Shown here in pieces: positions 1 through 64,000 of a stretch of DNA of 64,000 nt. Source of the DNA: an uncultured Cytophagia bacterium (GTDB lineage: Bacteria > Zhuqueibacterota > Zhuqueibacteria > Residuimicrobiales > Krinioviventaceae); assembly GCA_964607755.1 (NCBI GenBank), contig CAZSMC010000018.1, positions 82 through 64,081 of the forward strand, in the 5' to 3' direction. The translations under genes were made by a program, and so were the position numbers. Every line of letters begins with the position of its first letter. Positions within the stretch are counted from its first letter, which is position 1. The notes beneath the pieces were generated by a model. The model saw only the letters and a list, made by a program, of their open reading frames with translations, did no database searches and had not been told where the DNA came from.

Positions 1-78
1 CAAATTGCATGGCCTGAGGGCGGCGTGGTTGTGACAGATAATTTTGTATTTGATAACATTTCCTAGCCCAACCCGGCG

Positions 79-1134
79 GTGAGCGACGGATCAGGCAATG
101 CGATTATTTTGTATTCTGAAAACAGTTGGGAGGTATCCAAATTACAAAAACTGAACAGCGAAGGTAAGTTTTTATGGCACGAGGGTGTGGATATATATTC
201 ACTTGGCAGACAGATGATAAGCGATAATTTAGGCGGTGCCATTATTTCTGGCGTTCGACGGGAATTCGATGGTGTTAGCGTTCAGCATATTGTCGGAGCA
301 AATAGGATCAATCTCGATGGACAATTGCTTTGGGGTGAAAAAGGTATACAGCTTGTTGATTCTCTGGTTTACGAACCACAAAAACCAAAAATGGCTCTTG
401 ATAAAAAACATCAATTATATTGTGTATGGAGTGATAAACGAACTGGAACCTTGGATACATATTTACAACATGTAGATCTTGAGGGTAAATGTCTATTCAA
501 GGAAGGCGGATTGCCAGTGAGTCTTGTAGACTCTGAAAAAGGAAATGCGTTTGTTTACTCTAGCGATAGAGAAAAGGCAATTGTTGTTTTTGGAGATACA
601 AGGCAACCAGATAGGGGATTATACGCGCAAAAAATCGATTCATTGGGTAGAAGATGTTGGTCTAATGGTGTTTTAATTAGTAGTCGTATCCCATCTTCAC
701 TTGATGTAATCTCAGATTTTACGGGTGGAGCAATTTTATGTTGGTATGAAATTGGGACCGGTAGCGGTTGGGGTATATTTGCTCAGCAAGTAAGTCGCTA
801 TGGCAATCTTGGAGAAGTCGTCCGTACTTCCATTGGGAAAAAACCTGCCAGGCCAACTCAATTTGTATTGTACCAAAGCTATCCCAACCCATTCAATTCC
901 GAAACGATCATTAAATACGAGCTTCCCAAGGTTACCCATGTAACCCTAAAAATCTATGATATAAACGGAAAGGAGGTGATGATATTAATTAACAAGAAGC
1001 AACAAGCCGGGATACATCAGGTAATATGGAACGGTAAAAACCATAAAGGAGGTGATGTCTCAAGCGGAATCTATCTCTATCAGCTTTTTGCCGGCAGCTT
1101 TGTTGATAACAAGAAAGGGATTTATGTAAAATAA
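79..1134 (+). CDS. Secreted repeat protein with T9SS (Por) C-terminal sorting domain; the N-terminus may be interrupted.
   Basis: The last ~90 aa (YPNPFNSETIIKYELPKVTHVTLKIYDINGKEV...GIYLYQLFAG) match the T9SS type-A C-terminal sorting domain consensus. Upstream of that are about five ~50-aa repeats (G.AI...W...G) that look like propeller blades. No signal peptide is visible. The same frame carries an in-frame TAG at 64-66, and the upstream frame also encodes repeat-like sequence. Confidence 0.6.
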   Translation: MSDGSGNAIILYSENSWEVSKLQKLNSEGKFLWHEGVDIYSLGRQMISDNLGGAIISGVRREFDGVSVQHIVGANRINLDGQLLWGEKGIQLVDSLVYEPQKPKMALDKKHQLYCVWSDKRTGTLDTYLQHVDLEGKCLFKEGGLPVSLVDSEKGNAFVYSSDREKAIVVFGDTRQPDRGLYAQKIDSLGRRCWSNGVLISSRIPSSLDVISDFTGGAILCWYEIGTGSGWGIFAQQVSRYGNLGEVVRTSIGKKPARPTQFVLYQSYPNPFNSETIIKYELPKVTHVTLKIYDINGKEVMILINKKQQAGIHQVIWNGKNHKGGDVSSGIYLYQLFAGSFVDNKKGIYVK

Positions 1135-1170
1135 TTAATGTTGTTGAACAACAACTTTTACCTTAAATCC

Positions 1171-1845
1171 TTAGACAAAATACCGTAGCAAAACAATAAC
1201 CACCAAAGCAGGCAGCATATTGCTGACTTTGATGTCTTTAATATCCAGCAAATTAATACCCAGGCCCAGGATGAGCAATCCACCTACGGCTGTCATTTCG
1301 TTGACGATGGTTTCGCTGAGAAAGTCACCAAACAGCGCGGCGAGGAGTGTGAGTCCGCCCTGGAATAAAAACAGCGGGATGACCGAAAACATCACCCCGA
1401 TGCCAAGCGCAGCAGCCAGGACAATCGAGGAGAAAAAGTCCATCAGCGATTTGGTGAGCAGCAGATTCGGCTTTCCACCAAGACCTTCTTCGATGGCGCC
1501 GAGGATGGTTAATGACCCCACGCAAAACAACAAAAAAGCCGTGATCATGCCTTCCGAGAATTTATCACCGCCTATTTTGAACTTTTTACCAAGCTGACTG
1601 GAAAGAGTGTTCAACCCCTTTTCAATATTGATCCATTCTCCGACAAGACCGCCAAGAACAATACTGAACACAAGAATGAGAACGTTATCGGTTTTCAATC
1701 CCATGGACACACCCAAAAACACAGTGAACAGGCCGATGCCTTGAAACACAATATTGGTAAATCGTTCTGGCAGTCTGGAATGCAATAATAATCCGATAGC
1801 GCTGCCTACGATGACTGCGATGCTATTGACAATCGTTCCGATCAT
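1171..1845 (-). CDS. DUF554 (YqgA-like) inner-membrane protein.
   Basis: The translation MIGTIVNSIAVIVGSAIGLLL... and the multi-TM profile resemble the DUF554/YqgA family. The start is taken at the internal Met (ATG at 1843-1845) rather than the ORF maximum at 1890. Confidence 0.55.
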   Translation of the reverse strand: MIGTIVNSIAVIVGSAIGLLLHSRLPERFTNIVFQGIGLFTVFLGVSMGLKTDNVLILVFSIVLGGLVGEWINIEKGLNTLSSQLGKKFKIGGDKFSEGMITAFLLFCVGSLTILGAIEEGLGGKPNLLLTKSLMDFFSSIVLAAALGIGVMFSVIPLFLFQGGLTLLAALFGDFLSETIVNEMTAVGGLLILGLGINLLDIKDIKVSNMLPALVVIVLLRYFV

Positions 1846-1944
1846 ATTTTGCGCCTGGCGCACGCACCTCCGAAAGAAAATGGCTTGCAATTCTTGTTGA
1901 TTTGTAATATGTTAAAAAATATAATTAAATACAAGGAGAGCAGG

Positions 1945-3075
1945 ATGTCAACCTTAACAAAACAGGAACTGGTCAAACTGATTCAAGCTGTTTTTCCGCA
2001 TTTACCTCAGGACAAAGCCCTGGCCATTTTAATAGATATACCGAAAAAATCAAAAGATGACACGGACGAGTGGTCGCGGCGCCGGCAATTGGCTTTGGAC
2101 TGGACAAAGAACTTGAGCGCTGCCAAAGCAGAACTGCAATTGAACGATGTGGCGTTGTACGCTTATCCTTCTGTTGAATCCAATAACGCGGATTTACCGG
2201 AATTTTGTTCCCGCGTCGAAACTGTTCCCTCAACCGCGGATGATCTTGAAAATGAAACACATTTTAAGCAATTATTCGATAACACACAATTGTTTTTGGC
2301 GCCCACTCAGTTTTCTGCCACCGCGCCAATGAAAGTTGCTGCAAAAAAATATGGCTTTCGCGCCGCCACCATGCCGGGATTTTCTGCTGCCATGGTTCCG
2401 GCGCTACGCATCGATTACGCCAAAGTGAATGAGCGTTGTTTGATATTAAAAGAAAAACTGGATCAGGCTCTGGCTGTCAAAGTTGTTTTTGATGTCCAGG
2501 GAACAAAATACAACATGTTCTTCGATCTGCGTTTCCGCTCAGCACACGCCAGTAGCGGACGATTCCCTGAACCCGGCACGGCAGGAAATCTGCCCAGCGG
2601 AGAAACATATATCGTACCTTATGAAGGGGAACGGGACGAAAAATCGCAGACCGCCGGTATCCTGCCGGTACAATTCGATGATGAGGTTGTTTTGTTTGAG
2701 ATTCGTGAAAACCGCGCTGTAAATGTTTCAAGTAATGGTAAAAAAAGCAAAGAACAAAAAGAATACATCGGGCGAGAGCCGGCTTATGGCAATATGGCGG
2801 AACTCGGTTTTGGTTTTTTAGCTGACTTTGGGCTCAAGCCCATCGGACAGGTATTGCTGGATGAAAAACTGGGATTTCATATTGCTTTCGGACGCAGTGA
2901 GCATTTTGGCGGCGATACAGGACCGGACAAATTTTCATCGCCCGGTGCTGTTGTGCACATTGACCGAATTTATATTGCTGAAACACAGCCTGAAGTCAAT
3001 ATAAAATCCATCGTCTGTTCGACAGAAAAAGGCGATGTTGATGTAATGAAAAACAGACGTTATGTTCTTTTTTAA
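1945..3075 (+). CDS. M29-family (aminopeptidase T/AmpS-like) metallopeptidase.
   Basis: The motif DEKLGFHIAFGRSEHFGG aligns with the M29 metal-binding signature DEKIGGTVHMALG. RBS AAGGAGAG lies just upstream of the ATG at 1945. Confidence 0.5.
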   Translation: MSTLTKQELVKLIQAVFPHLPQDKALAILIDIPKKSKDDTDEWSRRRQLALDWTKNLSAAKAELQLNDVALYAYPSVESNNADLPEFCSRVETVPSTADDLENETHFKQLFDNTQLFLAPTQFSATAPMKVAAKKYGFRAATMPGFSAAMVPALRIDYAKVNERCLILKEKLDQALAVKVVFDVQGTKYNMFFDLRFRSAHASSGRFPEPGTAGNLPSGETYIVPYEGERDEKSQTAGILPVQFDDEVVLFEIRENRAVNVSSNGKKSKEQKEYIGREPAYGNMAELGFGFLADFGLKPIGQVLLDEKLGFHIAFGRSEHFGGDTGPDKFSSPGAVVHIDRIYIAETQPEVNIKSIVCSTEKGDVDVMKNRRYVLF

Positions 3076-3253
3076 AATATTTTTTCACTTGATTTTTAGC
3101 AAAAATCCAATTATCTTTATATTTATATTAAAAATAAATTATGAGACCATTGCTGTGAAAGGATCACGTTGAATCAGAAATTCAAAAGAAATCATTTATT
3201 TCAGCACAGAGAATTATTATTTCAACATTGTGCAAAACGTTTTAAAATGAATT

Positions 3254-3288
3254 AAAAAGTGCATACGGATTTCCGGTGCACTTTTTTA
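3254..3288 (+). terminator. Rho-independent terminator hairpin.
   Basis: A perfect 10-bp stem AAAAAGTGCA/TGCACTTTTT with a 13-nt loop is followed by TTTTTT. It lies inside the maximal ORF of the next gene. Confidence 0.6.
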
Positions 3289-3339
3289 GTTTTTGCCATC
3301 CAGATTTATCAGGTATCAAGGAATAAAAGTGAGGTTCAA

Positions 3340-4074
3340 TTGCAAAAAACGTTGGATAATTTAATCACGCTGCAACACATCGATTCTCAATTACAGCAAC
3401 TCGAGGAGGACAGAGGCGATCTGCCACAGCAAGTCAGGGAACGTTCCCAAGAGCTCGACCGATTGCAACAGGAATTGCAAACAAAACAAAGCCAAAAATA
3501 TGTAAATGAAAAAGAACGAACATCGCTTTTAGGAGAAGCGGATTTACAGCGTGAAAAATTAAAAAAATATAAATCGCAGCTTTACCAGGTTAAAACGAAT
3601 AAAGAATATGATGCCATAACGACGGAGATTGACAGTAGTGCCGAAAAGATTGATGATATGGAATTCAAAGCATTGGAACTTGAAGAGACCAATGAAGCGT
3701 TAAACACAGAGATAAGTGAACTTGAAAATGAGATAAAAGACAAACAGCAACAGCTTGACGTTCTGAAAAAGGATCTGGATGCCAAAATGGCCGAGTCAAA
3801 GGAACAGGAAGAGAAATTAAAAAAAGAACGTCAAAAGGTTGTAAAGCATTTATCGCCTCAGATACTAAACACATATGAACGAATTCGCAAAGCGCGCAAC
3901 GGAGTTGCCGTGGCTGTTATGCGCAACGGCGTATGCAGCGAATGTTCATCCCGAATTCCACCGCAGCGCAGGCTCGAGATCAGAAATATGAATCAACTTT
4001 ACGTTTGTGAAGTGTGCGGACGGATGCTGGTGTGGGATGAGAACGAAGAAAATAACAATCAGTCTGAAGAATAA
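3340..4074 (+). CDS. COG1579/DUF164 zinc-ribbon coiled-coil protein.
   Basis: A long Q/E/K-rich coiled coil is followed by a C-terminal C4 ribbon (CSECSSRIPP...CEVCGRMLVW). The maximal ORF (from 3259) spans the terminator hairpin and has no in-frame ATG/GTG until aa ~135. The start is therefore placed provisionally at TTG 3340, behind AGTGAGG. Confidence 0.55.
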   Translation: MQKTLDNLITLQHIDSQLQQLEEDRGDLPQQVRERSQELDRLQQELQTKQSQKYVNEKERTSLLGEADLQREKLKKYKSQLYQVKTNKEYDAITTEIDSSAEKIDDMEFKALELEETNEALNTEISELENEIKDKQQQLDVLKKDLDAKMAESKEQEEKLKKERQKVVKHLSPQILNTYERIRKARNGVAVAVMRNGVCSECSSRIPPQRRLEIRNMNQLYVCEVCGRMLVWDENEENNNQSEE

Positions 4075-4096
4075 ATATTTTTGAGTAAATAACACA

Positions 4097-4450
4097 AAGC
4101 AGAACAGGCGATCGCGTCTCGTTTTTATCGAGGCGAGGAAAGTCCGAACATCACCGGGCAGGGTGGTCCGTAACGCGGACCCGTCGTGAGGCGGGGAAAG
4201 TGCCACAGAAAACATACAGCCCCTCTTTGAGGGGTAACGGTGAAAAGGTGAGGTAAGAGCTCACCGCTTCAGTGGTGACACTGAAGGCATGGTAAACCCC
4301 ACCCGATGCAAGACCAAATAGGAGAGAAGAGGCGGCCCGTCTCGTTTGACTCTCGGGTAGGTCGCTCGAGGCGTCAGGACACTGGCGTCCCAGATAAATG
4401 ATCGCCACTTTGCCTGGCAAAGGACAGAATTCGGCTTATCGTTCTGCTTT
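4097..4450 (+). ncRNA. rnpB: RNase P RNA, bacterial type A.
   Basis: Universally conserved segments are present: GAGGAAAGTCCG(P4 5'), ACAGAAAAC, GGTAACGGTGAAAAGGTGAGGTAAGAGCTCACC, GGTAAACCCCACC, AGACCAAATAGG and CGGCTTATCG(P4 3'). The P1 ends pair (GCAGAAC/GTTCTGC), and the alignment to E. coli M1 RNA is essentially collinear. Confidence 0.92.
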
Positions 4451-4491
4451 GATTTCATATAGATGTTAGCCCTAAAGGGCGGTAGTGTGGA

Positions 4492-6195
4492 GTGTTCTTT
4501 ATGGATCTAAAATGGGTTGTCGAAGACATCATAGACAAGGCAAAGGCTTCTATTCTGGCATCCGAGCTTAACGCGCCCACGATTATTGCGCAAATTATGA
4601 TGCGTCGCGGTATTTTGACCAAGCAGCAAGCCCGCAAATTTTTTCGACCATCGCTTGAGCATCTGTACGATCCCTATTTGATGAAAGACATGTCAGAAGC
4701 AGTCGAACGCTTACGGCGCGCTGTGCTCAGCGATGAGGAGATTCTTATTTACGGCGATTACGATGTCGATGGAATCACTTCAGTATCTTTTCTTTATTTG
4801 CTGCTAAAGGAATTGGGTGCACATGTGACCTATTATATCCCGGACAGACAGGATGAAGGATACGGATTATCGGAACAGGGAATCGAGGAAGCAAAGCAAA
4901 AAAACGTCAGTTTGATTGTCACCGTCGATTGCGGCATTACCGGGCACGAAGAAATAAAGCAGGCGACCGAAGCGTCCATAGATGTTATTGTTACCGATCA
5001 TCATGAACCAGGGATGACGCGGCCTGAGGCAGTAGCAATTGTGGATCCAAAACAGCATGATTGTCCGTATCCTTTCAAGCAACTTGCCGGTGTAGGTGTT
5101 GCTTATAAACTGGCCCAGGGGTTGCTCAGGCGCCTGGGTATCGACGAATCGATCCTTGAAAATTACATCGAGCTTGTGGCTATTGGCACGTCTGCGGATA
5201 TTGTGCCGCTGATTGAGGAAAACCGTATTTTCGTCAAAATCGGATTGCAGCGCCTCAATGATAGTGAAAACACCGGCATAAAAGCGTTAATCAAGGCATC
5301 CGGATTGAACAGTCGTTCGATCGGAACCGGTCAGATAGTTTTCATTCTTGCGCCCAGAATTAACGCTGTCGGACGTATGGGCGATGCGGAGCGCGCTGTA
5401 CGGCTTTTAACCACCACGAATGAACGTGAAGCAAAAGAAATCGCCGAGGTGCTGGAAAACGAAAACCGCCATCGCAAAAACGTGGATGAAGAGGCTTTCC
5501 ACCAAGCGGTTTTGCAAGCTGACTCGGTTTACAATGATCACCAGCATTCACTTGTGCTGCATCAGGAAGGCTGGCATACCGGTGTTATTGGAATTGTGGC
5601 TTCCAGAGTGGTGGAAAAGTATTATCGCCCAACAATTTTAATCTCCATCGAGGATGGCATTGGAAAGGGATCGGCTCGCAGCATCAGCGGATTTGATCTG
5701 TATGAAGCTCTCAAACAATGCGATGATCTCTTTGTCGCCTTTGGTGGACATAAATACGCTGCCGGCTTGACGATCGAGGCGAATAAAATCGATTCGTTCA
5801 AAAAAAGATTCGAAGAAATTGCAAGACATGAATTGACCGCTGATGATCTCATCCCGACATTATCCATTGAAGCTGAAATCCGTTTGAGTGATATTGACGA
5901 CACTTTTGTAAAGTGGTTAAAATTATTTGCCCCTTTTGGTCCGCAAAATATGCGGCCAGTTTTTATTTCACGCGGCTTGCAGATTGTCGGCACACCTATG
6001 ATTGTCGGAAAGAATCATCTGAAATTCAAAGTGCGGCAAGATGGCCGGGTGTTGGATGTGATCGCTTTCAATATGGGCGAACTACTTTATCGCTTGTCGC
6101 CAGGTGAGGCCAACCTGGATATGGCGTATGTCATCGATGAAAATGAATATATGGGCCGACGCAGTATTCAATTACGCGCTAAAGATTTACGTTAA
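4492..6195 (+). CDS. recJ: Single-stranded-DNA-specific exonuclease RecJ.
   Basis: It carries the DHH motifs (YGDYDVDGITS, VTDHHEP) and a DHHA1-type C-terminal region. The 567-aa length is typical. Confidence 0.85.
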   Translation: MFFMDLKWVVEDIIDKAKASILASELNAPTIIAQIMMRRGILTKQQARKFFRPSLEHLYDPYLMKDMSEAVERLRRAVLSDEEILIYGDYDVDGITSVSFLYLLLKELGAHVTYYIPDRQDEGYGLSEQGIEEAKQKNVSLIVTVDCGITGHEEIKQATEASIDVIVTDHHEPGMTRPEAVAIVDPKQHDCPYPFKQLAGVGVAYKLAQGLLRRLGIDESILENYIELVAIGTSADIVPLIEENRIFVKIGLQRLNDSENTGIKALIKASGLNSRSIGTGQIVFILAPRINAVGRMGDAERAVRLLTTTNEREAKEIAEVLENENRHRKNVDEEAFHQAVLQADSVYNDHQHSLVLHQEGWHTGVIGIVASRVVEKYYRPTILISIEDGIGKGSARSISGFDLYEALKQCDDLFVAFGGHKYAAGLTIEANKIDSFKKRFEEIARHELTADDLIPTLSIEAEIRLSDIDDTFVKWLKLFAPFGPQNMRPVFISRGLQIVGTPMIVGKNHLKFKVRQDGRVLDVIAFNMGELLYRLSPGEANLDMAYVIDENEYMGRRSIQLRAKDLR

Positions 6196-6316
6196 TTGCG
6201 AATTGCAGAATATCGTGAGCATAGCCTGTCTAGCTGAATGTGATAAATTCGGAAAGTTTGAGCGGAAAAAGAATGTTCTTTCAATAAGATACCGTCCCTA
6301 AAAAGGAGAAGCCATC

Positions 6317-7243
6317 ATGGACCCACGAGATGAACAGGGCAAGATCTGGATGAATGGTAAATTTATCGATTGGCCCGACGCCAAAGTGCACGTGATGTCT
6401 CATGTGTTGCATTACGGCACCAGCGTTTTTGAAGGCATGCGCTGTTACAAAACGCCCAAAGGACCGAGCATCTTTCGCCTGCGTGATCATATTCAACGCT
6501 TGTTCGATTCGGCAACTATTTATAATATCCCTATCCCCTACACAAAAAATGATATCATTGATGCGTGCAAAAAGACGATCAAAACAAACGGTCTGGAAAG
6601 CGCCTACGTGCGTCCCATTGTTTATCGCGGATATCACAGTCTTGGCGTGGATCCAACACAGTGCCCGGTAGAGGTCGCGATTGGGACTTTGAATTGGGGC
6701 AAATATCTGGGCGACGAAGGTATGACCAAAGGTGTTGATGTACGCGTTTCAAGCTGGCATCGCATGGCGCCAAATACCATGCCGACCCTTGCCAAGGTAG
6801 GCGCAAATTACATGTCATCGCAATTGATTCGCATGGAAGCCAATGCAGATGGCTATACCGAAGGTATTGGTCTGGACACTTTTGGTTTTGTCAGTGAAGG
6901 TTCCGGTGAAAATATATTTGTGATCCGCGATGGCACGCTTTATACGCCCACCCTGGATTCGAGTATTCTGCCCGGCTTGACCCGCGATTGCGTGATCAAA
7001 ATCGCAGCCGAATTTGATATTCCGGTGGTGCAGATGAAAATACAGCGAGAGATGCTCTACATTGCCAATGAAGTCTTTTTTACTGGCACAGCCGCGGAAG
7101 TGACACCAATCCGCAGCATTGATAAAAGGGCAATAGGCAAAGGAGAACGCGGTCCGCTCACCGAAAAAATTCAAACGCGCTTTTTTGATTATATCACCGG
7201 AGAGCGTGAAGATAAATACGGATGGCATGATTATATAAAGTAA
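6317..7243 (+). CDS. ilvE: Branched-chain amino acid aminotransferase.
   Basis: The sequence WMNGKFIDWPDAKVHVMSHVLHYGTSVFEGMRCY, the fold-type IV PLP enzyme features and the length (308 aa) fit IlvE. RBS AAAGGAGAAG lies upstream. Confidence 0.85.
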   Translation: MDPRDEQGKIWMNGKFIDWPDAKVHVMSHVLHYGTSVFEGMRCYKTPKGPSIFRLRDHIQRLFDSATIYNIPIPYTKNDIIDACKKTIKTNGLESAYVRPIVYRGYHSLGVDPTQCPVEVAIGTLNWGKYLGDEGMTKGVDVRVSSWHRMAPNTMPTLAKVGANYMSSQLIRMEANADGYTEGIGLDTFGFVSEGSGENIFVIRDGTLYTPTLDSSILPGLTRDCVIKIAAEFDIPVVQMKIQREMLYIANEVFFTGTAAEVTPIRSIDKRAIGKGERGPLTEKIQTRFFDYITGEREDKYGWHDYIK

Positions 7244-7247
7244 TTCC

Positions 7248-7784
7248 ATGGACGAGAAGTATCAGGACAGCTTGTTACATTTTTCAGCTCCTGCTTCGCG
7301 GCGACAGGCACGAGAAATTGCGCTGTGTGCTCTTTATGCTCTGGAGGTTTCCGACAATTCACTTGAATATGTCTTGAATGAATTGAATACCGATAGCCAA
7401 GCAGACGATGATATTGTTCATTTCACCAGAGACCTTATTGTGCGGACTTTTGAGCACCGGGACGAAGCCGATAAATACATACGCAAACGCTCGACAAACT
7501 GGAAGTTCGAGCGAATCGCCATCATTGACCGGATCGTCATGCGCATGGCGATTAGCGAATTTTTGAATTTTCATGATATTCCGCCCAAAGTCTCAATTGA
7601 CGAAGCAATTGAATTATCCAAACAATACAGCACGGAAAAAAGCAGCAGTTATATTAACGGTGTTCTCGACGGTGTTTATGAAGACCTGAAAGCTGACAAT
7701 AAAATAATAAAAAGCGGGCGCGGCCGCCGGGACACACCCAGAAGAAAAAGGCATCAGAGCCCATCCGCTAATAAAAAGAGTTGA
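7248..7784 (+). CDS. nusB: Transcription antitermination factor NusB with a basic C-terminal tail.
   Basis: The motifs RRQAREIALCALYALE and ...DRIVMRMAISEF...INGVLDGV are NusB-like. It also carries an extra ~40-aa Arg/Lys-rich C-terminal extension. Confidence 0.8.
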   Translation: MDEKYQDSLLHFSAPASRRQAREIALCALYALEVSDNSLEYVLNELNTDSQADDDIVHFTRDLIVRTFEHRDEADKYIRKRSTNWKFERIAIIDRIVMRMAISEFLNFHDIPPKVSIDEAIELSKQYSTEKSSSYINGVLDGVYEDLKADNKIIKSGRGRRDTPRRKRHQSPSANKKS

Positions 7785-8039
7785 TGCTGGTAAAAACATT
7801 GTGGTTATAAAACCGGCAAATGACAATTCACTTAAAAAAATTCAAATATATATTGAATAGTCTAAACGGGGGCAGTAAAATGGTAAAGAATTCGACACGA
7901 CATGCTCACGGAACATTAAAATTATTCTTACGTTAATTTAATGTAATTATACTTTTTACGCCAAAATCATTATATCCCATTACATATATTTAATAAGAAA
8001 CATTATAGTGATAAAAGACATGTTTAGAGGCTTTATTTT

Positions 8040-11000
8040 ATGAACAAGAAATTAGAACAGTTTTTAACAAAAATAATGGGCGGATCAAGCACTGAACGCG
8101 AGTTGAAACGCATCCGTCCCATGGTTGATCAGATAAACGAGTTCGCTGAAGAATATAAACAACTCTCGGACGATGAGCTAAAGGCTAAAACAAATGAGTT
8201 CCGCTATCGTCTGCGTACAGGAGAAACTCTGGACGATATTCTGCCGGAAGCTTATGCCGTGGTCAAAGACACTTGCCGCCGGTTGCTTGGAAAAAAATGG
8301 ATGGTCCGGGGCCAGGAAACCGAATGGAATATGGTGCCGTACGATGTGCAGCTTTTGGGTGCCATCATTCTGCACGAAGGCAAAATCGCCGAAATGGCTA
8401 CCGGTGAAGGCAAAACCCTTGTCGCGACTATGCCGCTTTACCTTAACGCTCTGGAAGGAAAAGGCGCCCACCTCGTTACAGTCAATGATTACCTCGCTCA
8501 ACGTGACTGTGAATGGATGGGGGAAATTTACAAGTATTTGGGATTGAGTGTGGCGGCCATTTACGGCGAGCAAGACCCTGAAGATCGAAAAAAGGCCTAT
8601 CAGGCAGATATTACCTACGGCACGAATAATGAATTCGGCTTTGATTATTTGCGCGATAACATGACCAGCGACGTCTGGTCGGTAGTGCAGCGCCCCCTCC
8701 ACTATGCCATTATCGACGAAGTTGACAGCGTACTTATCGACGAAGCGCGTACACCACTGATCATTTCCGGTTCTGTTGGTGCACCGCGGAATGTTTATAA
8801 CGAGCTCAAGCCCACAGTAGAAAGCCTGTACCGGAAACAAAAAGAGCTTGTAGACCGGCTCCTTCAGGAAGGCAAGTCGTTGCTCGACAAGGACGAGGAA
8901 AAAGCAGGATTGCTTATCCTTCGCGCCCAACGAGGGGATCCCAAAAATGAGAAATTAATGGAATTGCTTACCTCGGAATTTTGGGTAAAAAAATTGATCG
9001 AACGTATTCAGGGACAGTTTGAAGTCAACAAGGAAATGAATACCGTTGATCAGGAACTGTACTATACGATCGATGAAAAAAGTCATGTGGTCGATATTAC
9101 CGAAAAAGGACGTATTTTCCTGTCCGGAGGGCAGGCTCTAAATGTGGCTGATAAAATCAATCAGCTCGATGACCTGGATGATATGATTCATCATCTCAGC
9201 GAGCAGAAAGATCCATCCCAATATTTTACCCAGGATCCGATTACCGGTTATTGCAACGGTTTTACCCTGGAAGGCAAGTTGGCTCTGCTGAATATGAATG
9301 GTGAAATAACAGATAAAGAAATTGGTGCTCTGGACGAGCTGGATCAAAAATTGACAGCAATCTCCGAGGAAAGCCAACAATCATCCCAGGGCAAAAAAGC
9401 AGACAAAGGCGGCACGTGGCGAAAATATTACAATATCGCAAAAAAAATGGACAGCGCTGTTAATGGTTTATCTCCAGAAGGAAAACAGTTGCTGGCAAAA
9501 GGGATTTCAGATGCGTTGCCCAAAATAGTCGAAGCGTTCGACCTCGTACTCGCCAGGCTTCGGGAAATCGCGGATATTGACAGCGATGGCCGCCTGCCCC
9601 GTCAATTGATCGACGAACGCCGGAAATTGCAGCAGGCTTTTTTTCACAACGACAAACAATCCGGTTGTCCTGTGGGTTTGACAGAGCAGGGACGTATTGC
9701 CCTGCTGGCAGCTATGCTGGGCGGCAATCCGCTGGCCGTGCCAATGATCTTTCAGTTGGAAGACATGCTCAGCAGCTCCGATGGCATTGACGCTAAAAGT
9801 CAGGAGTATTTCGATTTTACTGACAATGGTTCTGCGATCTCTCACATAGCTGAAAAGGGCCGTATCCTTCTTTTAGGCGGCAACCCGGATTTATATGTGC
9901 TGCCCGACCGCAGCATGGTTGAGGAACGCGACCAACAAATTCAGCAGTTGCTGGACAAGACCCTTAATCAGGTGTCGTACGATTACTCGACTCGCGTTCA
10001 AACGGCTGAACAGCTCCAGGAAGATCTGCAAGCCATTCATCAGGCCATTGGATCGCAGCCCAAAGAAAAACGACCGACGTATTTGCGTCGATTCTATGAT
10101 GTCGATTATCGCGACAGGGTGACCAACGAGCCGCTCATGCGCGTGACAGATAAAGGCAAAGCATTTCTCGAAGATTTCAGTTCGCAAACAATATCCGTTG
10201 TTGAAAGGCTCAATGATAGTTTACATAAAAAGAATACCGGTGTTTTTAATATCCAAAATAACACCTTAACCGGGCTCGCAGACGATCAGCTTGACGAGCT
10301 TTTAGGCGATTCGTTTTATAAAATCAATCAGCAAATTGATTCGTGGAATGCGTCGCATTCTGCTGATGCAGACACTTCTTCAGTGAACTTACGCGAGCAC
10401 CTCGATGCTCATCTTGGCCAGGATACCGAATCTGCATCGAGTTTATCCCGGCAGTTTGAAGAAATTGAACGAATCGACCGGATTATCCGCAACGTGTTTT
10501 CAGCACTTGCCAGCAGCGACGTGACCAATGCTGAAAAACGCCGCATTTTGCATCGTTATTTCGAGGTTGACACAAACGACTTGGAAAACATTCAACCCAC
10601 GCCGGATTTGGATATTCGGGGCTTGTCCGAAACCGGGATGCAGCGTCTTATTGGCCGGGCTGCTGACCGCAATGAAGTGTCGGACCGGTTGATTCAACTT
10701 TTGGAAAATCCGGATACAGATCTGGAAAGTGTCTTTGAGATGCAACCGGATGGCTATCCGTCAAACCTGAAAGAATCAGCTCGCAGCCATCTGGTCGATG
10801 GATTACCTTATTATGAATATTCCAGCGGGCTGAAAGAATTCCGCGACGAAGTGCTGCAAATGAGCGCTAACAAAGTCAGTTCCGGCGCAGAGATGGAAAG
10901 CCTGGTTCCGAGAGAGCAGGTGCAGTTGAAAAAGAAAGGCATTGCCCTCAGCGACCGCGAATTGGGTCATTTGATTAGCAAAGCTCATGCGCCAAATACA

Positions 11001-14000
11001 GTGATTACACCTGAAGAAATTGAAGCATGGTTCCGGCTTCATTTTAATGAACTGCCGCGCCGGTATCTGGAATCGAAACGGGATCAGTTATGGCAGGATT
11101 ATACCAAAATCGAAGAGCGCGTACAAAACATTTCGCAATTGCTGCGCGCTTTTACATTATTCCAGCGCGATGTCGATTATGTAGTCAAAGCACCCGATGA
11201 AACCGAGATGCGCCGACATGGCGGACAGCGCGGTCACAAAGCGGTGATGATCGTCGATCAGTTTACCGGCCGTCTTATGCCAGGACGGCGGTTCAGCGAA
11301 GGTCTGCACGAGGCTCTGGAAGCCAAGGAAGGCGTTCAGGTGCAGGCAGAAACGCAAACGCTGGCTACCATTACGCTGCAGAATTTCTTCCGGATTTACG
11401 ACAAATTATCCGGCATGACGGGTACAGCAGAAACAGAGGCTCAGGAATTTTTCAGCACGTATGAACTAGATGTCATTGTCATTCCCACCAATGAACCAGT
11501 CATTCGCGATGACCATGACGATGTTATCTATCGAACTAGAAAAGAAAAATACGAAGCGCTGATTAACGAGGCGATAGAGTTGCATAATGCTGGCCGGCCG
11601 GTATTGATTGGTACAATTTCGGTGGATGTGTCTCAACATCTAAGTGACATGTTCACAGCACGGGGCGTACCGGTTGCTGATTGGTTAAAAAAAGGCGATG
11701 TCGAGAAACAACTGGAATCCGGAAAATTTCATACCGTGCTCAACGCAAAGTATCACAAAAACGAAGCAGAGATCGTCGCCAAAGCAGGTTTGCCCGGCGC
11801 GATTACCATTGCCACAAATATGGCAGGACGTGGAACGGACATCAAGCTGGCGCCCGGTGTGCGCGAAAAAGGCGGCCTGGCTATTTTAGGATCAGAAAAG
11901 CACGAGGCCCGGCGAATCGACCGGCAGCTTCGTGGCCGTGCCGGACGTCAGGGTGATCCAGGATCATCCAGGTTTTATCTTTCACTTGAAGATGATCTGA
12001 TGAGACTCTTTGGTTCGGACCGGATTACCAATATTATGACCCGTGTCGGTTCGATGGAAGAGGGCGAACGCATCGAACACCCACTGATCACAAAGTCTAT
12101 CGAACGTGCGCAGAAAAAGGTTGAAGAGCGCAACTTTGAAATCCGAAAACAACTTTTAGAATATGATGATGTTCTTAACGAACAACGCAAGATCATTTAT
12201 AAGCGCCGTCAGAATTTGCTCGGCTTTGCTGAACCAGAAGACCTGGTCGAAGCAAAGATAAAGCGCTTTATGGGCGATGAGAATGACCGGGCTACCTGGC
12301 ACTTGAACGAGATGGTAGAGAGTCTGAAAAACTTTTTCGGCGTTCATCCGCCTTTTAACGTAGATGAGCTCGAAGCGCAGGATGCGAATGAAATCCGGAA
12401 CCAGGTTAATGAATGGGTTGCTGCTCAAAGTGCGCAGGAACGCCATCGTGAACATCTGCGGGAACGGCACAGAATTTACGGATATTGCGATATCAATGAA
12501 ATTATTCGCGAACTCGTTCATTTTAAAATACGGCTACACGGCGGCACCTCTGGCGATACGGCAAAGTGGAATATCGAAGGCTTGCGATTCGAACTGGACC
12601 GTATCTTTGGTGCAGTGCCGGAATGGCTGCAGGAACCGCTCGAAAACATGTCAGCTCAAGAGGCTGAAAAACGCCTGGTTGAATGGGCGCAGAATTATTA
12701 TGCTCAACTTTTTGAAACCTATCGTGATAAAATCGACCGGATTTTATTCCGCAAACTCGATTTTAAAAAAATGCTGACGATTTTCGTTCAGGGATTGGCT
12801 GCCCAGTATCTGCCAGAAAGTGAGCCGGCAATTAACTGGAATATCAATGACTTTTTTGACCAGCTCGAACGGGTATTTGAAACCCGGCCGGAAATCGGCA
12901 TTAACGAAATACGGACGATTTCCTACAACCGATTGCTGGAAAAATTGACCGATTGGGTAAACCAGCTCGATATTCCGCAACGTGAAGCAGACTATTACCG
13001 GCATCGCATCATCGGACATGTGTCTCCGCAAGGATTTGTCGATATGATCGTACTCTCTGTTGTGCAGCACTTTAATGGCAGCTTGAACGTGAAAACCTTA
13101 TCTCCGGATTTGAAAAAAGCATTAGCAGATGTATTTGATACTGAATTCGTAATCGAGCCGGAGGATAACGAACTGCAGCCGATAGGTCAACTTTTCCGGC
13201 AGGCCCGGCAGTCGTATGCATCGTTTATCGATGAGAATATGGACGTTTACGATGCTGTAACCCTGGCAAAAGCGGATAATGTGGAAGCCCTCGAAGCCGC
13301 TATTACAGCTAAAACAAATTCGGTTTTTGATCAGTATGCCGATACCTCCCAGAACCGGAAAAAACTTTACCGGGACTTTGGCAATATGTTTATGGAAAAA
13401 CCAGAGTTGGCTCTTCCGCAAGCTCAGGATACCCAGGCTATTGCTGCGTTTAAAGAGGATTTAATTTCGTGGGGACATGGTTTTTATAAAACCTATTCGG
13501 ATCACGTAGACCGGATGTATCAAGAACGCCTGTCTAACGAAATTGTGTTTGATACGGTTTTGAGCATGATCGATGATGCAGCTTATACCATGATCCGGGA
13601 TATTTTAGGCCAGGGAGATGTTCTTGATCAAAACCAACTCCGCCGGTTGGAAGCTGAAAGCCGGTTGGTTTTCCGCCGGTCTCCGCGACTGGTCGACGAT
13701 AGCGTTGAAGGCATGAATCCCAACGATGTCATGGACAAACTCAGTAGCTGGGCTCAGGACCTGTATCACAAGCGGGTTAATGAAATCGGTAAAAATCTGG
13801 TAACCCGTTATGAACGGATTCACATTTTGCAGAAAATTGACACTAACTGGCGTCAGCATCTCAGCGGTATTGATGAATTGCGCGAGGGAATTGGCCTGCG
13901 TGGGTACGGTCAAAAAGATCCTCTGCTGGAATACAAGCGAGAAGCGTTTGACATGTTTCAGCGCACTGTCGATACAATTAATCGTGAAACAGTGGGTGCC

Positions 14001-14276
14001 CTGTTCAAATTTTTTGATGTTGGCGGAGAAGTGGAAGAGCAACAAATGCGGCGCAGTGAACCGCAAAGCTTTACCACATCCCACTCCCGGGTGCAGCAGT
14101 TCAAAACGCTCGCTGCAAACAAAAAGCAGGGAAAAAAGACACCCGCACCAGCCAACCGGCCTGGCCAGCCCGCTCGGCAAAAAACTGTGGTGAAAAGCAA
14201 AGAACCTGGCCGGAATGATCCCTGTCCATGCGGCAGTGGGAAAAAATATAAAAAATGCTGCGGCAGAAATGTTTAA
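8040..14276 (+). CDS. secA: Preprotein translocase ATPase SecA, giant form (2078 aa).
   Basis: The translation contains NBD1 ([20 protein letters not shown]...TPLIISG), PPXD ends ([17 protein letters not shown] ... [10 protein letters not shown]...[32 protein letters not shown]), NBD2 ([35 protein letters not shown]), the HSD/HWD ([16 protein letters not shown]) and the C-terminal zinc motif [14 protein letters not shown]. These blocks are separated by about 700 and 420 aa of non-homologous sequence. Confidence 0.9.
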
Positions 14277-14312
14277 CAAAATACATGTGTTGCATTTCTT
14301 TAACAAATGTTT

Positions 14313-14347
14313 ACTTGACTTTGGATGTTTTTATCCTATATTTTGAA
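14313..14347 (+). promoter_or_regulatory. Putative sigma70-like promoter upstream of smg.
   Basis: TTGACT, then 16 nt, then TATATT lies about 35 bp upstream of the smg start. This is sequence-only evidence. Confidence 0.3.
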
Positions 14348-14378
14348 TTGAAAAGAATACATAAAAAGCTTTGGTGAA

Positions 14379-14849
14379 TTGATGAATAAAAAACTTTTCG
14401 ACGTATTGGAGCTTGTTCTTAAGGAAATCCGCGAAAATGTATTAGGCGAAGTACAACTGCAAACGATTATCGATATGCTTTCCGAACATGGTTTTTCTGA
14501 TGATGAAATATCTCTGGCTATGTCCTGGCTGTTAAGCAGTGGCGATAACTTGCAGCAGTTGGTTGGGTCTACCCCAAAAGGACTGCCCCGGCCGCTATGG
14601 CGAGACCTGAACGATGAGGAACGGGAAGCCATATCACCAAGTGCGTATAGTTTTCTTTTTCACCTGCGCGAACTCGATTTGCTGAGTGATAATAAAATGG
14701 AACAAGTCATTGACCAGGCTGTTCGTTTAAATACATACTATCTCGATGTGGATGACATGAAGGAACTCATTACGGCAGTCGTGCTGGATTATGAGGATAA
14801 TGCCTCCAGCGGATATTTTTCATTTTTATCCACATCTGCTCCTCAATAA
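14379..14849 (+). CDS. smg: Smg (DUF494) protein.
   Basis: It is 156 aa and shares the LFDVL...GF...WL pattern with E. coli Smg. It sits immediately upstream of a topA-like gene, as in the canonical smg-topA arrangement. Confidence 0.6.
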   Translation: MMNKKLFDVLELVLKEIRENVLGEVQLQTIIDMLSEHGFSDDEISLAMSWLLSSGDNLQQLVGSTPKGLPRPLWRDLNDEEREAISPSAYSFLFHLRELDLLSDNKMEQVIDQAVRLNTYYLDVDDMKELITAVVLDYEDNASSGYFSFLSTSAPQ

Positions 14850-14871
14850 TTAAAATGATCCTCGTACGCTC

Positions 14872-16983
14872 ATGGGGCAATTTTTTTTAGTGGTAGAGTC
14901 CCTTGGTAAGCAAAAGACTCTGCAAAAAATATTGAATGAAAAGGCAACAGTGATCTATGCCGGACCGCCTCAGAGCGAGTCCGGCGATTTTGCCTTGAAT
15001 GGGGATGCTAATGTTTTTCCGAAAGATTTGACCAGACTGACACGCCAGGACACGGTCTATTTTGCCACCGATCCCAATCTGGTGGGTGAGAAAATAGCTG
15101 CGGCAGCAAAAGATAAATTCCCTGACAATGTCCAGTGCCGGCGTGTGCTGTTAATGAGTTTTACGCCACATTCAGTAAATCATGCTCTGAAAAATGCTGC
15201 CCCTCTTAATGATAAAGGCGCAAAAGCGCACGAGCTTCGCGAGCGGCTGTCCCGGCTTTTTGACCGGACATTCCGGTTTGTCCTTGATGTCCCGTCTTTG
15301 AACAAAGTTCTCCGTCTGGAAACTTTACTCCTTCTTGATTTTCTCGTCCAGGCGGAGATAACTGCCCGGACATCATGTTTTGAGTCTCACTGGACAATCG
15401 ATGTCGAACTAAAAGGGCGCAACAGCAGATTTTGGGCGCCGCTCACAAACGTGAAAGATCAGGACGCTATCTTTTCTGATCCCCACAGTGCCAAAGCGTG
15501 CATCATTGATTTGAAGAAACAGGATTTCAAAATCACCTCAACAGCACCAAAAAGCAAATTCATTCAGCCTCCGCCTCCTTATGTGACGGTCACGCTTTTG
15601 CGCGATGCTGCCCGCGATCTGGGATTTGCACCAGCACAAACAATATCAGTCGCACGATCTCTATACGAGGGTGTGGACATTGGCTTGACATCACCTGTAA
15701 GTTTGATTACTTTTCCATTTACCGCAGAGTACGCCTGTCATCACGAGTGCGTTCAGGCAGTTCGTGAGTTTGTGCTCAATAATTACGGCGTGGATTATGT
15801 GTCTAAACAACAACGGTACAAAAGTGTTTCTGCTTTATCAGTTGCTATCACCCCGGTGGAAATAAAACGAACGCCAAAAAAAGTCCGCAAATACCTGACA
15901 GAACCGCAATATAAATTGTACGAGCTCGTCTGGACAAAAACGGTCTCTTCGCAGATGCGAAATGCTGTAATTAAGCATAATGCGATCGAATGCAGCGCCG
16001 GGCCGGATGATCGATACCAGTTTTTCTTCGAGGATATAAAGATTGATTTTAGAGGATTTCTGCAAGTGGATAGTCATCCGGTTTCATGCACATCAGCAAC
16101 TGGTGAAAATCTGAGAAAAAACCAGCCGCTTGAATGCCTGGGTTTTCGTTTGAACAAAAATGATACTATTCGGACAGAATCGTTCACCGTTGCCAAAGTG
16201 TTTGACATATTGTATCACACCAGCCTGGGACAACCTGAAAATTATGCGGACATGTTGAGCGCCCTTGCCGATTGTCATTTCATCACCATAAAAGACGGCA
16301 GCGTTCATGTCACCACAACCGGTGAAGAAGCGTGCCGGATCATGCACCAACAGTTGCCCCATATTTTTAGCACAGAATTTGCCAAAGGGATCGGAAAGCG
16401 AATAGACCTTGTTTTGCGTGGGCGTAAAAAAAGTGAGGACGTTTTTCGTCAATATTCAAATATTATTGATACAGCCATTCAAAAAATAGCGTCGCAAAAA
16501 CAGGTGTGTCCCTTATGCGGTGGAAAGCTCATTCTCCGCGAATCGGAAACATCACAGCGGGTTTGTGAGTTATATCCTTATCAATGTGACTATGTTGAGT
16601 CAATTACAGATGGAAATTCCACGCAGGTTTGTGATAAATGCGGAGCAGAAATGGTTGTTCGCAACGGCCGCTACGGACGCTTTTTAGCCTGTTCGCGGTT
16701 TCCGGAATGTCATTTCACAAAACCGTACACTATCAATGTAAAATGTCCTTCCGATGGATGCGATGGGGATGTAATTGAAAGATATTCTGCAACCGGATAT
16801 CTGTTTTATGGCTGCTCCAAATATCCGGCCTGTAAATTTGCCAGTTGGCTCAAACCAGTTAATGTTGCTTGTCCGTACTGCGGTCACACATACATGGTTG
16901 AAAAACATCAGGACCAGGATTGCTTGCTTTTTTGTCCTAACTGTAAGAATACTATGAAAGAAACCATAACAACAGCTCAATGA
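14872..16983 (+). CDS. Type IA DNA topoisomerase I homolog with an apparently degenerate active site.
   Basis: The N-terminal Toprim is present (LVVVESLGKQKT; ATDPNLVGE against E. coli ATDLDREGE). The domain III core aligns (PPPPYVTVTLLRDAARDLGF...ARSLYEG...SLITFPFTAE against [20 protein letters not shown]...AQRLYEAGYITYMRTDS). Four C-terminal Cys4 topoisomerase-type zinc ribbons follow. The catalytic Tyr and Arg positions read F and F, and D113/E115 equivalents read N and V. Confidence 0.7.
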   Translation: MGQFFLVVESLGKQKTLQKILNEKATVIYAGPPQSESGDFALNGDANVFPKDLTRLTRQDTVYFATDPNLVGEKIAAAAKDKFPDNVQCRRVLLMSFTPHSVNHALKNAAPLNDKGAKAHELRERLSRLFDRTFRFVLDVPSLNKVLRLETLLLLDFLVQAEITARTSCFESHWTIDVELKGRNSRFWAPLTNVKDQDAIFSDPHSAKACIIDLKKQDFKITSTAPKSKFIQPPPPYVTVTLLRDAARDLGFAPAQTISVARSLYEGVDIGLTSPVSLITFPFTAEYACHHECVQAVREFVLNNYGVDYVSKQQRYKSVSALSVAITPVEIKRTPKKVRKYLTEPQYKLYELVWTKTVSSQMRNAVIKHNAIECSAGPDDRYQFFFEDIKIDFRGFLQVDSHPVSCTSATGENLRKNQPLECLGFRLNKNDTIRTESFTVAKVFDILYHTSLGQPENYADMLSALADCHFITIKDGSVHVTTTGEEACRIMHQQLPHIFSTEFAKGIGKRIDLVLRGRKKSEDVFRQYSNIIDTAIQKIASQKQVCPLCGGKLILRESETSQRVCELYPYQCDYVESITDGNSTQVCDKCGAEMVVRNGRYGRFLACSRFPECHFTKPYTINVKCPSDGCDGDVIERYSATGYLFYGCSKYPACKFASWLKPVNVACPYCGHTYMVEKHQDQDCLLFCPNCKNTMKETITTAQ

Positions 16984-18014
16984 CTCTTACGCCATCGCAC
17001 ACATTTCAACATTGGATTCCGCGGTTTTTGAAATATCTGCGAGTGCAAAGGAACGCCTCTAAAAACACTCAAGAATCCTACGAACGTGATTTAACACTTT
17101 TTGTTCATTACCTGGCGGAACGCACGCACAAGCAGGTTCCAACTCTGAGTGCTTTTACGCGCGAAAATGTTCGTGGATATCTTTCCTTTTTATTCGGTGA
17201 AAAATACCTGTCGCGCAGTGTGGCGCGAAAACTTGCCACCCTGCGTTCGTTTTCAAAGTTCCTTATTCGCGAACAGGCAATTCAACAGAATCCAACGCTA
17301 AACATCGCCTCGCCTAAAATTGAAAAGCGTCTCCCCCAATATTTAACCCGGGATGAAATGAAAAAACTTTTACAATTACCAGATGTGGCCACATTGGAAG
17401 GGTTGCGGGATTTTATCATCCTCGAGCTGTTTTATGCCACAGGTATGCGAGTGAGCGAAGTAGCGCAACTAAAAATTGATAACATTTTTCCTGACGAGGG
17501 CACCATCAGAATCAAGGGCAAAGGCAGCAAAATCCGACTGGTGCAGATGGGAGAAAAGTTGAATCAGCATATCAAGGATTATCTGTCAAAATGCGCCCAT
17601 TTTAGAAATGTGGAGCCGTCTGTTGTACAAGACGACCAAAGTGAATATTTATCGAATTATAGCAAAGACAACCAACAGCAGGAATTCACAGATTATTTGT
17701 TTGTTAATAAAAATAGGCAGCCGTTTACCAGACATCAAATAGCTGCGATCGTTTCTTCTTATCTTAAACGGGTCACTGATGTGAAAAAAGCGCATCCTCA
17801 CACACTGCGGCATTCATTCGCCACTCATCTTTTGAACAAAGGGGCCGATCTCATGGCAGTTAAAGAAATGTTAGGTCACGAAAGTTTGAGCACAACCCAG
17901 ATTTACACGCACGTCTCTGCAGATCATTTAAAGCGTATTTACAAGGCATCTCATCCGCGAGATGCTCAGACAAACAGTTCCCCACCCAAAAAAGGAGGTG
18001 ATAAAAAAGTATAG
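16980..18014 (+). CDS. Tyrosine site-specific recombinase XerC/XerD family.
   Basis: It has an N-terminal SAM-like core-binding domain and the catalytic R...HxLRH...Y residues (GMRVSE; HTLRHSFATHLL; TQIYTHV). The ATGA overlap with the upstream topA-like stop indicates translational coupling. The stop is TAG. Confidence 0.8.
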   Translation: MTLTPSHTFQHWIPRFLKYLRVQRNASKNTQESYERDLTLFVHYLAERTHKQVPTLSAFTRENVRGYLSFLFGEKYLSRSVARKLATLRSFSKFLIREQAIQQNPTLNIASPKIEKRLPQYLTRDEMKKLLQLPDVATLEGLRDFIILELFYATGMRVSEVAQLKIDNIFPDEGTIRIKGKGSKIRLVQMGEKLNQHIKDYLSKCAHFRNVEPSVVQDDQSEYLSNYSKDNQQQEFTDYLFVNKNRQPFTRHQIAAIVSSYLKRVTDVKKAHPHTLRHSFATHLLNKGADLMAVKEMLGHESLSTTQIYTHVSADHLKRIYKASHPRDAQTNSSPPKKGGDKKV

Positions 18015-18073
18015 GAAAAGTATTGTCTTTTTATGCAGTAACAGTTATCTTATTTTTCTGAAAGGAGGTTCCC

Positions 18074-18394
18074 ATGAGAATCGAATTCACCGCACGGCAC
18101 TTTAAACCCTCTCAACGACTGAAAGAATTTGCCCAGGAGGAAGTGCAACGCCTGAAAAAGTATTACGACGGAATTATTGAAACAGAAATCATACTTGATT
18201 ATGAAAGGCAGGACCAGATCGCAGAAATAATCATCAAAGTCAATGGACAACGTATGACCGTCGTTGAACGAACCGATGATATGTACAAATCCATTTCTTT
18301 TGCGGTGGATAAGCTTGAGCGCAAGCTCCGGCGATATAAAGAAAAACAACGGCAATTTGATAAAGAGCGAATCTCAGAAAATATAGAGGAATAA
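18074..18394 (+). CDS. hpf: Ribosome hibernation promoting factor (HPF/RaiA, sigma-54 modulation protein family).
   Basis: It is 106 aa with MRIEFTARHFKPSQRLKEFAQEEVQRL...; RBS GAAAGGAGG lies upstream. Confidence 0.8.
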   Translation: MRIEFTARHFKPSQRLKEFAQEEVQRLKKYYDGIIETEIILDYERQDQIAEIIIKVNGQRMTVVERTDDMYKSISFAVDKLERKLRRYKEKQRQFDKERISENIEE

Positions 18395-18403
18395 TGAACA
18401 ACC

Positions 18404-18440
18404 AGGCCTGGGGCGCCGCCTCAGGCCGTTATTTCATATC
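18404..18440 (+). terminator. Possible intrinsic terminator after hpf.
   Basis: Stem GGCCTG/CAGGCC with an 11-nt GC-rich loop is followed by GTTATTT. It is a weak T-tract. Confidence 0.35.
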
Positions 18441-18451
18441 TGTGAGTCATC

Positions 18452-19489
18452 ATGTTAAAAACAGAAAAAGTTAAAAAATCGTTAGAAGATATTATCAAGC
18501 TGCCCGAGCCACGTATTTTATCCTTTATCAAAGTGCGTACCTTATACGAAGATATGAAAGACAGTTTGTCACTGCGCATTTTGAACGACAAACACAGCTT
18601 TGAACGAAAAATCCGTGAAAAAGAAATCAATCGCCCGGGACTGGCGATGAGCGGATTCGTCGAAGTGTTCACCTACTGGCGCGTGCAAATTATGGGCAAT
18701 ACAGAAATTGGCTTTTTGAATACGCTGCACGGTAAAAGGCGGCTTGATGCGATTCAAACAGTTCTCGGTTTTGATCTTCCATGTATAGTGGTGACAAATG
18801 ATAATAAAGTTCCTCAAGAATTTCTAGATATTGCTAACCGTAACGGCATCACTATTTTCTCATCCCCTTTGAACACAACAGTGGTTAGCCGCCATTTAGG
18901 CGAATATCTGGAAGCCAAGTTTGCCCCGCACATGATTCTTCACGGCACTTTGGTTGATATTTACAGCGTTGGCGTTCTTTTTGTTGGACCGGCCGGGATC
19001 GGAAAAAGTGAACTGTGCCTGGACCTTGTCGAGCGCGGACATCAACTGGTTGCCGATGATGTTGTCGAACTGAAACGCGTCGGAATCCATCAATTGCAAG
19101 GGTCATCGCGGCAGTCGAATTCCTACCATCTTGAAATCAGGGGGCTGGGTATAATCGATGTGTTCAAGATGTTTGGTGTGAGCGGAATCCGGGGAAATAA
19201 GGACGTTCATGTTATCGTAAAGCTGGAAAAATTTTCCACTGATAAAAAGTATGAACGTCTTGGCCTGGATACGAAAATCACCGAAATCATGGGTGTGGAA
19301 ATTCCCCTGGTTGAAATTCCCATTGTGGAAGGAAAAAATATTCGGATAGTCGCCGAGGCGATAGCTCTCGATCACAAGCTGAAACAGATTGGCATTAACC
19401 AGGCTGAGCAATTTCAGCAAAATCTGATCGAAAGACTGCAGAAAAAACAGCCGCCGCTCGTTGAGTATGAAAGTGAAACTGAATTATGA
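18452..19489 (+). CDS. hprK: HPr kinase/phosphorylase.
   Basis: It carries the P-loop GPAGIGKSELCLDLVERGHQLVADD and the HprK C-terminal domain pattern. It follows hpf, as in rpoN-type regulatory operons. Confidence 0.85.
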   Translation: MLKTEKVKKSLEDIIKLPEPRILSFIKVRTLYEDMKDSLSLRILNDKHSFERKIREKEINRPGLAMSGFVEVFTYWRVQIMGNTEIGFLNTLHGKRRLDAIQTVLGFDLPCIVVTNDNKVPQEFLDIANRNGITIFSSPLNTTVVSRHLGEYLEAKFAPHMILHGTLVDIYSVGVLFVGPAGIGKSELCLDLVERGHQLVADDVVELKRVGIHQLQGSSRQSNSYHLEIRGLGIIDVFKMFGVSGIRGNKDVHVIVKLEKFSTDKKYERLGLDTKITEIMGVEIPLVEIPIVEGKNIRIVAEAIALDHKLKQIGINQAEQFQQNLIERLQKKQPPLVEYESETEL

Positions 19490-19875
19490 AACAAGGTGTG
19501 ATTATCGCTCACGGTTCCCTGGGTCGTGCATTAATCGAGGCGGTTCAGGTTATTATGGGCACTGATGACGGCCTTTATGATATCTCGGTTGAAAATATGT
19601 CAGCCAAACAGATTTATGACCGCCTCGCTTCAATAGTCAAAGTCCCGCAATCCGATAAAGATGGTGTAGTCGTTATGGCATGCCTGCGCGGTGGGAGTTC
19701 GTGGAATGTGGCATCAGCAGTGGCTGAGGGGAAAAAATATGTGCGCGTGATAAGCGGTGCCAATTTGCCCATGATTTTGACATTTCTCACAAAACGCAAT
19801 TTCTGCTCAATGGATCAACTCTTATCTGAAATGCGCAACGAAGCTGTAAAAGGTATCGCTCTGTTAAAAAAATAA
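19486..19875 (+). CDS. PTS EIIA component, mannose/fructose family.
   Basis: The sequence MKQGVIIAHGSLGRALIEA...GGSSWN is the EIIA-Man fold signature, including the phosphorylatable His in IIAHGS. The ATGA overlap indicates coupling to hprK. Confidence 0.75.
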   Translation: MKQGVIIAHGSLGRALIEAVQVIMGTDDGLYDISVENMSAKQIYDRLASIVKVPQSDKDGVVVMACLRGGSSWNVASAVAEGKKYVRVISGANLPMILTFLTKRNFCSMDQLLSEMRNEAVKGIALLKK

Positions 19876-19904
19876 TTCATATTGGAACGGTAACAAGGAG
19901 AAGC

Positions 19905-20405
19905 ATGTTTATGCCATTGGTCATGGTCAGAATTGATGACCGGTTGATACACGGTCAGGTTGTGGTGGGCTGGGGTAATGTGATTAAACCGGACCGCATT
20001 TTACTCGCCAGCGACGAAGTTGCCAATGTGGAATGGCAAAAAACGATTTATCTTTCAGCAGTCCCAGAAAACCTGAAAGCATCTGTGCTGACATTGGATG
20101 AAACTATAGAAAAACTCGAAAACAATGCCTTTGAAGGAGAAAGAGTCCTTTTGCTTGTCGATAATCCAAAAAGCGTTGTTTATCTGGTTGAACATGGAAT
20201 TGAAATAAAGGAAGTGAATGTGGGCGGCATGCATTTTCGGCCGGGTAAAAATCAAATTTCCAATTTTATTTTTGTCAATCAAGAGGATATCGATAATTTC
20301 AAAAAACTGAGAGAAAAAGATATTTATTTAGAAGGCCGGGATGTTCCAACCCGCACACCAATTGATATTGCCGAATCGCTTGGAATTGATGGCAAAGACT
20401 CGTGA
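19905..20405 (+). CDS. PTS EIIB component, mannose/sorbose family.
   Basis: RIDDRLIHGQVVVGW...VNVGGMHFRPGK aligns closely to the E. coli ManX IIB domain. No IIC/IID permease genes follow. Confidence 0.75.
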   Translation: MFMPLVMVRIDDRLIHGQVVVGWGNVIKPDRILLASDEVANVEWQKTIYLSAVPENLKASVLTLDETIEKLENNAFEGERVLLLVDNPKSVVYLVEHGIEIKEVNVGGMHFRPGKNQISNFIFVNQEDIDNFKKLREKDIYLEGRDVPTRTPIDIAESLGIDGKDS

Positions 20406-20831
20406 AAGATAAACCTACCGAATAATTAATGACATCTTTTTCCCCCTTGTGGTAGCTATTCATGCAAAAAAATAAAAAAGCTTATTAAAAATTCTGCCGG
20501 AATCTGGCGGTTCCTTTTTTTAATATTGGTTCACCGGAATAAGGTAAAAGTCGTCGGGGGTGGGGGTGCATAGTCTACTAAAGGGACGACCACGGCATAA
20601 GGTTAACACCTAACCAAATAAAGACGGATGGGAATAACCGGTCCGTCTATCTGTGGGATATTTTTCATACAACTCACCATACCCGGATAAACCGGAACCA
20701 AAAAGACTTAATCTTTTGCCAGGTTTGGTTAAGAGTTTACTTGAAAGGCACTTATTTTGTCACCCCGCTGTTTTTGCAAGAATAAAGCCCTTGCAATTCT
20801 TTGCCTGTGTCGTTATATTTAATTCAATTTT

Positions 20832-20989
20832 TAGTGAATTTTGGTGTTTTGGTGGCAAAAAAACACAGCCACTAAAGCTCTAAAACACAAAAGAACACAA
20901 AAATATAATTTAGTGAAATTTAGTGTTTTGGTGGCAAAAAAAAACACAGCCACTAAAGCTCCAAAACCCGAAAGAACACTAAATATTTT
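20832..20989 (+). repeat. Two tandem copies of a ~79-bp direct repeat.
   Basis: Unit 1 (20832-20910) and unit 2 (20911-20989) are about 85% identical. Each unit contains the nested inverted repeat GTGTTTTGGTGGC-A7/9-CACAGCCAC...TAAAACAC. The repeat ends 11 bp before the ATG at 21001. Confidence 0.85.
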
Positions 20990-21000
20990 TAGGTTGTATT

Positions 21001-21873
21001 ATGCAAAATCCTTATAAAAGAACGGATATATTTAGCTGCAATTATGATGGGCATTCCCATTTTGATAATAAAGTTTCAGTATGGCATGTTCTGAAACAAA
21101 AGAAATGTTATCCGCAAGGCTGTTTGATGTTTCGATGGGAATGCAAGGTGAAAAACAAAGGCAAAACCTGTCCGCGAAAATTCAACTATGTCGGCAGGCT
21201 GTGCAAAGGGTGCATGCATTATCAGGACACAAAGATGCACTATCAACCCCGTTTGATGATAAGCACTGCTGAATTTGAAGAATTTCAGGAAGAATGCGAA
21301 GAATTTGACGACTGGATAGAAGAGCACAGTCACCGCGACCTTGATATCTGGTGCCATGTGAGTTCCATCAAGCCCAGATTTCACAAAAAAAATTACGGCG
21401 GGAAAAGCCATTTGCGACTTTATGGCTATCTTTTGGTTTTTAATATCGGGTTTATCGAAACTACCCGGTTTGATGATTATTTTTACGCCAATATTTCACC
21501 TCATCAGCAAGACCGCTTGCGCCTGGCCCCGGGCGATCAGTTCGAAGCCAGTGGCAGGCTCGCTCTGGACCACGGCCGTGTGCTTTTCCCAAAAATATGG
21601 GCGATCGACCGGGAGTTCCGTTCCGGTGAACAAACCTGGAACAACAGTCAGGCGCTTGTTGCCCGTGAAGCAGCAGCTCAATTCCGCTATCAACCGGAAC
21701 ATTGCATAAAGTGCAGACACGGTGCGCTGGTCGACGTGACCGAGATGAATAACGGTTATAAAAAAATACATCGCGAACTATATTGTCTGGAAGGCATCAA
21801 GGATCCGGCATCTTGCTATATCAATGCGATGGAAAAAATAAACACGTGTGAAATGGATAAACGGGAAAGGTAA
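21001..21873 (+). CDS. Cys/His-rich hypothetical protein.
   Basis: It is 290 aa with no recognisable family. It carries multiple CxxC/CxC/HxH pairs (CYPQGC, CKGC, CIKCRHG). Its stop lies 2 nt before the proS ATG, with GGAAAGG acting as the proS RBS. Confidence 0.5.
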   Translation: MQNPYKRTDIFSCNYDGHSHFDNKVSVWHVLKQKKCYPQGCLMFRWECKVKNKGKTCPRKFNYVGRLCKGCMHYQDTKMHYQPRLMISTAEFEEFQEECEEFDDWIEEHSHRDLDIWCHVSSIKPRFHKKNYGGKSHLRLYGYLLVFNIGFIETTRFDDYFYANISPHQQDRLRLAPGDQFEASGRLALDHGRVLFPKIWAIDREFRSGEQTWNNSQALVAREAAAQFRYQPEHCIKCRHGALVDVTEMNNGYKKIHRELYCLEGIKDPASCYINAMEKINTCEMDKRER

Positions 21874-21874
21874 C

Positions 21875-23305
21875 ATGGCAAAAGGGATTACAAAACGCTC
21901 GGTCGATTATTCACGCTGGTATCTGGATGTGGTTGCTGCTGCCGAACTTGCGGAACATTCGTCTGTAAAAGGGTGCATGGTGATTAAACCTCACGGTTAT
22001 GCTATTTGGGAAATTATGAAAGCGCATCTTGACCGGATGTTCAAGGAAACTGGTCACCAAAATGCCTATTTTCCACTTTTTATTCCAGAGAGTTATTTAA
22101 AGAAAGAAGCCGATCATGTCGAAGGTTTTGCTCCCGAATGCGCAGTGGTGACTCATGGCGGTGGCAAGAAACTCGAAGAACCGCTGGTCGTGCGGCCGAC
22201 GTCAGAAACGATTATCTGGTCTACATACAGAAACTGGGTGCAATCTTACCGTGATTTACCCATTCTGATTAATCAGTGGGCAAATGTTGTTCGCTGGGAG
22301 ATGCGAACGCGGCTTTTTCTGCGCACAATGGAATTTTTGTGGCAGGAGGGCCATACCGCGCACGCCACGGCAGACGAAGCGATTAAAGAGACAAAACTCA
22401 TGCTCCAGGTCTATAAGACATTTGCCGAAGACTATATGGCCCTGCCGGTTTACGATGGCGTAAAATCGCCAGCAGAACGTTTTGCCGGTGCACTTGACAC
22501 GTATTGTATCGAAGCGATGATGCAGGACAAGCGTGCCCTGCAAACCGGTACCAGCCATTATCTGGGACAGAATTTTGCAAAAGCGTTTGACGTGACATTT
22601 CAGGACGAAAATGGTGAACGACAATACGTTTACGCCACAAGCTGGGGTGTGTCTACCCGGTTGATCGGGGCACTGATTATGGCGCACAGCGATGATAACG
22701 GTCTAATTATTCCGCCCCGGCTGGCACCAATAAAAATTGTTTTTGTGCCGATCTGGAATGATGACTCGGAAATCGAATCGGTTAAAACGCGCATAGAAGA
22801 ATTAACTAAAGGATGGAAAGGCCGTATTGATTATCACATCGACGACCGCGAACAATACCGCCCCGGGTACAAGTTCAATGAATGGGAAAAAAAGGGCGTG
22901 CCGATCCGGGTCGAGCTCGGACCCAAAGATATTGCAAAGAATCAAGTCGTACTGGTACGCCGGGATACCGGTGAAAAAATGCAGGTTCCACAGGATAACC
23001 TGTTGGACCGTGCGGAAAAACTTTTGGAAGAAATTCAACAAAACATGTACAACAAGGCTAAAGACTTTCGTGACGCCAATACATTCACAGAAGATAATTA
23101 CAAGAGTTTTCAAAAACGCATCGAAGATCCGGGCGGTTTTTTCTGGGTGCACTGGTGCGGCAGTCCCGGGTGTGAAGCGCAGTTTCAAGAGACCAGCAAG
23201 GCAACTATACGTATCGTTCAAACCAATGGCATTGAGGAAAACGGTTCGTGCATTGTGTGCGAAAACTCTTCTAAAAAACGCGTGTTGGTAGGCAAGGCAT
23301 ATTAG
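21875..23305 (+). CDS. proS: Proline--tRNA ligase, archaeal/eukaryote-like type.
   Basis: The N-terminal sequence RSVDYSRWYLDVVAAAELAEHSSVKGCMVIKPHGYAIWE... is class II aaRS-like, followed by an anticodon-binding domain and a C-terminal zinc-binding domain (CGSPGCE...CIVCEN). The length is about 477 aa. Confidence 0.85.
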   Translation: MAKGITKRSVDYSRWYLDVVAAAELAEHSSVKGCMVIKPHGYAIWEIMKAHLDRMFKETGHQNAYFPLFIPESYLKKEADHVEGFAPECAVVTHGGGKKLEEPLVVRPTSETIIWSTYRNWVQSYRDLPILINQWANVVRWEMRTRLFLRTMEFLWQEGHTAHATADEAIKETKLMLQVYKTFAEDYMALPVYDGVKSPAERFAGALDTYCIEAMMQDKRALQTGTSHYLGQNFAKAFDVTFQDENGERQYVYATSWGVSTRLIGALIMAHSDDNGLIIPPRLAPIKIVFVPIWNDDSEIESVKTRIEELTKGWKGRIDYHIDDREQYRPGYKFNEWEKKGVPIRVELGPKDIAKNQVVLVRRDTGEKMQVPQDNLLDRAEKLLEEIQQNMYNKAKDFRDANTFTEDNYKSFQKRIEDPGGFFWVHWCGSPGCEAQFQETSKATIRIVQTNGIEENGSCIVCENSSKKRVLVGKAY

Positions 23306-23360
23306 CAATCAACCCGCATTCTCAATTTAAGCAAGTCTCCTTTAACAGGAGGTTAGAGTT

Positions 23361-23828
23361 ATGAAAAACAAAAAAAAAGAAATAGTTGAAATAGAAATTC
23401 CCAGCAAGGCAATCCGTGTAAAGCACGCCACATGTCCGCGTGGCCACAGCCTGATGGATGAGGAGCATCTCATCAGCGGATATCCATCAATTACGGTACA
23501 CGCTAAAGTTGATGACAAGGAAGGACTCATTCACCTTGATCCGGTTTATGGCAGCTACAAAAACGTTCCCGAATTTGAAGTGAAAGAAGGCGAATGTGTT
23601 ACCATGTTCTGTCCGGAATGTGGACTTTCACTCATTGAGAACGAAACCTGCGACAGATGCGGCGCTCCGATGTTTGTTGTCTATTTACCGCACGGCGGTG
23701 TGATTGAAGTGTGTACGCGAAACGGTTGTCAATTCCATAATTTAAAGTTCACCGAGTCTGAAGAGATGGGCAAAAAATTGTTCGAAGACACCATGCTGGA
23801 TGTTTCTTTAAAGGACTTGAATCATTGA
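23361..23828 (+). CDS. Zinc-ribbon domain hypothetical protein.
   Basis: It has two Cys pairs (CPECG...CDRCG) plus CPRGH and NGCQFH. RBS GGAGG lies upstream, and the stop overlaps the era ATG (ATGA). Confidence 0.5.
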   Translation: MKNKKKEIVEIEIPSKAIRVKHATCPRGHSLMDEEHLISGYPSITVHAKVDDKEGLIHLDPVYGSYKNVPEFEVKEGECVTMFCPECGLSLIENETCDRCGAPMFVVYLPHGGVIEVCTRNGCQFHNLKFTESEEMGKKLFEDTMLDVSLKDLNH

Positions 23829-24727
23829 GCGAAAAGAAAAAGGAATTTCGAGCAGGATTTGTGGCGGTCATTGGCCGGCCAAATGTTGGCAAGTCGACGC
23901 TGATAAACAATCTTTTGAAATTTCCATTAGCAATTACCACGCCCAAACCGCAGACCACCCGGCACCGCATTCTGGGAATTCACAGTGAGGATAACCTGCA
24001 GATCATTTTTCTGGACACTCCCGGACTTATCGACCCGCGTTATCGCATGCAAGAAGTCATGCTAAAAGCAGCCAAAAAAGCGATTAATGATGCAGATGTT
24101 AATCTGCTGCTCGCACCGCCGGCTCCGCCGATCAAACGCGATTTTCAGGTACTTGAAATGTTGTCGACAGTTAATACTCCGGTTATTCTGGCATTGAACA
24201 AAATCGACCTTGTCAAAGAGAAAAAGGATGTGCTGCCGGTCATCGATACGTATCGTCAGGCTTTTCCTTTTGCCGATATTGTTCCCATTTCAGCTCTTAA
24301 AAATGAAAACATTGATGAGCTGAAAAAATCACTCGTTACATTTATACCGTTCAGTCCTCCGTTCTATCCAAAGGATGAAATCACAGAGCATCCGGAACGA
24401 TTTTTTGTCAGTGAACTCATTCGTGAACAAATTTTCCGACAGTACGGCGAAGAAATCCCATTTTCTACCGCCGTTGTCATCGATGAGTTTATCGAACAAA
24501 CAGACCGCAAGGATGTTATCAAGGCCAGGATTGTTGTGGAGAAACAATCCCAAAAGAAAATTATTATAGGAAAAAAGGGAAACGCTATCCGCACACTCGG
24601 TCAAAACGCGCGCAAAGAAATCGAAAAATTCCTGGATCGGCCGGTTTTCCTGGAGCTGTGGGTTGCCGTACGCGAAAACTGGCGAAAAAAAGACGTGTTT
24701 CTCAAGGAATTTGGGTTGGAAAGCTAA
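23825..24727 (+). CDS. era: GTPase Era.
   Basis: It carries the G1 motif GRPNVGKSTL, DTPG, NKID and a C-terminal KH domain. The length is 300 aa. Confidence 0.9.
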   Translation: MSEKKKEFRAGFVAVIGRPNVGKSTLINNLLKFPLAITTPKPQTTRHRILGIHSEDNLQIIFLDTPGLIDPRYRMQEVMLKAAKKAINDADVNLLLAPPAPPIKRDFQVLEMLSTVNTPVILALNKIDLVKEKKDVLPVIDTYRQAFPFADIVPISALKNENIDELKKSLVTFIPFSPPFYPKDEITEHPERFFVSELIREQIFRQYGEEIPFSTAVVIDEFIEQTDRKDVIKARIVVEKQSQKKIIIGKKGNAIRTLGQNARKEIEKFLDRPVFLELWVAVRENWRKKDVFLKEFGLES

Positions 24728-24771
24728 GAATATTTTCAATGGAATTCATCACGCATTCACCGGAGGATGAT

Positions 24772-25953
24772 ATGAAAACATTAACCTGCCTTTGTTTCTG
24801 TATACTCATCATGGTCACTTTTACTTTTGCCCAGAATGTCGGCAGTGATCTTACCGAATTGGTGACTATTCAGACCGATAAAACCACCAAACGTGTGAGC
24901 AGCTACGACCGCTCAGGAGGGAACAACGACCGTTATGAGCATATCAAAAACGGCGCCACACTGGAACTCTTTAACGTCGAGGGCACCGGCATGATCAACC
25001 ATATCTGGATCACCATTGCCCCTCCGCCTGAAGAAATGAGTCGCAATGATATTATTTTGCGGATGTACTGGGACGGTAACGAGTTTCCGTCTGTAGAATC
25101 GCCTATTGGTCCGTTTTTCGGACAGGGCTGGGACGAGTCTTACAATTACGCCAGTCTGCCTCTGGCAGCCGCACCCACCGGTGGACGTGCTCTGGTGTCT
25201 TATTTTGTCATGCCTTTTGAAAACGGCGCCCGCATTGAAATTGAAAACCAGACCGGCCGCGAGATCGATGCGTTTTATTATTACATCGATTACGTTGAAA
25301 TGAACGAGTTGCCGCCCAATACCGGCCGGTTTTGCGCATGGTACAACCATGAACTCACCGGCGCATTGCCAGAGGGCGAGAACGAGTGGAATTCTTTGGG
25401 AGAGCAAGGCGTCAATCCAACTGGCAAAGACAATTATGTGATTTGCGAAACCACTGGGACCGGCCATTTTGTCGGTGTGAATTATTATGTGCACTCGCCA
25501 ACACCGATGTGGTACGGCGAAGGCGATGATATGATTTTTATCGACGGCAATACATCTCCGACGCTGCACGGCACCGGAACCGAAGATTATTTCAACACAT
25601 CCTGGTGCCCAAAATCCATTTATAGTCACCCCTTTTTTGGCTACCCACACGTCAATGACGATATAGGCTGGCTCGGTCGCACACACGTCTACAGATTCCA
25701 CATCAATGATCCGCTTTATTTCAAGGAATCCTTTAAATTTACCATTGAACACGGCCACAATAATTGTTTGACTCTTGACCTTGCCAGCGTGGCTTATTGG
25801 TATCAACAGCCGCCGTTGCAGGAATTGCCTCCCCTACCGAGCAAAGCAGAACGCGCTCCGAAAAAGCCCATTGGTTTGTGGGAAATTCATCAGTGGCGCG
25901 ATGCCTGGCGGGAAAAGAAAGCTGATGACCCTCACCTGTGGGGTAACGAATAA
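24772..25953 (+). CDS. Secreted DUF2961 (GH172-like) protein.
   Basis: A signal peptide (MKTLTCLCFCILIMVTFTFA) is followed by a region (INHIWITIAPP...ILRMYWDGNEFPSVESPIGPFFGQGWDE...) that resembles DUF2961. The start is moved to the internal Met. Confidence 0.5.
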   Translation: MKTLTCLCFCILIMVTFTFAQNVGSDLTELVTIQTDKTTKRVSSYDRSGGNNDRYEHIKNGATLELFNVEGTGMINHIWITIAPPPEEMSRNDIILRMYWDGNEFPSVESPIGPFFGQGWDESYNYASLPLAAAPTGGRALVSYFVMPFENGARIEIENQTGREIDAFYYYIDYVEMNELPPNTGRFCAWYNHELTGALPEGENEWNSLGEQGVNPTGKDNYVICETTGTGHFVGVNYYVHSPTPMWYGEGDDMIFIDGNTSPTLHGTGTEDYFNTSWCPKSIYSHPFFGYPHVNDDIGWLGRTHVYRFHINDPLYFKESFKFTIEHGHNNCLTLDLASVAYWYQQPPLQELPPLPSKAERAPKKPIGLWEIHQWRDAWREKKADDPHLWGNE

Positions 25954-26001
25954 TGCCTCACATAACCAGCGTTCAATTGTCCATTCTTTATTAGAAACCG
26001 G

Positions 26002-27651
26002 TTGTGTCGTATGTTTCGATATTGCAGCAAGAATTATATAGGTGCACTGGCGTTGTTTGTCATCATGTTCCTGTCATGTGCGCCTGTCACCTTTCGTCCA
26101 ACTCCGCCGCTCAAAAGCCCGATTGTCCGGGTTGGCCTTGTCCAGCGTGTTTCAAAAGTCACTTTTACTGCGGACAAGCCGTTTTTTGTCACTACGAAAA
26201 CTGTGGGCGAAAAATACCGGCTTGAAAAAGGCGAGTGGACCCTCCGCTCGAAATCCCAGCCCGATTACGAACCTCAACAAATATACAAAGTCCGATTAGC
26301 TCATTGCGACGGCAGGACCCGGGCTGAAAAAGTGGTCCAAAAGGCGCGCGAAAAGGGAATTCCCTGCGTTATCGAAAACACCGGCAATACGCTTCGCCTG
26401 GGTGGCCGGACGATTGCAGGTGACGCAACATTTTATGTGGACATTGATCACGAATTTCGCACTCGCCAGAAAGCAGAGCAAACCCTTGGTGCAATGAGTG
26501 GATTTAAAAATGCAACTGTCATTTCAACAGAAGCGTCGCCACACGGAATAATTACGATGACTTTTCTAAATGGCAAAACCCTGGAATTAAAAGATGCTAT
26601 TCGCTGTTCTGGTGCGCAATTCACCATCTTTAATATTCCTGTTGGGCAGGGTTATCACTGGGCACATCAGGAGTCGCGCACTTTTAACGGAGAAATCGAA
26701 TTTTATCTGGATCACCATGGTATGATGACGGTGATAAACGTGCTGCCTTTATCCGACTATCTTCTGGGAGTGTTGCCCGGGGAAATGTCGTCGACTTTTC
26801 CGCTCGAAGCTCTCAAGGCACAAGCGATTGCAGCACGAACTTATTTTTTGCATAATTTTGGCCGCAAGCACAGAAATGATCCTTTTGATGTCTGCGCTGA
26901 TGTCCATTGTCAAAGTTTTGTTGGTATCCAATCCAGTGAGAAAAATGAACAGGCAGTACGCGAGACATTGGGAGAGGGGCTCGTGTACAAAGGCGAACTG
27001 TGCAGCACGCCTTATTCTGCCATGTGTGGCGGGCATACAGAATACGCGCAAAACGTGTGGCAAAGCGACGGTGAGGATTATTTAAAAGGCGTGTATGATA
27101 TGCCAAATCCTGAACGAATTGAATCCCGGTTTGATCTGAGCATAGAAAAAAATGCCAGAAAATGGATCAAAGCCGATGCCGATGTGTTCTGCAATGTCGA
27201 ACGAAATGGCAACCCGGAATTTGCTGCCTATGCGAAAAAATATTTTCGGTGGGAAAAAAGGTTTACTTCTGTTCAACTTGAGCACAATATTAAAAAACAC
27301 ACCGGATTGGATTTCGGCTCACTACTAAATTTAATTCCCGGAACACGGGGAGTTTCGGGAAGGCTTGTCGAATTAATTGTTGTTGGAACAAAAGACACAT
27401 TTACCATCCAGCGTGAATTAAATATTCGGAAAGCACTTTCTCCCAGCACCTTGTTCAGCGCTTGCATTTATATTGATAAAATTGATGGTATTGATGGACA
27501 GCCTGAAGAATTTATCATCAAAGGTGCCGGCTGGGGACACGGCGTGGGAATGTGCCAGATCGGTGCTGCCATGATGGCCCTTCATGGATACAAAGCCAAT
27601 GATATTTTAAAGCACTATTATCAGGGCGCTGTAATCGATAAATTGTATTGA
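26002..27651 (+). CDS. SpoIID/LytB domain protein.
   Basis: It has the motif ALKAQAIAARTYFL...CADVHCQSF...SAMCGGHTE, an N-terminal lipoprotein-like signal, and the C-terminal Gly-rich motif GAGWGHGVGMCQIGA. Confidence 0.75.
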   Translation: MCRMFRYCSKNYIGALALFVIMFLSCAPVTFRPTPPLKSPIVRVGLVQRVSKVTFTADKPFFVTTKTVGEKYRLEKGEWTLRSKSQPDYEPQQIYKVRLAHCDGRTRAEKVVQKAREKGIPCVIENTGNTLRLGGRTIAGDATFYVDIDHEFRTRQKAEQTLGAMSGFKNATVISTEASPHGIITMTFLNGKTLELKDAIRCSGAQFTIFNIPVGQGYHWAHQESRTFNGEIEFYLDHHGMMTVINVLPLSDYLLGVLPGEMSSTFPLEALKAQAIAARTYFLHNFGRKHRNDPFDVCADVHCQSFVGIQSSEKNEQAVRETLGEGLVYKGELCSTPYSAMCGGHTEYAQNVWQSDGEDYLKGVYDMPNPERIESRFDLSIEKNARKWIKADADVFCNVERNGNPEFAAYAKKYFRWEKRFTSVQLEHNIKKHTGLDFGSLLNLIPGTRGVSGRLVELIVVGTKDTFTIQRELNIRKALSPSTLFSACIYIDKIDGIDGQPEEFIIKGAGWGHGVGMCQIGAAMMALHGYKANDILKHYYQGAVIDKLY

Positions 27652-27679
27652 TCCATCACAATTGTGTGTGGAGGTTTTT

Positions 27680-28345
27680 ATGAGAAGTGGATTGCTTGTT
27701 GTTATTTTATCAGGATTTCTTATGTTCAACATGTCAGATTCGCCGAGCGAATTCAAAAAACTGGATAAACGTGTACAAACTTTTTTGGATGAACAAAGAG
27801 ACGATTGGCACGACTGGAATGTACCGTACCAGGACGGTAAAATATTATACGACCTCATTATGGAACATAAATATACAAAAGCGCTTGAGATCGGCACGTC
27901 TACAGGACATTCTGCTATCTGGATGGCATGGGCGCTGAAAAAAACCGGCGGTACATTGATTACTATTGAGATTGACGAAAGACGCTATGAACTTGCACAA
28001 AAGAATTTTCGTAAAGCAGGCGTCGATGATGTGGTCGATGCCCGGCTGGCAGATGCGCATCAATTGGTCAAGGAATTGGAAGGTCCGTTTGATTTTGTTT
28101 TTTCCGACGCCGACAAAGTCTGGTACAAACGTTATTTAATGGAGCTGTATCCCAAACTTGAACCAGGCGGCTGTTTTGTCGCGCATAACGTCAGGCAAGC
28201 GTATTCCGGAATACCAGAGTTTATGGATTTTCTCAATTCCTTGCCCGACATGAAAACCCGCATCGATTCCACCACCAGTTCCGGCATGTCGGTCAGTTTC
28301 AAGAAATCGATAACAGATGAGGAAAAAGAGGAACAATCAGATTAA
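27680..28345 (+). CDS. Class I SAM-dependent O-methyltransferase (family 3, caffeoyl-CoA OMT-like) with an N-terminal hydrophobic anchor.
   Basis: It carries the SAM-binding motif LEIGTSTGHSAIWMA...ITIEID...FDFVFSDADK. RBS GGAGG lies 6 nt before the ATG at 27680. Confidence 0.7.
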   Translation: MRSGLLVVILSGFLMFNMSDSPSEFKKLDKRVQTFLDEQRDDWHDWNVPYQDGKILYDLIMEHKYTKALEIGTSTGHSAIWMAWALKKTGGTLITIEIDERRYELAQKNFRKAGVDDVVDARLADAHQLVKELEGPFDFVFSDADKVWYKRYLMELYPKLEPGGCFVAHNVRQAYSGIPEFMDFLNSLPDMKTRIDSTTSSGMSVSFKKSITDEEKEEQSD

Positions 28346-29617
28346 TTCTTTCACAATAGTGGCCAGCCTGGCCGTCAGAGCTCGTCTGGTATATTTTTCT
28401 GTTTGACTTGAATGTTGACTCGTTCGATCATTTAAAATATGCTCAAGATGTTTTGTCAGTGCCTGAGTCTCGTCATAATCGAACATGATCCCGGCATCTG
28501 TTTCACTCAGAATGGCCGCGGCATCTCCGTCAGTTGGGCCGATGCCTACAATCGGCCGGCCTGCTCCCAAATAATCAAATAATTTGCTGGTTAAAATACC
28601 TTTGCTCGATGCGCACTGCGGCACCACAAAGAAAAGCGCGCCCGCCGATTTGTATGCTGCGATAATGTGCTGGTGAGATTTGTAGCCATGCCACACCGTG
28701 TAACGCTCCAGGCCGTAATTTCGAATCGAATGTGCAATCCCGGAATGCACAGAACCATAAAAATCGAGCTGGAAACGCTGATTGAAATCTGAATGTTTCT
28801 GCAGTACATTTTGCAGAGCTTTCCATAACACGATCGGATTTTGATTCCCTGCCAGGTGTCCGGCGTGAACAAAATGGATTTTGCCATCATCGGGCAGCGG
28901 CTGTACGGGTCCGAATTCTTGCTCGTCGTAACCGTTGGCAATGACGTGATAATTGTTTTCCTCTTTATCCCGGAACGATCGGATGATGGATGGACTCACA
29001 GAAACTACTGCATCCGCGTTTTTCAAAACCGAATGTTCGAGTGATTTGTCAATTGCCAATGCCCATCTTGTACGTTTCAGAGAGTGATAATAAAACACAT
29101 CTGTCCAGGGATCGCGAAAGTCTGCGACCCAGGGGAGATGCGTTTTTTTCGCCAGGGCTTGCCCAATCAGGTGAGTGCTCATTGGCGGGCCGGTGCTGAA
29201 AATGATGTCGATTTTTTCATCCCGGATGATTTTTCGACCCTGACGAACAGCAAAAGGTTTCCAGCCGATTCTGGCATCAGGAATAAAAATATTGGCGCGC
29301 AAAAAAGCGGCGGCTTTTTGAACCAGACTCTGGTCTGTTGATTCCGTCAAAACAAACGTCGGAATGGCGGTAGATTTTTTTCCCGTTAAATTTCGGTAAA
29401 GTGCAAAAGGCTCGAGAGAAGCCGTTTTGTAGACAGGGAGCGAGGACGGCACTTCGTTCATCAGCGATTCATCTGTTGCGGGATATTCACCATGTGCCAC
29501 AGTTAAAATCACCGGACGACAACCAAACTCGGGCAAGTACTTTGCGAATTTCAACACCCGCTGTATGCCCGGACCGCCTGCTGGTGGCCAGTAATAAGTA
29601 ATTATCAAAATATTCAT
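28337..29617 (-). CDS. GT4 family glycosyltransferase.
   Basis: The N-terminus MNILIITYYWPPAGGPGIQRV and the C-terminal GT-B nucleotide-binding half are GT4-like. The stop overlaps the upstream asnB-like gene. Confidence 0.7.
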   Translation of the reverse strand: MNILIITYYWPPAGGPGIQRVLKFAKYLPEFGCRPVILTVAHGEYPATDESLMNEVPSSLPVYKTASLEPFALYRNLTGKKSTAIPTFVLTESTDQSLVQKAAAFLRANIFIPDARIGWKPFAVRQGRKIIRDEKIDIIFSTGPPMSTHLIGQALAKKTHLPWVADFRDPWTDVFYYHSLKRTRWALAIDKSLEHSVLKNADAVVSVSPSIIRSFRDKEENNYHVIANGYDEQEFGPVQPLPDDGKIHFVHAGHLAGNQNPIVLWKALQNVLQKHSDFNQRFQLDFYGSVHSGIAHSIRNYGLERYTVWHGYKSHQHIIAAYKSAGALFFVVPQCASSKGILTSKLFDYLGAGRPIVGIGPTDGDAAAILSETDAGIMFDYDETQALTKHLEHILNDRTSQHSSQTEKYTRRALTARLATIVKELI

Positions 29618-31560
29618 GATGAATAATATGCTTTGATATCAAACTCACGGGATTCAAAGTTCCTGCTTTCCAGATACATCTGTTTCCAGATATAAAATCC
29701 TGTCAAGACCCAGATGTAATTATAATGCCATCGTAAACGCGGATGTGGTTTTGCATCCATAATTGAGCGGATGTAACTGTAATTGAAAATCCCATCCTGT
29801 TCGATCCGCTGCTTTGTCAAAACACGTTCCGCAGTGTCTTTGAGATCTTTTTGAAATTGCAGATAGGGATTAAAAGTAAATCCCCACTTTTTTTTGCGAA
29901 TAATGCGCTCCGGTAAATACGGTTGCATGGCCTTGCGCATGAGATATTTTGTTTCTGTGCCGCGCATTTTCATTTTCGCCGGAATCGAAAAACCAAATTT
30001 AACTAAATCCACATCCAGAAAAGGAACCCGCTCTTCCAAAGAGTGCGCCATGGACATGCGGTCTTCGACCAAAAGATAATCGTTTACCATTTTGCTGTGC
30101 ACTTCGGCAAAATAGACCTGATCCAGCGGCGTGAGACCGGCTATGCGATCGAATAAAGGTTCAAATTCATTTTTAACAGGTTGAATATTGTTTTGCAAGA
30201 ACGATGGCGCATAGATGTTTTGCCAGTGCTTGCGATCGTAATCCCAGACGTTGCGCAGGATCAAATAAAATTTTGTCAAATTACCGGTGGCCAGCGCCAT
30301 TTGCAGACCCCGGCGATACTCGTCGAATTTCATCGGTGCGAGCTGTGTTTGCGCCGCGTAAAGCAATGCACTTAATTTAGAACTGACAGCCGACTCGCCC
30401 TGGCGCGGAACCAGATCGTGCAACCGGTTGAACGGCAAAATGAATTTGTGAATATCATAACCGGAAAAAAGTTCATCTCCTCCCAATCCGCCCAAAGCGA
30501 CTTTGAGATGTTTGGAGACAAAATCGGACATCATATAGCCTTGCAGCAAATTGATCTTTGGCTCTTCAGCGTGCCACATCACTTCCGGCATAAAGCGCAT
30601 GGGATTCAAATCCATGCGCAACACATGATGGTTGGTCTGATAACGATGTGCCGTTTGCCTGGCGTCATCGATTTCGTCGGTGGGTTCATTAAAACCCAGC
30701 GTAAACGTGTTGATATCTTTAACACCTGCCTCGCGCATCATGGCAACGATAGAACCGGAATCGAGACCGCCGGAAAGATAAACGCCGATGGGCACATCGC
30801 TTACGAGCTGGCGCTTGACAGCTTGCTTCATCCGATAAGGAATTTCCGCCAGCCATTCCTTTTCTGGTTTTTGATAATCTATGTGAGGTTGCAGACGAAA
30901 ATACCGTTCGCTGCGCTTAATCCGGCCGTTCTGAACAATCATGTAATGAGCCGGCGGACAGCGGTACAATCCTTTGAACAACGTCTCGTCACCCTGATTG
31001 TAACGCAGGTTGATTTGGTGATGCAGAGCCTGCGGATTCAATTCTCTGGGAACATCCGGATGAGTTAAAATGGCTTTTTGTTCAGAGGCAAAAAGAAAGA
31101 GGTCAGGCGCTTGGTAATAGTGCAAAGGTTTGACGCCAAAATGATCGCGGGCGAGGACAAGCTGCGGCTGATCGTTGCGTTCATCTAAAATGGCAAAAGA
31201 AAAAATGCCGTTCAAACGCTGAAACGATTCGACACCATGGATCTCGTAAAGTTTTAACACAACCTCGGTATCCGATTGCGTTTTGAATTGAGCACCACGT
31301 TTTGTCAGTTCGGCTCTGAGTTCACGATAATTGTAAATCTCGCCATTGTAAACGATGGCCAGTTTTTTATCCTGATTGTAAATCGGTTGATTACCGGTTT
31401 TAAGATCAATAATACTCAGCCGGCGATGACCAAGGCAGGTGTCCCCAGATTGGTAGACAGCCGAGTGTTCCGGTCCGCGATGAGCAAGCATCTGGCACAT
31501 CTTTTCGACAAAAGACCGGTTGTCGCGATTTGGTTGGACGATTCCGCAAATTCCACACAT
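29614..31560 (-). CDS. Asparagine synthetase (glutamine-hydrolysing) family amidotransferase.
   Basis: It has the N-terminal nucleophile MCGICGI, the PP-loop SGGLDSG and a length of about 648 aa. It is typical of AsnB paralogs found in polysaccharide clusters. Confidence 0.8.
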   Translation of the reverse strand: MCGICGIVQPNRDNRSFVEKMCQMLAHRGPEHSAVYQSGDTCLGHRRLSIIDLKTGNQPIYNQDKKLAIVYNGEIYNYRELRAELTKRGAQFKTQSDTEVVLKLYEIHGVESFQRLNGIFSFAILDERNDQPQLVLARDHFGVKPLHYYQAPDLFLFASEQKAILTHPDVPRELNPQALHHQINLRYNQGDETLFKGLYRCPPAHYMIVQNGRIKRSERYFRLQPHIDYQKPEKEWLAEIPYRMKQAVKRQLVSDVPIGVYLSGGLDSGSIVAMMREAGVKDINTFTLGFNEPTDEIDDARQTAHRYQTNHHVLRMDLNPMRFMPEVMWHAEEPKINLLQGYMMSDFVSKHLKVALGGLGGDELFSGYDIHKFILPFNRLHDLVPRQGESAVSSKLSALLYAAQTQLAPMKFDEYRRGLQMALATGNLTKFYLILRNVWDYDRKHWQNIYAPSFLQNNIQPVKNEFEPLFDRIAGLTPLDQVYFAEVHSKMVNDYLLVEDRMSMAHSLEERVPFLDVDLVKFGFSIPAKMKMRGTETKYLMRKAMQPYLPERIIRKKKWGFTFNPYLQFQKDLKDTAERVLTKQRIEQDGIFNYSYIRSIMDAKPHPRLRWHYNYIWVLTGFYIWKQMYLESRNFESREFDIKAYYSS

Positions 31561-31584
31561 AGATATTCATACTGTTTAGTAACG

Positions 31585-31615
31585 AAAAAGGTTCTCTAAA
31601 ACAGAGAACCTTTTG
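31585..31615 (-). terminator. Rho-independent terminator downstream of yfhO.
   Basis: A perfect palindrome GGTTCTCT-aaaac-AGAGAACC is flanked by A5/T4 runs. On the minus strand it reads stem then CTTTTT. Confidence 0.65.
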
Positions 31616-31637
31616 CAAGAACGGGTTGATTATCAGT

Positions 31638-34154
31638 TCAGGCTGATTTTGTTTTTCTGCGAATACGCGGCACAAGGGCAATGATGAGCAGCAGATAAAC
31701 GACCGCCGTGGTTCCGCCAGTGACAGCCATGCTGATTTTAAAAGTTTTGGGTTCGAGTTCAAAACTTATGGTGTGCTCGCCTTCCGGCACAACCACACCG
31801 CGCAAAACATGATTCACATTGACGATTTCGCTTTTCTTGCCATCCACAAAAGCTTTCCAGCCTGCCGGATAATAAATTTCGCTCAAAACCATGAGCGTTT
31901 GCGTATCGGTGAAAAGCTCGATGTCGATATAATTGGGTTCGTACCGGGTTAGCTGCCAATCGCAACTGTCCGGTTTGGCAATAGATTCATCCAGCTCTTG
32001 TTGAAGGATGGCCGTTTCTGCCGGATTAAAAGCCGGGTCGTTCAGGCGGGACAGCCGTCTGTCCCGGTCCTGAATGATTTCGATATTGCCGACGCACCAG
32101 AGGCGCGGCAAAACTGCATTATTCTCGTAAACGACAATTTCCTGTCCTTCATCTTCATAAACCAGCGTTAAATTCGGATGCTGAATCCGGCCCTTTGCCA
32201 GCACATATTTGCCGTTCAACATATTCACCACATTCCAGTTGATTGGAGTGCCTTCACTGTTTTGAAAGCCAGGGGCTGTACGCTGATAGAGACAAGATTC
32301 GCGGAGGTCCTGGTAAATCCGCAGCTTGGCAGGATGATAGCCGGTAATCGATTGATGAAAATACGGCCAATGCGCCTGGCCGGACAATTCACCAATCGGC
32401 ATGATGCGGTGCATTTCCTCGTCCTGTTGAATGATCTGATCGATCTTCGTTTTGACAAAATAATTGTCCATTCTCTTTTCGTTGACCAAATCTTGCATAT
32501 AGCGTTTGTCAATGCCGAACAGATCAAAAAGCAGCAGAATAGTAATTGCACCTATAAACAGTGTTTTTGAAAGCCAGTTTTTCAAAAACGCCATCACCAC
32601 AATAAATGTAACCGCGACAAGTCCGAGCATGCGCACGGCATCACCTTTGAGCAGATCGAACCTGGCGGTTTTGAGCAGATTCAGGATATTGTCATTATAC
32701 TGTTGAACCTCTTGAGGTTTGACCAAAGGTAGCGCGTTTCGGAACACGAATGGTGCCAGACCCAGTGCCGCGAAAATACCAAAGATGATTAACAAGCCGC
32801 GCACCAGTTTTGCACGTTCAATTTCTTTGGTACGGTTTATAAGAAAATGCAAACCAATTCCAGCTAAAAGAGCAAATGAAAAGAAAACGACAACCACAAT
32901 CATTGTCGGGACGCGGAACTTGTCGAAAAACGGCACATAATTCAAAAAGAATTTATATAACGGCGGAAAATGCCGGCCCCACGCCAGCAGCAGCGAAAAG
33001 ACAATCAGCACGCTGAGTATTTTGACTTCACGTCTCTTCCATTGAAAACCAATGCCGATAAAAGCCAGCATCAGGGTCACCACGCCCATGTAATCGGTTG
33101 TCGAGGTGAACGGCATGTGCCCCCAATATCCGGGAATGACCCGGCCTTTCAGTTGTTCAGCATCGTCGCCCTGATACAGTTGCGAAGAATGGCCGCCAAA
33201 GAAACGTGGGATGATAAAATTGTACATCTCGGCAGGATGTAACGACCACTGGGTGGCATAATCGAAATCCAGCCCGGTGGATTCCTTTTCACCGGTGCCG
33301 CCGCGAATGGTATATTGGGAATACTCTCGCACCTGAATGGCATTAAAGGAAGACATGCCCACGCCCAGAGCAAGCCCCAGCAGAATTAATCCCCCTCGGG
33401 CACCGACAGGTTTCCAATCTTTATTTTTGATCCATTGGACGAGTTCCACCACGCCGAAAAACAGCATGACCAGGCCCGTATAAAAAACAATCTGATAGTG
33501 TCCGGCGCGAACAGACAGACTGAATGCAATCGTGAACAGGCTAAAGTTCAACAAATTGCCTTTTTTGAGCAAACGCAGAAAGGTGTACAAAACCAGAGGC
33601 ATCAGCATGATGGTCATGACTTTGCTGTTGTGGCCGGCTTCGATGAGGCCAATGAAATTTGGCCACCATATAAAAGCCAATGCTGAAAATGTCCCAATGA
33701 TTAGTGAAAAATTCCAGAACCGCATGAGCAGCAAAATCCCCACAGCACCGAGAAGATAATAAACCGTCTGCCACTGCACGGCCTGGGAAAGCCACACGAT
33801 AATGTACCGGGCAGGCTGCTCGAACGGCGGCTTGAGAGAAATAAGATGCGCCGGCATCCCGGAAAAAACATTGTTAGCCCAGAGCGGAATGTAATCGTAC
33901 TTTTCCCTGGCATCCAAAATCGATTTGGCATTTCCTTTCCAGGAGATAATATCCGTAGAAGGCGGGACTTTATTCTGAAAAACGAGCGGCGCAAAGTAAA
34001 TCAATACAAGCAGCAAAATGATGCCCAGACTAATGGCGTATTGCTGAGTGGTGGTAAGCTGAAAAGATTGTTTGAGGTGCTTTGCTTGTTTTTGCTGGGA
34101 TTTGCTCTTTCTCTTTTTAGATGTCTGTTTTTTTTGACTCATAATCCTGTCCAC
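31638..34154 (-). CDS. YfhO-family polytopic membrane protein (GT-C-like glycosyltransferase).
   Basis: It is 838 aa. The N-terminal half contains 12 or more TM segments, and the architecture and conserved blocks are YfhO-like. Confidence 0.65.
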   Translation of the reverse strand: MDRIMSQKKQTSKKRKSKSQQKQAKHLKQSFQLTTTQQYAISLGIILLLVLIYFAPLVFQNKVPPSTDIISWKGNAKSILDAREKYDYIPLWANNVFSGMPAHLISLKPPFEQPARYIIVWLSQAVQWQTVYYLLGAVGILLLMRFWNFSLIIGTFSALAFIWWPNFIGLIEAGHNSKVMTIMLMPLVLYTFLRLLKKGNLLNFSLFTIAFSLSVRAGHYQIVFYTGLVMLFFGVVELVQWIKNKDWKPVGARGGLILLGLALGVGMSSFNAIQVREYSQYTIRGGTGEKESTGLDFDYATQWSLHPAEMYNFIIPRFFGGHSSQLYQGDDAEQLKGRVIPGYWGHMPFTSTTDYMGVVTLMLAFIGIGFQWKRREVKILSVLIVFSLLLAWGRHFPPLYKFFLNYVPFFDKFRVPTMIVVVVFFSFALLAGIGLHFLINRTKEIERAKLVRGLLIIFGIFAALGLAPFVFRNALPLVKPQEVQQYNDNILNLLKTARFDLLKGDAVRMLGLVAVTFIVVMAFLKNWLSKTLFIGAITILLLFDLFGIDKRYMQDLVNEKRMDNYFVKTKIDQIIQQDEEMHRIMPIGELSGQAHWPYFHQSITGYHPAKLRIYQDLRESCLYQRTAPGFQNSEGTPINWNVVNMLNGKYVLAKGRIQHPNLTLVYEDEGQEIVVYENNAVLPRLWCVGNIEIIQDRDRRLSRLNDPAFNPAETAILQQELDESIAKPDSCDWQLTRYEPNYIDIELFTDTQTLMVLSEIYYPAGWKAFVDGKKSEIVNVNHVLRGVVVPEGEHTISFELEPKTFKISMAVTGGTTAVVYLLLIIALVPRIRRKTKSA

Positions 34155-34175
34155 AGTTTTATTTTCAAACGAAAA

Positions 34176-35234
34176 TTACATGTGATCTGAACATTTATAA
34201 TATCGTTTAACAAATCCGGTAAATTCATCTTGTTTGAGAATGACACGCCGAACGAACGCAATTGTAAAACCCAACCCGTAACCGGTAATCTGCAATATCA
34301 TGACCAGAGGCACGAAAACAGCGGTTTTCACATTCCATTTCAAACCCGCATCTACGGCGCTGAACAACAGAGCGGCAATGCCAAACGCTGCAAACCAGAT
34401 CCATACAGAGAACACAGCGGGAAAAATAATCGCACAAAGAGTAAACAGCGTAATAAACCAGAAACCGATAGCCGGCGCAAAGTGTAACGGTTCGAGCATG
34501 TTCTTATCGATTTTGTATAAATTAATACGCGCTACGCCCCAGTTAAAGACCTGGCGGAAAAATGTGCTCAATGAGGTTCGACGTTTATGAAATACTACGG
34601 CATCTTGGAGGTAAGCCACTTTTTCTCCGCTTTTGATAATGCGGTTGCTAAATTCGATATCCTGGCCGTGTCGCAAACTGCCAAACCCGCCGATTTTTTC
34701 ATAGAGGTCGCGGTGCAATCCCATATTAAAGCTGCGCGGATAAAATTTTGCCAGGCGTTTATTTTTGCCGCCGCGCATACCGCCGGTGGTGAGAAACGAG
34801 GTCATGCTATAATTGATAGCCAGCAGCAGCGGCGGAAAATCCGGTTGTGCGTCATCACGCCCGCCAAAGGCTTTTAGCTCCGGATCAGAATCAAAAGCGC
34901 TTTTGATGGTTTTCAACCAGTCCGGCGGCGCTGTGCAATCCGAGTCGATGAACACAAACACATCGCCTTTGGCGTTTTCCATGCCCTTGTTACGGGCTGC
35001 ACCAGGGCCTTGATGATCCTGTCGAATAAACCGAACGTTCACGCCGGAAGATTTTTGAAATGTTTCGATCCATTCTGCGGTACCGTCTTTTGATCCGTCA
35101 TCCACAAGAATAACTTTGAAATCATTCCTGCTCAAGTTCTGCTTTTCAAGTGACGCAAGCAGTTCTTGAATTTCCTGCTTGCGGTTATAGGACGGAATGA
35201 TGACCGAAAGCCTGTTGCCGGGTGTTTGTGTCAT
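34176..35234 (-). CDS. GT2 family glycosyltransferase with C-terminal TM segments.
   Basis: It carries the motif LSVIIPSYNR...DDGSKDGT...FIDSDC plus three or four C-terminal TM helices. Confidence 0.75.
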   Translation of the reverse strand: MTQTPGNRLSVIIPSYNRKQEIQELLASLEKQNLSRNDFKVILVDDGSKDGTAEWIETFQKSSGVNVRFIRQDHQGPGAARNKGMENAKGDVFVFIDSDCTAPPDWLKTIKSAFDSDPELKAFGGRDDAQPDFPPLLLAINYSMTSFLTTGGMRGGKNKRLAKFYPRSFNMGLHRDLYEKIGGFGSLRHGQDIEFSNRIIKSGEKVAYLQDAVVFHKRRTSLSTFFRQVFNWGVARINLYKIDKNMLEPLHFAPAIGFWFITLFTLCAIIFPAVFSVWIWFAAFGIAALLFSAVDAGLKWNVKTAVFVPLVMILQITGYGLGFTIAFVRRVILKQDEFTGFVKRYYKCSDHM

Positions 35235-36205
35235 GCCTCAGGATCATCCTCCCAGCCATACGTTTCTTTGATCAGATATGGATCGCTGTCCCTGCGAGAT
35301 TCCGTGATCATCTCGCCCAGTAAACCAATGGAAAAGAACTGAATGCCAACAATAAACAGCAGGACACCTAAAAACAACAAGGGGCGGTTACTCAGGTGTG
35401 CGTCATAAACGATTTTTTGAATACTCAAATAAAGAAGAATAATGAAACCCAAAAATGTGGTTATGCCGCCCCATAAACCAAATAGATGTAGTGGGCGTTT
35501 TTTATATTTCGTCAAAAAGCTAATAGTCAACAGATCAAACGCACCGCGGGTAAACCGGGCAGCGCCGTATTTTGAACGTCCGAATTTTCTCTCATGATGG
35601 TTCACCGGAATTTCAGTCACCCGGAATCCATGATTGTGGGCAATGACCGGTAAATAGCGATGAAGTTCACCATAGACGTGCAAGTTTTTAATGACTCTGT
35701 TGCGGTACGCTTTCAAGCCGCAATTAAAATCATGCAGTTTGAGCCCGCTGAATTTAGAAGTGAAAAAATTAAAAATCCGGGACGGAATGCGTTTGGTCAT
35801 CGGGTCACGGCGAACTTTTTTCCAGCCAGAGACTAGATCGTATCCTTCTTCAAGTTTGGCGACAAGATTAGGAATTTCGTTCGGATCGTCCTGAAGGTCA
35901 GCATCCATAGTGATAATAAACCGGCCGCTGGCTCTTTTAAATGCCGCAGCCAGCGCCGCCGACTTGCCATAGTTGCGGCGAAACTGAATGAGTTTGACCG
36001 ATGGATCTTTTTCCCTGGCATTTTGAATCTGCTGAACCGTCTGATCGGTCGAACCATCATCCACAAAGATAATTTCATACGGTTTCTCTCTGGCGCTCAA
36101 GACAGCGCGCAGTCGGTCCACCAACTCGATGATAGAACTTTCCTCATTAAAAGTTGGCAGGACGACAGATATGTCAATTGAATCCGGCATGAGACTTGTT
36201 ATCAT
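35231..36205 (-). CDS. Polyprenol-phosphate sugar synthase, GT2 (GtrB/ArnC/DPM1-like).
   Basis: It has ISVVLPTFNEE...IIFVDDGSTDQT...MDADLQDDP and two C-terminal TM helices, the hallmarks of GtrB-like enzymes. Confidence 0.8.
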   Translation of the reverse strand: MITSLMPDSIDISVVLPTFNEESSIIELVDRLRAVLSAREKPYEIIFVDDGSTDQTVQQIQNAREKDPSVKLIQFRRNYGKSAALAAAFKRASGRFIITMDADLQDDPNEIPNLVAKLEEGYDLVSGWKKVRRDPMTKRIPSRIFNFFTSKFSGLKLHDFNCGLKAYRNRVIKNLHVYGELHRYLPVIAHNHGFRVTEIPVNHHERKFGRSKYGAARFTRGAFDLLTISFLTKYKKRPLHLFGLWGGITTFLGFIILLYLSIQKIVYDAHLSNRPLLFLGVLLFIVGIQFFSIGLLGEMITESRRDSDPYLIKETYGWEDDPEA

Positions 36206-37014
36206 TATAATTGGAATTTAAAGACATCAGGCGGCATTTTGATATAAAATTTTTTTGGTGCAATTTTAGTGTTTATGTGCACAGTTTCATAAAACATGGT
36301 CAATGATTCTTTTTCCTGCGGCCGGATATAGCGAATCGTTTGTGGAATACGCACATTGTTAATTTTGACAAACCGGCTGAACTCTTCAATTCGAACGAGA
36401 TTATTCGTCCTGTCCCGAACTTCTGTTTTCGTAATCACACCCCATTGCGGATCGAGCCAGTGTTTGTACAAGTACTCGTTATTATACCCGACAAGCAGCC
36501 ACTCTTCTTCCTTGACGGATAATTGTAAATCCGACAAATGCTCAATTTTTGGCATGCCAGTAATTGCCTGCAAAAAATGTTTTCGAGACATATCAAATCC
36601 CAAAAACATGCCAAGACGAAGTGTGTCATGTTCCGTGCTGGTGTACACCATGTTGTCCATGGGCGAATAGATGAAAAATTCGTACCGGTCGGCAAATAAC
36701 ACTCCGACATCCATGCCAAGCATGGCTTCCAGTTTCACATAAAGCGAGTCCGGTTTTTTTAGCAGGACATGCGCTCCGCCGCGAAACGATTGTCGCGGTG
36801 ACTGCACAACCAATTGACCGCGGCCATTTAATGTTCGCAGCCTGTTGTAATTTCGTTGCAAATGGTTTTCAATCACGTTAGCATAGGCGTCATCCTCAGT
36901 CAAAACCGGTTTTTGAACGAGTCCGGCACATCCTGACAATAGAAAAGCGGTCACGCCAATAAGGCATAAAGACCGCCATACACTGGAAAGTAAAACCTGA
37001 AAAAAGTTTAACAT
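36205..37014 (-). CDS. DUF4292 family lipoprotein (LolA-like fold).
   Basis: A lipobox-like LLSGCAG is followed by sequence resembling DUF4292. That family is characteristically paired with a TPR protein in FCB-group genomes, as it is here. Confidence 0.5.
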   Translation of the reverse strand: MLNFFQVLLSSVWRSLCLIGVTAFLLSGCAGLVQKPVLTEDDAYANVIENHLQRNYNRLRTLNGRGQLVVQSPRQSFRGGAHVLLKKPDSLYVKLEAMLGMDVGVLFADRYEFFIYSPMDNMVYTSTEHDTLRLGMFLGFDMSRKHFLQAITGMPKIEHLSDLQLSVKEEEWLLVGYNNEYLYKHWLDPQWGVITKTEVRDRTNNLVRIEEFSRFVKINNVRIPQTIRYIRPQEKESLTMFYETVHINTKIAPKKFYIKMPPDVFKFQL

Positions 37015-39029
37015 CAGTCTGCCTGGCTCAATTTATCCAGAATTTTCACCCGTCGATTGTCCAGTTCATAGGCTTTGCGCCACAATTCTTCGGCTATTTC
37101 CTTATCTCCCAACGCCGCGTAGACGTCACCTAAATGATCAATAATTTCTGCGGTATTGGGACTCAATTCCATCGACTTTTCGATAAACTGTTTCGCTTTT
37201 TGAAACTCGCCAAGCCGATAATAAATCCATCCCAGAGTATCCAGATAGGGCGGATTATCAGGCTGAGCCTTCACAGCGCGTTGGGCATATTCAAGAGCTT
37301 CGTTTAACCTGATTTTTCGCTGGGACAGATGATAGGCATAATTGTTCAAAATGATCGGGCTATCAGGATTGTTTTTTAATAATTTGGCATATAGCTCCTC
37401 TGCCTGGTCGTATTGTTTAATTTCATCATAAGCGCCAGCCAAAGACAGGGCGATATGATCATTATCCGGGTCGTGTTTCAGAGCGGTTTCATAATAAGAA
37501 ACAGCGCTGGCGGTTTTTCGCAGTTGACTGAGCACATTGCCGGCATAGTAATTCAACTCCGCGTCTTTGGGAAATTTTTCTATTGCATCTTTGAAATTTT
37601 GTAATGCCGTATCAAGGCTGTCCATTCGCATATAAGTAATGCCGCGAAGCACCCACAATTTGGGCAATTCTGCATTCAACTGGATTGCTTTATCAAAATA
37701 ACCGGCGCATTCCTGGTTGTTACCTTGCAAAAAGTGAAAACGGCCGAGCGCCACATGAACCTGCCAGTCATCACCGTGACTTTCAATGAGCGGTTCTATG
37801 GTACTGATTGCTCTTAGAGTGTCCCCTTTTTGAACCAGCAGATTGGCAATTTCAATTCGTGAACCCACGTATGTTGTATCATTGTCTTTCAGTGGTTCAT
37901 AAAGAGCAATAGCGTCTTGCCATTGTTTTTTCCCGGCGTAAATATCGCGCAGTGCACTTCTCACCATGTAAAACGCCTGCTTTTTTTCAAGCGCTGACCG
38001 GTAGGTCTGGATCGCTTTGTTTGTATCTCCCACGGCGATGTGCGCCTGTCCCAGGCTCAGATGCAAACGTTCACTATGCGGATGTTTAGCGATTGATCTT
38101 CCATAAAGGTCAATAGCTTTTGTGGTATCCTCATTTTCGATATACAATTGACCGAGCTGTAGAATTGTAGTTACATCTGAAGAGTCTGGAGATAAAAGAT
38201 CTTTGTACAGCGAGATAGCGCTTTGCCAGTCCTGGCGTTTTTTGTACACTCTCAGCAATTCAGCTCGTGCTTCCTTGAAATGTGGATTCTGTTGCAACGC
38301 TTTTTCATACCACGAAACAGCTTTTGCTGTGTCGCCTTGTGCTTTGCAGGTTGCGGCTAATGCAAGGTACGGGGCTTCCTGATTCGGATAGTTTTCATGA
38401 ACATTTTGATATACTATTTGTGCCTGCTCGTAATGATTGTGTTGAAAAAATTGATGACCAATTCTGAGTTGATAGTCCAAATGACTTAATCCTCTGTCTA
38501 TCATATTGTGATATGTTTTCAGAGCGTCCTGGGGCTTGTTTGTTTCGATGAGAAGAACGGTGAGGTAATACATAGCCTCAATGTCGTAAGGCCGGAGCTC
38601 GATGATCTCGCGATAAACTTTTTCCGCCTTTGCAACATTCTCAGTGGCTTCATAGCACGCAGCCAACAGTTCCAGAGCATCCAGGTTGCCGGAACTCAAT
38701 TGGAGTGCCTTTTGAGCATAACGAATGGCGAGGTCTGGTTGCCTGAGCATAAAATATTTTTCAGCCAGGGCAAGATAAATACCGGCAGAAAAGGAATCGT
38801 ACTGTGCGGCCTGTTGATAATAAAACAATGCCTCTTTGGGATTTTCCAGCAAATCAGCAATGGCACCATTTATGACCATGTGCATCGCCGCGCGATTGTA
38901 GGTTTTATTTTCGTCCGGTGGGGACGATTTTGAAATGTTAAGTGAAGAAGCACAGTCAAGCGCAATTAAAAGAAAAGCCACAGTAAGAATGTAAAGTAAT
39001 CGTTTTTTCATAAAGAAATCTTTTTCCAT
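37014..39029 (-). CDS. Tetratricopeptide-repeat protein with signal peptide.
   Basis: About 15 TPR units (repeated A..Y......Y..A...Y..AL...P pattern) and an N-terminal signal sequence. Confidence 0.8.
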   Translation of the reverse strand: MEKDFFMKKRLLYILTVAFLLIALDCASSLNISKSSPPDENKTYNRAAMHMVINGAIADLLENPKEALFYYQQAAQYDSFSAGIYLALAEKYFMLRQPDLAIRYAQKALQLSSGNLDALELLAACYEATENVAKAEKVYREIIELRPYDIEAMYYLTVLLIETNKPQDALKTYHNMIDRGLSHLDYQLRIGHQFFQHNHYEQAQIVYQNVHENYPNQEAPYLALAATCKAQGDTAKAVSWYEKALQQNPHFKEARAELLRVYKKRQDWQSAISLYKDLLSPDSSDVTTILQLGQLYIENEDTTKAIDLYGRSIAKHPHSERLHLSLGQAHIAVGDTNKAIQTYRSALEKKQAFYMVRSALRDIYAGKKQWQDAIALYEPLKDNDTTYVGSRIEIANLLVQKGDTLRAISTIEPLIESHGDDWQVHVALGRFHFLQGNNQECAGYFDKAIQLNAELPKLWVLRGITYMRMDSLDTALQNFKDAIEKFPKDAELNYYAGNVLSQLRKTASAVSYYETALKHDPDNDHIALSLAGAYDEIKQYDQAEELYAKLLKNNPDSPIILNNYAYHLSQRKIRLNEALEYAQRAVKAQPDNPPYLDTLGWIYYRLGEFQKAKQFIEKSMELSPNTAEIIDHLGDVYAALGDKEIAEELWRKAYELDNRRVKILDKLSQAD

Positions 39030-39203
39030 TAATCAAAAAATATATTACTATTTTTTATCTTTAACAAGTAAAAAATCGGCTTTGAACAATACATAAAACG
39101 TTAAAATCATTGACCTTGTTCCTGGGTTCTTGATAATTATAAAGACTTTTCTCTTTGAAAAAAAATGGCTATTTTTGTAAAAACAAACAAAACAGGTGTG
39201 TAC

Positions 39204-40025
39204 ATGGAAAAACTCCAAAATCTGGATTTACTGGCAAAGTGCGGCGCGATTGTTTGTGACCTGGACGGTACTCTCTATTTGGAAAATGAACCCATTTCCG
39301 GGGCCCATGAATTTTTACAAACAATATTAGATTCAGGACGGGAATTGTTTTATTTCACCAATAACACGTCCCGGTCGCGGGCAAGTTATGTATCTAAATT
39401 ACAGAACATGGATTTTCCGGTAACCGAGGAAAATATTATCACTTCTGCGGATTGTGCTGACAGCTATTTGCGCCGGGAGTACCTCTTTCCGCGAATTTAT
39501 CTGGTCGGCAACCAGGATTTGCAGTCCGAGTTTGAATTCCGCGGTTACGAAATCCTAACTGAAGAGGAAGCTTATACGCTCTTGCCAACGGCTGTAGTAC
39601 TTGGATTTGATACCGAACTGACGTATCGAAAAATCCATACCTGTTATGATCTGATAATTCAAAACGTGCCATTTATAGCCACTCACGCTGACAAGCTGTG
39701 TCCGGTCAGCAAAAACACATTCAAACCGGATGTGGGCTCATTTATTGCCATGTTCGAGACGGCAACCGGCGGCATAACTCCCACTGTCGTGGGCAAGCCA
39801 ACAGAAGAAGCTGTAAAAGCTATTTCCGAGCGGGCTGGATTGCCGCCGCAGGAAATCGCTTTCATTGGCGACCGGCTCTATACGGATATTCGCATGGCTA
39901 TGAATTATGATATGGTTGGCGTTTTGGTACTCAGCGGTGAAACCACAGAAGAGATGCTTGAAAAATCGCCAGACCGGCCAAAAATCGTTATCGATTCCAT
40001 CGCCGATCTGACATACCATCTCTAA
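39204..40025 (+). CDS. HAD superfamily hydrolase, subfamily IIA (NagD-like).
   Basis: It carries motif I (CDLDGTLY), the HAD-IIA cap, and FIGDRLYTDI (motif IV). The start is placed at the internal Met behind AGGTG. Confidence 0.7.
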   Translation: MEKLQNLDLLAKCGAIVCDLDGTLYLENEPISGAHEFLQTILDSGRELFYFTNNTSRSRASYVSKLQNMDFPVTEENIITSADCADSYLRREYLFPRIYLVGNQDLQSEFEFRGYEILTEEEAYTLLPTAVVLGFDTELTYRKIHTCYDLIIQNVPFIATHADKLCPVSKNTFKPDVGSFIAMFETATGGITPTVVGKPTEEAVKAISERAGLPPQEIAFIGDRLYTDIRMAMNYDMVGVLVLSGETTEEMLEKSPDRPKIVIDSIADLTYHL

Positions 40026-40040
40026 ACGTTGTTAGCGCTG

Positions 40041-40634
40041 TTAGCTTTTTCTTCCCATTGAACGGATGAGAATGTGTTTGTTGCCGTTGAAATAATCGAT
40101 TCCTGAATACAACGTCACGATCGCAGCCAGAGAGATTAAAAGCGTAGCCAGTTTAACCTGGGCAAATACATAAAGTGGTTCTGGCAAAAAGTGTATTTTT
40201 TGCAGGAAATAGATCAACAGAACAGGTGCAGTGCTGCCCGCCTGAAACCAGGCTTTGACTTTGCCGCTCTTTCTGGCTGAAACGACTACATTCTCGCGAA
40301 TAGCAAATACGCGCAAAATCGCCACAAAAACATCGCGATAAAAAAAGATGGCAATAATCCACACCGGAGCCAGGTCGGCGCTGAGGAAACATAAAAAGAT
40401 CGTAAAACGGCTGATACTGTCGGCAAACGGGTCCATGAGTTTACCGAAATCTGTAATCAGGTTTTTCTGCCGCGCCAGCCGGCCGTCGTAAAAGTCGGTT
40501 AGCTCAAAGATAATTAAAAGAATCAGACAAACAAAAATTGACCACGCCGTGTTTATGGCGAAAAAAAGGAGAAAAAGCGGACTGGCAATGATTCGAATCA
40601 AGGTTAAGGTGTTTGGTGTATTCATAGCGCTCAC
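40041..40634 (-). CDS. pgsA: CDP-alcohol phosphatidyltransferase (PgsA-like).
   Basis: It has NTLTLIRIIASPLF and the D...DG(x)2AR...G...D motif (DFYDGRLARQ...DPFAD), at 197 aa. Confidence 0.75.
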   Translation of the reverse strand: MSAMNTPNTLTLIRIIASPLFLLFFAINTAWSIFVCLILLIIFELTDFYDGRLARQKNLITDFGKLMDPFADSISRFTIFLCFLSADLAPVWIIAIFFYRDVFVAILRVFAIRENVVVSARKSGKVKAWFQAGSTAPVLLIYFLQKIHFLPEPLYVFAQVKLATLLISLAAIVTLYSGIDYFNGNKHILIRSMGRKS

Positions 40635-40841
40635 TTTTCGTTAGCCTCAATTATTCACCACAAAGATCACAAAGTTTAAAAAAATCAAAACTATCGATGA
40701 AATAAATATTTTTTTATTAGAATTCTTAGTTTGAAATCGTTAGTACATATAACCTATTGTTCTTCGTGATCTTCGTGTGCTCTGCGGTTAAATTCATGAA
40801 TTAATCAGGTTAGAATGAAACCAAAAGATAAAGAATTATTT

Positions 40842-41078
40842 GCCAAGCATCAAGCGATTTTCTGTGGGAAAAGGTAAAAGCTCACTGATGGGAGAAAATC
40901 TTTGCAACATTACAAAAATGGGCTAAAGCCCGTTATGTTGAGAGGTCATCTTTAAACCCCGAGCTAAAGCTCGGGGCAATATTATAGCCCCGACTTTCAA
41001 GTCGGGGCTATTATTGAGATTCTTTAATAGGCACTTTAGTGCCAAATTTTGAAACTTCCACCCAAGACTGAGCTTTTC
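40842..41078 (+). repeat. Repeat family A, copy 1 (multi-hairpin ~235-bp element).
   Basis: It is about 88% identical to 56953-57180 in the same orientation. It contains four hairpins with TAAA/TTTA loops (GGGCtaaaGCCC; CCCCGAGCtaaaGCTCGGGG; AGCCCCGACTTtcAAGTCGGGGCT; GGCACtttaGTGCC). Its ends resemble terminal inverted repeats (TGGGAG...CTCCCACCCA). Confidence 0.85.
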
Positions 41079-41181
41079 CGGCAAAAGTAACCTTTTCCAC
41101 CAGTCTTTAAATAATAGGAATCAAATTATCTTTTGGCTCGATTTTTGTAAAAAACTAAGAGAATAAAAAAATGTGGTGACC

Positions 41182-43323
41182 ATGGCTTTAAATAAAATTC
41201 TGCTCACTCTTCTTTTTACAAATATCGCAATAGGCCAGAATGTTATCGAACAGTATCAGGTCCACGAGCTTCAGTTCACTGGCCAGTCATATAACAATCC
41301 CTATCAATCGGTGCGTTTTTACGCCCATTTTGACGGGCCCGGCGAAGCGTCTTTTGATATCGAAGGATTCTGGAACGGAGATTCGACCTGGAATATTCGC
41401 GTAGCACTGACTGAGGTTGGCACGTGGACGTACCAGACCACATCCAACGATTCACTTTTAGATAACCAGACCGGTACGATCGAGTGTGTTGCCTCGGACC
41501 GGCGTGGATTTCTGACGACCTCCGGGCAACACTTTTATTATCAGGACGGAACGCCTGTATTTCGAATGGGAGATACCTGCTGGCGAGGTTTTCGCTCCAA
41601 AAACGCAGATTACGACAGCTTGTTTGTGCCTTACATCGATGCCCGGGCTGCACAAGGTTTCAACTATCTTATGAGTGTGGTTCATACTGTTGGTGATTCA
41701 TCCATTAATGAGGGCGGCAATTTGTGGCCCCGTGGCAATCTCGATTATCCGAATCCAAATTATTTCGAATGGATCGACAAGCGCGTGGAATATGCCAATT
41801 CCAAAGGTATTACAGTTGGAATGCTTTTCGTCTGGGCGCAAACTTTCGAGGATTTTACCCGGGACCAGTTCAGCCGGTTTCGGCGGTACATTGTCGGCCG
41901 GTATGCCGCCTATGATGTGGTATGGATTATTTCCGGCGAGTATACAGAACGATGTTGGCCCGAAGATTATCATTACCACGCCGATATCATTAAACACGGC
42001 AGCGACTATGATGCAGGTGATCCGTATGACCATCCGATTTCTATCCATCCCAGCGGCAATGAAACCAATACGCAGGATTATGATCTGTTTCATACCTGGC
42101 TGGGATTTGTCATGCAGCAATATTATGGTTCACCGTCTTTATTGCATTCTGTGGTAACCTCTGACCGCGCTTATGGCTTGCCGGTGGCAACGGATGAATT
42201 CGGCTATGAAGGCCCGACAGACCCGGGCGATCCCGCCTATTATTCCAGCAATCAAACTCCGGATGAAATCCGCAAAGATGCCTGGACTATTGCCATGTCC
42301 GGAGGTTATTTTACTTATGGCAACATTTACACCTACACCGGCAAGGAACGAATTATTGACTTGAGTAAGTTACAGACTCCCGGGGCACAATACATGGGAG
42401 AATTGAAAACGTATTTGACTGAAAAAGTGCCTTATTTCGAATTATCGCCGATGAATAGTTGTGTGCTTAGTGGAGAAGGATATTGCATGGCCAAAGCAGA
42501 TTCCTTGTACCTGGTATATATGCCCGGCAGCGGTGATGTGGAAATCAATTTGCAGTCGACGGAACCCCTGTTTCAAGCCACATGGTACCGGCCGTCAACG
42601 CAGGATTCGCTGTCCGGCGGATTTGTTCAGGGCGCGCAGAGTACAGTTTGTTCCAATCCCTTTTCTGATGATGCGTTGCTCATTCTCGATAAATATCACG
42701 ATCCGGTTGCGCAGATAAGAGTCTTTTTAGAAGGCGCCTACGACTCTACAGGGCAATGCATGAGCACACACCTGGCGGATTCTAGCTTGATTCCCGGTCA
42801 AGCGCCCTATCCTGAAGATACGTGTTCCGTAACAAGCGTTAGCGATAGTACAACGGACTGGATTTTACTGGAACTTTATGAAACTCTTGACGGCCCTGCT
42901 GGTTACTCTAAAAGCGTGCTCCTCCGCCGCGATGGCTATCTGGTGTCGAATAATGGTCAGACACCTTACATCGGATTCCCGGACAGTCTGAACGGCTCCT
43001 ATTACCTGTCTATTCATCACCGGAATCACTATTCCGTGAAAAGCGCATCAACCATTTCACTTGCACCTGATAATATTGCCAGTTATGATTTCACCGACAG
43101 CGAGTCCAAATATTCAACATCACAATATGCGAAAGAGGTCGATTCGAACGTGTGGGCGATACGATGCGGTGATCTGGATAAAAACGGCGCTGTTGAAGAG
43201 GCAGATATCTCGATGTGGCGTCAGTCGGCAGAGAACGGGGATTCTGGATACGTGAATGCAGATGTTAATCTGGACAGTCACACCACGACGGAAGATTATA
43301 CATTGATGCGCAACAATCAATGA
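41182..43323 (+). CDS. Secreted DUF5060/DUF4038 (GH140-like) glycoside hydrolase with a C-terminal dockerin-like module.
   Basis: It has a signal peptide, an N-terminal beta-sandwich (QYQVHELQFTG...VRFYAHF...GTWTYQT), a TIM-barrel-like middle, and a C-terminal Ca-binding repeat (DLDKNGAVEEADISMW). It shares a ~200-aa C-terminal module with the 57395-59785 gene. Confidence 0.55.
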   Translation: MALNKILLTLLFTNIAIGQNVIEQYQVHELQFTGQSYNNPYQSVRFYAHFDGPGEASFDIEGFWNGDSTWNIRVALTEVGTWTYQTTSNDSLLDNQTGTIECVASDRRGFLTTSGQHFYYQDGTPVFRMGDTCWRGFRSKNADYDSLFVPYIDARAAQGFNYLMSVVHTVGDSSINEGGNLWPRGNLDYPNPNYFEWIDKRVEYANSKGITVGMLFVWAQTFEDFTRDQFSRFRRYIVGRYAAYDVVWIISGEYTERCWPEDYHYHADIIKHGSDYDAGDPYDHPISIHPSGNETNTQDYDLFHTWLGFVMQQYYGSPSLLHSVVTSDRAYGLPVATDEFGYEGPTDPGDPAYYSSNQTPDEIRKDAWTIAMSGGYFTYGNIYTYTGKERIIDLSKLQTPGAQYMGELKTYLTEKVPYFELSPMNSCVLSGEGYCMAKADSLYLVYMPGSGDVEINLQSTEPLFQATWYRPSTQDSLSGGFVQGAQSTVCSNPFSDDALLILDKYHDPVAQIRVFLEGAYDSTGQCMSTHLADSSLIPGQAPYPEDTCSVTSVSDSTTDWILLELYETLDGPAGYSKSVLLRRDGYLVSNNGQTPYIGFPDSLNGSYYLSIHHRNHYSVKSASTISLAPDNIASYDFTDSESKYSTSQYAKEVDSNVWAIRCGDLDKNGAVEEADISMWRQSAENGDSGYVNADVNLDSHTTTEDYTLMRNNQ

Positions 43324-44219
43324 ATTTTGAATTTCTGTGCGTTCCGAAACTCTCCCTTGTTATAAAGATAACCTTCTGCCGTGTAAAGAATCAGTGCGAT
43401 CCAGATGAAACAGAATCCGATAAAACGATTGATCGTGAACGGTTCATGGTAAACCGCCACGCCGAGGAAAAATTGGAGAGTTGGCGCGATGTATTGTAAA
43501 AATCCAAGCAGCGATAGTTTTATTTGCCGGGCTGCAGAGGCAAACAGAATCAGCGGCAGGGCAGTCGCTACGCCCGCTCCGATTAATAACAATACGGTCG
43601 TATAATTGCTGTTCAAAACCGCTGTCGAGCCCTGATGTCCGATGACGAACAAGAGTCCGACTGCCGGCACACTCAATATTGCCGTTTCTACTCCCAGTCC
43701 TTCCAACGACTCCAGAGCCATTGTTTTGCGAAACAGTCCATAGGTACCAAAAGTTAATGTGAGCGTAAGAGCAATCCACGGAAAAGAGCCGTAACGAAAG
43801 GTAAGGTAGAGTACGCCCAGAGCAGCAATGCTGATGGCAAGCCACTGCACCCGGCGCAAGCGCTCGTGTAAAACAATCACTCCCAGAAACACATTGAACA
43901 GCGGATTGATAAAGTATCCCAAACTGGCTTCCACAATAAATCCGGATGTGACGGCATAAATATACGTGAGCCAGTTCATGGCAAGAATAGCGGCTGTGAC
44001 AAAAGAAATGATCAATTTTTTAGGATTGTGGCGCACCCGGTCAAATCCGCGCCACTGCCCCCGCACTGCCAGTAATAATACAACAAACAGAAATGACCAG
44101 ACAATGCGGTGTGTCAAAATTTCAAATGCAGAGACATGATCTAAAAGTTTCCAGTAAACCGGCAAAATGCCCCATAAGAAATAGGCGGCTATACCGTATA
44201 ATGTGCCTTTGTTTTGCAT
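43317..44219 (-). CDS. rarD: EamA/RarD family transporter.
   Basis: It has ten TM segments, and YGIAAYFLWGILPVYWKLL matches the RarD N-terminal signature. Confidence 0.7.
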   Translation of the reverse strand: MQNKGTLYGIAAYFLWGILPVYWKLLDHVSAFEILTHRIVWSFLFVVLLLAVRGQWRGFDRVRHNPKKLIISFVTAAILAMNWLTYIYAVTSGFIVEASLGYFINPLFNVFLGVIVLHERLRRVQWLAISIAALGVLYLTFRYGSFPWIALTLTLTFGTYGLFRKTMALESLEGLGVETAILSVPAVGLLFVIGHQGSTAVLNSNYTTVLLLIGAGVATALPLILFASAARQIKLSLLGFLQYIAPTLQFFLGVAVYHEPFTINRFIGFCFIWIALILYTAEGYLYNKGEFRNAQKFKIH

Positions 44220-44598
44220 TTTTTCACTAATTATAAAAGGTTGCTAAAACCGAAAAAACACAATTTCAATTAGAATAAACATAAAGTTAAATGTCCAATA
44301 TTCACAAATAACAAAGTTGAAAGATGATTTCTCTCTTGCGTTGGTAAAATATGTTACATAATAATAAATTTACAACATTAACAATTCTATTTAATTCGTT
44401 AAAGAAAAGGATAAAAGATATTACGCTATAGTGCTCAAAATCCCATCCGAAAAGGATATCGATTTGACATCTGCGCGCAACACTATCACCAGCGGCCAAT
44501 GCCGCAATCAGTGTAGAAAGATTTTGAGGAGTTTTGCAACGTGACTTTTTGGTAAGGATACCGCGTCAAAGAGTGTTCGCCTGTGTTTTCTGTTAGCT

Positions 44599-45507
44599 TT
44601 ATCCGGCCAACGCCTCGTTTATATTATGAATGGCTTCATCAATTTCGGTAGTGCTCTTGAATCCGATAACGACTCCATCCAAAAATCCGGGCTGCAAGGC
44701 AAAACGGATGGATTTTTTGCGATCATCAAGTTTGGTAAAGTCGCCTTCGCCGATGATTTTCATGCCAACAATGCCGTGGCCATTTTCACGCATCCGGCCC
44801 ATCAAATCGACGACTTTTTGCACATGTTGGGACTTGCTATCATCAAAATAGGTTCCTTTTTCCGTGTCAATCTTTACACCTTGCGGATTGACGCGAACCA
44901 GATTGACATCCACCCATTTCAAGGCGGTTGCTTTTCGCAGGGCTGGCAGCGAATGACAGGACACGCCATGAGAGCGGATAACCTGCTTGTGTTTAGCTTC
45001 TTCAAAAGCGTCCATCAGGCGTTTGTGGGTTTCATCCCAATCCTTGTGAATTTTGCAATGGAGCAACACACTGTCAATATAATCGACACCAAGTTCTTTT
45101 CGAAAACGGTCCAGTTCTTTGAGCGGATCCTGTGGCCGGCCGCCCATTTTGGTGGTGATAAATAATTTTTCCCTTGGCAATCCTTTAATAGCCTGACGAA
45201 TCCAGGTATGGGTCTGGTAGCCGTCTGCGGTGTCGATGTGAGTAATGCCGTGGTCGTAGGCATAGCGAATGAGCCGGTCGAATCCATCGTGACCGAGTGC
45301 GCGCTGAACCCGGCCGCTTGAAGTGCCGGTGCCAATGCCCAAGCGGCTCACACTCAATCCGGTTTTGCCCAACGCCACCTGGTCCGAAGCGGTCAGTTTC
45401 TGTTCAGGAACCGCGCCTTTTACACCTTGTGTGATTGCAAGGCTGACGCCAGCGAGTCCGGCCGTTGCTTTGAGAAAACTTCTGCGGGATATATCTTGTT
45501 TTTTCAT
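44599..45507 (-). CDS. Aldo/keto reductase with a Tat signal peptide.
   Basis: A twin-arginine motif (SRRSFLKATAGLAG) is followed by the AKR core (DTADGYQTH). Confidence 0.7.
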   Translation of the reverse strand: MKKQDISRRSFLKATAGLAGVSLAITQGVKGAVPEQKLTASDQVALGKTGLSVSRLGIGTGTSSGRVQRALGHDGFDRLIRYAYDHGITHIDTADGYQTHTWIRQAIKGLPREKLFITTKMGGRPQDPLKELDRFRKELGVDYIDSVLLHCKIHKDWDETHKRLMDAFEEAKHKQVIRSHGVSCHSLPALRKATALKWVDVNLVRVNPQGVKIDTEKGTYFDDSKSQHVQKVVDLMGRMRENGHGIVGMKIIGEGDFTKLDDRKKSIRFALQPGFLDGVVIGFKSTTEIDEAIHNINEALAG

Positions 45508-45567
45508 TTTTTACCTCCTGTGATAAATTGCAATGAAAATCATCCTTGTCATTTTTCGCTTGTAAGG

Positions 45568-46839
45568 TTAATAATAACGTCGGCGTCTGCTGCCAAATCG
45601 GGGATTGACAATATTGCTGTAAATCGAACCAAAGGTATATCTGAAACCTAAAGATACAAAATAATCATAGTCTGTCGCAATCTCTTTTTGACGGAGCAGA
45701 ATTTCCTGTTCTGTGGCTTCTTCTATCGGCAAAGATAATTGATCCCGAATCATGGATATATTGCCAAATATATCCAGTGAAAACCCTTCAAAAAGCTGGA
45801 GGTTTATATTACAAAATAATTCGACTCTATTCTTCGAAAAATCATGAAAATAATGCGATCCCTCCAGGGTGGACTCCAACGATCCCCACGGTTCTTTGAG
45901 TTCGAACGTAGCAGACAGGCTTTCATAAAACAATTTTTGCTTCATCTTTCCATAAATCGTCTCATCGACATAATTTACTTCTCTGTACAATGTTCTGTAA
46001 AGGATGCGAAATTCCCGCCGGGTGTATTCGGAATAAGGAAAAATATTATATTCCATCGCTGGACCAACCTCACCTGCCAGGTCGATGTTTGAATAGGTAG
46101 AAGAATTCAGGTTGGCATAACCACCTGCTGACCAGTGGTCAGAAAGACTTTTGACATACATGCCGCGAAAATTGCGGGAACGCCGGATACCGGTCAGCGT
46201 TTCGTCCTCAAATTCAAAATGTTCCTCCCGGTAAGAATTTCTCAAGCTCAAAGCGATTTTCGATTCCGGTGTTACCCGGTCAATCGAAAATGAAGCATCC
46301 AGTCTGTATTCGCTTCTGGACTCTTCGCCGTCCAGGTCCCAATCAAAATCAACATTAAAGACCCAGAAATCCCACTTGTCTGTGACAATGTCTTCATCTC
46401 CCCGGGTATAATTGATATCGATGTATTCTGCAAGCGGGGTTTTGTGGACGTAACGCATCAAACCTAGTTTTAAGACCCGGACAATGCCCCGGCGCCTCTC
46501 TTCTTCAGATGCAAACTGGGTTGCCACATATTTAAGGGTATCATCAACAGACTCGAAATTTTGCTGACCGATCAAGTGAATGGTATATTCGCGGCCGCCG
46601 GCGCCGGTTTGCTGCCGCGACATCATGACATAAATCTGAGCCTGTTTTCTGTCGCGCACGTAATTTACAAATTGTATTTCTGATTTGATAAATTCTTCAT
46701 ATCGGCGCGATACATCAAGAAATACCTTGACCGCTTGTTCTTTAAGATTATTTTTTTGAGCGTTCGCTTCCTGACCAAAAATAATATCAGTCATCCCCAT
46801 CGTGAAAATTAGAAAAGGCCTTTTCAAATTTAACAACAT
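45568..46839 (-). CDS. Hypothetical secreted / outer-membrane protein.
   Basis: It has an N-terminal signal-like segment, alternating beta-strand-like composition and a C-terminal aromatic residue. No family could be assigned. Confidence 0.35.
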   Translation of the reverse strand: MLLNLKRPFLIFTMGMTDIIFGQEANAQKNNLKEQAVKVFLDVSRRYEEFIKSEIQFVNYVRDRKQAQIYVMMSRQQTGAGGREYTIHLIGQQNFESVDDTLKYVATQFASEEERRRGIVRVLKLGLMRYVHKTPLAEYIDINYTRGDEDIVTDKWDFWVFNVDFDWDLDGEESRSEYRLDASFSIDRVTPESKIALSLRNSYREEHFEFEDETLTGIRRSRNFRGMYVKSLSDHWSAGGYANLNSSTYSNIDLAGEVGPAMEYNIFPYSEYTRREFRILYRTLYREVNYVDETIYGKMKQKLFYESLSATFELKEPWGSLESTLEGSHYFHDFSKNRVELFCNINLQLFEGFSLDIFGNISMIRDQLSLPIEEATEQEILLRQKEIATDYDYFVSLGFRYTFGSIYSNIVNPRFGSRRRRYY

Positions 46840-46945
46840 ACAATCAATACCTCCAATGGATACATTTTCCAGTTGAACTTTTTCCAGTTTCCGATTTTGG
46901 CTTTCAGACGTTTAAGACTTTAAATTGTTCAATAAAAACTCCCCT

Positions 46946-49369
46946 CTATCTGTCACCTGCCCTGATATGCCAGCTCACTTTGCCGCGCAACGGATCATCA
47001 ACCAGTTCAAAACCTTTGTCCGTTTTTTGAAGCAGCACCTCGTGCAGCTTTTGGGTGGACGGCAGGCACACCAGCCCTTTGGCTTGATCAGATGTAGCAG
47101 AGTAAACCTTTAAATCCAAAGTTGACCAGTCCATTTGCGAGGTAGATTGCGCCAGTTTGATATGCGGCAGAACCGATCCTTCGCGAACCAGCACCACAGC
47201 AGGGATATCACCAGCACGAATGTGATGCCAGCCGTCTTGATACAATTTTCCGGTCTGATAGTCGATCCATTGGCCGGGGGGCAGGTAAACGTCGCGGGAA
47301 GTGGCATTTTGGAATAGCGGTGCTACCAGCATATCCGAGCCAAAAAGATATTGATCATCGACCAGCCAGGAACCGGGATCATTTGGAAATTCTACAAATA
47401 AAGCCCGAAGCATGGGCAAACCGTGTTCCGAGCAGTGTTTGGCCTGAGCATAAATGTACGGCATGAGTCTGTATCTCATTTCATCTGCTTTGCGAAAGGC
47501 TTTTAAAAACTCCTCGTCATATTCCCAGGGTTCAGTTGGCGGGGCTCCGTGACTGCGGGTGTGCGAGGTTAGCATACCAAATGCCGTCCAGCGGCGATAC
47601 AGGTTTTCCGGAGCCTTTTGAACGAACCCGCCAAGATCATGTGCCCAGAATGAAAATCCTGACAGGCCAATTGACAGTCCTGCCCGGAGGGTCGCGGCCA
47701 TAGCCGAGTTGGTGTTAGCCGGGTCGCCGCCCCAATGAACCGGATAGCGCTGGCTGCCAGCCCAGGTGCTGCGCGCCCAGATTATGGTATCGCCGGTGAT
47801 TTTTTGGGTGATCTCTGCAACCACCTTGTTGTATCTCAGCGGATACAAATTATGCTCGTAAAAACCGCTGCGCCCGGATGCATAAATACCGTTCACCGGC
47901 GCCGCTTCGCCAAAATCCACCTTGATGACACTCACGCCCTTTGAGAGCAAACCCGCAATCTTGTTCTGGTACCATGTGACAGCCTGTGGATTCGAAAAAT
48001 CGAGCACCGCATCTTCATAGGGCAGGTTGCCTTTTCGATCCCGCACATACAAACCCTTTTCGATAATGTCCGGAAACAGGTCATTTTGGGGCACAAAATA
48101 CGGTAACTGCCACAAACACGTGCGGAATCCCTGTTCTTTCAAATCTGCAATCATTTGTTCAGGATCATCAAAACGGGATTCGGAAAATTGATAATCGCAG
48201 CGCCAATCAGTTTCGAACCAGCCAGTGTCCAGATGAATCACATCGCTGGGGATTTTGTGCTGCCTGAGCTTTTGCGCCACATCGCGAACTTGTTTTTCTG
48301 AAAAATAAGTGATCCGGCTCATCCAGAATCCAAAAGACCACAGCGGCGGCATGGCTGCTTTGCCGGTGAGATCGGTGTATTCGTCCAGAATGGTTTTTGG
48401 TTCACCTAAAAAAACAAACAAATCCAGTTCGTCATCGCCAATCATCATGGTGTTGACGCCGCTAAAATATTTGCCAAAATCGCAGGTGATTGGCGACGAG
48501 GTGTGCATGAACATGCCATAACCGCGACTGCTCATGAAAAAAGGAACCGGCTTGTACATGGTCTCGTTTTGGGTACCGTTGGCATCATCGGTGAACAGCA
48601 CCACTTTTTGCCCGCGTTTGTTAAAAGCGGTAAACGATTCGCCGCAGCCGAATATTTTCTCATCCGGAGAAAGCGAAAACACCGCTGCCATGCTGGTCGA
48701 ATAATCGGATGCCCGGCGGACAAAAGAGAATGGCAAAACAGGAGTGAACGTTGTCCGGTTATCTGAGATGTGGTTGGTTTTGGTGAGCAGTTTGCCTTCA
48801 TCATCGCGGAACTCAACGTGCCAGGGGTATTCGGTGATAGTCACAGAGCCGTGTGCACTGGTATATCGATGGCCGCTGTCAATTTTTTCATACCTCCAGG
48901 CATCCCTGTTCTGACTCACAGTGCCATCAACTAACATGAGGGATTTTTTTTCTGACGGAATCTGGAATCGTGATTCGGTGCGAATCCGCACAGTCCGGGG
49001 TGAAATTAATTCAACGGAAAAATGCATAGCTGGTGAAGCCGCGTACTCTTGCGCCGGGAACTCATTCTGCTGCACTGGCTGGAGGCCGCCCAGCATATTG
49101 TTGAACGCCTGCCGGGTTACATACTCGTAGCGCCGGTAAACAAGCTTGCCTGCGCCTGTTTGCGGGTTAAAAGCGGCGAGGCTGTCAGCCAGATAATACG
49201 TGTTGGCAAAATTTCGGAAATCATTACTGATGTCGATGGGCTCATTGAGCAGGGCTTGTCTTTCATCGGGCGAATGAAAGGGAATCTGCGCCCGGGTTTC
49301 TATGCCTGCTGCAAGAAAAGTCAGACAAAATATAAACCCAACGATATAAATTTGATAGTAACGACTCAT
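46946..49369 (-). CDS. GH31 family alpha-glycosidase (alpha-xylosidase/alpha-glucosidase-like).
   Basis: It has a signal peptide, the catalytic-region motifs (GVSVIKVDFGE; WAGSQRYPVHWGGD) and a length of 807 aa. Confidence 0.75.
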   Translation of the reverse strand: MSRYYQIYIVGFIFCLTFLAAGIETRAQIPFHSPDERQALLNEPIDISNDFRNFANTYYLADSLAAFNPQTGAGKLVYRRYEYVTRQAFNNMLGGLQPVQQNEFPAQEYAASPAMHFSVELISPRTVRIRTESRFQIPSEKKSLMLVDGTVSQNRDAWRYEKIDSGHRYTSAHGSVTITEYPWHVEFRDDEGKLLTKTNHISDNRTTFTPVLPFSFVRRASDYSTSMAAVFSLSPDEKIFGCGESFTAFNKRGQKVVLFTDDANGTQNETMYKPVPFFMSSRGYGMFMHTSSPITCDFGKYFSGVNTMMIGDDELDLFVFLGEPKTILDEYTDLTGKAAMPPLWSFGFWMSRITYFSEKQVRDVAQKLRQHKIPSDVIHLDTGWFETDWRCDYQFSESRFDDPEQMIADLKEQGFRTCLWQLPYFVPQNDLFPDIIEKGLYVRDRKGNLPYEDAVLDFSNPQAVTWYQNKIAGLLSKGVSVIKVDFGEAAPVNGIYASGRSGFYEHNLYPLRYNKVVAEITQKITGDTIIWARSTWAGSQRYPVHWGGDPANTNSAMAATLRAGLSIGLSGFSFWAHDLGGFVQKAPENLYRRWTAFGMLTSHTRSHGAPPTEPWEYDEEFLKAFRKADEMRYRLMPYIYAQAKHCSEHGLPMLRALFVEFPNDPGSWLVDDQYLFGSDMLVAPLFQNATSRDVYLPPGQWIDYQTGKLYQDGWHHIRAGDIPAVVLVREGSVLPHIKLAQSTSQMDWSTLDLKVYSATSDQAKGLVCLPSTQKLHEVLLQKTDKGFELVDDPLRGKVSWHIRAGDR

Positions 49370-49525
49370 GATCTCCTCCTTTTCACAAAAATGTTTAGAT
49401 TGTGACAGAATTAAGGATTAAATATTTTACCTTGTTTCTTTCGGATTCAAATATTATAATTAAAGCATTAAAACACTAAAGAACAATATTTTTATCCACC
49501 TTTAACGAGATCATTATTGCGCATC

Positions 49526-50713
49526 ATGGAAAGAGCGAGAACTTTGAAAAATTATGTGATTGTAATTACCACTATTCTCGGATTGCTGACTATGAATTTC
49601 TCATCTTCAAAAAACGTTAAAATTGCCACATTTAACATTAAAGAGTTGTCCACATCAAAATTAAAGAACGTCAATCAAAACGGCATTGGAAAAAACCGCC
49701 AGGTTCGGGCTGCAGCTAATATTATTCAGAACGTCAGGCCAGACATCCTTGTGATTAATGAAATCGATCACGAATACAGAGATGGACAGCATATTCCCGG
49801 AGCGAATGTGAAACGCTTTCTGGATCACTATTTGAGAACAGGCAAGCGCCCGATCGATTATGCATATTATTTTGCTGCGCCGTGTAATACCGGCATTTTA
49901 GCTGGCAGTGATCTTGATAATGACGGCACTGTCGCGACGGCAAAAGATGAAAACACGCGAGCGCACGGCGGTGACGCTTATGGTTATGGCGAGTACCCCG
50001 GACAGTATTCCATGGCGCTACTGTCAAAGTATCCCATAGAAACATCAAAAACGCGAACCTTTCAGACTTTTCTGTGGAGAGACTTGCCCGGAAATCATTT
50101 ACCGATGTTCTTTTATTCTGCAGAGGAGATTCGTAAACTCCGGCTTTCAAGCAAATCGCACTGGGATGTGCGGATAAACATTGATGGCCGGCCCTTGCAT
50201 GTGTTTGTCTCCCACCCTACCCCGCCAGTCTTTGACGGCGAGGAAGACCGCAACGGCCGGCGCAATTTCGATGAGATCAAATTCTGGCGACATTATATCG
50301 AAAATGATTCTATGTTGTATGACGACAGCGGCAAAAAAGGCGGCTATCAGAGCGGCGAGCCATTCATTATTGCCGGAGATCTGAACGCTTCACCACGGGA
50401 CAAGAGAACCTACGACGGGCAGAATCCCATTGGTCAGCTCTTGAACCATTCGCAGGTTCAGGACACCAGTCCGATAATGACCAGCACGGGCGCTGTAGGG
50501 GCTGGCAAAAAAGGGCCGCCGCAGTATGACGAACGCAGCACGGCAAAATTTGGTAAGCGCCTCACCCAGGTTGATTATCTTTTGCCCAGCAAAAATATCA
50601 CTATCTTAAAAGGCGGTATCTTTTGGCCGTCAGAGAGCGAGGATCCCCTGGGTCATCGCTGGGCTGTCACTGCTTCGGACCACCGTCTGCTGTGGATGAA
50701 AATAAAATGGTGA
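49526..50713 (+). CDS. Secreted endonuclease/exonuclease/phosphatase (EEP) family protein.
   Basis: A signal peptide is followed by ATFNIKEL (N-terminal Asn motif), IAGDLNASP and SDHRLLWMKI (C-terminal His), the EEP catalytic signature. Confidence 0.65.
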   Translation: MERARTLKNYVIVITTILGLLTMNFSSSKNVKIATFNIKELSTSKLKNVNQNGIGKNRQVRAAANIIQNVRPDILVINEIDHEYRDGQHIPGANVKRFLDHYLRTGKRPIDYAYYFAAPCNTGILAGSDLDNDGTVATAKDENTRAHGGDAYGYGEYPGQYSMALLSKYPIETSKTRTFQTFLWRDLPGNHLPMFFYSAEEIRKLRLSSKSHWDVRINIDGRPLHVFVSHPTPPVFDGEEDRNGRRNFDEIKFWRHYIENDSMLYDDSGKKGGYQSGEPFIIAGDLNASPRDKRTYDGQNPIGQLLNHSQVQDTSPIMTSTGAVGAGKKGPPQYDERSTAKFGKRLTQVDYLLPSKNITILKGGIFWPSESEDPLGHRWAVTASDHRLLWMKIKW

Positions 50714-50790
50714 TTGATATGCCATTTATCTCTGCACAAGATGGTGTTTTTTTCAAATCAGAAATAATTCACGCGAATCGAACACCTTTC

Positions 50791-50941
50791 GAGCCTGTCG
50801 AAAAAACCATAGTCCTCAACAAGGGATCTCTTAAGAATTTGAACATTATTGCAAATCATAGATTAATTGCAAATCACGCAATTTTATTGTTTCCAGGAGC
50901 GACCCCTTATTAGGACTGACGTTAAGTTTTTCGACAAGCTC
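50791..50941 (+). repeat. Repeat family B, copy A (nested inverted-repeat element, ~150 bp).
   Basis: Outer inverted termini GAGCCTGTCGAAAAA...TTTTTCGACAAGCTC enclose a middle inverted repeat (CAACAAGGG...CCCCTTATTAGG) and a central hairpin AATTGC-n7-GCAATT. It is about 80% identical to 54773-54927 in the same orientation. It abuts the stop codon of the DUF5916 gene. Confidence 0.8.
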
Positions 50942-50942
50942 T

Positions 50943-53144
50943 TCAAATCTGCCATAAATAAGTCAGTTTCATCATAAAAATTCGATCAATGGGTTCGTGC
51001 ACTAATGTGTTCCGGGTCTCATTATACACCAGATACAAATGGCTGCGCGGGCGGTACGCCCAATCAACGAGGATGTTGCCGGAAAAGCGGTTGTCTGCCG
51101 AATTCCATTGCAAATAAGCTTTGGTGAAAAAATCCGGGGTAAAGGCGTAGGTCCAGCGTGTGGACAGCACATGCGAATCCAGATTGCCGTTTTGCAGATC
51201 AAGATGATTAAACGTATAAGACAGATCGACATTCAGATGATTAGAAACTTTGGCCGAACCAGTCGCCATAACAGACTGTTGGGTACCGTCGAACAATTCA
51301 CCCCATTCCATGCTGACTCTGCCATGGACCGGCCGCCCCCGGTATGCCGAAAACTCAAGCTCCTGTAACCAGGTCTCGTAAACGCCGGCATCGATGCGGA
51401 TGTCGCGGATATACGCATCTCTGGGCACAAATTCGTACGAACGCACCACGCCTATTTCGATCTCATCGCCCTTGCGAAAAACAACTGATGCCGAAAGCGG
51501 CACATCCCGGGTCTTAAGGGTCTGGTGATGATCGGTAATATAGGCGACGCCTGATGAAAACGCGATGTTTTGGATATGCCCCTTGTTAATCCATTTCGTC
51601 AAGGTGATATCGCTGTCCAGGCTGCGAATATTGGAGCGTCGCACAAATCCCATTTGCGGATTAAACAGCGAATCGATGTGAGTATAACGCACATCCACAT
51701 CAAGCCATTCTTTGTTAAAAACAATGCCAACGTCTCCGGCCATGTCATTTCCATTCACATGCGGAGCAAACGACCGCGCCGCCGACGCGTCAAGGCGCAA
51801 GTCTTGCGTCACATTCCACAAGCCGTCAACGCCCACAGCGCGCGAATAATCATCCGATGTCGCGCTCTGGTTCAGCAGCATCATGCCGAGATGCGAATCA
51901 TTGGAAATATCTCTTTTCACCCGAACAGCAGTGTAATTGGTGGATTCCATGACCGTGCCGTCGCGCAGTGTAATTTTTTCACTCTGCATGTTAAGAGCAG
52001 CAATCGAGTACTTGCCAACACGGCCAGTCAATTTTCCGCCGCCAAGCAAGGGTACCCGCTGCCGGTCCTGAATGCCTATAGAGCGCGAATCGAACAACAT
52101 AAAATTGGATTGGGTGCGCGATCCGGGACCGAACTGAAACAGTCCGGCATTCTGCAAAAAGAAATCGCGTTTTTCCTGCCGGCGAATATTAAAGCGCGTC
52201 ACGTTGACGATCTCTTCATCTGCCTCTGCCTGGGCAAAATCAGTTTTATAAGTCAAATCTAACGCCAGTTGCGAGGTAATGTCGTATTTAAAATCGACAC
52301 CTGCATGCGTCTGGGTGCGGCGCTCGCTATGATCGCCATAAATATTGGTTTGGCCGGCCAGCGCGTACGGCGACACCTCGAAATCGAGTCCCGGCTTTGG
52401 CGGCCGGATATTGCGCAACTGGCCCCACAATTCACCGCGAAATTTGGCGCGGTGACCCCACTCGCGCGGTATTGGTGCCAGATAAGTTTCTTCATTACGG
52501 TGGACAATCTCGCGCGAAATGTTGATATTCCAATCGACTAGCTCGCCTTTTTTATATTTCAACGATTTGAACGGAATGGCAAACTCGGCTGCCCAACCCT
52601 CGTCGTTATAAGCACCGTCCATGTAAACCACAGCTTCCCACTCTTTGTTGATGTGATTGCCGCGGTCGCTAATGATGGCGTCGCCTTTACCGCCCAGCGG
52701 ATTGGTATCGAACGAATAGCAATTGCGGTTGTCCTGAAAGGTATCGAGCAGCAACTCCACCACATCGCCACTGCCATAAGTCTTGTCCCGTCGCATGGCA
52801 GAGGCAAAAATCTTGTCTGGCTCCGAATCATAACATTGAATGCCAAAATAGAGCATTTTCTCATCCTGCAGCGCCATGACTTTGGTTTTCTGGGTCGACG
52901 GCTCACGGTCCAGCGGTTCTCGCTGGTAAAAGTAACCTTCGTAGGGTTTGGCGTCTTTCCAGGCAGCGTCATCCAGAACGCCGTCAATTTTAATGTCCTT
53001 TTCAGTCCAGGTGACAAAAATATCCGGCTTGACATAATATGACGTGTCAGCTTGAGTGGACTGGGATGTTGCTTGTGCAATCGTTAAAAATGGTAAAGGG
53101 ATAAGAATTAAAAAAAGTGTGAGTTTGAGAAGGCGAATTTTCAT
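50943..53144 (-). CDS. DUF5916 / CBM9-like domain outer-membrane-associated protein.
   Basis: A signal peptide is followed by an N-terminal CBM9-like region (IKIDGVLDDAAWKDA) and a long beta-rich C-terminal region typical of DUF5916 proteins. Confidence 0.5.
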   Translation of the reverse strand: MKIRLLKLTLFLILIPLPFLTIAQATSQSTQADTSYYVKPDIFVTWTEKDIKIDGVLDDAAWKDAKPYEGYFYQREPLDREPSTQKTKVMALQDEKMLYFGIQCYDSEPDKIFASAMRRDKTYGSGDVVELLLDTFQDNRNCYSFDTNPLGGKGDAIISDRGNHINKEWEAVVYMDGAYNDEGWAAEFAIPFKSLKYKKGELVDWNINISREIVHRNEETYLAPIPREWGHRAKFRGELWGQLRNIRPPKPGLDFEVSPYALAGQTNIYGDHSERRTQTHAGVDFKYDITSQLALDLTYKTDFAQAEADEEIVNVTRFNIRRQEKRDFFLQNAGLFQFGPGSRTQSNFMLFDSRSIGIQDRQRVPLLGGGKLTGRVGKYSIAALNMQSEKITLRDGTVMESTNYTAVRVKRDISNDSHLGMMLLNQSATSDDYSRAVGVDGLWNVTQDLRLDASAARSFAPHVNGNDMAGDVGIVFNKEWLDVDVRYTHIDSLFNPQMGFVRRSNIRSLDSDITLTKWINKGHIQNIAFSSGVAYITDHHQTLKTRDVPLSASVVFRKGDEIEIGVVRSYEFVPRDAYIRDIRIDAGVYETWLQELEFSAYRGRPVHGRVSMEWGELFDGTQQSVMATGSAKVSNHLNVDLSYTFNHLDLQNGNLDSHVLSTRWTYAFTPDFFTKAYLQWNSADNRFSGNILVDWAYRPRSHLYLVYNETRNTLVHEPIDRIFMMKLTYLWQI

Positions 53145-53727
53145 AGCAGAACTCCTTGATGCAATCAAAAAACAGCCATCAATTTTGTGATGGACTGCGT
53201 CAGGGTAAACAAGCGTGTATAATTTTAAATAAACTCAAAGTTATATTTGTTTTCAAAAAATGTAAAGTGTTTTTTTCGTTAATGAGGCATATTAAAATAG
53301 TTTCCATTAGTCGTCGTTTTGGTTAACCAGACGGACAGACTTTATACATTGTTCTCCAAAATCAGGAAAAGTTGCCTGGATTCCCTGAAAAAAAATGACA
53401 TAACCCGATTATCCTGAATAATTCAAAAAACCAACGAGAGCACCAAGCACAAGAAGAACAATAGCTTATCTATGGCGCTGAAATTTTACTAAATTTCTTA
53501 AGAGTTTGTTCATTATAAATTATGTTTTTTATGGCTTCGTGCTCTTCGCGTGCTCTGTGGTGAATAATACAGGTTATTTGCGGTCGCTATTGAAATAGAA
53601 TCCAATCTGGAGAAAACAGCCCGAGGATCACAACACGATTTGATGTTATTTTTGAGATGTCGTGCCAAACGTGGACGCTTGATCCGCATGGGGAAATGCA
53701 AATTGTTGCTTGAAAATTTTATAAATT

Positions 53728-54720
53728 TCAGATTTGCGGTTTCATCACTTTGGCGCCAATTTCCGACAGGGCAGACTTTAATTTTTGGAACATTTTTTCA
53801 TCCTCGTAGGTACCGACAATCGCCCCGCCAGAACCGGAGAATTTTGCGCTGGCACCGACAGACCGTGCCACATCAACCATTTCCAGGTTCATCCGGCTGA
53901 TCGGAAAAATCTCTCGTCGTTTGTCAAAATTCTCGTTCATTATTTTGCCTAACTTTTCAGGTTGTTGCGAAAGCAGGCAATCTTTGGCAAGCTCAGCACG
54001 CTCGGCAAAGTATTTCATCGCATCGACTACTTTTTGTTCACCGGCTTCAAACCGGCCGCGCAGTTTGCCGTGGGCAATCCCCGAAGTTTCGCTCAAATCA
54101 GCAAGATAGGCCACGTAAATAGACGGCAACAAGTTGGGATCTATGGGTTCGTACGTGCCATAACCCTGTCTATCAATCAAATTTTTGTTAAAATCCATAT
54201 ACACCAGACCCTCATATACCTGTGCCACACGGTCCTGCAATCCCGCGGAAATTCGAAGTTCATCTGTTTCCACACTGAGGATTAAATTGGGAAGCAATGG
54301 TTTGGGAATTTCAACCCCGTAGAATGTCATCAATGCTCTGATGGTTGCGGTAACAATGGCGCTCGAACCAGCCAGGCCCACCTGCACCGGAATGTTTGAC
54401 GTGTAACGCACGGTAAAATTGCGGTTGTCGAGAACAATGCCTTTGTCCTGACAATAGTCATAAAACTTTTTTGCCGCTGCTTTGATCAATCGAATGCCGC
54501 CGTAATAGCCGTGGAAATTGACATCCTTGACCAGAGACTCCAGATCCGTGAAATACGAGTGATCGCGTTCGTCAGGAAGGATCTCCAGGTCCGGTGTTTC
54601 GTACATGGTCACTTCAGCATAATAATTCCGGAATGTAACAGAAAGTGTTTTACCAAAATATCCGTCCGACGGATTCCCGGCCAATCCAGCGCGGGTATAA
54701 GCTTTTGTGCGAACAATCAT
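53728..54720 (-). CDS. GHMP-family sugar kinase.
   Basis: It has the ATP-binding motif PVQVGLAGSSAIVTA (GHMP motif II) and the C-terminal GHMP domain (KFSGSGGAIVG). It is adjacent to a carbamoyltransferase. Confidence 0.7.
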   Translation of the reverse strand: MIVRTKAYTRAGLAGNPSDGYFGKTLSVTFRNYYAEVTMYETPDLEILPDERDHSYFTDLESLVKDVNFHGYYGGIRLIKAAAKKFYDYCQDKGIVLDNRNFTVRYTSNIPVQVGLAGSSAIVTATIRALMTFYGVEIPKPLLPNLILSVETDELRISAGLQDRVAQVYEGLVYMDFNKNLIDRQGYGTYEPIDPNLLPSIYVAYLADLSETSGIAHGKLRGRFEAGEQKVVDAMKYFAERAELAKDCLLSQQPEKLGKIMNENFDKRREIFPISRMNLEMVDVARSVGASAKFSGSGGAIVGTYEDEKMFQKLKSALSEIGAKVMKPQI

Positions 54721-54772
54721 GTTTATATCCTGTTATTTAAGGTGACATAATTCAATTTGTAGCACACCTGAA

Positions 54773-54927
54773 GAGCTTGTCGAAAAAGCCAAAGCTCGTC
54801 CCCAACAAGGGGTCGCTTTAGGATTTGGACAATATTATAAATCTTTGATTAATTGCAAACTAGGCAATTTTATTATTCCCGGGAGCGACCCCTTGTTAGG
54901 ATCGATGTTAAGTTTTTCGACACACTC
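54773..54927 (+). repeat. Repeat family B, copy B.
   Basis: Outer termini GAGCTTGTCGAAAAAG...TTTTTCGACACACTC enclose the middle inverted repeat CAACAAGGGGTCG/CGACCCCTTGTTAG and the central AATTGC-n7-GCAATT hairpin. The stems are conserved while the loop differs from copy A. Confidence 0.8.
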
Positions 54928-54965
54928 GAAAGGTGTACTAAAAAAATATCCTGGTTACTCTCTTT

Positions 54966-56714
54966 TCAGTCATTTTCTTCAGTCTTGCGGACAACAAAAT
55001 TCTCGATAACAAGTTCATCCATTGGCGTATCCAAAAGTATTTTTATCGCTTCTGCTGGTTCGTGCACGATTGGCTGATTGTGTACATTAAAGCTAGTATT
55101 CAAAACCATGGGGGAGCTGGTCAACTCATAAAAATGCTCCAGCAATTCCCGGAACGGTCTGAAAAATGATTTATCTACAGACTGGGCGCGGGCGGTATAA
55201 TTCCGGTGCAGAACCGCAGGCAGCACATTCTTGCGTTCTGCGCGGATCGAGTACACCCGCGTCATAAAAGGATTATTTTCGAAATCGATGAAATACTCGC
55301 TGCCGTGCTCGGCAAGACAACTGGGAGCGATCGGCACCCATGTTTCGCGCCGCTTGACAAACTTGTTAATCCGGTTGTGAATAACCCAGCTTTTAGGATG
55401 ACCCAAAATACATCTGTGCCCCAGGGCACGGGGGCCATATTCTTCCCTGCCCTGAAACCAACCAACAATCTTATACTCTGCCAACCGGGAAGCCGCGTAG
55501 CGTCCCGGGGATTCGTTTAATTTTTTATATGAAATCCGGTCAGAAAAAATAGAAATTGTCTTTTCAATAGCATGGTCGTCAAATTCAACACCCAGTCCCG
55601 TATCCCTGGTGTTCACACGCGGCGGCGAACCGGTTTGCTGTCTATGAGCTTCGATCATGGCACCGATTGTGGTTGATCCGTCACCAGTATGCGGATGGGC
55701 AAAAATCCGGTCGACATGTTCCAATTCAGCCAACTTTTTATTGATCTGTACATTAAGAAAAGTACCGCCTGAAAGCACTAATGAACGTGCCGGATACTTT
55801 TCTAATAAATAAGAGACAAAAGCGACGATATTTTCTTCCCAGATGCGTTGAGCGGCAGCAGCGAGGTCTTCTGGCCGGTAATGGTCCAGCAACCGCCGGA
55901 GCCGCTGCCCGCTGCGCGTGCCTAAAAATGCATTGCGCCGTGGTGTCATGATATAATCTATCCAGTGCGAATATGGCTGCCACGAACCGTTTTCAAACGT
56001 GGTAGTCAACGACCTGATTTCATCGTAACACAATCCCGGATCGCCTAATGCTGCCAGGCCCATAGTTTTGCCTTCCTGCTGCATATAAGCAAAACCCAGA
56101 GCCACGGTAATGCCTGAATACCAGCATCCGGCAGCAGGCATAGGAATGTCTTCGCAAAATGTGATCTGATCGCCTTTGCACTGATAAACGGCACCGGCTA
56201 CGTTTCGGCCTGAAATATGCGGTGCAAATCCGCCATAACTGATGGCAAGGGCATCATCAAAATCGCTGGAAAAATAACCAGCAGACACGTGGGCAAGATG
56301 GTGATCTACAAAGCGGAATTTCTCAGGCGGAACGCCGCGCTCAAACAAGCCATTTGTATTTTTGGGATCAAACAGGCCTTTTTTAATGTTCGGGAACAGG
56401 TACTTGAACAATTGTTCCGGTTTCCGGACAAGCACTCCTGCAACCGAGCGCGGCATATCCCAGAAACTGTTCGCCATGAGACTGGCATAATAATGTGCCG
56501 GCGGATAGCCGCAAGCAAAGAGATCAATATCCTGCAAGGTGAGATTGGCCCAGGACAACACTTCTTCCAGCGCTTCCTCAGGAAAACGCGGATCATTTTT
56601 AATCCGGCTGAGCCGTTCCTGGGAGAGCGCAAACCTCAGCTCGCCATCCTGTAATAATGCCACACAACTGTGGCTGTGATTTCCAGTGACATCACTGATT
56701 CCTAATATATTCAC
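54966..56714 (-). CDS. NodU/CmcH-family carbamoyltransferase.
   Basis: It has the N-terminal MNILGISDVTGNHSHSCVALLQDGEL (ASKHA-like fold) and the C-terminal carbamoyltransferase domain, at 582 aa. Confidence 0.75.
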   Translation of the reverse strand: MNILGISDVTGNHSHSCVALLQDGELRFALSQERLSRIKNDPRFPEEALEEVLSWANLTLQDIDLFACGYPPAHYYASLMANSFWDMPRSVAGVLVRKPEQLFKYLFPNIKKGLFDPKNTNGLFERGVPPEKFRFVDHHLAHVSAGYFSSDFDDALAISYGGFAPHISGRNVAGAVYQCKGDQITFCEDIPMPAAGCWYSGITVALGFAYMQQEGKTMGLAALGDPGLCYDEIRSLTTTFENGSWQPYSHWIDYIMTPRRNAFLGTRSGQRLRRLLDHYRPEDLAAAAQRIWEENIVAFVSYLLEKYPARSLVLSGGTFLNVQINKKLAELEHVDRIFAHPHTGDGSTTIGAMIEAHRQQTGSPPRVNTRDTGLGVEFDDHAIEKTISIFSDRISYKKLNESPGRYAASRLAEYKIVGWFQGREEYGPRALGHRCILGHPKSWVIHNRINKFVKRRETWVPIAPSCLAEHGSEYFIDFENNPFMTRVYSIRAERKNVLPAVLHRNYTARAQSVDKSFFRPFRELLEHFYELTSSPMVLNTSFNVHNQPIVHEPAEAIKILLDTPMDELVIENFVVRKTEEND

Positions 56715-56952
56715 TTTATTGCTTCCGTATTTGTCTAATGAGAAAATTTATAATACGTACCCAAAGTCAGAACGTAATGCAGATAAAAGATTCGTTTTCA
56801 TAAATTAGATTACTCTCTGATAATCAGGGATATAGCAGCGGTAAAAGATATTTAATCCCTGTGGATTTGTAAAATGTGATTGATGTGCGGTAAAAGACAT
56901 TCGGATTCCTTGAAATTTTGAAAAATAAAAGTACAAACTTTACATTGTTTTC

Positions 56953-57180
56953 GCAAGCATAACATTACAGTATTCGTAAAAGCTAACTGGTGGGAGAAAA
57001 TCTTTGCAGCATTACAAAAGTGGGCTAAAGCCCGTTATATTAAGAGGTCATCTTTAACCCTGAGCTAAAGCTTGGGGCAATATTATAGCCCCGACTTTTA
57101 AGTCGGGGTTATTATTGAGATTCTTTAATAGGCACTTTAGTGCCCAAATATTAAAACTCCCACCCAAGACTGAGCTTTTT
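56953..57180 (+). repeat. Repeat family A, copy 2.
   Basis: It is homologous to 40842-41078. Its hairpin substitutions retain pairing only if G-U wobbles are allowed (CCCTGAGC/GCTTGGGG; AGCCCCGACTT/AAGTCGGGGTT). It lies about 215 bp upstream of the 57395 gene. Confidence 0.85.
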
Positions 57181-57394
57181 CCAGTATTCTTATTACCACG
57201 GTTACCGGTGGATAATGCAGATGCCTAATATGTGTTTATTTTGATAATTATTTGTTTCATGTTGAATAGTAAATAATTGTTTGTTATCTAATCCGGGTTG
57301 TGTAAATTTACAATTTTAAAATTCGAAAAGGCTTTGGCATATTGTGTGCAACCAAAAGTGGAAAAGACAAGATTTACGGAAAAAGCATCAACTC

Positions 57395-59785
57395 ATGAAA
57401 ATACATTTTACCATTCTTTTGTATTCTCTTTTTCTGCCAGGTGTCTTAACCGGCGAGATGAACGGCCTGATTACAGACGACGTTCTTTTTCCGCCGGATT
57501 ATAACAATCTGGCGCCTCCGGAACAGGTGGGCAGCACCTATGACGATCCGGTGTTCGGCACTACCATTAAACGGCTGACCAAATGTGATGACATTGCAGG
57601 TGATGTCCTCGGCGGCTATTTTGTCAACAGCGAGATTTGTTACTTTAACTACAACGGCAGTTACTTTATCGCCCAGGAAAATGATACCATTGACTCACCC
57701 ACCGGTGAATATCTGATCAGCACGTTTTTGTTCGATGGCCAGACCGGAGAACGCTTGAAATACATTGGCCGCGGTTCTATTCGTAACTGGTGGATTCGCT
57801 GGGCCATTTCAGATCACTATACTCTCAATGGAGAAACCGTCTATTTTGACCCGGTCTATCATTTTTATGCCTACAAACTCAATGAAATCCGCTTGTACGA
57901 TGTTCGCGATATGAGTTACGTCCTTCTTCACACTTTTGACGAGTACACTGGACTCAACCCTGCCGGCGGCGAAGGCGATCTCTCGGACGACGGCCGGTTT
58001 TGGGTGCTCAGCGGCGATGAACAAGACCTGTTCGTTTACGATCTGGTCAATGATGTCAAATACCCGACCACGCCCTTTGACATTGGCAACCTGGGCTGTC
58101 ACGGCGGACCTGGTGTGGATTACGCAACCATGTCCCCTGGTGGCGATTATGTCATCGTGGCATGGGGCACAACACCAGCCTTAAACGAACAATATCACGG
58201 CATCGAAGTGTATGATAAAAACTGGAACTATATCCGGCAACTGTATCCCGGAATTGTTCACTGGGAAGTAGGCATAGATTACTTTGGCAATGAAGTCATT
58301 TACACCGCTGCCGGATATGATTTCACCGAAATCTACGAACCGTACGGTATCACCCCAAGCGACCTCATCTCTATCAACATTAAAGACGGGTCCATGCGCT
58401 TGCTCAAAAAAATCGACAAATGGGCTCATCTGATGTTTTCTTCGAGAAACATGCACAGTCCGGAGTATGCGTACGTTTCTTATGAAGACCGCTACGAAAG
58501 CGTTGGTGAATGGTATCCGTTTTGGGGGGAAATTATAGAAGTGCCGACTGATGGGTCACAAGCAGTCCGGCGTCTGTTGCATCACCGGGCATGGAAAAAT
58601 GGCGACGAGATCGATAAATATTACCAACCGGACATCAATGTAAACCGCCAGGGTACAAAGATGATGTATCGTAGCAATTATATCAACCAAATTGGTGATC
58701 TTTATTTTTTCGATATCGGTGAACGAAATGATCATTTGAAAGATTCCGGTCTGATTGATGGTCCGGGGTCGTATTCGTTTCTGCCAGAGGCTGCCGGAAC
58801 ACAAGGTCACCAGATAGATGCTGAGTGGATAAAAGTAACCGGTAGTGGGGAGATCATTGTAGAAGAATTCGTCCGGCCGCCGTTCGAGCCGGTATCGCCA
58901 AACCATATCAACTGCCGGTGGAAAATGACTGCCGCTCAAACGTTATCAAATCAACAGATTCGCTTGACATTTCATTACACAGACAACGATGTTTCCGGCT
59001 TGAATGAAAATGACCTGCGTATGTACCGCTACAGCGGCGAAACCTGGCAGTACGTGGGCGGTGTCATCAATGCTGATGAAAACACAATTACAATTTCCAC
59101 AGATTCTTTGGGCGAATTTGCCATCTTTGAACACGAGTATCCAACGATAACGGTCAAAGTGATTCTGGAAGGTTTATATCATGCAGATAGCCTGACAATG
59201 CATTCATCCTGGCAAGAGTCCGGGGAGTTGCCAGCGCGTGCTCCGTATGCGGATCAGCGGCTGAAAACGTTGAATCCTGACAACGTGGTGGACTGGGTTT
59301 CACTCGAATTGCGCGCACAGGCAGGCGGTCCGGCTGTTTTCCAGCGCTCTTTCCTGTTGCGCAAAGACGGATATCTCTCCGAGCCGGACGGGCACACCAC
59401 AGAACTCACACTGCCAAACGTGCCTGGCGGCAATTATTATCTTTTAATTCGTCATCGGGCTCATATTAATGTCATGAACGCTGATATGCTTTCACTTTCA
59501 CCCACCACAACGGCATCGTGGGATTTCACATCCGGGGGGCAGACATGTTACGGCACATCTCAGTTGAAACAAGTAGCCGAAAATACATGGGCTGTGCTGG
59601 GTGGGGATTTTAATCAAGACCACAAAATCACAACACAGGATGCGGTTCTCTATCAGAACAGCAAAAATAACGGCGCTGTGACATACAGTGTGTGCGATGT
59701 GAATGGAGATGGTGCTATCGACCAGAACGATTTTAATATCTGGCATCAAAATGCGCGGGACGGCGGAATGTCAAATGTGCCCTGA
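57395..59785 (+). CDS. Secreted beta-propeller-like hypothetical protein with a C-terminal dockerin-like module.
   Basis: It has a signal peptide (MKIHFTILLYSLFLPGVLTG) and an unassigned N-terminal ~550 aa. Its C-terminal ~200 aa are homologous to the C-terminus of the 41182 gene, including a Ca-binding repeat DVNGDGAIDQNDFNIW. Confidence 0.5.
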   Translation: MKIHFTILLYSLFLPGVLTGEMNGLITDDVLFPPDYNNLAPPEQVGSTYDDPVFGTTIKRLTKCDDIAGDVLGGYFVNSEICYFNYNGSYFIAQENDTIDSPTGEYLISTFLFDGQTGERLKYIGRGSIRNWWIRWAISDHYTLNGETVYFDPVYHFYAYKLNEIRLYDVRDMSYVLLHTFDEYTGLNPAGGEGDLSDDGRFWVLSGDEQDLFVYDLVNDVKYPTTPFDIGNLGCHGGPGVDYATMSPGGDYVIVAWGTTPALNEQYHGIEVYDKNWNYIRQLYPGIVHWEVGIDYFGNEVIYTAAGYDFTEIYEPYGITPSDLISINIKDGSMRLLKKIDKWAHLMFSSRNMHSPEYAYVSYEDRYESVGEWYPFWGEIIEVPTDGSQAVRRLLHHRAWKNGDEIDKYYQPDINVNRQGTKMMYRSNYINQIGDLYFFDIGERNDHLKDSGLIDGPGSYSFLPEAAGTQGHQIDAEWIKVTGSGEIIVEEFVRPPFEPVSPNHINCRWKMTAAQTLSNQQIRLTFHYTDNDVSGLNENDLRMYRYSGETWQYVGGVINADENTITISTDSLGEFAIFEHEYPTITVKVILEGLYHADSLTMHSSWQESGELPARAPYADQRLKTLNPDNVVDWVSLELRAQAGGPAVFQRSFLLRKDGYLSEPDGHTTELTLPNVPGGNYYLLIRHRAHINVMNADMLSLSPTTTASWDFTSGGQTCYGTSQLKQVAENTWAVLGGDFNQDHKITTQDAVLYQNSKNNGAVTYSVCDVNGDGAIDQNDFNIWHQNARDGGMSNVP

Positions 59786-59854
59786 CCGTTTCAATTAGTG
59801 ATGAATGTGATCATTTTTCCATATACGGTATCTCGAGAAACCTGACAACTTGTT

Positions 59855-60721
59855 ATGAAAATCTACATTTATTCTACATCCTCGCTCGATGGTGACATCA
59901 ACGAGCGACGCATCCGCCGCACTATGGAACATATCGCTGAAGAGACTGAAACAGCGGACCTTGTGGTTGTGCTTTTTCTGCCAGCTCAGAGCTCATGGAC
60001 AGGTGGCGTCGCCTATGCCAATCACTGGCTGTATCCAAAACACTTTGTGCCATCCCGGGGCAAGTGGGCGCGCCATACCGGGCCGCTTCCCGCTGATTTG
60101 CCGGAGCGTTATAAATTGATCCGCATGTTACTGGTTCCTAAAAGTGCACGCTATCCCAGGCGTGAAACAGACCGGTATCACTGGCAGCATAATTATGCGA
60201 TGTTTTACGATCACCTTGCGCATCTGTTTGCACACGAATTGCACCATTTTCGCCGGTATCATCTGCATTTGCATCCGGGCGAAGGCGAGCACAGCGCCAA
60301 CAAATGGGCTCTGAACCATGTGCAAAAATTGGGTTATCAGGTAACAAGCCAGAAAAAAGTATTCAAAAAGAAAAGACGTGCCGGACATCAGCAGCCTTCT
60401 CTGGCCAAAGTCTTTAATCCGGTCGATTTTGGAGTAGACCATGCGCCGACATCTCTGAACACTGCCCTGGCAAAAATTGCGCTGAACCTGTCTCCTAAAA
60501 AGCAACAAAAATACATAGATGAAAAAATAACGCATTTTGAAGAATTGCGTAGCCTGCCACCCGGAACGCGGCTTTATATTACTTTTGATCCATCTCATAT
60601 ATACGATCAGCAAACAGCGACTCTGGTGCGTCCGATGCGGCGCAATTCTGTCCGTATTGTTATTCGCACGCAAGATGGCAAGGAATGGCGCTGGCCCATG
60701 GCATGGCTGGCACGAACATGA
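59855..60721 (+). CDS. His-rich hypothetical protein with an HExxH motif.
   Basis: The sequence FAHELHHFRRYHLHLHPGEGEH has a zincin-like HExxH followed by an acidic residue. It matches no recognised family and has no signal peptide. Confidence 0.4.
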   Translation: MKIYIYSTSSLDGDINERRIRRTMEHIAEETETADLVVVLFLPAQSSWTGGVAYANHWLYPKHFVPSRGKWARHTGPLPADLPERYKLIRMLLVPKSARYPRRETDRYHWQHNYAMFYDHLAHLFAHELHHFRRYHLHLHPGEGEHSANKWALNHVQKLGYQVTSQKKVFKKKRRAGHQQPSLAKVFNPVDFGVDHAPTSLNTALAKIALNLSPKKQQKYIDEKITHFEELRSLPPGTRLYITFDPSHIYDQQTATLVRPMRRNSVRIVIRTQDGKEWRWPMAWLART

Positions 60722-60811
60722 TGATTTATAAAATTCTCAAAAAATCCTTGCTTCTGGGATGTGATTTGCTATATTTAACTTAATCGATTTCGGCATAATT
60801 ATTTTATTCCC

Positions 60812-61846
60812 ATGAAAAAGAAAAAAGTAACCCTCAAAGACATAGCTGACATCATGGGCATGAGCACGGCTACTATTTCCAAGGCCCTTCGCGATGCTCA
60901 AGACATTTCTAAAGCTACCTCACGCAACGTTAAAAAAGTTGCCACTGATCTTGGATATCGTCCCAATTTAATGGCACGGAGTTTAGTTCAGAGACGATCC
61001 TATATGCTGGGCATTGTGGTTCCGAATTTACGCATTTCCTTCTTTTCTGAAGTCACACGCGGTATTTACGAACATGCCCGCAGCTATAATTACGAATCCA
61101 TTGTGATGGTAAATGACGAAAATCCTGAAAATGAAAAAAGAAATCTGGAATTTTTATCCGACCTGGTTGTAGACGGCATTTTAATCGATGCAGTTCCAGG
61201 CCAGGCCAATACACCTGTCTTTCAGCGTCTTATCAATCAAGGCATTCCCTTTGTTGCCTATGATCGCCTGGTCGATGGCCTTGATTTCAATTCCGTAACC
61301 ATTGACGACGAAAAAGCCTGTTTTAAAGTCGTTCAATTTATGGTGAAAAAAGGCTGCAAAAATATCGTCTTTCTGGGTCCGACTGAAAAACTTTACGTCG
61401 CCAAAGGACGTTATCGCGGCTACCGCCGCGGGTTAGAGCAATTTGGCCTGCCTTATGATCCTCACAAAGTACTGCCCTGCGAACTGGACGCTGACGACGC
61501 TGAAGCTAAAATGATAGCCCTGTTACAATCCGGCATTCCTGTTGATGCTGTCATTTGCGTCGGCGGTCTGGTTGCTTTTGGCGGCGGCAGAGCTATTTTA
61601 AAAAATGGTTATTCCATTCCCGATGATATTTATCTGGCTGAATTTGGGGATAATGATGTGGTTGCCCGGCTGGGTGTCCCGTTCCTGACGGTTTACCAGA
61701 ATCCCTATCAAATGGGAGAAACCGCAGTGGACCTGCTTGTCGATATTATTGAACACGGTGAACCACCACAACCGGTTCATAAAATTATCGAAACAGAACT
61801 GATTTATCATAAAATTGGTCTTGAATGGGAAAAGACAGAATTATAA
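60812..61846 (+). CDS. LacI-family transcriptional regulator.
   Basis: It has the N-terminal HTH (VTLKDIADIMGMSTATISKAL) and a periplasmic-binding-protein-like sugar-binding domain. Confidence 0.85.
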   Translation: MKKKKVTLKDIADIMGMSTATISKALRDAQDISKATSRNVKKVATDLGYRPNLMARSLVQRRSYMLGIVVPNLRISFFSEVTRGIYEHARSYNYESIVMVNDENPENEKRNLEFLSDLVVDGILIDAVPGQANTPVFQRLINQGIPFVAYDRLVDGLDFNSVTIDDEKACFKVVQFMVKKGCKNIVFLGPTEKLYVAKGRYRGYRRGLEQFGLPYDPHKVLPCELDADDAEAKMIALLQSGIPVDAVICVGGLVAFGGGRAILKNGYSIPDDIYLAEFGDNDVVARLGVPFLTVYQNPYQMGETAVDLLVDIIEHGEPPQPVHKIIETELIYHKIGLEWEKTEL

Positions 61847-61959
61847 TTAAATCAGATTTAGATTTTGTTGTTCTCTTTTGATAAAAAACATGCAATGCCG
61901 CCACTGTGAAAATCTACCGAGGTGACGGTTTGTTATTTAAACAGGAGCACGTTTAATAC

Positions 61960-63180
61960 ATGACAGAAGATTACATAATACACGGACGCGCGGTTTTAGA
62001 AGCTGAATTTGGAAAGGAACGCGTAAACAGAACCATTCAAGCCATTAAACAATTTAAAGTTGAAATTCCGAGCTGGGTTTTTGGTCCATTTGGGGGCGGC
62101 AGGTTCGGAGATTACATGCCTCCTGGCGCAGCGCGAAATATCAGAGAAAAGCTGGATGACGCCACCTTTGTGCATCAACTTACCGGAGCCACGCCACAGG
62201 TTGCCATGCACATGCTGTGGGATTTTTCAAATGACCGGTACACCGCTACTGAAGAGCTTGCCCGGGACGTATCGGAATTAGCCCAGGAACGAGGATTGAA
62301 AATCGGCTCTATTAGTCCCACCTATTTTTTAAAAGGCTCAGAGCGAAATTCATACGCTACGATGGAACAGGACACTGCTGAAAGGTACATTGCCCAAACC
62401 GTTTTGGCAGCCGAGATAGCTCAAAAGTATGGAGTCGGGCTCATCACTTTATGGTTTCCGGATGGCTCGAACTATCCGGGACAGGTTGAACTCCGCCAAA
62501 TCTACGAAAACATGAGAACCAATCTTTTAAAAACAGCAGAACAGATAGATAAAAACGTGTGGGTATTGATAGAGTATAAAGTTTTTGAACCTGGCACCTA
62601 CAGCACAACGGTACCGGATTGGGGAACCGCTTTTGCACTGGCCAGGGCCTTTGGCGACAATGCCGGCGTGCTGGTGGATATGGGACATCATTTTCACAGC
62701 GCCAATATTCAGCAGATTGTCGCCCGCCTGATTGCAGAAGACCTGCGCTGCGGATTTCATTTTAATACCCGCTACGCTGCTGACGATGACCACGCTGTCG
62801 AGCCGAATGCAGAAATGGCGCGAATATTTTACGAGCTAGTTTCAGGTGACGTGATCCAGAGTCAAAATCCGCAGCGAAACTGGGCTTATATGATCGATCA
62901 GGCGTGCGGACGTGAAAACCGGATTCAGTCTATTCTGCACTCTGTAGATTCGCTCCAGCATTGTTTGGCAAGAGCCATGCTGGTTAAAACCGATGACATG
63001 CTGGTTCATCAGCGTGAAGATGAGATCATTCTGGCCAATCGTGTGTTCAATGATTCGCTCTTGTACGCAGATGTCCGGCCGCTGGTTGCAGCAGCCCGTC
63101 TCGAAAAAAACCTTCCTGTTGATCCATTAAAAGCTTTTGTAGAAAGCGGATACCAAACGAAAATTGAAAATCAACGCTAA
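61960..63180 (+). CDS. Xylose-isomerase-like TIM-barrel sugar isomerase (L-rhamnose isomerase, short type).
   Basis: It is about 406 aa with the motifs VFGPFGGGRF, WFPDGSNYPGQ and DMGHHFH, which resemble the Rhizobium/Streptomyces-type L-rhamnose isomerase family. Confidence 0.55.
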   Translation: MTEDYIIHGRAVLEAEFGKERVNRTIQAIKQFKVEIPSWVFGPFGGGRFGDYMPPGAARNIREKLDDATFVHQLTGATPQVAMHMLWDFSNDRYTATEELARDVSELAQERGLKIGSISPTYFLKGSERNSYATMEQDTAERYIAQTVLAAEIAQKYGVGLITLWFPDGSNYPGQVELRQIYENMRTNLLKTAEQIDKNVWVLIEYKVFEPGTYSTTVPDWGTAFALARAFGDNAGVLVDMGHHFHSANIQQIVARLIAEDLRCGFHFNTRYAADDDHAVEPNAEMARIFYELVSGDVIQSQNPQRNWAYMIDQACGRENRIQSILHSVDSLQHCLARAMLVKTDDMLVHQREDEIILANRVFNDSLLYADVRPLVAAARLEKNLPVDPLKAFVESGYQTKIENQR

Positions 63181-63220
63181 CTGTTTATAGTAAAAATTTC
63201 ACAAAGTGTGAGTAGAGCAC

Positions 63221-64000
63221 ATGGCACAAAACAAAAAAGCGTTTACCAAACGACTGGATGCACTTTACGAATTTGATCGTGAACCAGTCAAAGAAAAAAA
63301 TCTGCAAGGGCCGGGTAATTTTATCGGATTGTATGCCAGCGAACACGTGGCCGGAACCGAGTTTGTTATCGGCCCGTTGTTCGTTGCTCACGGAGTTACA
63401 GCCACTGATTTATTTTTGGGCCTCTTTCTGGGAAACCTGCTGGCCGTGCTGAGCTGGGCTTTTATATGTGCACCCATTGCTGTAAAATCGCGGCTGAACA
63501 TGTACTGGCACGCCCGCAAAATTGCCGGGCCGGGCGTGATTTTCTTTTACAATATTGTCAATGCGCTCATGTTCTGTTTCCTTGCCGGAGCCATGATTTC
63601 TGTGTCAGCAACCGCTGTGGGATTGCCTTTTGACATGACCATGCCGACCTTGAATGACATGTATCCAAACAGCCTGCAATGGGTTATTGTCGTTTTTCTG
63701 GTCGGATCGTTGGTCACGGTTTTGGCGATTCTTGGATTTGAAAAAATCTCTTATTTCGGCAAAGTCGCTGCGCCGTGGATGTTTCTGGTTTTCGTTGCTG
63801 CGGCTGTTGCTGTGCTGCCCAAACTTGGTGTGCACTCACCCGGTGATTTCTGGCAGGTTGCCAACGAAAAAATCTGGACCGGCGTGCCCGTGGAAGGGCA
63901 ATCCCAGTTCACCATCTGGCATGTAATTTTTTTCTCTTGGTTTGCTAATCTGGCCATGCACATCGGCATGGCGGATATGACGCTTTTGCGCTATGCCCGC
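63221..64000 (+). CDS. Polytopic membrane permease (NCS1/cytosine-purine permease-like), 3'-truncated by the window end.
   Basis: It is an open frame from the ATG at 63221 to the window end. It has six or more TM segments and a GPGNFIGLYASEHVAGTEFVIGP N-terminal region. Confidence 0.45.
   Translation, partial: MAQNKKAFTKRLDALYEFDREPVKEKNLQGPGNFIGLYASEHVAGTEFVIGPLFVAHGVTATDLFLGLFLGNLLAVLSWAFICAPIAVKSRLNMYWHARKIAGPGVIFFYNIVNALMFCFLAGAMISVSATAVGLPFDMTMPTLNDMYPNSLQWVIVVFLVGSLVTVLAILGFEKISYFGKVAAPWMFLVFVAAAVAVLPKLGVHSPGDFWQVANEKIWTGVPVEGQSQFTIWHVIFFSWFANLAMHIGMADMTLLRYAR

Follow-up and report, generated by a model that had tools for sequence, protein, structure and literature searches.

The window, a stretch of 64,000 nucleotides, contains a secA open reading frame at 8040..14276 (+ strand, as are all features described below) that starts with ATG and encodes 2078 amino acids followed by a stop codon. 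The protein is 2.3 times the size of a normal SecA, in agreement with the earlier note, which had described it as more than twice the normal length, and its full-length homologues span 2049–2111 aa (hereafter the giants). It is a bona fide SecA with every domain in the same order as in the solved SecAs. Pfam matched SecA_DEAD (2.3e-121), P-loop_SecA, SecA_SW and SEC-C, with the SecA_PP_bind match confined to the C-terminal half (aa 1015–1094, profile positions 48–110). The alignment to Bacillus subtilis SecA (1tf2) consists of three collinear blocks (17–266 = 14–250, 1030–1409 = 292–636, and 1887–2077 = 677–843), the best collinear match to a solved SecA reaches an E-value of 3e-206, and the protein retains intact Walker A, DEAD-box and GYGQKDP motifs. 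The Pfam domains and the three-block alignment bear out the earlier statement that all canonical blocks are present and collinear. Canonical SecAs (Escherichia coli, 901 aa; B. subtilis, 841 aa; PDB 2fsf, 1tf2, 1m6n, 3din) share the domain order of the giant: NBD1, the PPXD inserted in NBD1, NBD2, the scaffold helix, the helical wing domain (HWD), the two-helix finger, the linker and the zinc finger.

The catalytic core (NBD1, NBD2, scaffold helix, two-helix finger and zinc finger) is canonical. The first part of NBD1 (aa 1–244, 8040..8771) carries the Walker A sequence GEGKT, the DEVD box and TPLIISG, matches SecA_DEAD, corresponds to 1tf2 residues 14–250 and is 75–90% identical among the giants. 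It is followed by the N-terminal part of the PPXD (aa 245–360, 8772..9119), a helical segment plus a unit designated U1 that is common to FCB-type SecAs. The canonical C-terminal half of the PPXD (aa 1013–1110, 11076..11369) is matched by SecA_PP_bind and corresponds to 1tf2 from residue 292. The remaining NBD1 and NBD2 (aa 1111–1345, 11370..12074; P-loop_SecA) contain an extra small clade-specific insert of 19 aa at aa 1212–1230, and the HSD scaffold helix (aa 1346–1396, 12075..12227; 1tf2 alignment, AF2 model) is 91% identical among the giants. IRA1, the two-helix finger and the basic C-terminal linker (pI 10.5) occupy aa 1951–2055 (13890..14204; Pfam, 1tf2 alignment, AF2), and the SEC-C zinc finger lies at 14205..14273 (PF02810, 1e-09; PDB zinc-finger peptides 1tm6 and 1sx0). 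The segment previously named the HWD core is the two-helix-finger/IRA1 segment.

The additional length is concentrated in two places. The spacing between TPLIISG and DxxTGR is 835 aa versus 97–118 aa in short SecAs and ∼200–250 aa in the FCB-type relatives, and the spacing between LLEYDDV and GYGQKDP is 581 aa versus 125–199 aa elsewhere; where B. subtilis SecA has 41 and 40 residues the giant has 763 and 477. Both spacings are bimodal across SecAs and no intermediate-length forms were seen in a survey of the two. The large extra stretch between the HSD and the HWD region reported in the earlier note was therefore recovered, and so was the long PPXD spacing, but its estimate of ∼700 extra PPXD residues included aa 245–360, which are common to ordinary FCB-type SecAs (aa 60–360 of the giant align to residues 101–401 of normal relatives). 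Alignment to these relatives limits the clade-specific sequence to approximately aa 361–960/1012 (insert 1, ∼600–650 aa) and 1397–1893 (insert 2, ∼440 aa).

The PPXD bulb contains roughly nine copies (U1–U9) of its beta-hairpin-helix unit, and a helical return arm comes after them. The clearest amplification is bracketed by U1, the first canonical unit (aa 338–365; 98.3% to the canonical PPXD profile), and U5 (94.3%), which carries the canonical downstream junction. Insert 1a (aa 361–650, 9120..9989) contains U2 (∼aa 393), U3 (462), U4 (532) and U5 (588), connected by hhalign links of 80–94%, and hairpins begin in the AF2 model at residues 396, 464, 535 and 591. A unit HMM scored U1, U2, U4 and U5 at 34–45 bits, a match by construction because the model was built from those four, and U3 at 3.8 bits versus a shuffle maximum of 2.3. 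The TxxG glycine does not vary among 57 giants. Insert 1b (aa 651–1012, 9990..11075) comprises the putative diverged units U6 (∼aa 686), U7 (736), U8 (841) and U9 (899) and the return arm. The short unit HMM did not match U6–U9; hhalign values of 81–85% to the earlier units and AF2 secondary structure (pLDDT 80–95) hint that they are PPXD units. The insert-1 amplification comprises five robust unit copies, and nine in the AlphaFold model.

The HWD is present in six tandem copies of ∼90 aa (H1–H6). H6 (aa 1854–1950, 13599..13889) is the original, matching the canonical HWD profile at 98.6% as well as SecA_SW and corresponding to 1tf2 from residue 677. The five extra copies make up insert 2, and three of them match the canonical profile at 86–95%: H1 (aa 1405–1494, 12252..12521; 93.9%), H2 (aa 1495–1584, 12522..12791; 95.3%) and H3 (aa 1585–1673, 12792..13058; 86.4%). 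In-register hhalign comparisons of family sub-profiles connect H1 with H3 (98.8%, E = 4.5e-17), H1 with H2 (96.9%), H2 with H4 (97.3%) and H2 with H6 (95.7%). A unit HMM built from H1–H3, which scored its own model-building units H1 and H3 at 87.7 and 74.2 bits, gave H5 and H6 higher scores than any of 300 shuffles and, in every normal SecA that it matched, had the HWD as its only site. The diverged H4 (aa 1674–1760, 13059..13319) was not matched by this HMM and reaches 11% against the canonical profile; it is linked through H2 only and shows periodic helices in the AF2 model. H5 (aa 1761–1853, 13320..13598), also diverged, scored 9.6 bits versus a shuffle maximum of 5.8, with H2–H5 at 61%. 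For H4 and H5 the sequence therefore points only faintly to HWD copies. Tryptophans 1420, 1459, 1510, 1549, 1600, 1639, 1811 and 1904 are invariant in 57 giants.

In a scan of the whole protein all off-diagonal matches ≥70% lie inside the two insert regions, and NBD1, NBD2 and the C-terminus have no such match. The canonical HWD and PPXD profiles were built from normal SecAs only, all cross-controls were <18%, and no single repeat unit reached any Pfam model. The inserts are confidently folded in two partial AF2 models, a check proposed in the earlier note, although the underlying alignments are shallow (21–24 sequences, single clade): aa 1345–2010 gave a pLDDT of 87.4 and a pTM of 0.80 with periodic helices, and aa 225–1110 a pLDDT of 78.2 and a pTM of only 0.55, with the insert at 80–95 and the motif positions coinciding with nine hairpin-helix units. 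A structure search with the C-terminal model returned SecA structures only. Profiles and models together indicate that the inserts consist of SecA's own modules, duplicated in tandem and folded. The protein is 2.3 times the normal size because its two movable domains contain tandem copies of their own parts, about nine in the PPXD and six in the HWD, whereas canonical SecA has one PPXD hairpin-helix unit and one HWD. The earlier reading of a SecA with two insertions stands, but it missed this duplication. The duplications are old; a search for DNA-level repeats within the gene found none.

Uncultured KSB1-type bacteria (FCB superphylum) of one clade have the giant form as their standard SecA. 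This form is represented by 44 protein clusters of 2049–2111 aa (51–91% identity, 100% coverage) and by 13 genome loci, one of them on the complete 6.5-Mb chromosome OY843751.1 and others on contigs of 2.4, 1.2 and 1.0 Mb, in independent assemblies from many studies. One metagenome-assembled genome (GCA_034521575.1, L064) has a frameshift near aa 790 that breaks secA in two. The gene is otherwise 62–64% identical over its full length, consistent with a sequencing error. In a core-only tree 52 distinct giants group together as one monophyletic branch that includes no SecA of normal length. The earlier note had reasoned that a length routine in the lineage would be less novel; it is routine, but no description of a giant SecA was found in the searchable literature. 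The nearest relatives by core are FCB-type SecAs of 1,010–1,240 aa (Calditrichota/KSB1 relatives, Rhodothermales, Sumerlaeota; L015–L060, P0047–P0120), which have the gene neighbourhood, the helical PPXD segment (aa 245–340) and the FVVPD-type junction in common with the giants. Unlike in the giants, the unit HMMs find just one HWD and one PPXD unit in these SecAs, which also carry inserts of their own that are missing from the giants (∼45 aa near the N-terminus and ∼100 aa in NBD2). The order ilvE-nusB-secA-DUF494-topA is kept around all giants, and in the nearest relatives (L015–L024) the same slot holds a secA of 1038–1064 aa; by locus position, the giant gene is probably the housekeeping secA orthologue.

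Alternatively, the giant might be an accessory SecA2-like paralogue with specialised substrates while a normal SecA elsewhere does the housekeeping. This is improbable. The long stem of the giants in the core tree (at least 0.367 to any normal SecA versus at most 0.23 within the clade) could also fit a diverged paralogue, and SecA2 (mycobacteria, Clostridioides, Listeria; PDB 4uaq, 6sxh) is, like the giant, a divergent family member with altered PPXD/HWD regions. However, the giant fills the slot that is home to the only secA detected in related genomes, no genome had two loci in a 63-locus motif scan whose patterns reached SecAs as distant as Firmicutes, and the core is under very strong constraint (approximate omega of 0.013). 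The characterised members of SecA2 are smaller than SecA1; these second copies are chains of 778–786 aa, whereas the giant is enlarged, still has the zinc finger at its C-terminus as well as a complete HWD, and lies in the housekeeping locus.

Somewhat less probable still is that the inserts are functionally neutral spacers, disordered or low-complexity, whose looping out of surface domains makes them tolerable. They are acidic as the earlier note stated (pI ∼4.85; net charge −36 and −30 for inserts 1 and 2) and helix-rich, they evolve 4–8 times faster than the core, and the two domains that hold them are known for tolerating variation between lineages. Their glutamine content (6.4% and 5.6% versus 5.2% in the core) does not agree with the earlier description as Gln-rich, nor does their sequence entropy (4.07–4.13 bits versus 4.14 in the core, 0 windows of 30 aa <3.0 bits) with that as low-complexity. 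Against spacers, pLDDT is 80–95 over most of both inserts, and their lengths are conserved in a nearly gap-free alignment throughout a family with core distances up to 0.23. The units contain invariant Trp and Gly positions and the block aa 601–650 is 75% identical family-wide. The inserts are under purifying selection: dN/dS versus a 91%-identical homologue is 0.013 for the core, 0.048 for insert 1 and 0.10 for insert 2, values that are only approximate because dS (0.85–2.0) is near saturation.

That the inserts came from outside, as inteins, as a mobile element or as domains taken from another protein family, is very unlikely. Their sizes are typical of captured domains and single units lack a Pfam match, but Pfam identified no Hint, intein or transposase domain, which upholds the earlier view that they are not intein-like, and their GC content does not differ from that of the remaining gene. 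Searches for insert 2 (1.84e9 representatives) returned the giants and their fragments only and those for insert 1 (5.8e9 sequences) KSB1 SecA fragments only, which confirms that both insertions are lineage-restricted; moreover, both inserts share homology with the host domains beside them, and the cross-controls were clean. An assembly chimera, gene fusion or read-through of frameshifted or pseudogenised sequence, which the earlier note had named as a possible refutation, is effectively refuted despite the split copy in GCA_034521575.1 and several partial database entries, since SecAs of 2049–2111 aa are routine in the lineage, the same uninterrupted frame recurs in independent assemblies including a complete chromosome, base composition is uniform along the gene, the inserts are collinear and constrained, and the frameshifted copy is otherwise full-length.

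Lineage-specific, conserved and surface-located insertions are also found in thermophile SecAs, with signature inserts of 50 aa (Thermotogales/Aquificales) and 76 aa (Thermales) (PMC7023208). In size they fall an order of magnitude short of those of the giant, and for neither is a host-domain repeat reported; the 50-aa insert is described as stabilising ADP/ATP binding (PMC7023208), and therefore lies near the nucleotide site and not in the PPXD or HWD.

We consider it likely that the protein is the housekeeping SecA ATPase of the KSB1-type clade, with two appendage domains enlarged by internal duplication and a canonical motor core. Both mobile appendage domains, the PPXD and the HWD, grew by successive duplications within the protein on the clade's stem branch. 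The motor would still work as SecA, pushing preproteins through SecYEG in an ATP-driven manner by means of the clamp and the two-helix finger, and the two arrays would add large acidic surfaces beside the preprotein clamp. An alteration of the motor chemistry by the arrays seems less plausible; most plausibly they may form an enlarged platform for holding substrates or docking partners (preprotein, ribosome or SecDF-type contacts).

The secA gene at 8040–14276 of the forward strand consists of a single uninterrupted ORF of 2078 aa in the window, and the GC content along it is uniform. As the earlier note had claimed, all SecA blocks are present and collinear, with the Pfam modules in the canonical order: NBD1 (SecA_DEAD PF07517, E = 2.3e-121, with PF00270 also matched), the preprotein cross-linking domain (PPXD) within NBD1 (SecA_PP_bind PF01043, aa 1015–1094, E = 1.6e-21, covering profile positions 48–110 only), NBD2 with the arginine-finger region (P-loop_SecA PF21090, E = 1.7e-68), the scaffold helix (HSD), helical wing domain (HWD) and two-helix finger (SecA_SW PF07516, E = 1.1e-56), and the C-terminal SEC-C zinc finger (PF02810, E = 1e-09), to which the PDB peptides 1tm6, 1sx0 and 1ozb were also aligned. 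The Walker A (GEGKT) and Walker B (DEVD) motifs are readable in the translation. The N-terminal unit of the PPXD (U1) scores 98.3% against the canonical PPXD profile, and the segment H6 scores 98.6% against the canonical HWD profile. Bacillus subtilis SecA (1tf2) aligns in three collinear blocks (E = 3e-206), with NBD1 falling on 1tf2 residues 14–250 and aa 1030–1409 on residues 292–636. In this alignment 763 residues of the giant protein stand opposite 41 B. subtilis residues in the PPXD (insert 1) and 477 opposite 40 in the HWD region (insert 2), and the distances between invariant motifs agree with those estimated in the earlier note; the motif GYGQKDP, which had been assigned to the HWD core, belongs to the two-helix finger. 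Judged from its sequence, the protein possesses every SecA feature that can be tested at that level. Upstream of secA lies a 255-nt AT-rich intergenic region (7785–8039; 35–37% GC vs. ~47% in the genes), in which a weak GAGG 11 nt before the ATG is the sole feature resembling a ribosome-binding site; a promoter and terminator scan of the secA region gave no signal above shuffled sequence.

The giant form is lineage-wide. In 5.8 billion proteins searched, 44 clusters of 2049–2111 aa matched with 100% query coverage and 51–91% identity; their named members are labelled "candidate division KSB1 bacterium", and below these clusters the matches fall directly to SecAs of ~1,150 aa. The exact sequence is absent from a collection of 15 billion proteins, where the nearest sequence shares 91% identity. 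When one genome per species was scanned, the giant gene was located at 13 loci (record titles KSB1, "Calditrichota" or "uncultured Cytophagia"), among them one on the complete 6.5-Mb chromosome OY843751.1 and one on the 2.45-Mb contig CAXXMD010000002.1. The inserts are nearly gap-free in the family alignment, and in a tree built from the core after removal of both inserts the 52 distinct giants form one clade that includes no normal-length SecA, with core distances of ≤0.23 inside the clade and ≥0.367 to any other SecA. The anchor spacings are bimodal, at 97–375 vs. 800–855 aa in the PPXD and 125–199 vs. 575–599 aa in the HWD region, with no intermediates. Together, these observations exclude an assembly chimera or a frameshift read-through as the source of the long ORF. 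The suggestion that such a length might be routine in the lineage holds for a KSB1-type clade, throughout which the giant form occurs (44 clusters, 13 loci), whereas relatives outside the clade are shorter. Public entries for the giants are variously labelled SecA, "SEC-C domain-containing protein", "hypothetical protein" and "DEAD/DEAH box helicase, partial", and the annotation of the several that now bear one of the last three names stands to gain. In one KSB1 metagenome-assembled genome (GCA_034521575.1, contig JAXHMJ010000001.1 of 551 kb, locus L064:8001-14205) the giant secA was called as a 794-aa N-terminal protein and a 49-aa SEC-C fragment. A tblastn comparison places one frameshift near aa 790 and otherwise yields 62–64% identity to the giant SecA up to aa 2061, where the match ends; the separately called 49-aa piece suggests a second break near the C-terminus. 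This split is probably a sequencing error, with a real split gene as the alternative.

Within insert 2, the motif W-x-[IL]-x-x-[LMF]-x-x-x-L-x-x-x-F is recognizable by eye at aa 1418, 1508, 1598, 1687, 1774 and 1867, dividing the region into six units (H1–H6, of which H6 is the canonical HWD) with a period of 87–93 aa. Sub-profiles of the family alignment match one another in register (H1–H3 98.8%, E = 4.5e-17; H1–H2 96.9%; H2–H4 97.3%), and for H2 against H6, on which the canonical HWD aligns, the figure is 95.7%. As a control, 101 windows of 70 aa across the whole protein were compared, and off-diagonal matches at ≥70% were confined to the HWD region (24) and the PPXD region (13), with none in NBD1, NBD2 or the C-terminus. 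Against a canonical HWD profile built from normal-length SecAs alone, H1, H2 and H3 score 93.9%, 95.3% and 86.4% in register, and cross-comparisons of the HWD units with the PPXD profile all remain below 18%. An HMM derived from H1–H3 recovers H5 at 9.6 bits and H6 at 13.0 bits (best of 300 shuffles, 5.8 bits) and matches 28 of 111 normal SecAs (i-E < 1e-3) at exactly one site each, the HWD; H4 is joined to the array through H2 alone. The net extra length of ~437–440 aa equals five units of ~88 aa. Insert 2 is accordingly a tandem series of HWD copies, a reading that extends to H4 and H5 only in part. Single units searched against Pfam at E ≤ 10 gave noise and no SecA family; the repeats are detectable only by profile–profile comparison and family-derived HMMs.

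Insert 1 has a comparable organization. The canonical first element of the PPXD bulb (U1) is a beta-hairpin followed by a short helix, and the pattern [YF][YF]-x(9-12)-G-[LIF]-[TS]-x-x-G-x-x-x-L recurs at ~aa 393, 462, 532 and 588, with looser recurrences at aa 687, 731, 847 and 895, giving nine units (U1–U9). The units are linked by hhalign at 80–94%, and U5, like U1, matches the canonical PPXD profile (94.3%). A 29-residue HMM built from U1, U2, U4 and U5 scores these training units at 34–45 bits, which follows from its construction. It also detects U3, at 3.8 bits against at most 2.3 bits for shuffled sequence, and finds one site per protein in the six normal SecAs that it reached. Residues 245–360 are common to ordinary FCB-type SecAs, and the clade-specific part spans ~aa 361 to 960/1012. 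In canonical FCB-type SecAs the sequence FFAIDEKAHTIDLTDKGRESLSPGHPAMFVVPD is equivalent to the N-terminal part of U1 joined to the C-terminal part of U5, and in a global profile alignment residues 402–416 of the relatives fall on residues 611–625 of the giant; this is the pattern to be expected of a tandem amplification with the two junction copies at its ends. U1–U5 are thus tandem repeats, a reading that extends to U6–U9 only in part.

On the question raised in the earlier note, whether the inserts form discrete domains, AlphaFold2 models based on family alignments show both confidently modelled as repeat arrays (mean pLDDT 87.4 and 78.2 for the HWD and PPXD regions). The model of aa 1345–2010 (pTM 0.80) is all-helical with a repeating helix pattern, and SecA structures alone were significant in a Foldseek search of the PDB. 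In the model of aa 225–1110 (pTM 0.55) the insert lies mostly at pLDDT 80–95 and only the truncated canonical flanks are poor. It contains nine hairpin-plus-helix units, with first strands at aa 342, 396, 464, 535, 591, 686, 736, 841 and 899, that coincide with the sequence-motif positions, after which long helices lead back to the canonical PPXD; Foldseek against the PDB returned nothing significant for this model (best E = 0.9). The earlier description of the inserts as acidic, Gln-rich and low in complexity survives only for their acidity (pI ~4.85, net charge −36 and −30): glutamine makes up 6.4% and 5.6% (5.2% in the core), and entropy is 4.07–4.13 bits compared with 4.14 bits in the core.

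An intein origin was rejected, in line with the earlier note: the inserts lack Hint blocks (no Hint/intein family in Pfam at E ≤ 0.01), a junction Cys/Ser/Thr and the terminal HN motif, and they are homologous to SecA's own domains. An origin from foreign domains was likewise rejected. The insertions had been called lineage-specific, and searches of each insert alone returned giants or their fragments, apart from two weak matches to insert 2. Insert 1 (5.8 billion proteins) retrieved five partial KSB1 SecA fragments and nothing else. Insert 2 (phmmer, 1.84 billion representatives) retrieved seven proteins, five of them giants or fragments of giants; a sixth (P0131) is an FG-GAP repeat protein and spurious. 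The seventh (P0130, 271 aa) combines a PIN domain with a segment whose pattern is nearly the same as that of H1 (LLGDLQLFFGQTPPFSPENLERYSADEIKTDLQQWV...); it has the look of a short-contig gene call that is chimeric or frameshifted. Among the proteins searched, neither insert occurs outside the giant clade, and no intermediate-length SecA was seen among the sequences compared. Internal tandem duplication within an essential enzyme, not domain capture, produced the arrays.

At the DNA level, the giant secA contains only two short chance matches as repeats. The lack of residual DNA repeats, together with conservation across the family, shows that the duplications are old and predate the radiation of the clade. 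Eight Trp positions across the HWD array are invariant in 57 of 57 aligned giants, as is the TxxG glycine of U1, U2, U4 and U5, and the block at aa 601–650 is 75% identical across the family. Measured against the homologue that shares 91% identity, dN/dS rises from 0.013 in the core to 0.048 in insert 1 and 0.10 in insert 2, values that are approximate with dS near saturation.

The giant secA is flanked by genes for a class IV aminotransferase (IlvE-like), NusB, a DUF494 protein and a type IA topoisomerase, and the arrangement ilvE-nusB-secA-DUF494-topA is identical in order and orientation around all giants. The same four neighbors flank the 1038–1064-aa secA of the nearest normal-length relatives (L015–L024), and because of this shared neighborhood the giant is the positional orthologue of ordinary secA. 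Further out in the window the genes are likewise of housekeeping type, encoding RecJ, a XerC/D-like recombinase, HPr kinase, ProRS and Era. The 64-kb window holds one secA, and a motif scan found two secA loci in no assembly; the giant is probably the housekeeping SecA of its lineage. The marks of an accessory SecA2 are a shortened architecture with a reduced HWD, no C-terminal zinc finger and an accessory-secretion gene context, and this identity was rejected for the giant, which has the zinc finger, a full HWD and housekeeping neighbors. The topoisomerase IA-like ORF downstream of secA (14872–16983, forward strand; 703 aa) matches Topoisom_bac from residue 155 onward only, plus zinc ribbons, and Toprim was not matched (Pfam, E ≤ 0.001); it is syntenic everywhere, although relatives share only 24–35% identity and its neighbors are far more conserved. 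An ORF of 351 aa at 79–1134 (forward strand) carries Por_Secre_tail (type IX secretion C-terminal sorting) and FlgD-Ig-like domains, which fits an organism of the FCB superphylum that exports T9SS cargo via Sec.

Normal-length relatives of ~1,124 aa (L033–L049, L015–L031) carry insertions of their own, ~45 aa near the N-terminus (residues 56–100) and ~100 aa in NBD2 (666–765), that are absent from the giants, whereas the giants have small extra segments at aa 1052–1066 and 1212–1230. SecA inserts are thus distributed as a mosaic in this part of the FCB group. One SecA-family protein (P0059, 1422 aa), unrelated to the giant clade, is annotated with an extra PF01134 (GIDA) domain and may represent fused genes or a merged call. 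In the one paper found on lineage-specific SecA inserts, those described as "large" comprise 50 aa in the Thermotogales/Aquificales, tied to ADP/ATP binding, and 76 aa in the Thermales (PMC7023208); the giant inserts are 6 to 10 times larger. In the literature searched, mostly outside subscription journals so that an earlier mention is possible, no description was found of a giant SecA, of tandem duplication within the PPXD or HWD, or of a KSB1 SecA.

Overall, the giant SecA combines a canonical, highly constrained core with two acidic, conserved repeat arrays, folded in the AlphaFold2 models, that derive from the PPXD and HWD. In anatomy and evolution it is very probably a housekeeping SecA shared by its whole lineage, which reached 2.3 times the normal size as modules of the two mobile domains were duplicated internally in tandem. 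ATP-dependent translocation through SecYEG, the function of the SecA family, is predicted for it from sequence. The PPXD and HWD are appendage domains, each looped out of its parent domain in the B. subtilis, Escherichia coli and Thermotoga maritima structures, and the preprotein clamp opens and closes as the PPXD swings between the HWD and NBD2. Since each array starts and ends at canonical junctions, it would have to loop out from its host domain, which would add large negatively charged surfaces beside the clamp and leave the ATPase and two-helix finger unaltered. In-cell data from Mycoplasma pneumoniae are reported to show that the SecA–SecY interface consists chiefly of the HSD and PPXD, that preprotein density sits on the PPXD and that the HWD touches SecDF (bioRxiv 10.1101/2025.04.25.650208). 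Put forward tentatively, the most likely role of the arrays is to enlarge the surface on which preproteins or partners are held or docked. It is a somewhat more doubtful proposal that the two acidic arrays constitute a built-in substrate-holding or partner-docking platform around the clamp, which would make this a structurally new form of translocation motor; such a motor would take over jobs that normally fall to separate factors, for example holding unfolded preproteins as a chaperone does, or contacting the ribosome or SecDF.

SecA is among the most intensively studied bacterial machines, and the roles of the HWD and of PPXD bulb mobility are debated. The giant represents a natural experiment that bears on what both domains do, with the HWD multiplied six-fold and the PPXD unit approximately nine-fold around a nearly unchanged core (omega 0.013). 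As a presumably obligatory, conserved form in a housekeeping locus, it can also serve as a clean molecular marker of one KSB1-type clade.

Follow-up and report, generated by a model that had tools for sequence, protein, structure and literature searches.

Type IA topoisomerases are, to our knowledge, considered both universal and essential, and TopA serves as a target of antibacterial agents. Replacement of the catalytic tyrosine by phenylalanine is a standard means of inactivating these enzymes. TopA (Escherichia coli, PDB 4RUL and 1ECL; Thermotoga maritima, 2GAI) is composed of a Toprim domain, a toroid that includes domains II to IV, and C-terminal Cys4 zinc ribbons, and this domain order is shared by the 703-amino-acid (703-aa) protein described here. 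In E. coli TopA, the ribbons bind single-stranded DNA (ssDNA) by pi-stacking, with R724, F725, and Y728 as the stacking residues, and contact RNA polymerase (PMC4678816), and an excerpt of PMC3467081 assigns R169, R173, and Y177 of TopA to the recognition of cytosine. Engineered Tyr-to-Phe mutants, such as T. maritima reverse gyrase Y851F (PDB 7FSF) and the hydroxyl-less Top3beta of Drosophila (in an excerpt of PMC12140118), bind nucleic acid and cannot cleave it. E. coli also encodes YrdD (b3283, 180 aa), which is annotated as a "putative DNA topoisomerase" and is a homologue of the C-terminal domain of TopA. Binding of Zn(II) and Fe, and zinc-dependent binding of ssDNA, have been reported for YrdD (as cited in PMC4678816). 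Its gene lies in the order smf-smg-yrdD, and the true topA is kept at another locus (b1274). Literature searches for a catalytically dead bacterial type IA paralogue retrieved nothing relevant, and the Zhuqueibacterota/KSB1 paper makes no mention of topoisomerases.

The DNA analyzed here, a stretch of 64 kb (the window), comes from a KSB1 clade in which SecA is giant, at about 2,000 aa. The gene for the 703-aa protein occupies the TopA slot smg-topA-xerC (Table 1). It starts after a gap of 22 nt from smg, and its TGA stop codon shares the sequence ATGA (positions 16980 to 16983) with the ATG of xerC. The common gene order is aminotransferase IV-nusB-secA-smg-[topA]-xerC-hpf-hprK-EIIA-EIIB, and smg lies directly 5' of the TopA slot in all 20 KSB1 loci that extend that far, as well as in outgroups. 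In the window, a strong terminator-like hairpin at positions 18405 to 18427 follows hpf, which is the final gene ahead of it. A role in anti-phage defense was considered and rejected, as PADLOC returned no defense match.

Table 1. Features of the TopA-like locus, in window positions; residue equivalents follow E. coli TopA
Feature	Position	Strand	Basis or remark
smg (DUF494)	14379..14849	+	Pfam PF04361, 6.8e-15
TopA-derived predicted non-catalytic protein, 703 aa	14872..16983	+	Family matches and AF2 model
N-terminal Toprim strand FLVVESLGK	14884..14910	+	E9 and K13 equivalents kept
Degenerate Toprim acidic motif ATDPNLVGE (canonical ATDPDREGE)	15064..15090	+	D111 kept, D113 = Asn, E115 = Val
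Degenerate cytosine-recognition motif AHELRERLSRLFDR (canonical AQQARRxLDRxVGY)	15226..15267	+	R169 = Glu, D172 = Ser, Y177 = Arg
Active-site motif SLITFPFTAE (canonical GLITYMRTDS)	15700..15729	+	Phe281 = Tyr319, Phe283 = Arg321, Ala285 = Asp323 position
LSVAITP replacing AHEAIRP	15835..15855	+	His365 and Glu366 equivalents gone
Four Cys4 zinc ribbons (aa 546-572, 587-613, 625-654, 667-691)	16507..16944	+	Pfam Zn_ribbon_Top1, 9e-28
xerC-type tyrosine recombinase	16980..18014	+	Pfam Phage_integrase, 5.7e-45, and SAM-like N-terminal domain
hpf (ribosome hibernation factor)	18074..18394	+	Homologue at related loci has Pfam Ribosomal_S30AE

The sequence-only reading had taken the protein for a topoisomerase IA homologue with four intact Cys4 ribbons, encoded in a topA-type slot after smg and coupled to xerC. 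The gene spacing given above, the cysteine positions read in the sequence, and the family and fold matches all agree with it. Pfam Topoisom_bac (PF01131) matches at 135 bits (cut-off, 35.1), and Zn_ribbon_Top1 (PF01396) matches three times. Unlike TopA, the protein falls below the thresholds of Pfam Toprim (PF01751; 16.6 bits versus 23.1) and of the equivalog family NCBIfam TIGR01051, topA_bact (234.3 bits versus 456.4). PF01751 is also absent from its precomputed Pfam annotation, whereas it is present in every canonical match. Exact-sequence look-ups returned no record for the window protein or for its NCBI twin (P0390). The AF2 model (pLDDT 86.3, pTM 0.72) retrieved full-length E. coli TopA in Foldseek with an E value of 2.6e-43 and gave target-normalized TM-scores of 0.83 to 0.86 against the 67-kDa TopA fragments (1ECL, 1MW9, and 6OZW); the Y851F reverse gyrase 7FSF is also in the Foldseek list. 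As judged from this model, the type IA toroidal fold of domains I to IV is kept.

The catalytic residues (numbered as in E. coli TopA) present a different picture from the enzyme. In phmmer, three independent alignments to solved structures of TopA set LITFPFTAE against LITYMRTDS and ATDPNLVGE against A(S/T)D(P/L)DREGE, and MAFFT, run with canonical TopAs as well as with E. coli TopA, gives the same residue placement. E9, K13, and D111 are kept. The changes are D113N, E115V, R169E, D172S, Y177R, and R195L (the arginine of SAGRVQS), together with Y319F, R321F, D323A, H365S, T496N, and R507C; in the numbering of the protein itself, L149 stands at R195, F283 at R321, A285 at D323, and S323 at H365. 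Thus, relative to TopA, the protein lacks Tyr319, Arg321, Asp323, and His365, along with two of three acidic residues in Toprim and the Arg, Asp, and Tyr that bind the G strand. At the changed sites, the 13 canonical TopAs included in that alignment do not vary, except for a single R507K. Furthermore, of the positions at which the 11 canonical TopAs of the family alignment never vary, 77 are lost, including R321, H365, R195, D113, E115, and R507. Phe at the Tyr319 and Arg321 positions, which the sequence-only reading had proposed subject to a profile alignment, is recovered by sequence, profile, and predicted structure alike, with Phe281 in the Tyr319 site. Its two further observations, that the Toprim triad is damaged and that the SAGRVQS segment downstream of the cytosine-recognition motif is unrecognizable, stand in the phmmer and MAFFT alignments and in the Leu at R195, respectively. 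From its residues, the 703-aa protein is predicted to be unable to relax negatively supercoiled DNA through a 5'-phosphotyrosyl intermediate. It resembles the engineered mutants in having Phe at the nucleophile position of a type IA fold, but those are single laboratory substitutions, whereas here natural changes at dozens of active-site and groove positions are fixed in a whole clade.

The extent of this loss was followed in clade loci that were found by searching genome contigs with hprK. In the giant-SecA clade, the slot between smg and xerC holds a degenerate TopA, a Toprim-less form of 506 to 572 aa, or nothing. The family comprises approximately 27 representative clusters at 50% identity, and the defect is common to all. 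R321, R195, and H365 are kept in none of 26 members. The Tyr319 position is more variable, being Phe in 8, Tyr in 11, His in 2, Cys in 1, and a gap in 1 of the 23 aligned members, with Asn and Ser in further relatives; four members (P0243, P0247, P0251, and P0260) have Lys at position 321. Since the Tyr persists in about half of the family and these four have Lys at 321, some members may have residual or altered chemistry. The N-terminally shortened forms (L007, 572 aa; L009, 506 aa) keep the ribbons, and in eight genomes, spread over at least three branches, smg is followed directly by xerC; JAKQNP01 and WJMF01 are examples of an empty slot. In a tree of the neighboring genes, the genomes in which topA is degenerate or absent are monophyletic, whereas canonical TopA occupies the same slot in L023 and in all six sister-lineage proteins looked up (P0148, P0197, P0183, P0168, P0169, and P0187), where SecA is of normal size. 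Comparison with orthologues, one of the checks proposed at the outset, therefore finds matching losses in every same-slot relative of related genomes, so that the losses are not due to chance. Because they hold across a whole branch within KSB1, they point to a conserved protein that descends from TopA without being an enzyme, rather than to a sequencing oddity.

The TopA-like gene is under purifying selection. The dN/dS ratio is 0.115 between L024 and L006 and 0.165 between L012 and L019, and that of neighboring genes ranges from 0 to 0.12. L024 is the complete 6.5-Mb chromosome OY843751.1, and L006 lies on a 2.45-Mb contig of CAXXMD01. Uninterrupted open reading frames (ORFs) of 650 to 760 aa are found in the approximately 27 clusters, which are only about 30% identical to each other. 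With dN/dS values of 0.12 to 0.17 and an intact ORF in so many divergent clusters, the gene is no pseudogene. The alignment is upheld as well, and the best reading is the one advanced from the sequence, a predicted non-catalytic topoisomerase-fold protein with retained zinc ribbons, for which candidate roles as a regulator, decoy, or structural partner had been suggested.

Constraint is distributed unevenly over the protein. The TopA-like protein changes at two to three times the rate of canonical TopA, and its identity within the clade is 27 to 35%, versus 43 to 75% for secA, smg, xerC, hpf, hprK, and EIIB. The zinc-ribbon array is the most conserved region of the family, with a within-family identity of 0.43, versus 0.49 among canonical TopAs. 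Domain III is moderately conserved (0.37), and domains I, II, and IV reach only 0.20 to 0.23, versus 0.49 to 0.62 among canonical TopAs. Ribbons 2 to 4 have invariant cysteines, ribbon 1 retains its own in 83% of members, and the aromatic residues of the array are conserved across the family. In phmmer, the segment G599-R-Y-G-R-F604 lies opposite GRFGKY of E. coli TopA, so that R600, Y601, and F604 correspond to the stacking residues R724, F725, and Y728; F604 is invariant within the family.

These ribbons are also the link to YrdD, which, by analogy, is a direct precedent for the 703-aa protein. In BLASTP, E. coli YrdD aligns end to end with aa 544 to 688 (37% identity over 158 columns; E value, 1e-28). 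Both proteins have four Cys4 ribbons, both are encoded immediately 3' of smg, and both are non-catalytic, as predicted from sequence for the 703-aa protein. Unlike YrdD, which consists of ribbons only (about 180 aa), the 703-aa protein retains a degenerate topoisomerase body, and even the short KSB1 relatives of 506 and 572 aa still contain domains II to IV. The Enterobacteriaceae that host YrdD are unrelated to KSB1, and the two reductions are therefore independent. The KSB1 series, from full length through 572 and 506 aa to absence, looks like intermediate steps along the same path.

Taken together, the explanation that we consider probable, though by no means assured, is that the protein is a non-catalytic derivative of TopA that binds ssDNA or RNA polymerase, representing in evolutionary terms a step between TopA and YrdD. 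The gene order marks it as the positional orthologue of TopA, descended from the ancestral topA of the KSB1/Calditrichota group, and it would have lost its DNA-cleavage chemistry at the base of the giant-SecA KSB1 clade and been kept since as a non-enzymatic protein. The TopA toroid and the four Cys4 ribbons would still fold. With Phe as the nucleophile, the 5'-phosphotyrosyl intermediate would be impossible; the scissile phosphate would no longer be positioned, as the Arg, Asp, and His responsible for this are gone, the Mg-binding acidic cluster is broken, and the G-strand-holding residues R169, D172, Y177, R195, and R507 are replaced. Selection preserves chiefly the zinc-ribbon array and part of domain III. 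Binding of ssDNA is proposed because selection falls mainly on the ribbons, because ribbons bind ssDNA and RNA polymerase in E. coli TopA, and because YrdD is made of ribbons alone. The protein would then bind ssDNA without cutting it, possibly at RNA polymerase or in unwound, negatively supercoiled regions, and so probably do the same job as YrdD. The repeated shortening and loss of the gene could also mean that it is only weakly useful. A model of a pure YrdD-like ribbon protein leaves the conservation of domain III and of the full toroid unexplained. As domain III is moderately conserved and most members have the full toroid, the N-terminal body may matter too.

A stronger form of this last point, which we regard as possible but unlikely, is that the whole toroid is the functional unit and acts as a non-cleaving clamp or competitor, dominant-negative or regulatory, on the real topoisomerase I, on supercoiling-sensitive transcription, or on XerC recombination. 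Most members have all four N-terminal domains, the toroid is confidently predicted to be TopA-like, and domain III and the hinge motifs (PPxPFTT, LYEG, GLIT, AIRP, and LYxLIWxRxxASQM) are conserved. The groove residues that would hold the G strand are nevertheless replaced, domains I, II, and IV are poorly conserved, and the Toprim-less forms and complete losses indicate that some of the clade can do without the toroid. Translational coupling to xerC would also fit this reading, but the linkage with xerC and smg goes back to the canonical enzyme and thus carries no specific meaning.

Slow decay of a redundant, functionless topA copy on its way to deletion appears improbable. The divergence well above that of the neighboring genes, the shortened forms L007 and L009, and the eight empty-slot genomes on at least three branches would all be expected from it. 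Against decay stand the low dN/dS in two independent close pairs, the intact ORFs across the divergent clusters, the confident AF2 model, and the near invariance of the 16 cysteines and the ribbon aromatics, since a neutrally drifting ORF would not outlast such divergence. Least credible is an active topoisomerase with a rearranged site and another Tyr as nucleophile: the complete fold, the retained E9, K13, and D111, the canonical Tyr in half of the family, and a Tyr six residues 3' of the dead position speak for it, but the 77 lost positions and the score far under the TIGR01051 cut-off speak against it, no Tyr is conserved in the family beyond those conserved in canonical enzymes, and Tyr287 (TAEYACHH), which the sequence-only reading had named as a possible occupant of the catalytic position, is exclusive to the window sequence and was rejected because it is not conserved, with Phe281 aligned at that position instead.

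The preferred reading, a non-catalytic TopA derivative, raises the question of where, if anywhere, the real relaxing enzyme of the clade genomes is located. Neither Pfam scans of the large ORFs nor tblastn with a canonical TopA query revealed a second topoisomerase in the window, and about 540 kb of clade DNA yielded no intact replacement topA. The idea that a topoisomerase module is hidden in the insertions of the giant SecA was rejected, as Pfam shows SecA domains alone. Among about 360 canonical TopAs listed by three homologue searches, eight were traced to their genomes, and all came from other lineages, with none tied to a clade genome. Besides proteins of the sister lineages, these searches returned P0394, a relative of the best-scoring canonical match P0255 (topA-gid-xerC context in another metagenome-assembled genome [MAG]), P0007 (dprA-topA-gid, unplaced MAG CAYNII01), and P0002 (dprA-smg-topA-xerC-hslVU, Nitrospiraceae MAG). 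None of ten KSB1-labeled canonical TopAs is close by accession to the degenerate family members MBN2412372.1 and MDZ7721288.1, the latter from a MAG with a 552-kb contig. The ancestral topA is dead, shortened, or deleted in every clade genome sampled. Because eight related genomes have an empty slot, we infer, in line with the sequence-only reading, that a separate active type IA topoisomerase is encoded elsewhere in clade genomes. That the giant-SecA KSB1 clade lacks any type IA topoisomerase capable of catalysis seems very improbable; if true, negative supercoiling would be managed without topoisomerase I or III, and the rule that every cellular organism encodes a type IA enzyme would be broken.

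A natural, clade-wide, full-length TopA that is predicted to lack catalysis and is kept by selection would reveal a second, non-enzymatic use of this scaffold, chiefly of its zinc-ribbon tail. The family may also supply the missing intermediate stages for an origin of the YrdD type, from full length through Toprim-less and ribbon-only forms to loss. In databases, proteins of the family are named "DNA topoisomerase" or "DNA topoisomerase-1," and metabolic and essential-gene inventories of KSB1 would therefore miscount them as topoisomerase I.

The TopA-like open reading frame starts 22 nt after smg, and its TGA stop codon shares the tetranucleotide ATGA with the ATG of xerC; hpf lies 3' of xerC and is followed by a strong terminator-like hairpin. 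The product, here called the window protein, scores 135 bits against Pfam Topoisom_bac (cut-off, 35) and contains three Zn_ribbon_Top1 matches, with only 16.6 bits for Toprim (cut-off, 23.1) and 234 bits for the NCBIfam topA equivalog TIGR01051, below its cut-off of 456. These matches and the ATGA overlap bear out the sequence-only reading of a TopA homologue in the smg-topA-xerC slot that is coupled to xerC.

Features of the window and state of the slot between smg and xerC in related loci (L numbers)
Feature	Position	Strand	Length	Remark
RNase P RNA, bacterial class A	4096-4454	+		Rfam RF00010, 314.7 bits; flanked by CT398-like zinc-ribbon protein gene and recJ
SecA	8040-14276	+	2078 aa	about twice normal size
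smg (DUF494)	14379-14849	+		Pfam 6.8e-15; 5' of TopA-like ORF
TopA-like ORF	14872-16983	+	703 aa	
Four Cys4 ribbons, window protein	aa 546-572, 587-613, 625-654, 667-691			
xerC-type recombinase	16980-18014	+		directly 3' of TopA-like ORF
Terminator-like hairpin	18405-18427			
HprK/P, then mannose-family PTS EIIA and EIIB	18452-20405	+		conserved across clade
Degenerate TopA-like slot ORF			670-760 aa, or partial at contig end	L002-L006, L008, L012, L013, L019, L022, L024, L025
Toprim-less slot ORF	L007 6709-8424		572 aa	
Toprim-less slot ORF	L009 7038-8558		506 aa	
Empty slot, smg then xerC			24-180 nt between	L011, L014, L016, L017, L018, L020, L021, L026

In phmmer alignments to three solved TopAs (Streptococcus mutans 6OZW, Thermotoga maritima 2GAI, and E. 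coli 9GDA/4RUL), LITFPFTAE lies opposite LITYMRTDS in all three cases, and ATDPNLVGE lies opposite the DxDxE motif. Alignment with E. coli TopA and 13 canonical enzymes (E. coli numbering) shows that E9, K13, and D111 are kept, whereas the chemistry and Toprim positions are changed (D113N, E115V, Y319F, R321F, D323A, and H365S), as are further residues (R169E, D172S, Y177R, R195L, T496N, and R507C). Among the canonical enzymes, a single R507K is the only variation at all these positions. The Phe residues at the Tyr319 and Arg321 positions, the altered Toprim acidic residues, and the degenerate SAGRVQS segment, all claimed from the sequence alone, are thus confirmed. Since R169, R173, and Y177 recognize the cytosine at −4 in the strand that is cut (PMC3467081), the groove that positions the G strand is altered in addition to the chemistry. 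Tyr287, the Tyr of TAEYACHH that had been raised as a possible catalytic residue, was rejected as an alternative nucleophile because it is unique to the window protein, and family alignments contain no family-conserved Tyr beyond those also conserved in canonical enzymes.

The AlphaFold2 model of the window protein is confident (pLDDT 86.3 and pTM 0.72, from a 34-sequence alignment), and its Foldseek matches include full-length E. coli TopA (E 2.6e-43) and TopA 67-kDa fragments, the latter with a target-normalized TM-score of 0.83 to 0.86. Together with the active-site alignment, these matches indicate a protein predicted to retain the TopA fold with its chemistry gone. It descends from TopA, and the nucleophile, the phosphate-positioning and metal-binding residues, and the G-strand groove are lost.

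When 1.84 billion representatives were searched exhaustively with HMMER, a degenerate family of about 27 clusters at 50% identity emerged, all 29 to 37% identical to the window protein. R321, the SAGRVQS arginine (R195), His365, and GRPSTYA are kept in none of the 26 members of the motif table, and the first three losses are shared by the relatives that occupy the slot in related genomes. The Tyr319 position is more variable: of 23 aligned members, 11 have Tyr, 8 Phe, 2 His, 1 Cys, and 1 a gap, and Asn and Ser occur in further relatives. Two family members keep E or D at position 9 and either the full Toprim DxDxE (P0253, ATDPDREGE) or the DxD acidic pair with Gln at E115 (P0247, ATDPDVQGE). 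In both, Arg321 (Lys in P0247), SAGRVQS, and His365 are already gone (GLITFILTDT and GLISYFKTNA, respectively). This residue pattern suggests that they are intermediates and that the metal-binding half outlasted the DNA-cleavage half. Unusual active sites also occur in two TopAs of unrelated clusters that are otherwise close to canonical, P0271 (GLITFMRSDS; Phe replaces the Tyr, and Arg321, SAGRVQS, and GRPST are kept) and P0295 (GLVTYIHTGS); they may be independent inactivations or sequencing errors.

The degenerate topA gene is under purifying selection, with the constraint centered on the ribbons. The dN/dS ratio is 0.115 for L024 versus L006 (735 codons) and 0.165 for L012 versus L019 (592 codons), with values of 0 to 0.12 for neighboring genes, and the reading frame is intact across lineages that are just ~30% identical to each other. 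Mean pairwise identity within the family is 0.20 in domain I (Toprim), 0.22 to 0.23 in domains II/IV, and 0.37 in domain III, against 0.62, 0.49 to 0.54, and 0.63 in canonical TopAs, and 77 positions that never vary among the 11 canonical TopAs aligned are released. The ribbons are constrained almost as strongly as in real enzymes (0.43 against 0.49); all family members share the cysteines of ribbons 2 to 4 as well as three aromatic residues, F604, F645, and F656.

A genome scan with the neighboring HprK places the window among MAGs labeled candidate division KSB1 (best identity, 66%), and 26 related loci share the gene order secA-smg-(slot)-xerC-hpf-hprK-EIIA-EIIB. L001 and L010, which start downstream of the slot, and L015, where a contig edge leaves just the C-terminal end, were not counted for slot state. 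The Toprim-less versions have very degenerate but present domains II to IV and keep the ribbons, and the gene is cleanly deleted in eight genomes on at least three branches. By contrast, the slot holds a fully canonical TopA in L023 and in the case of six TopAs from sister lineages, which are labeled KSB1, Zhuqueibacterota, or Caldithrix. In a neighbor-joining tree of XerC, HPF, and HprK, the dead-or-absent clade is monophyletic, with one subclade uniformly dead but present and the other mixing full-length, truncated, and absent genes, implying at least three losses of the gene within the latter. The slot states and this monophyly show a single loss of the active site, at the clade's base, after which the gene was retained, trimmed, or deleted by branch.

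The second topA presumed to lie elsewhere was found neither in clade DNA around the slot, where about 540 kb contains no other type IA gene, nor through eight canonical TopAs traced to contigs, all from other lineages; protein-accession proximity of degenerate to canonical TopAs was also negative. A clade devoid of any active type IA enzyme is thus an unlikely reading that these results leave standing. DNA relaxation in these cells would be the work of another enzyme, since the slot is empty in eight relatives.

Many bacteria conserve a dprA-smg-topA cluster, whose genes are transcribed together in Neisseria and whose significance is described as an open question (PMC5817196); a Nitrospiraceae MAG has the order dprA-smg-topA-xerC-hslVU. 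E. coli K-12 has yrdD (180 aa, "putative DNA topoisomerase") and not topA following smf-smg; its topA is elsewhere (b1274). The alignment of YrdD with the window protein spans amino acids 544 to 688 and involves all four ribbons (37% identity, E 1e-28). PMC4678816 describes YrdD as a four-ribbon protein with Zn-dependent single-stranded DNA (ssDNA) binding, and TopA ribbons as binding ssDNA mainly by pi-stacking from a beta3 aromatic and as contacting RNA polymerase. The E. coli TopA stacking triplet R724/F725/Y728 aligns with R600/Y601/F604 of the window protein. This likeness in an smg-linked slot argues that the KSB1 family is probably a second, independent conversion of an smg-linked TopA into a non-catalytic zinc-ribbon protein, apparently caught at earlier stages than YrdD. 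By analogy, the window protein would bind ssDNA without cleaving it, as reported for YrdD, and may perhaps also bind RNA polymerase. The family is a pseudoenzyme related to TopA and YrdD, with the public names "DNA topoisomerase," "DNA topoisomerase-1," and [quoted passage not shown]; the literature searches turned up no account of a bacterial type IA topoisomerase family that is full-length yet naturally dead in catalysis. The evolutionary finding is considered solid and moderately surprising.

Elsewhere, topA adjoins gid/trmFO in several unrelated lineages (L100 and L102 to L105), and one JGI protein of 1247 aa (P0401) is apparently a TopA fused to a GIDA/FAD-oxidoreductase domain. The SecA of the window carries two large insertions (roughly aa 323 to 1015 and 1400 to 1830) with no Pfam match. 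A giant SecA (~2000 to 2090 aa) is present in all 20 clade loci that reach secA, and its distribution coincides exactly with that of the dead-or-absent slot; SecA beside canonical slot TopAs is of normal size (about 1055 to 1064 aa). Several MAGs that belong to the clade by synteny and identity, L013 (JAACEJ01) and L002, L005, L009, L010, L015, L018, and L019 (CAY.. and CAZ..), are labeled "Actinomycetota bacterium" or "uncultured Cytophagia bacterium," which look like taxonomy mislabels. No tRNA genes were found in the 64-kb window. No EIIC or EIID was seen near the HprK/P-EIIA-EIIB genes; this arrangement, conserved in the clade, suggests a PTS that serves regulation and not transport.
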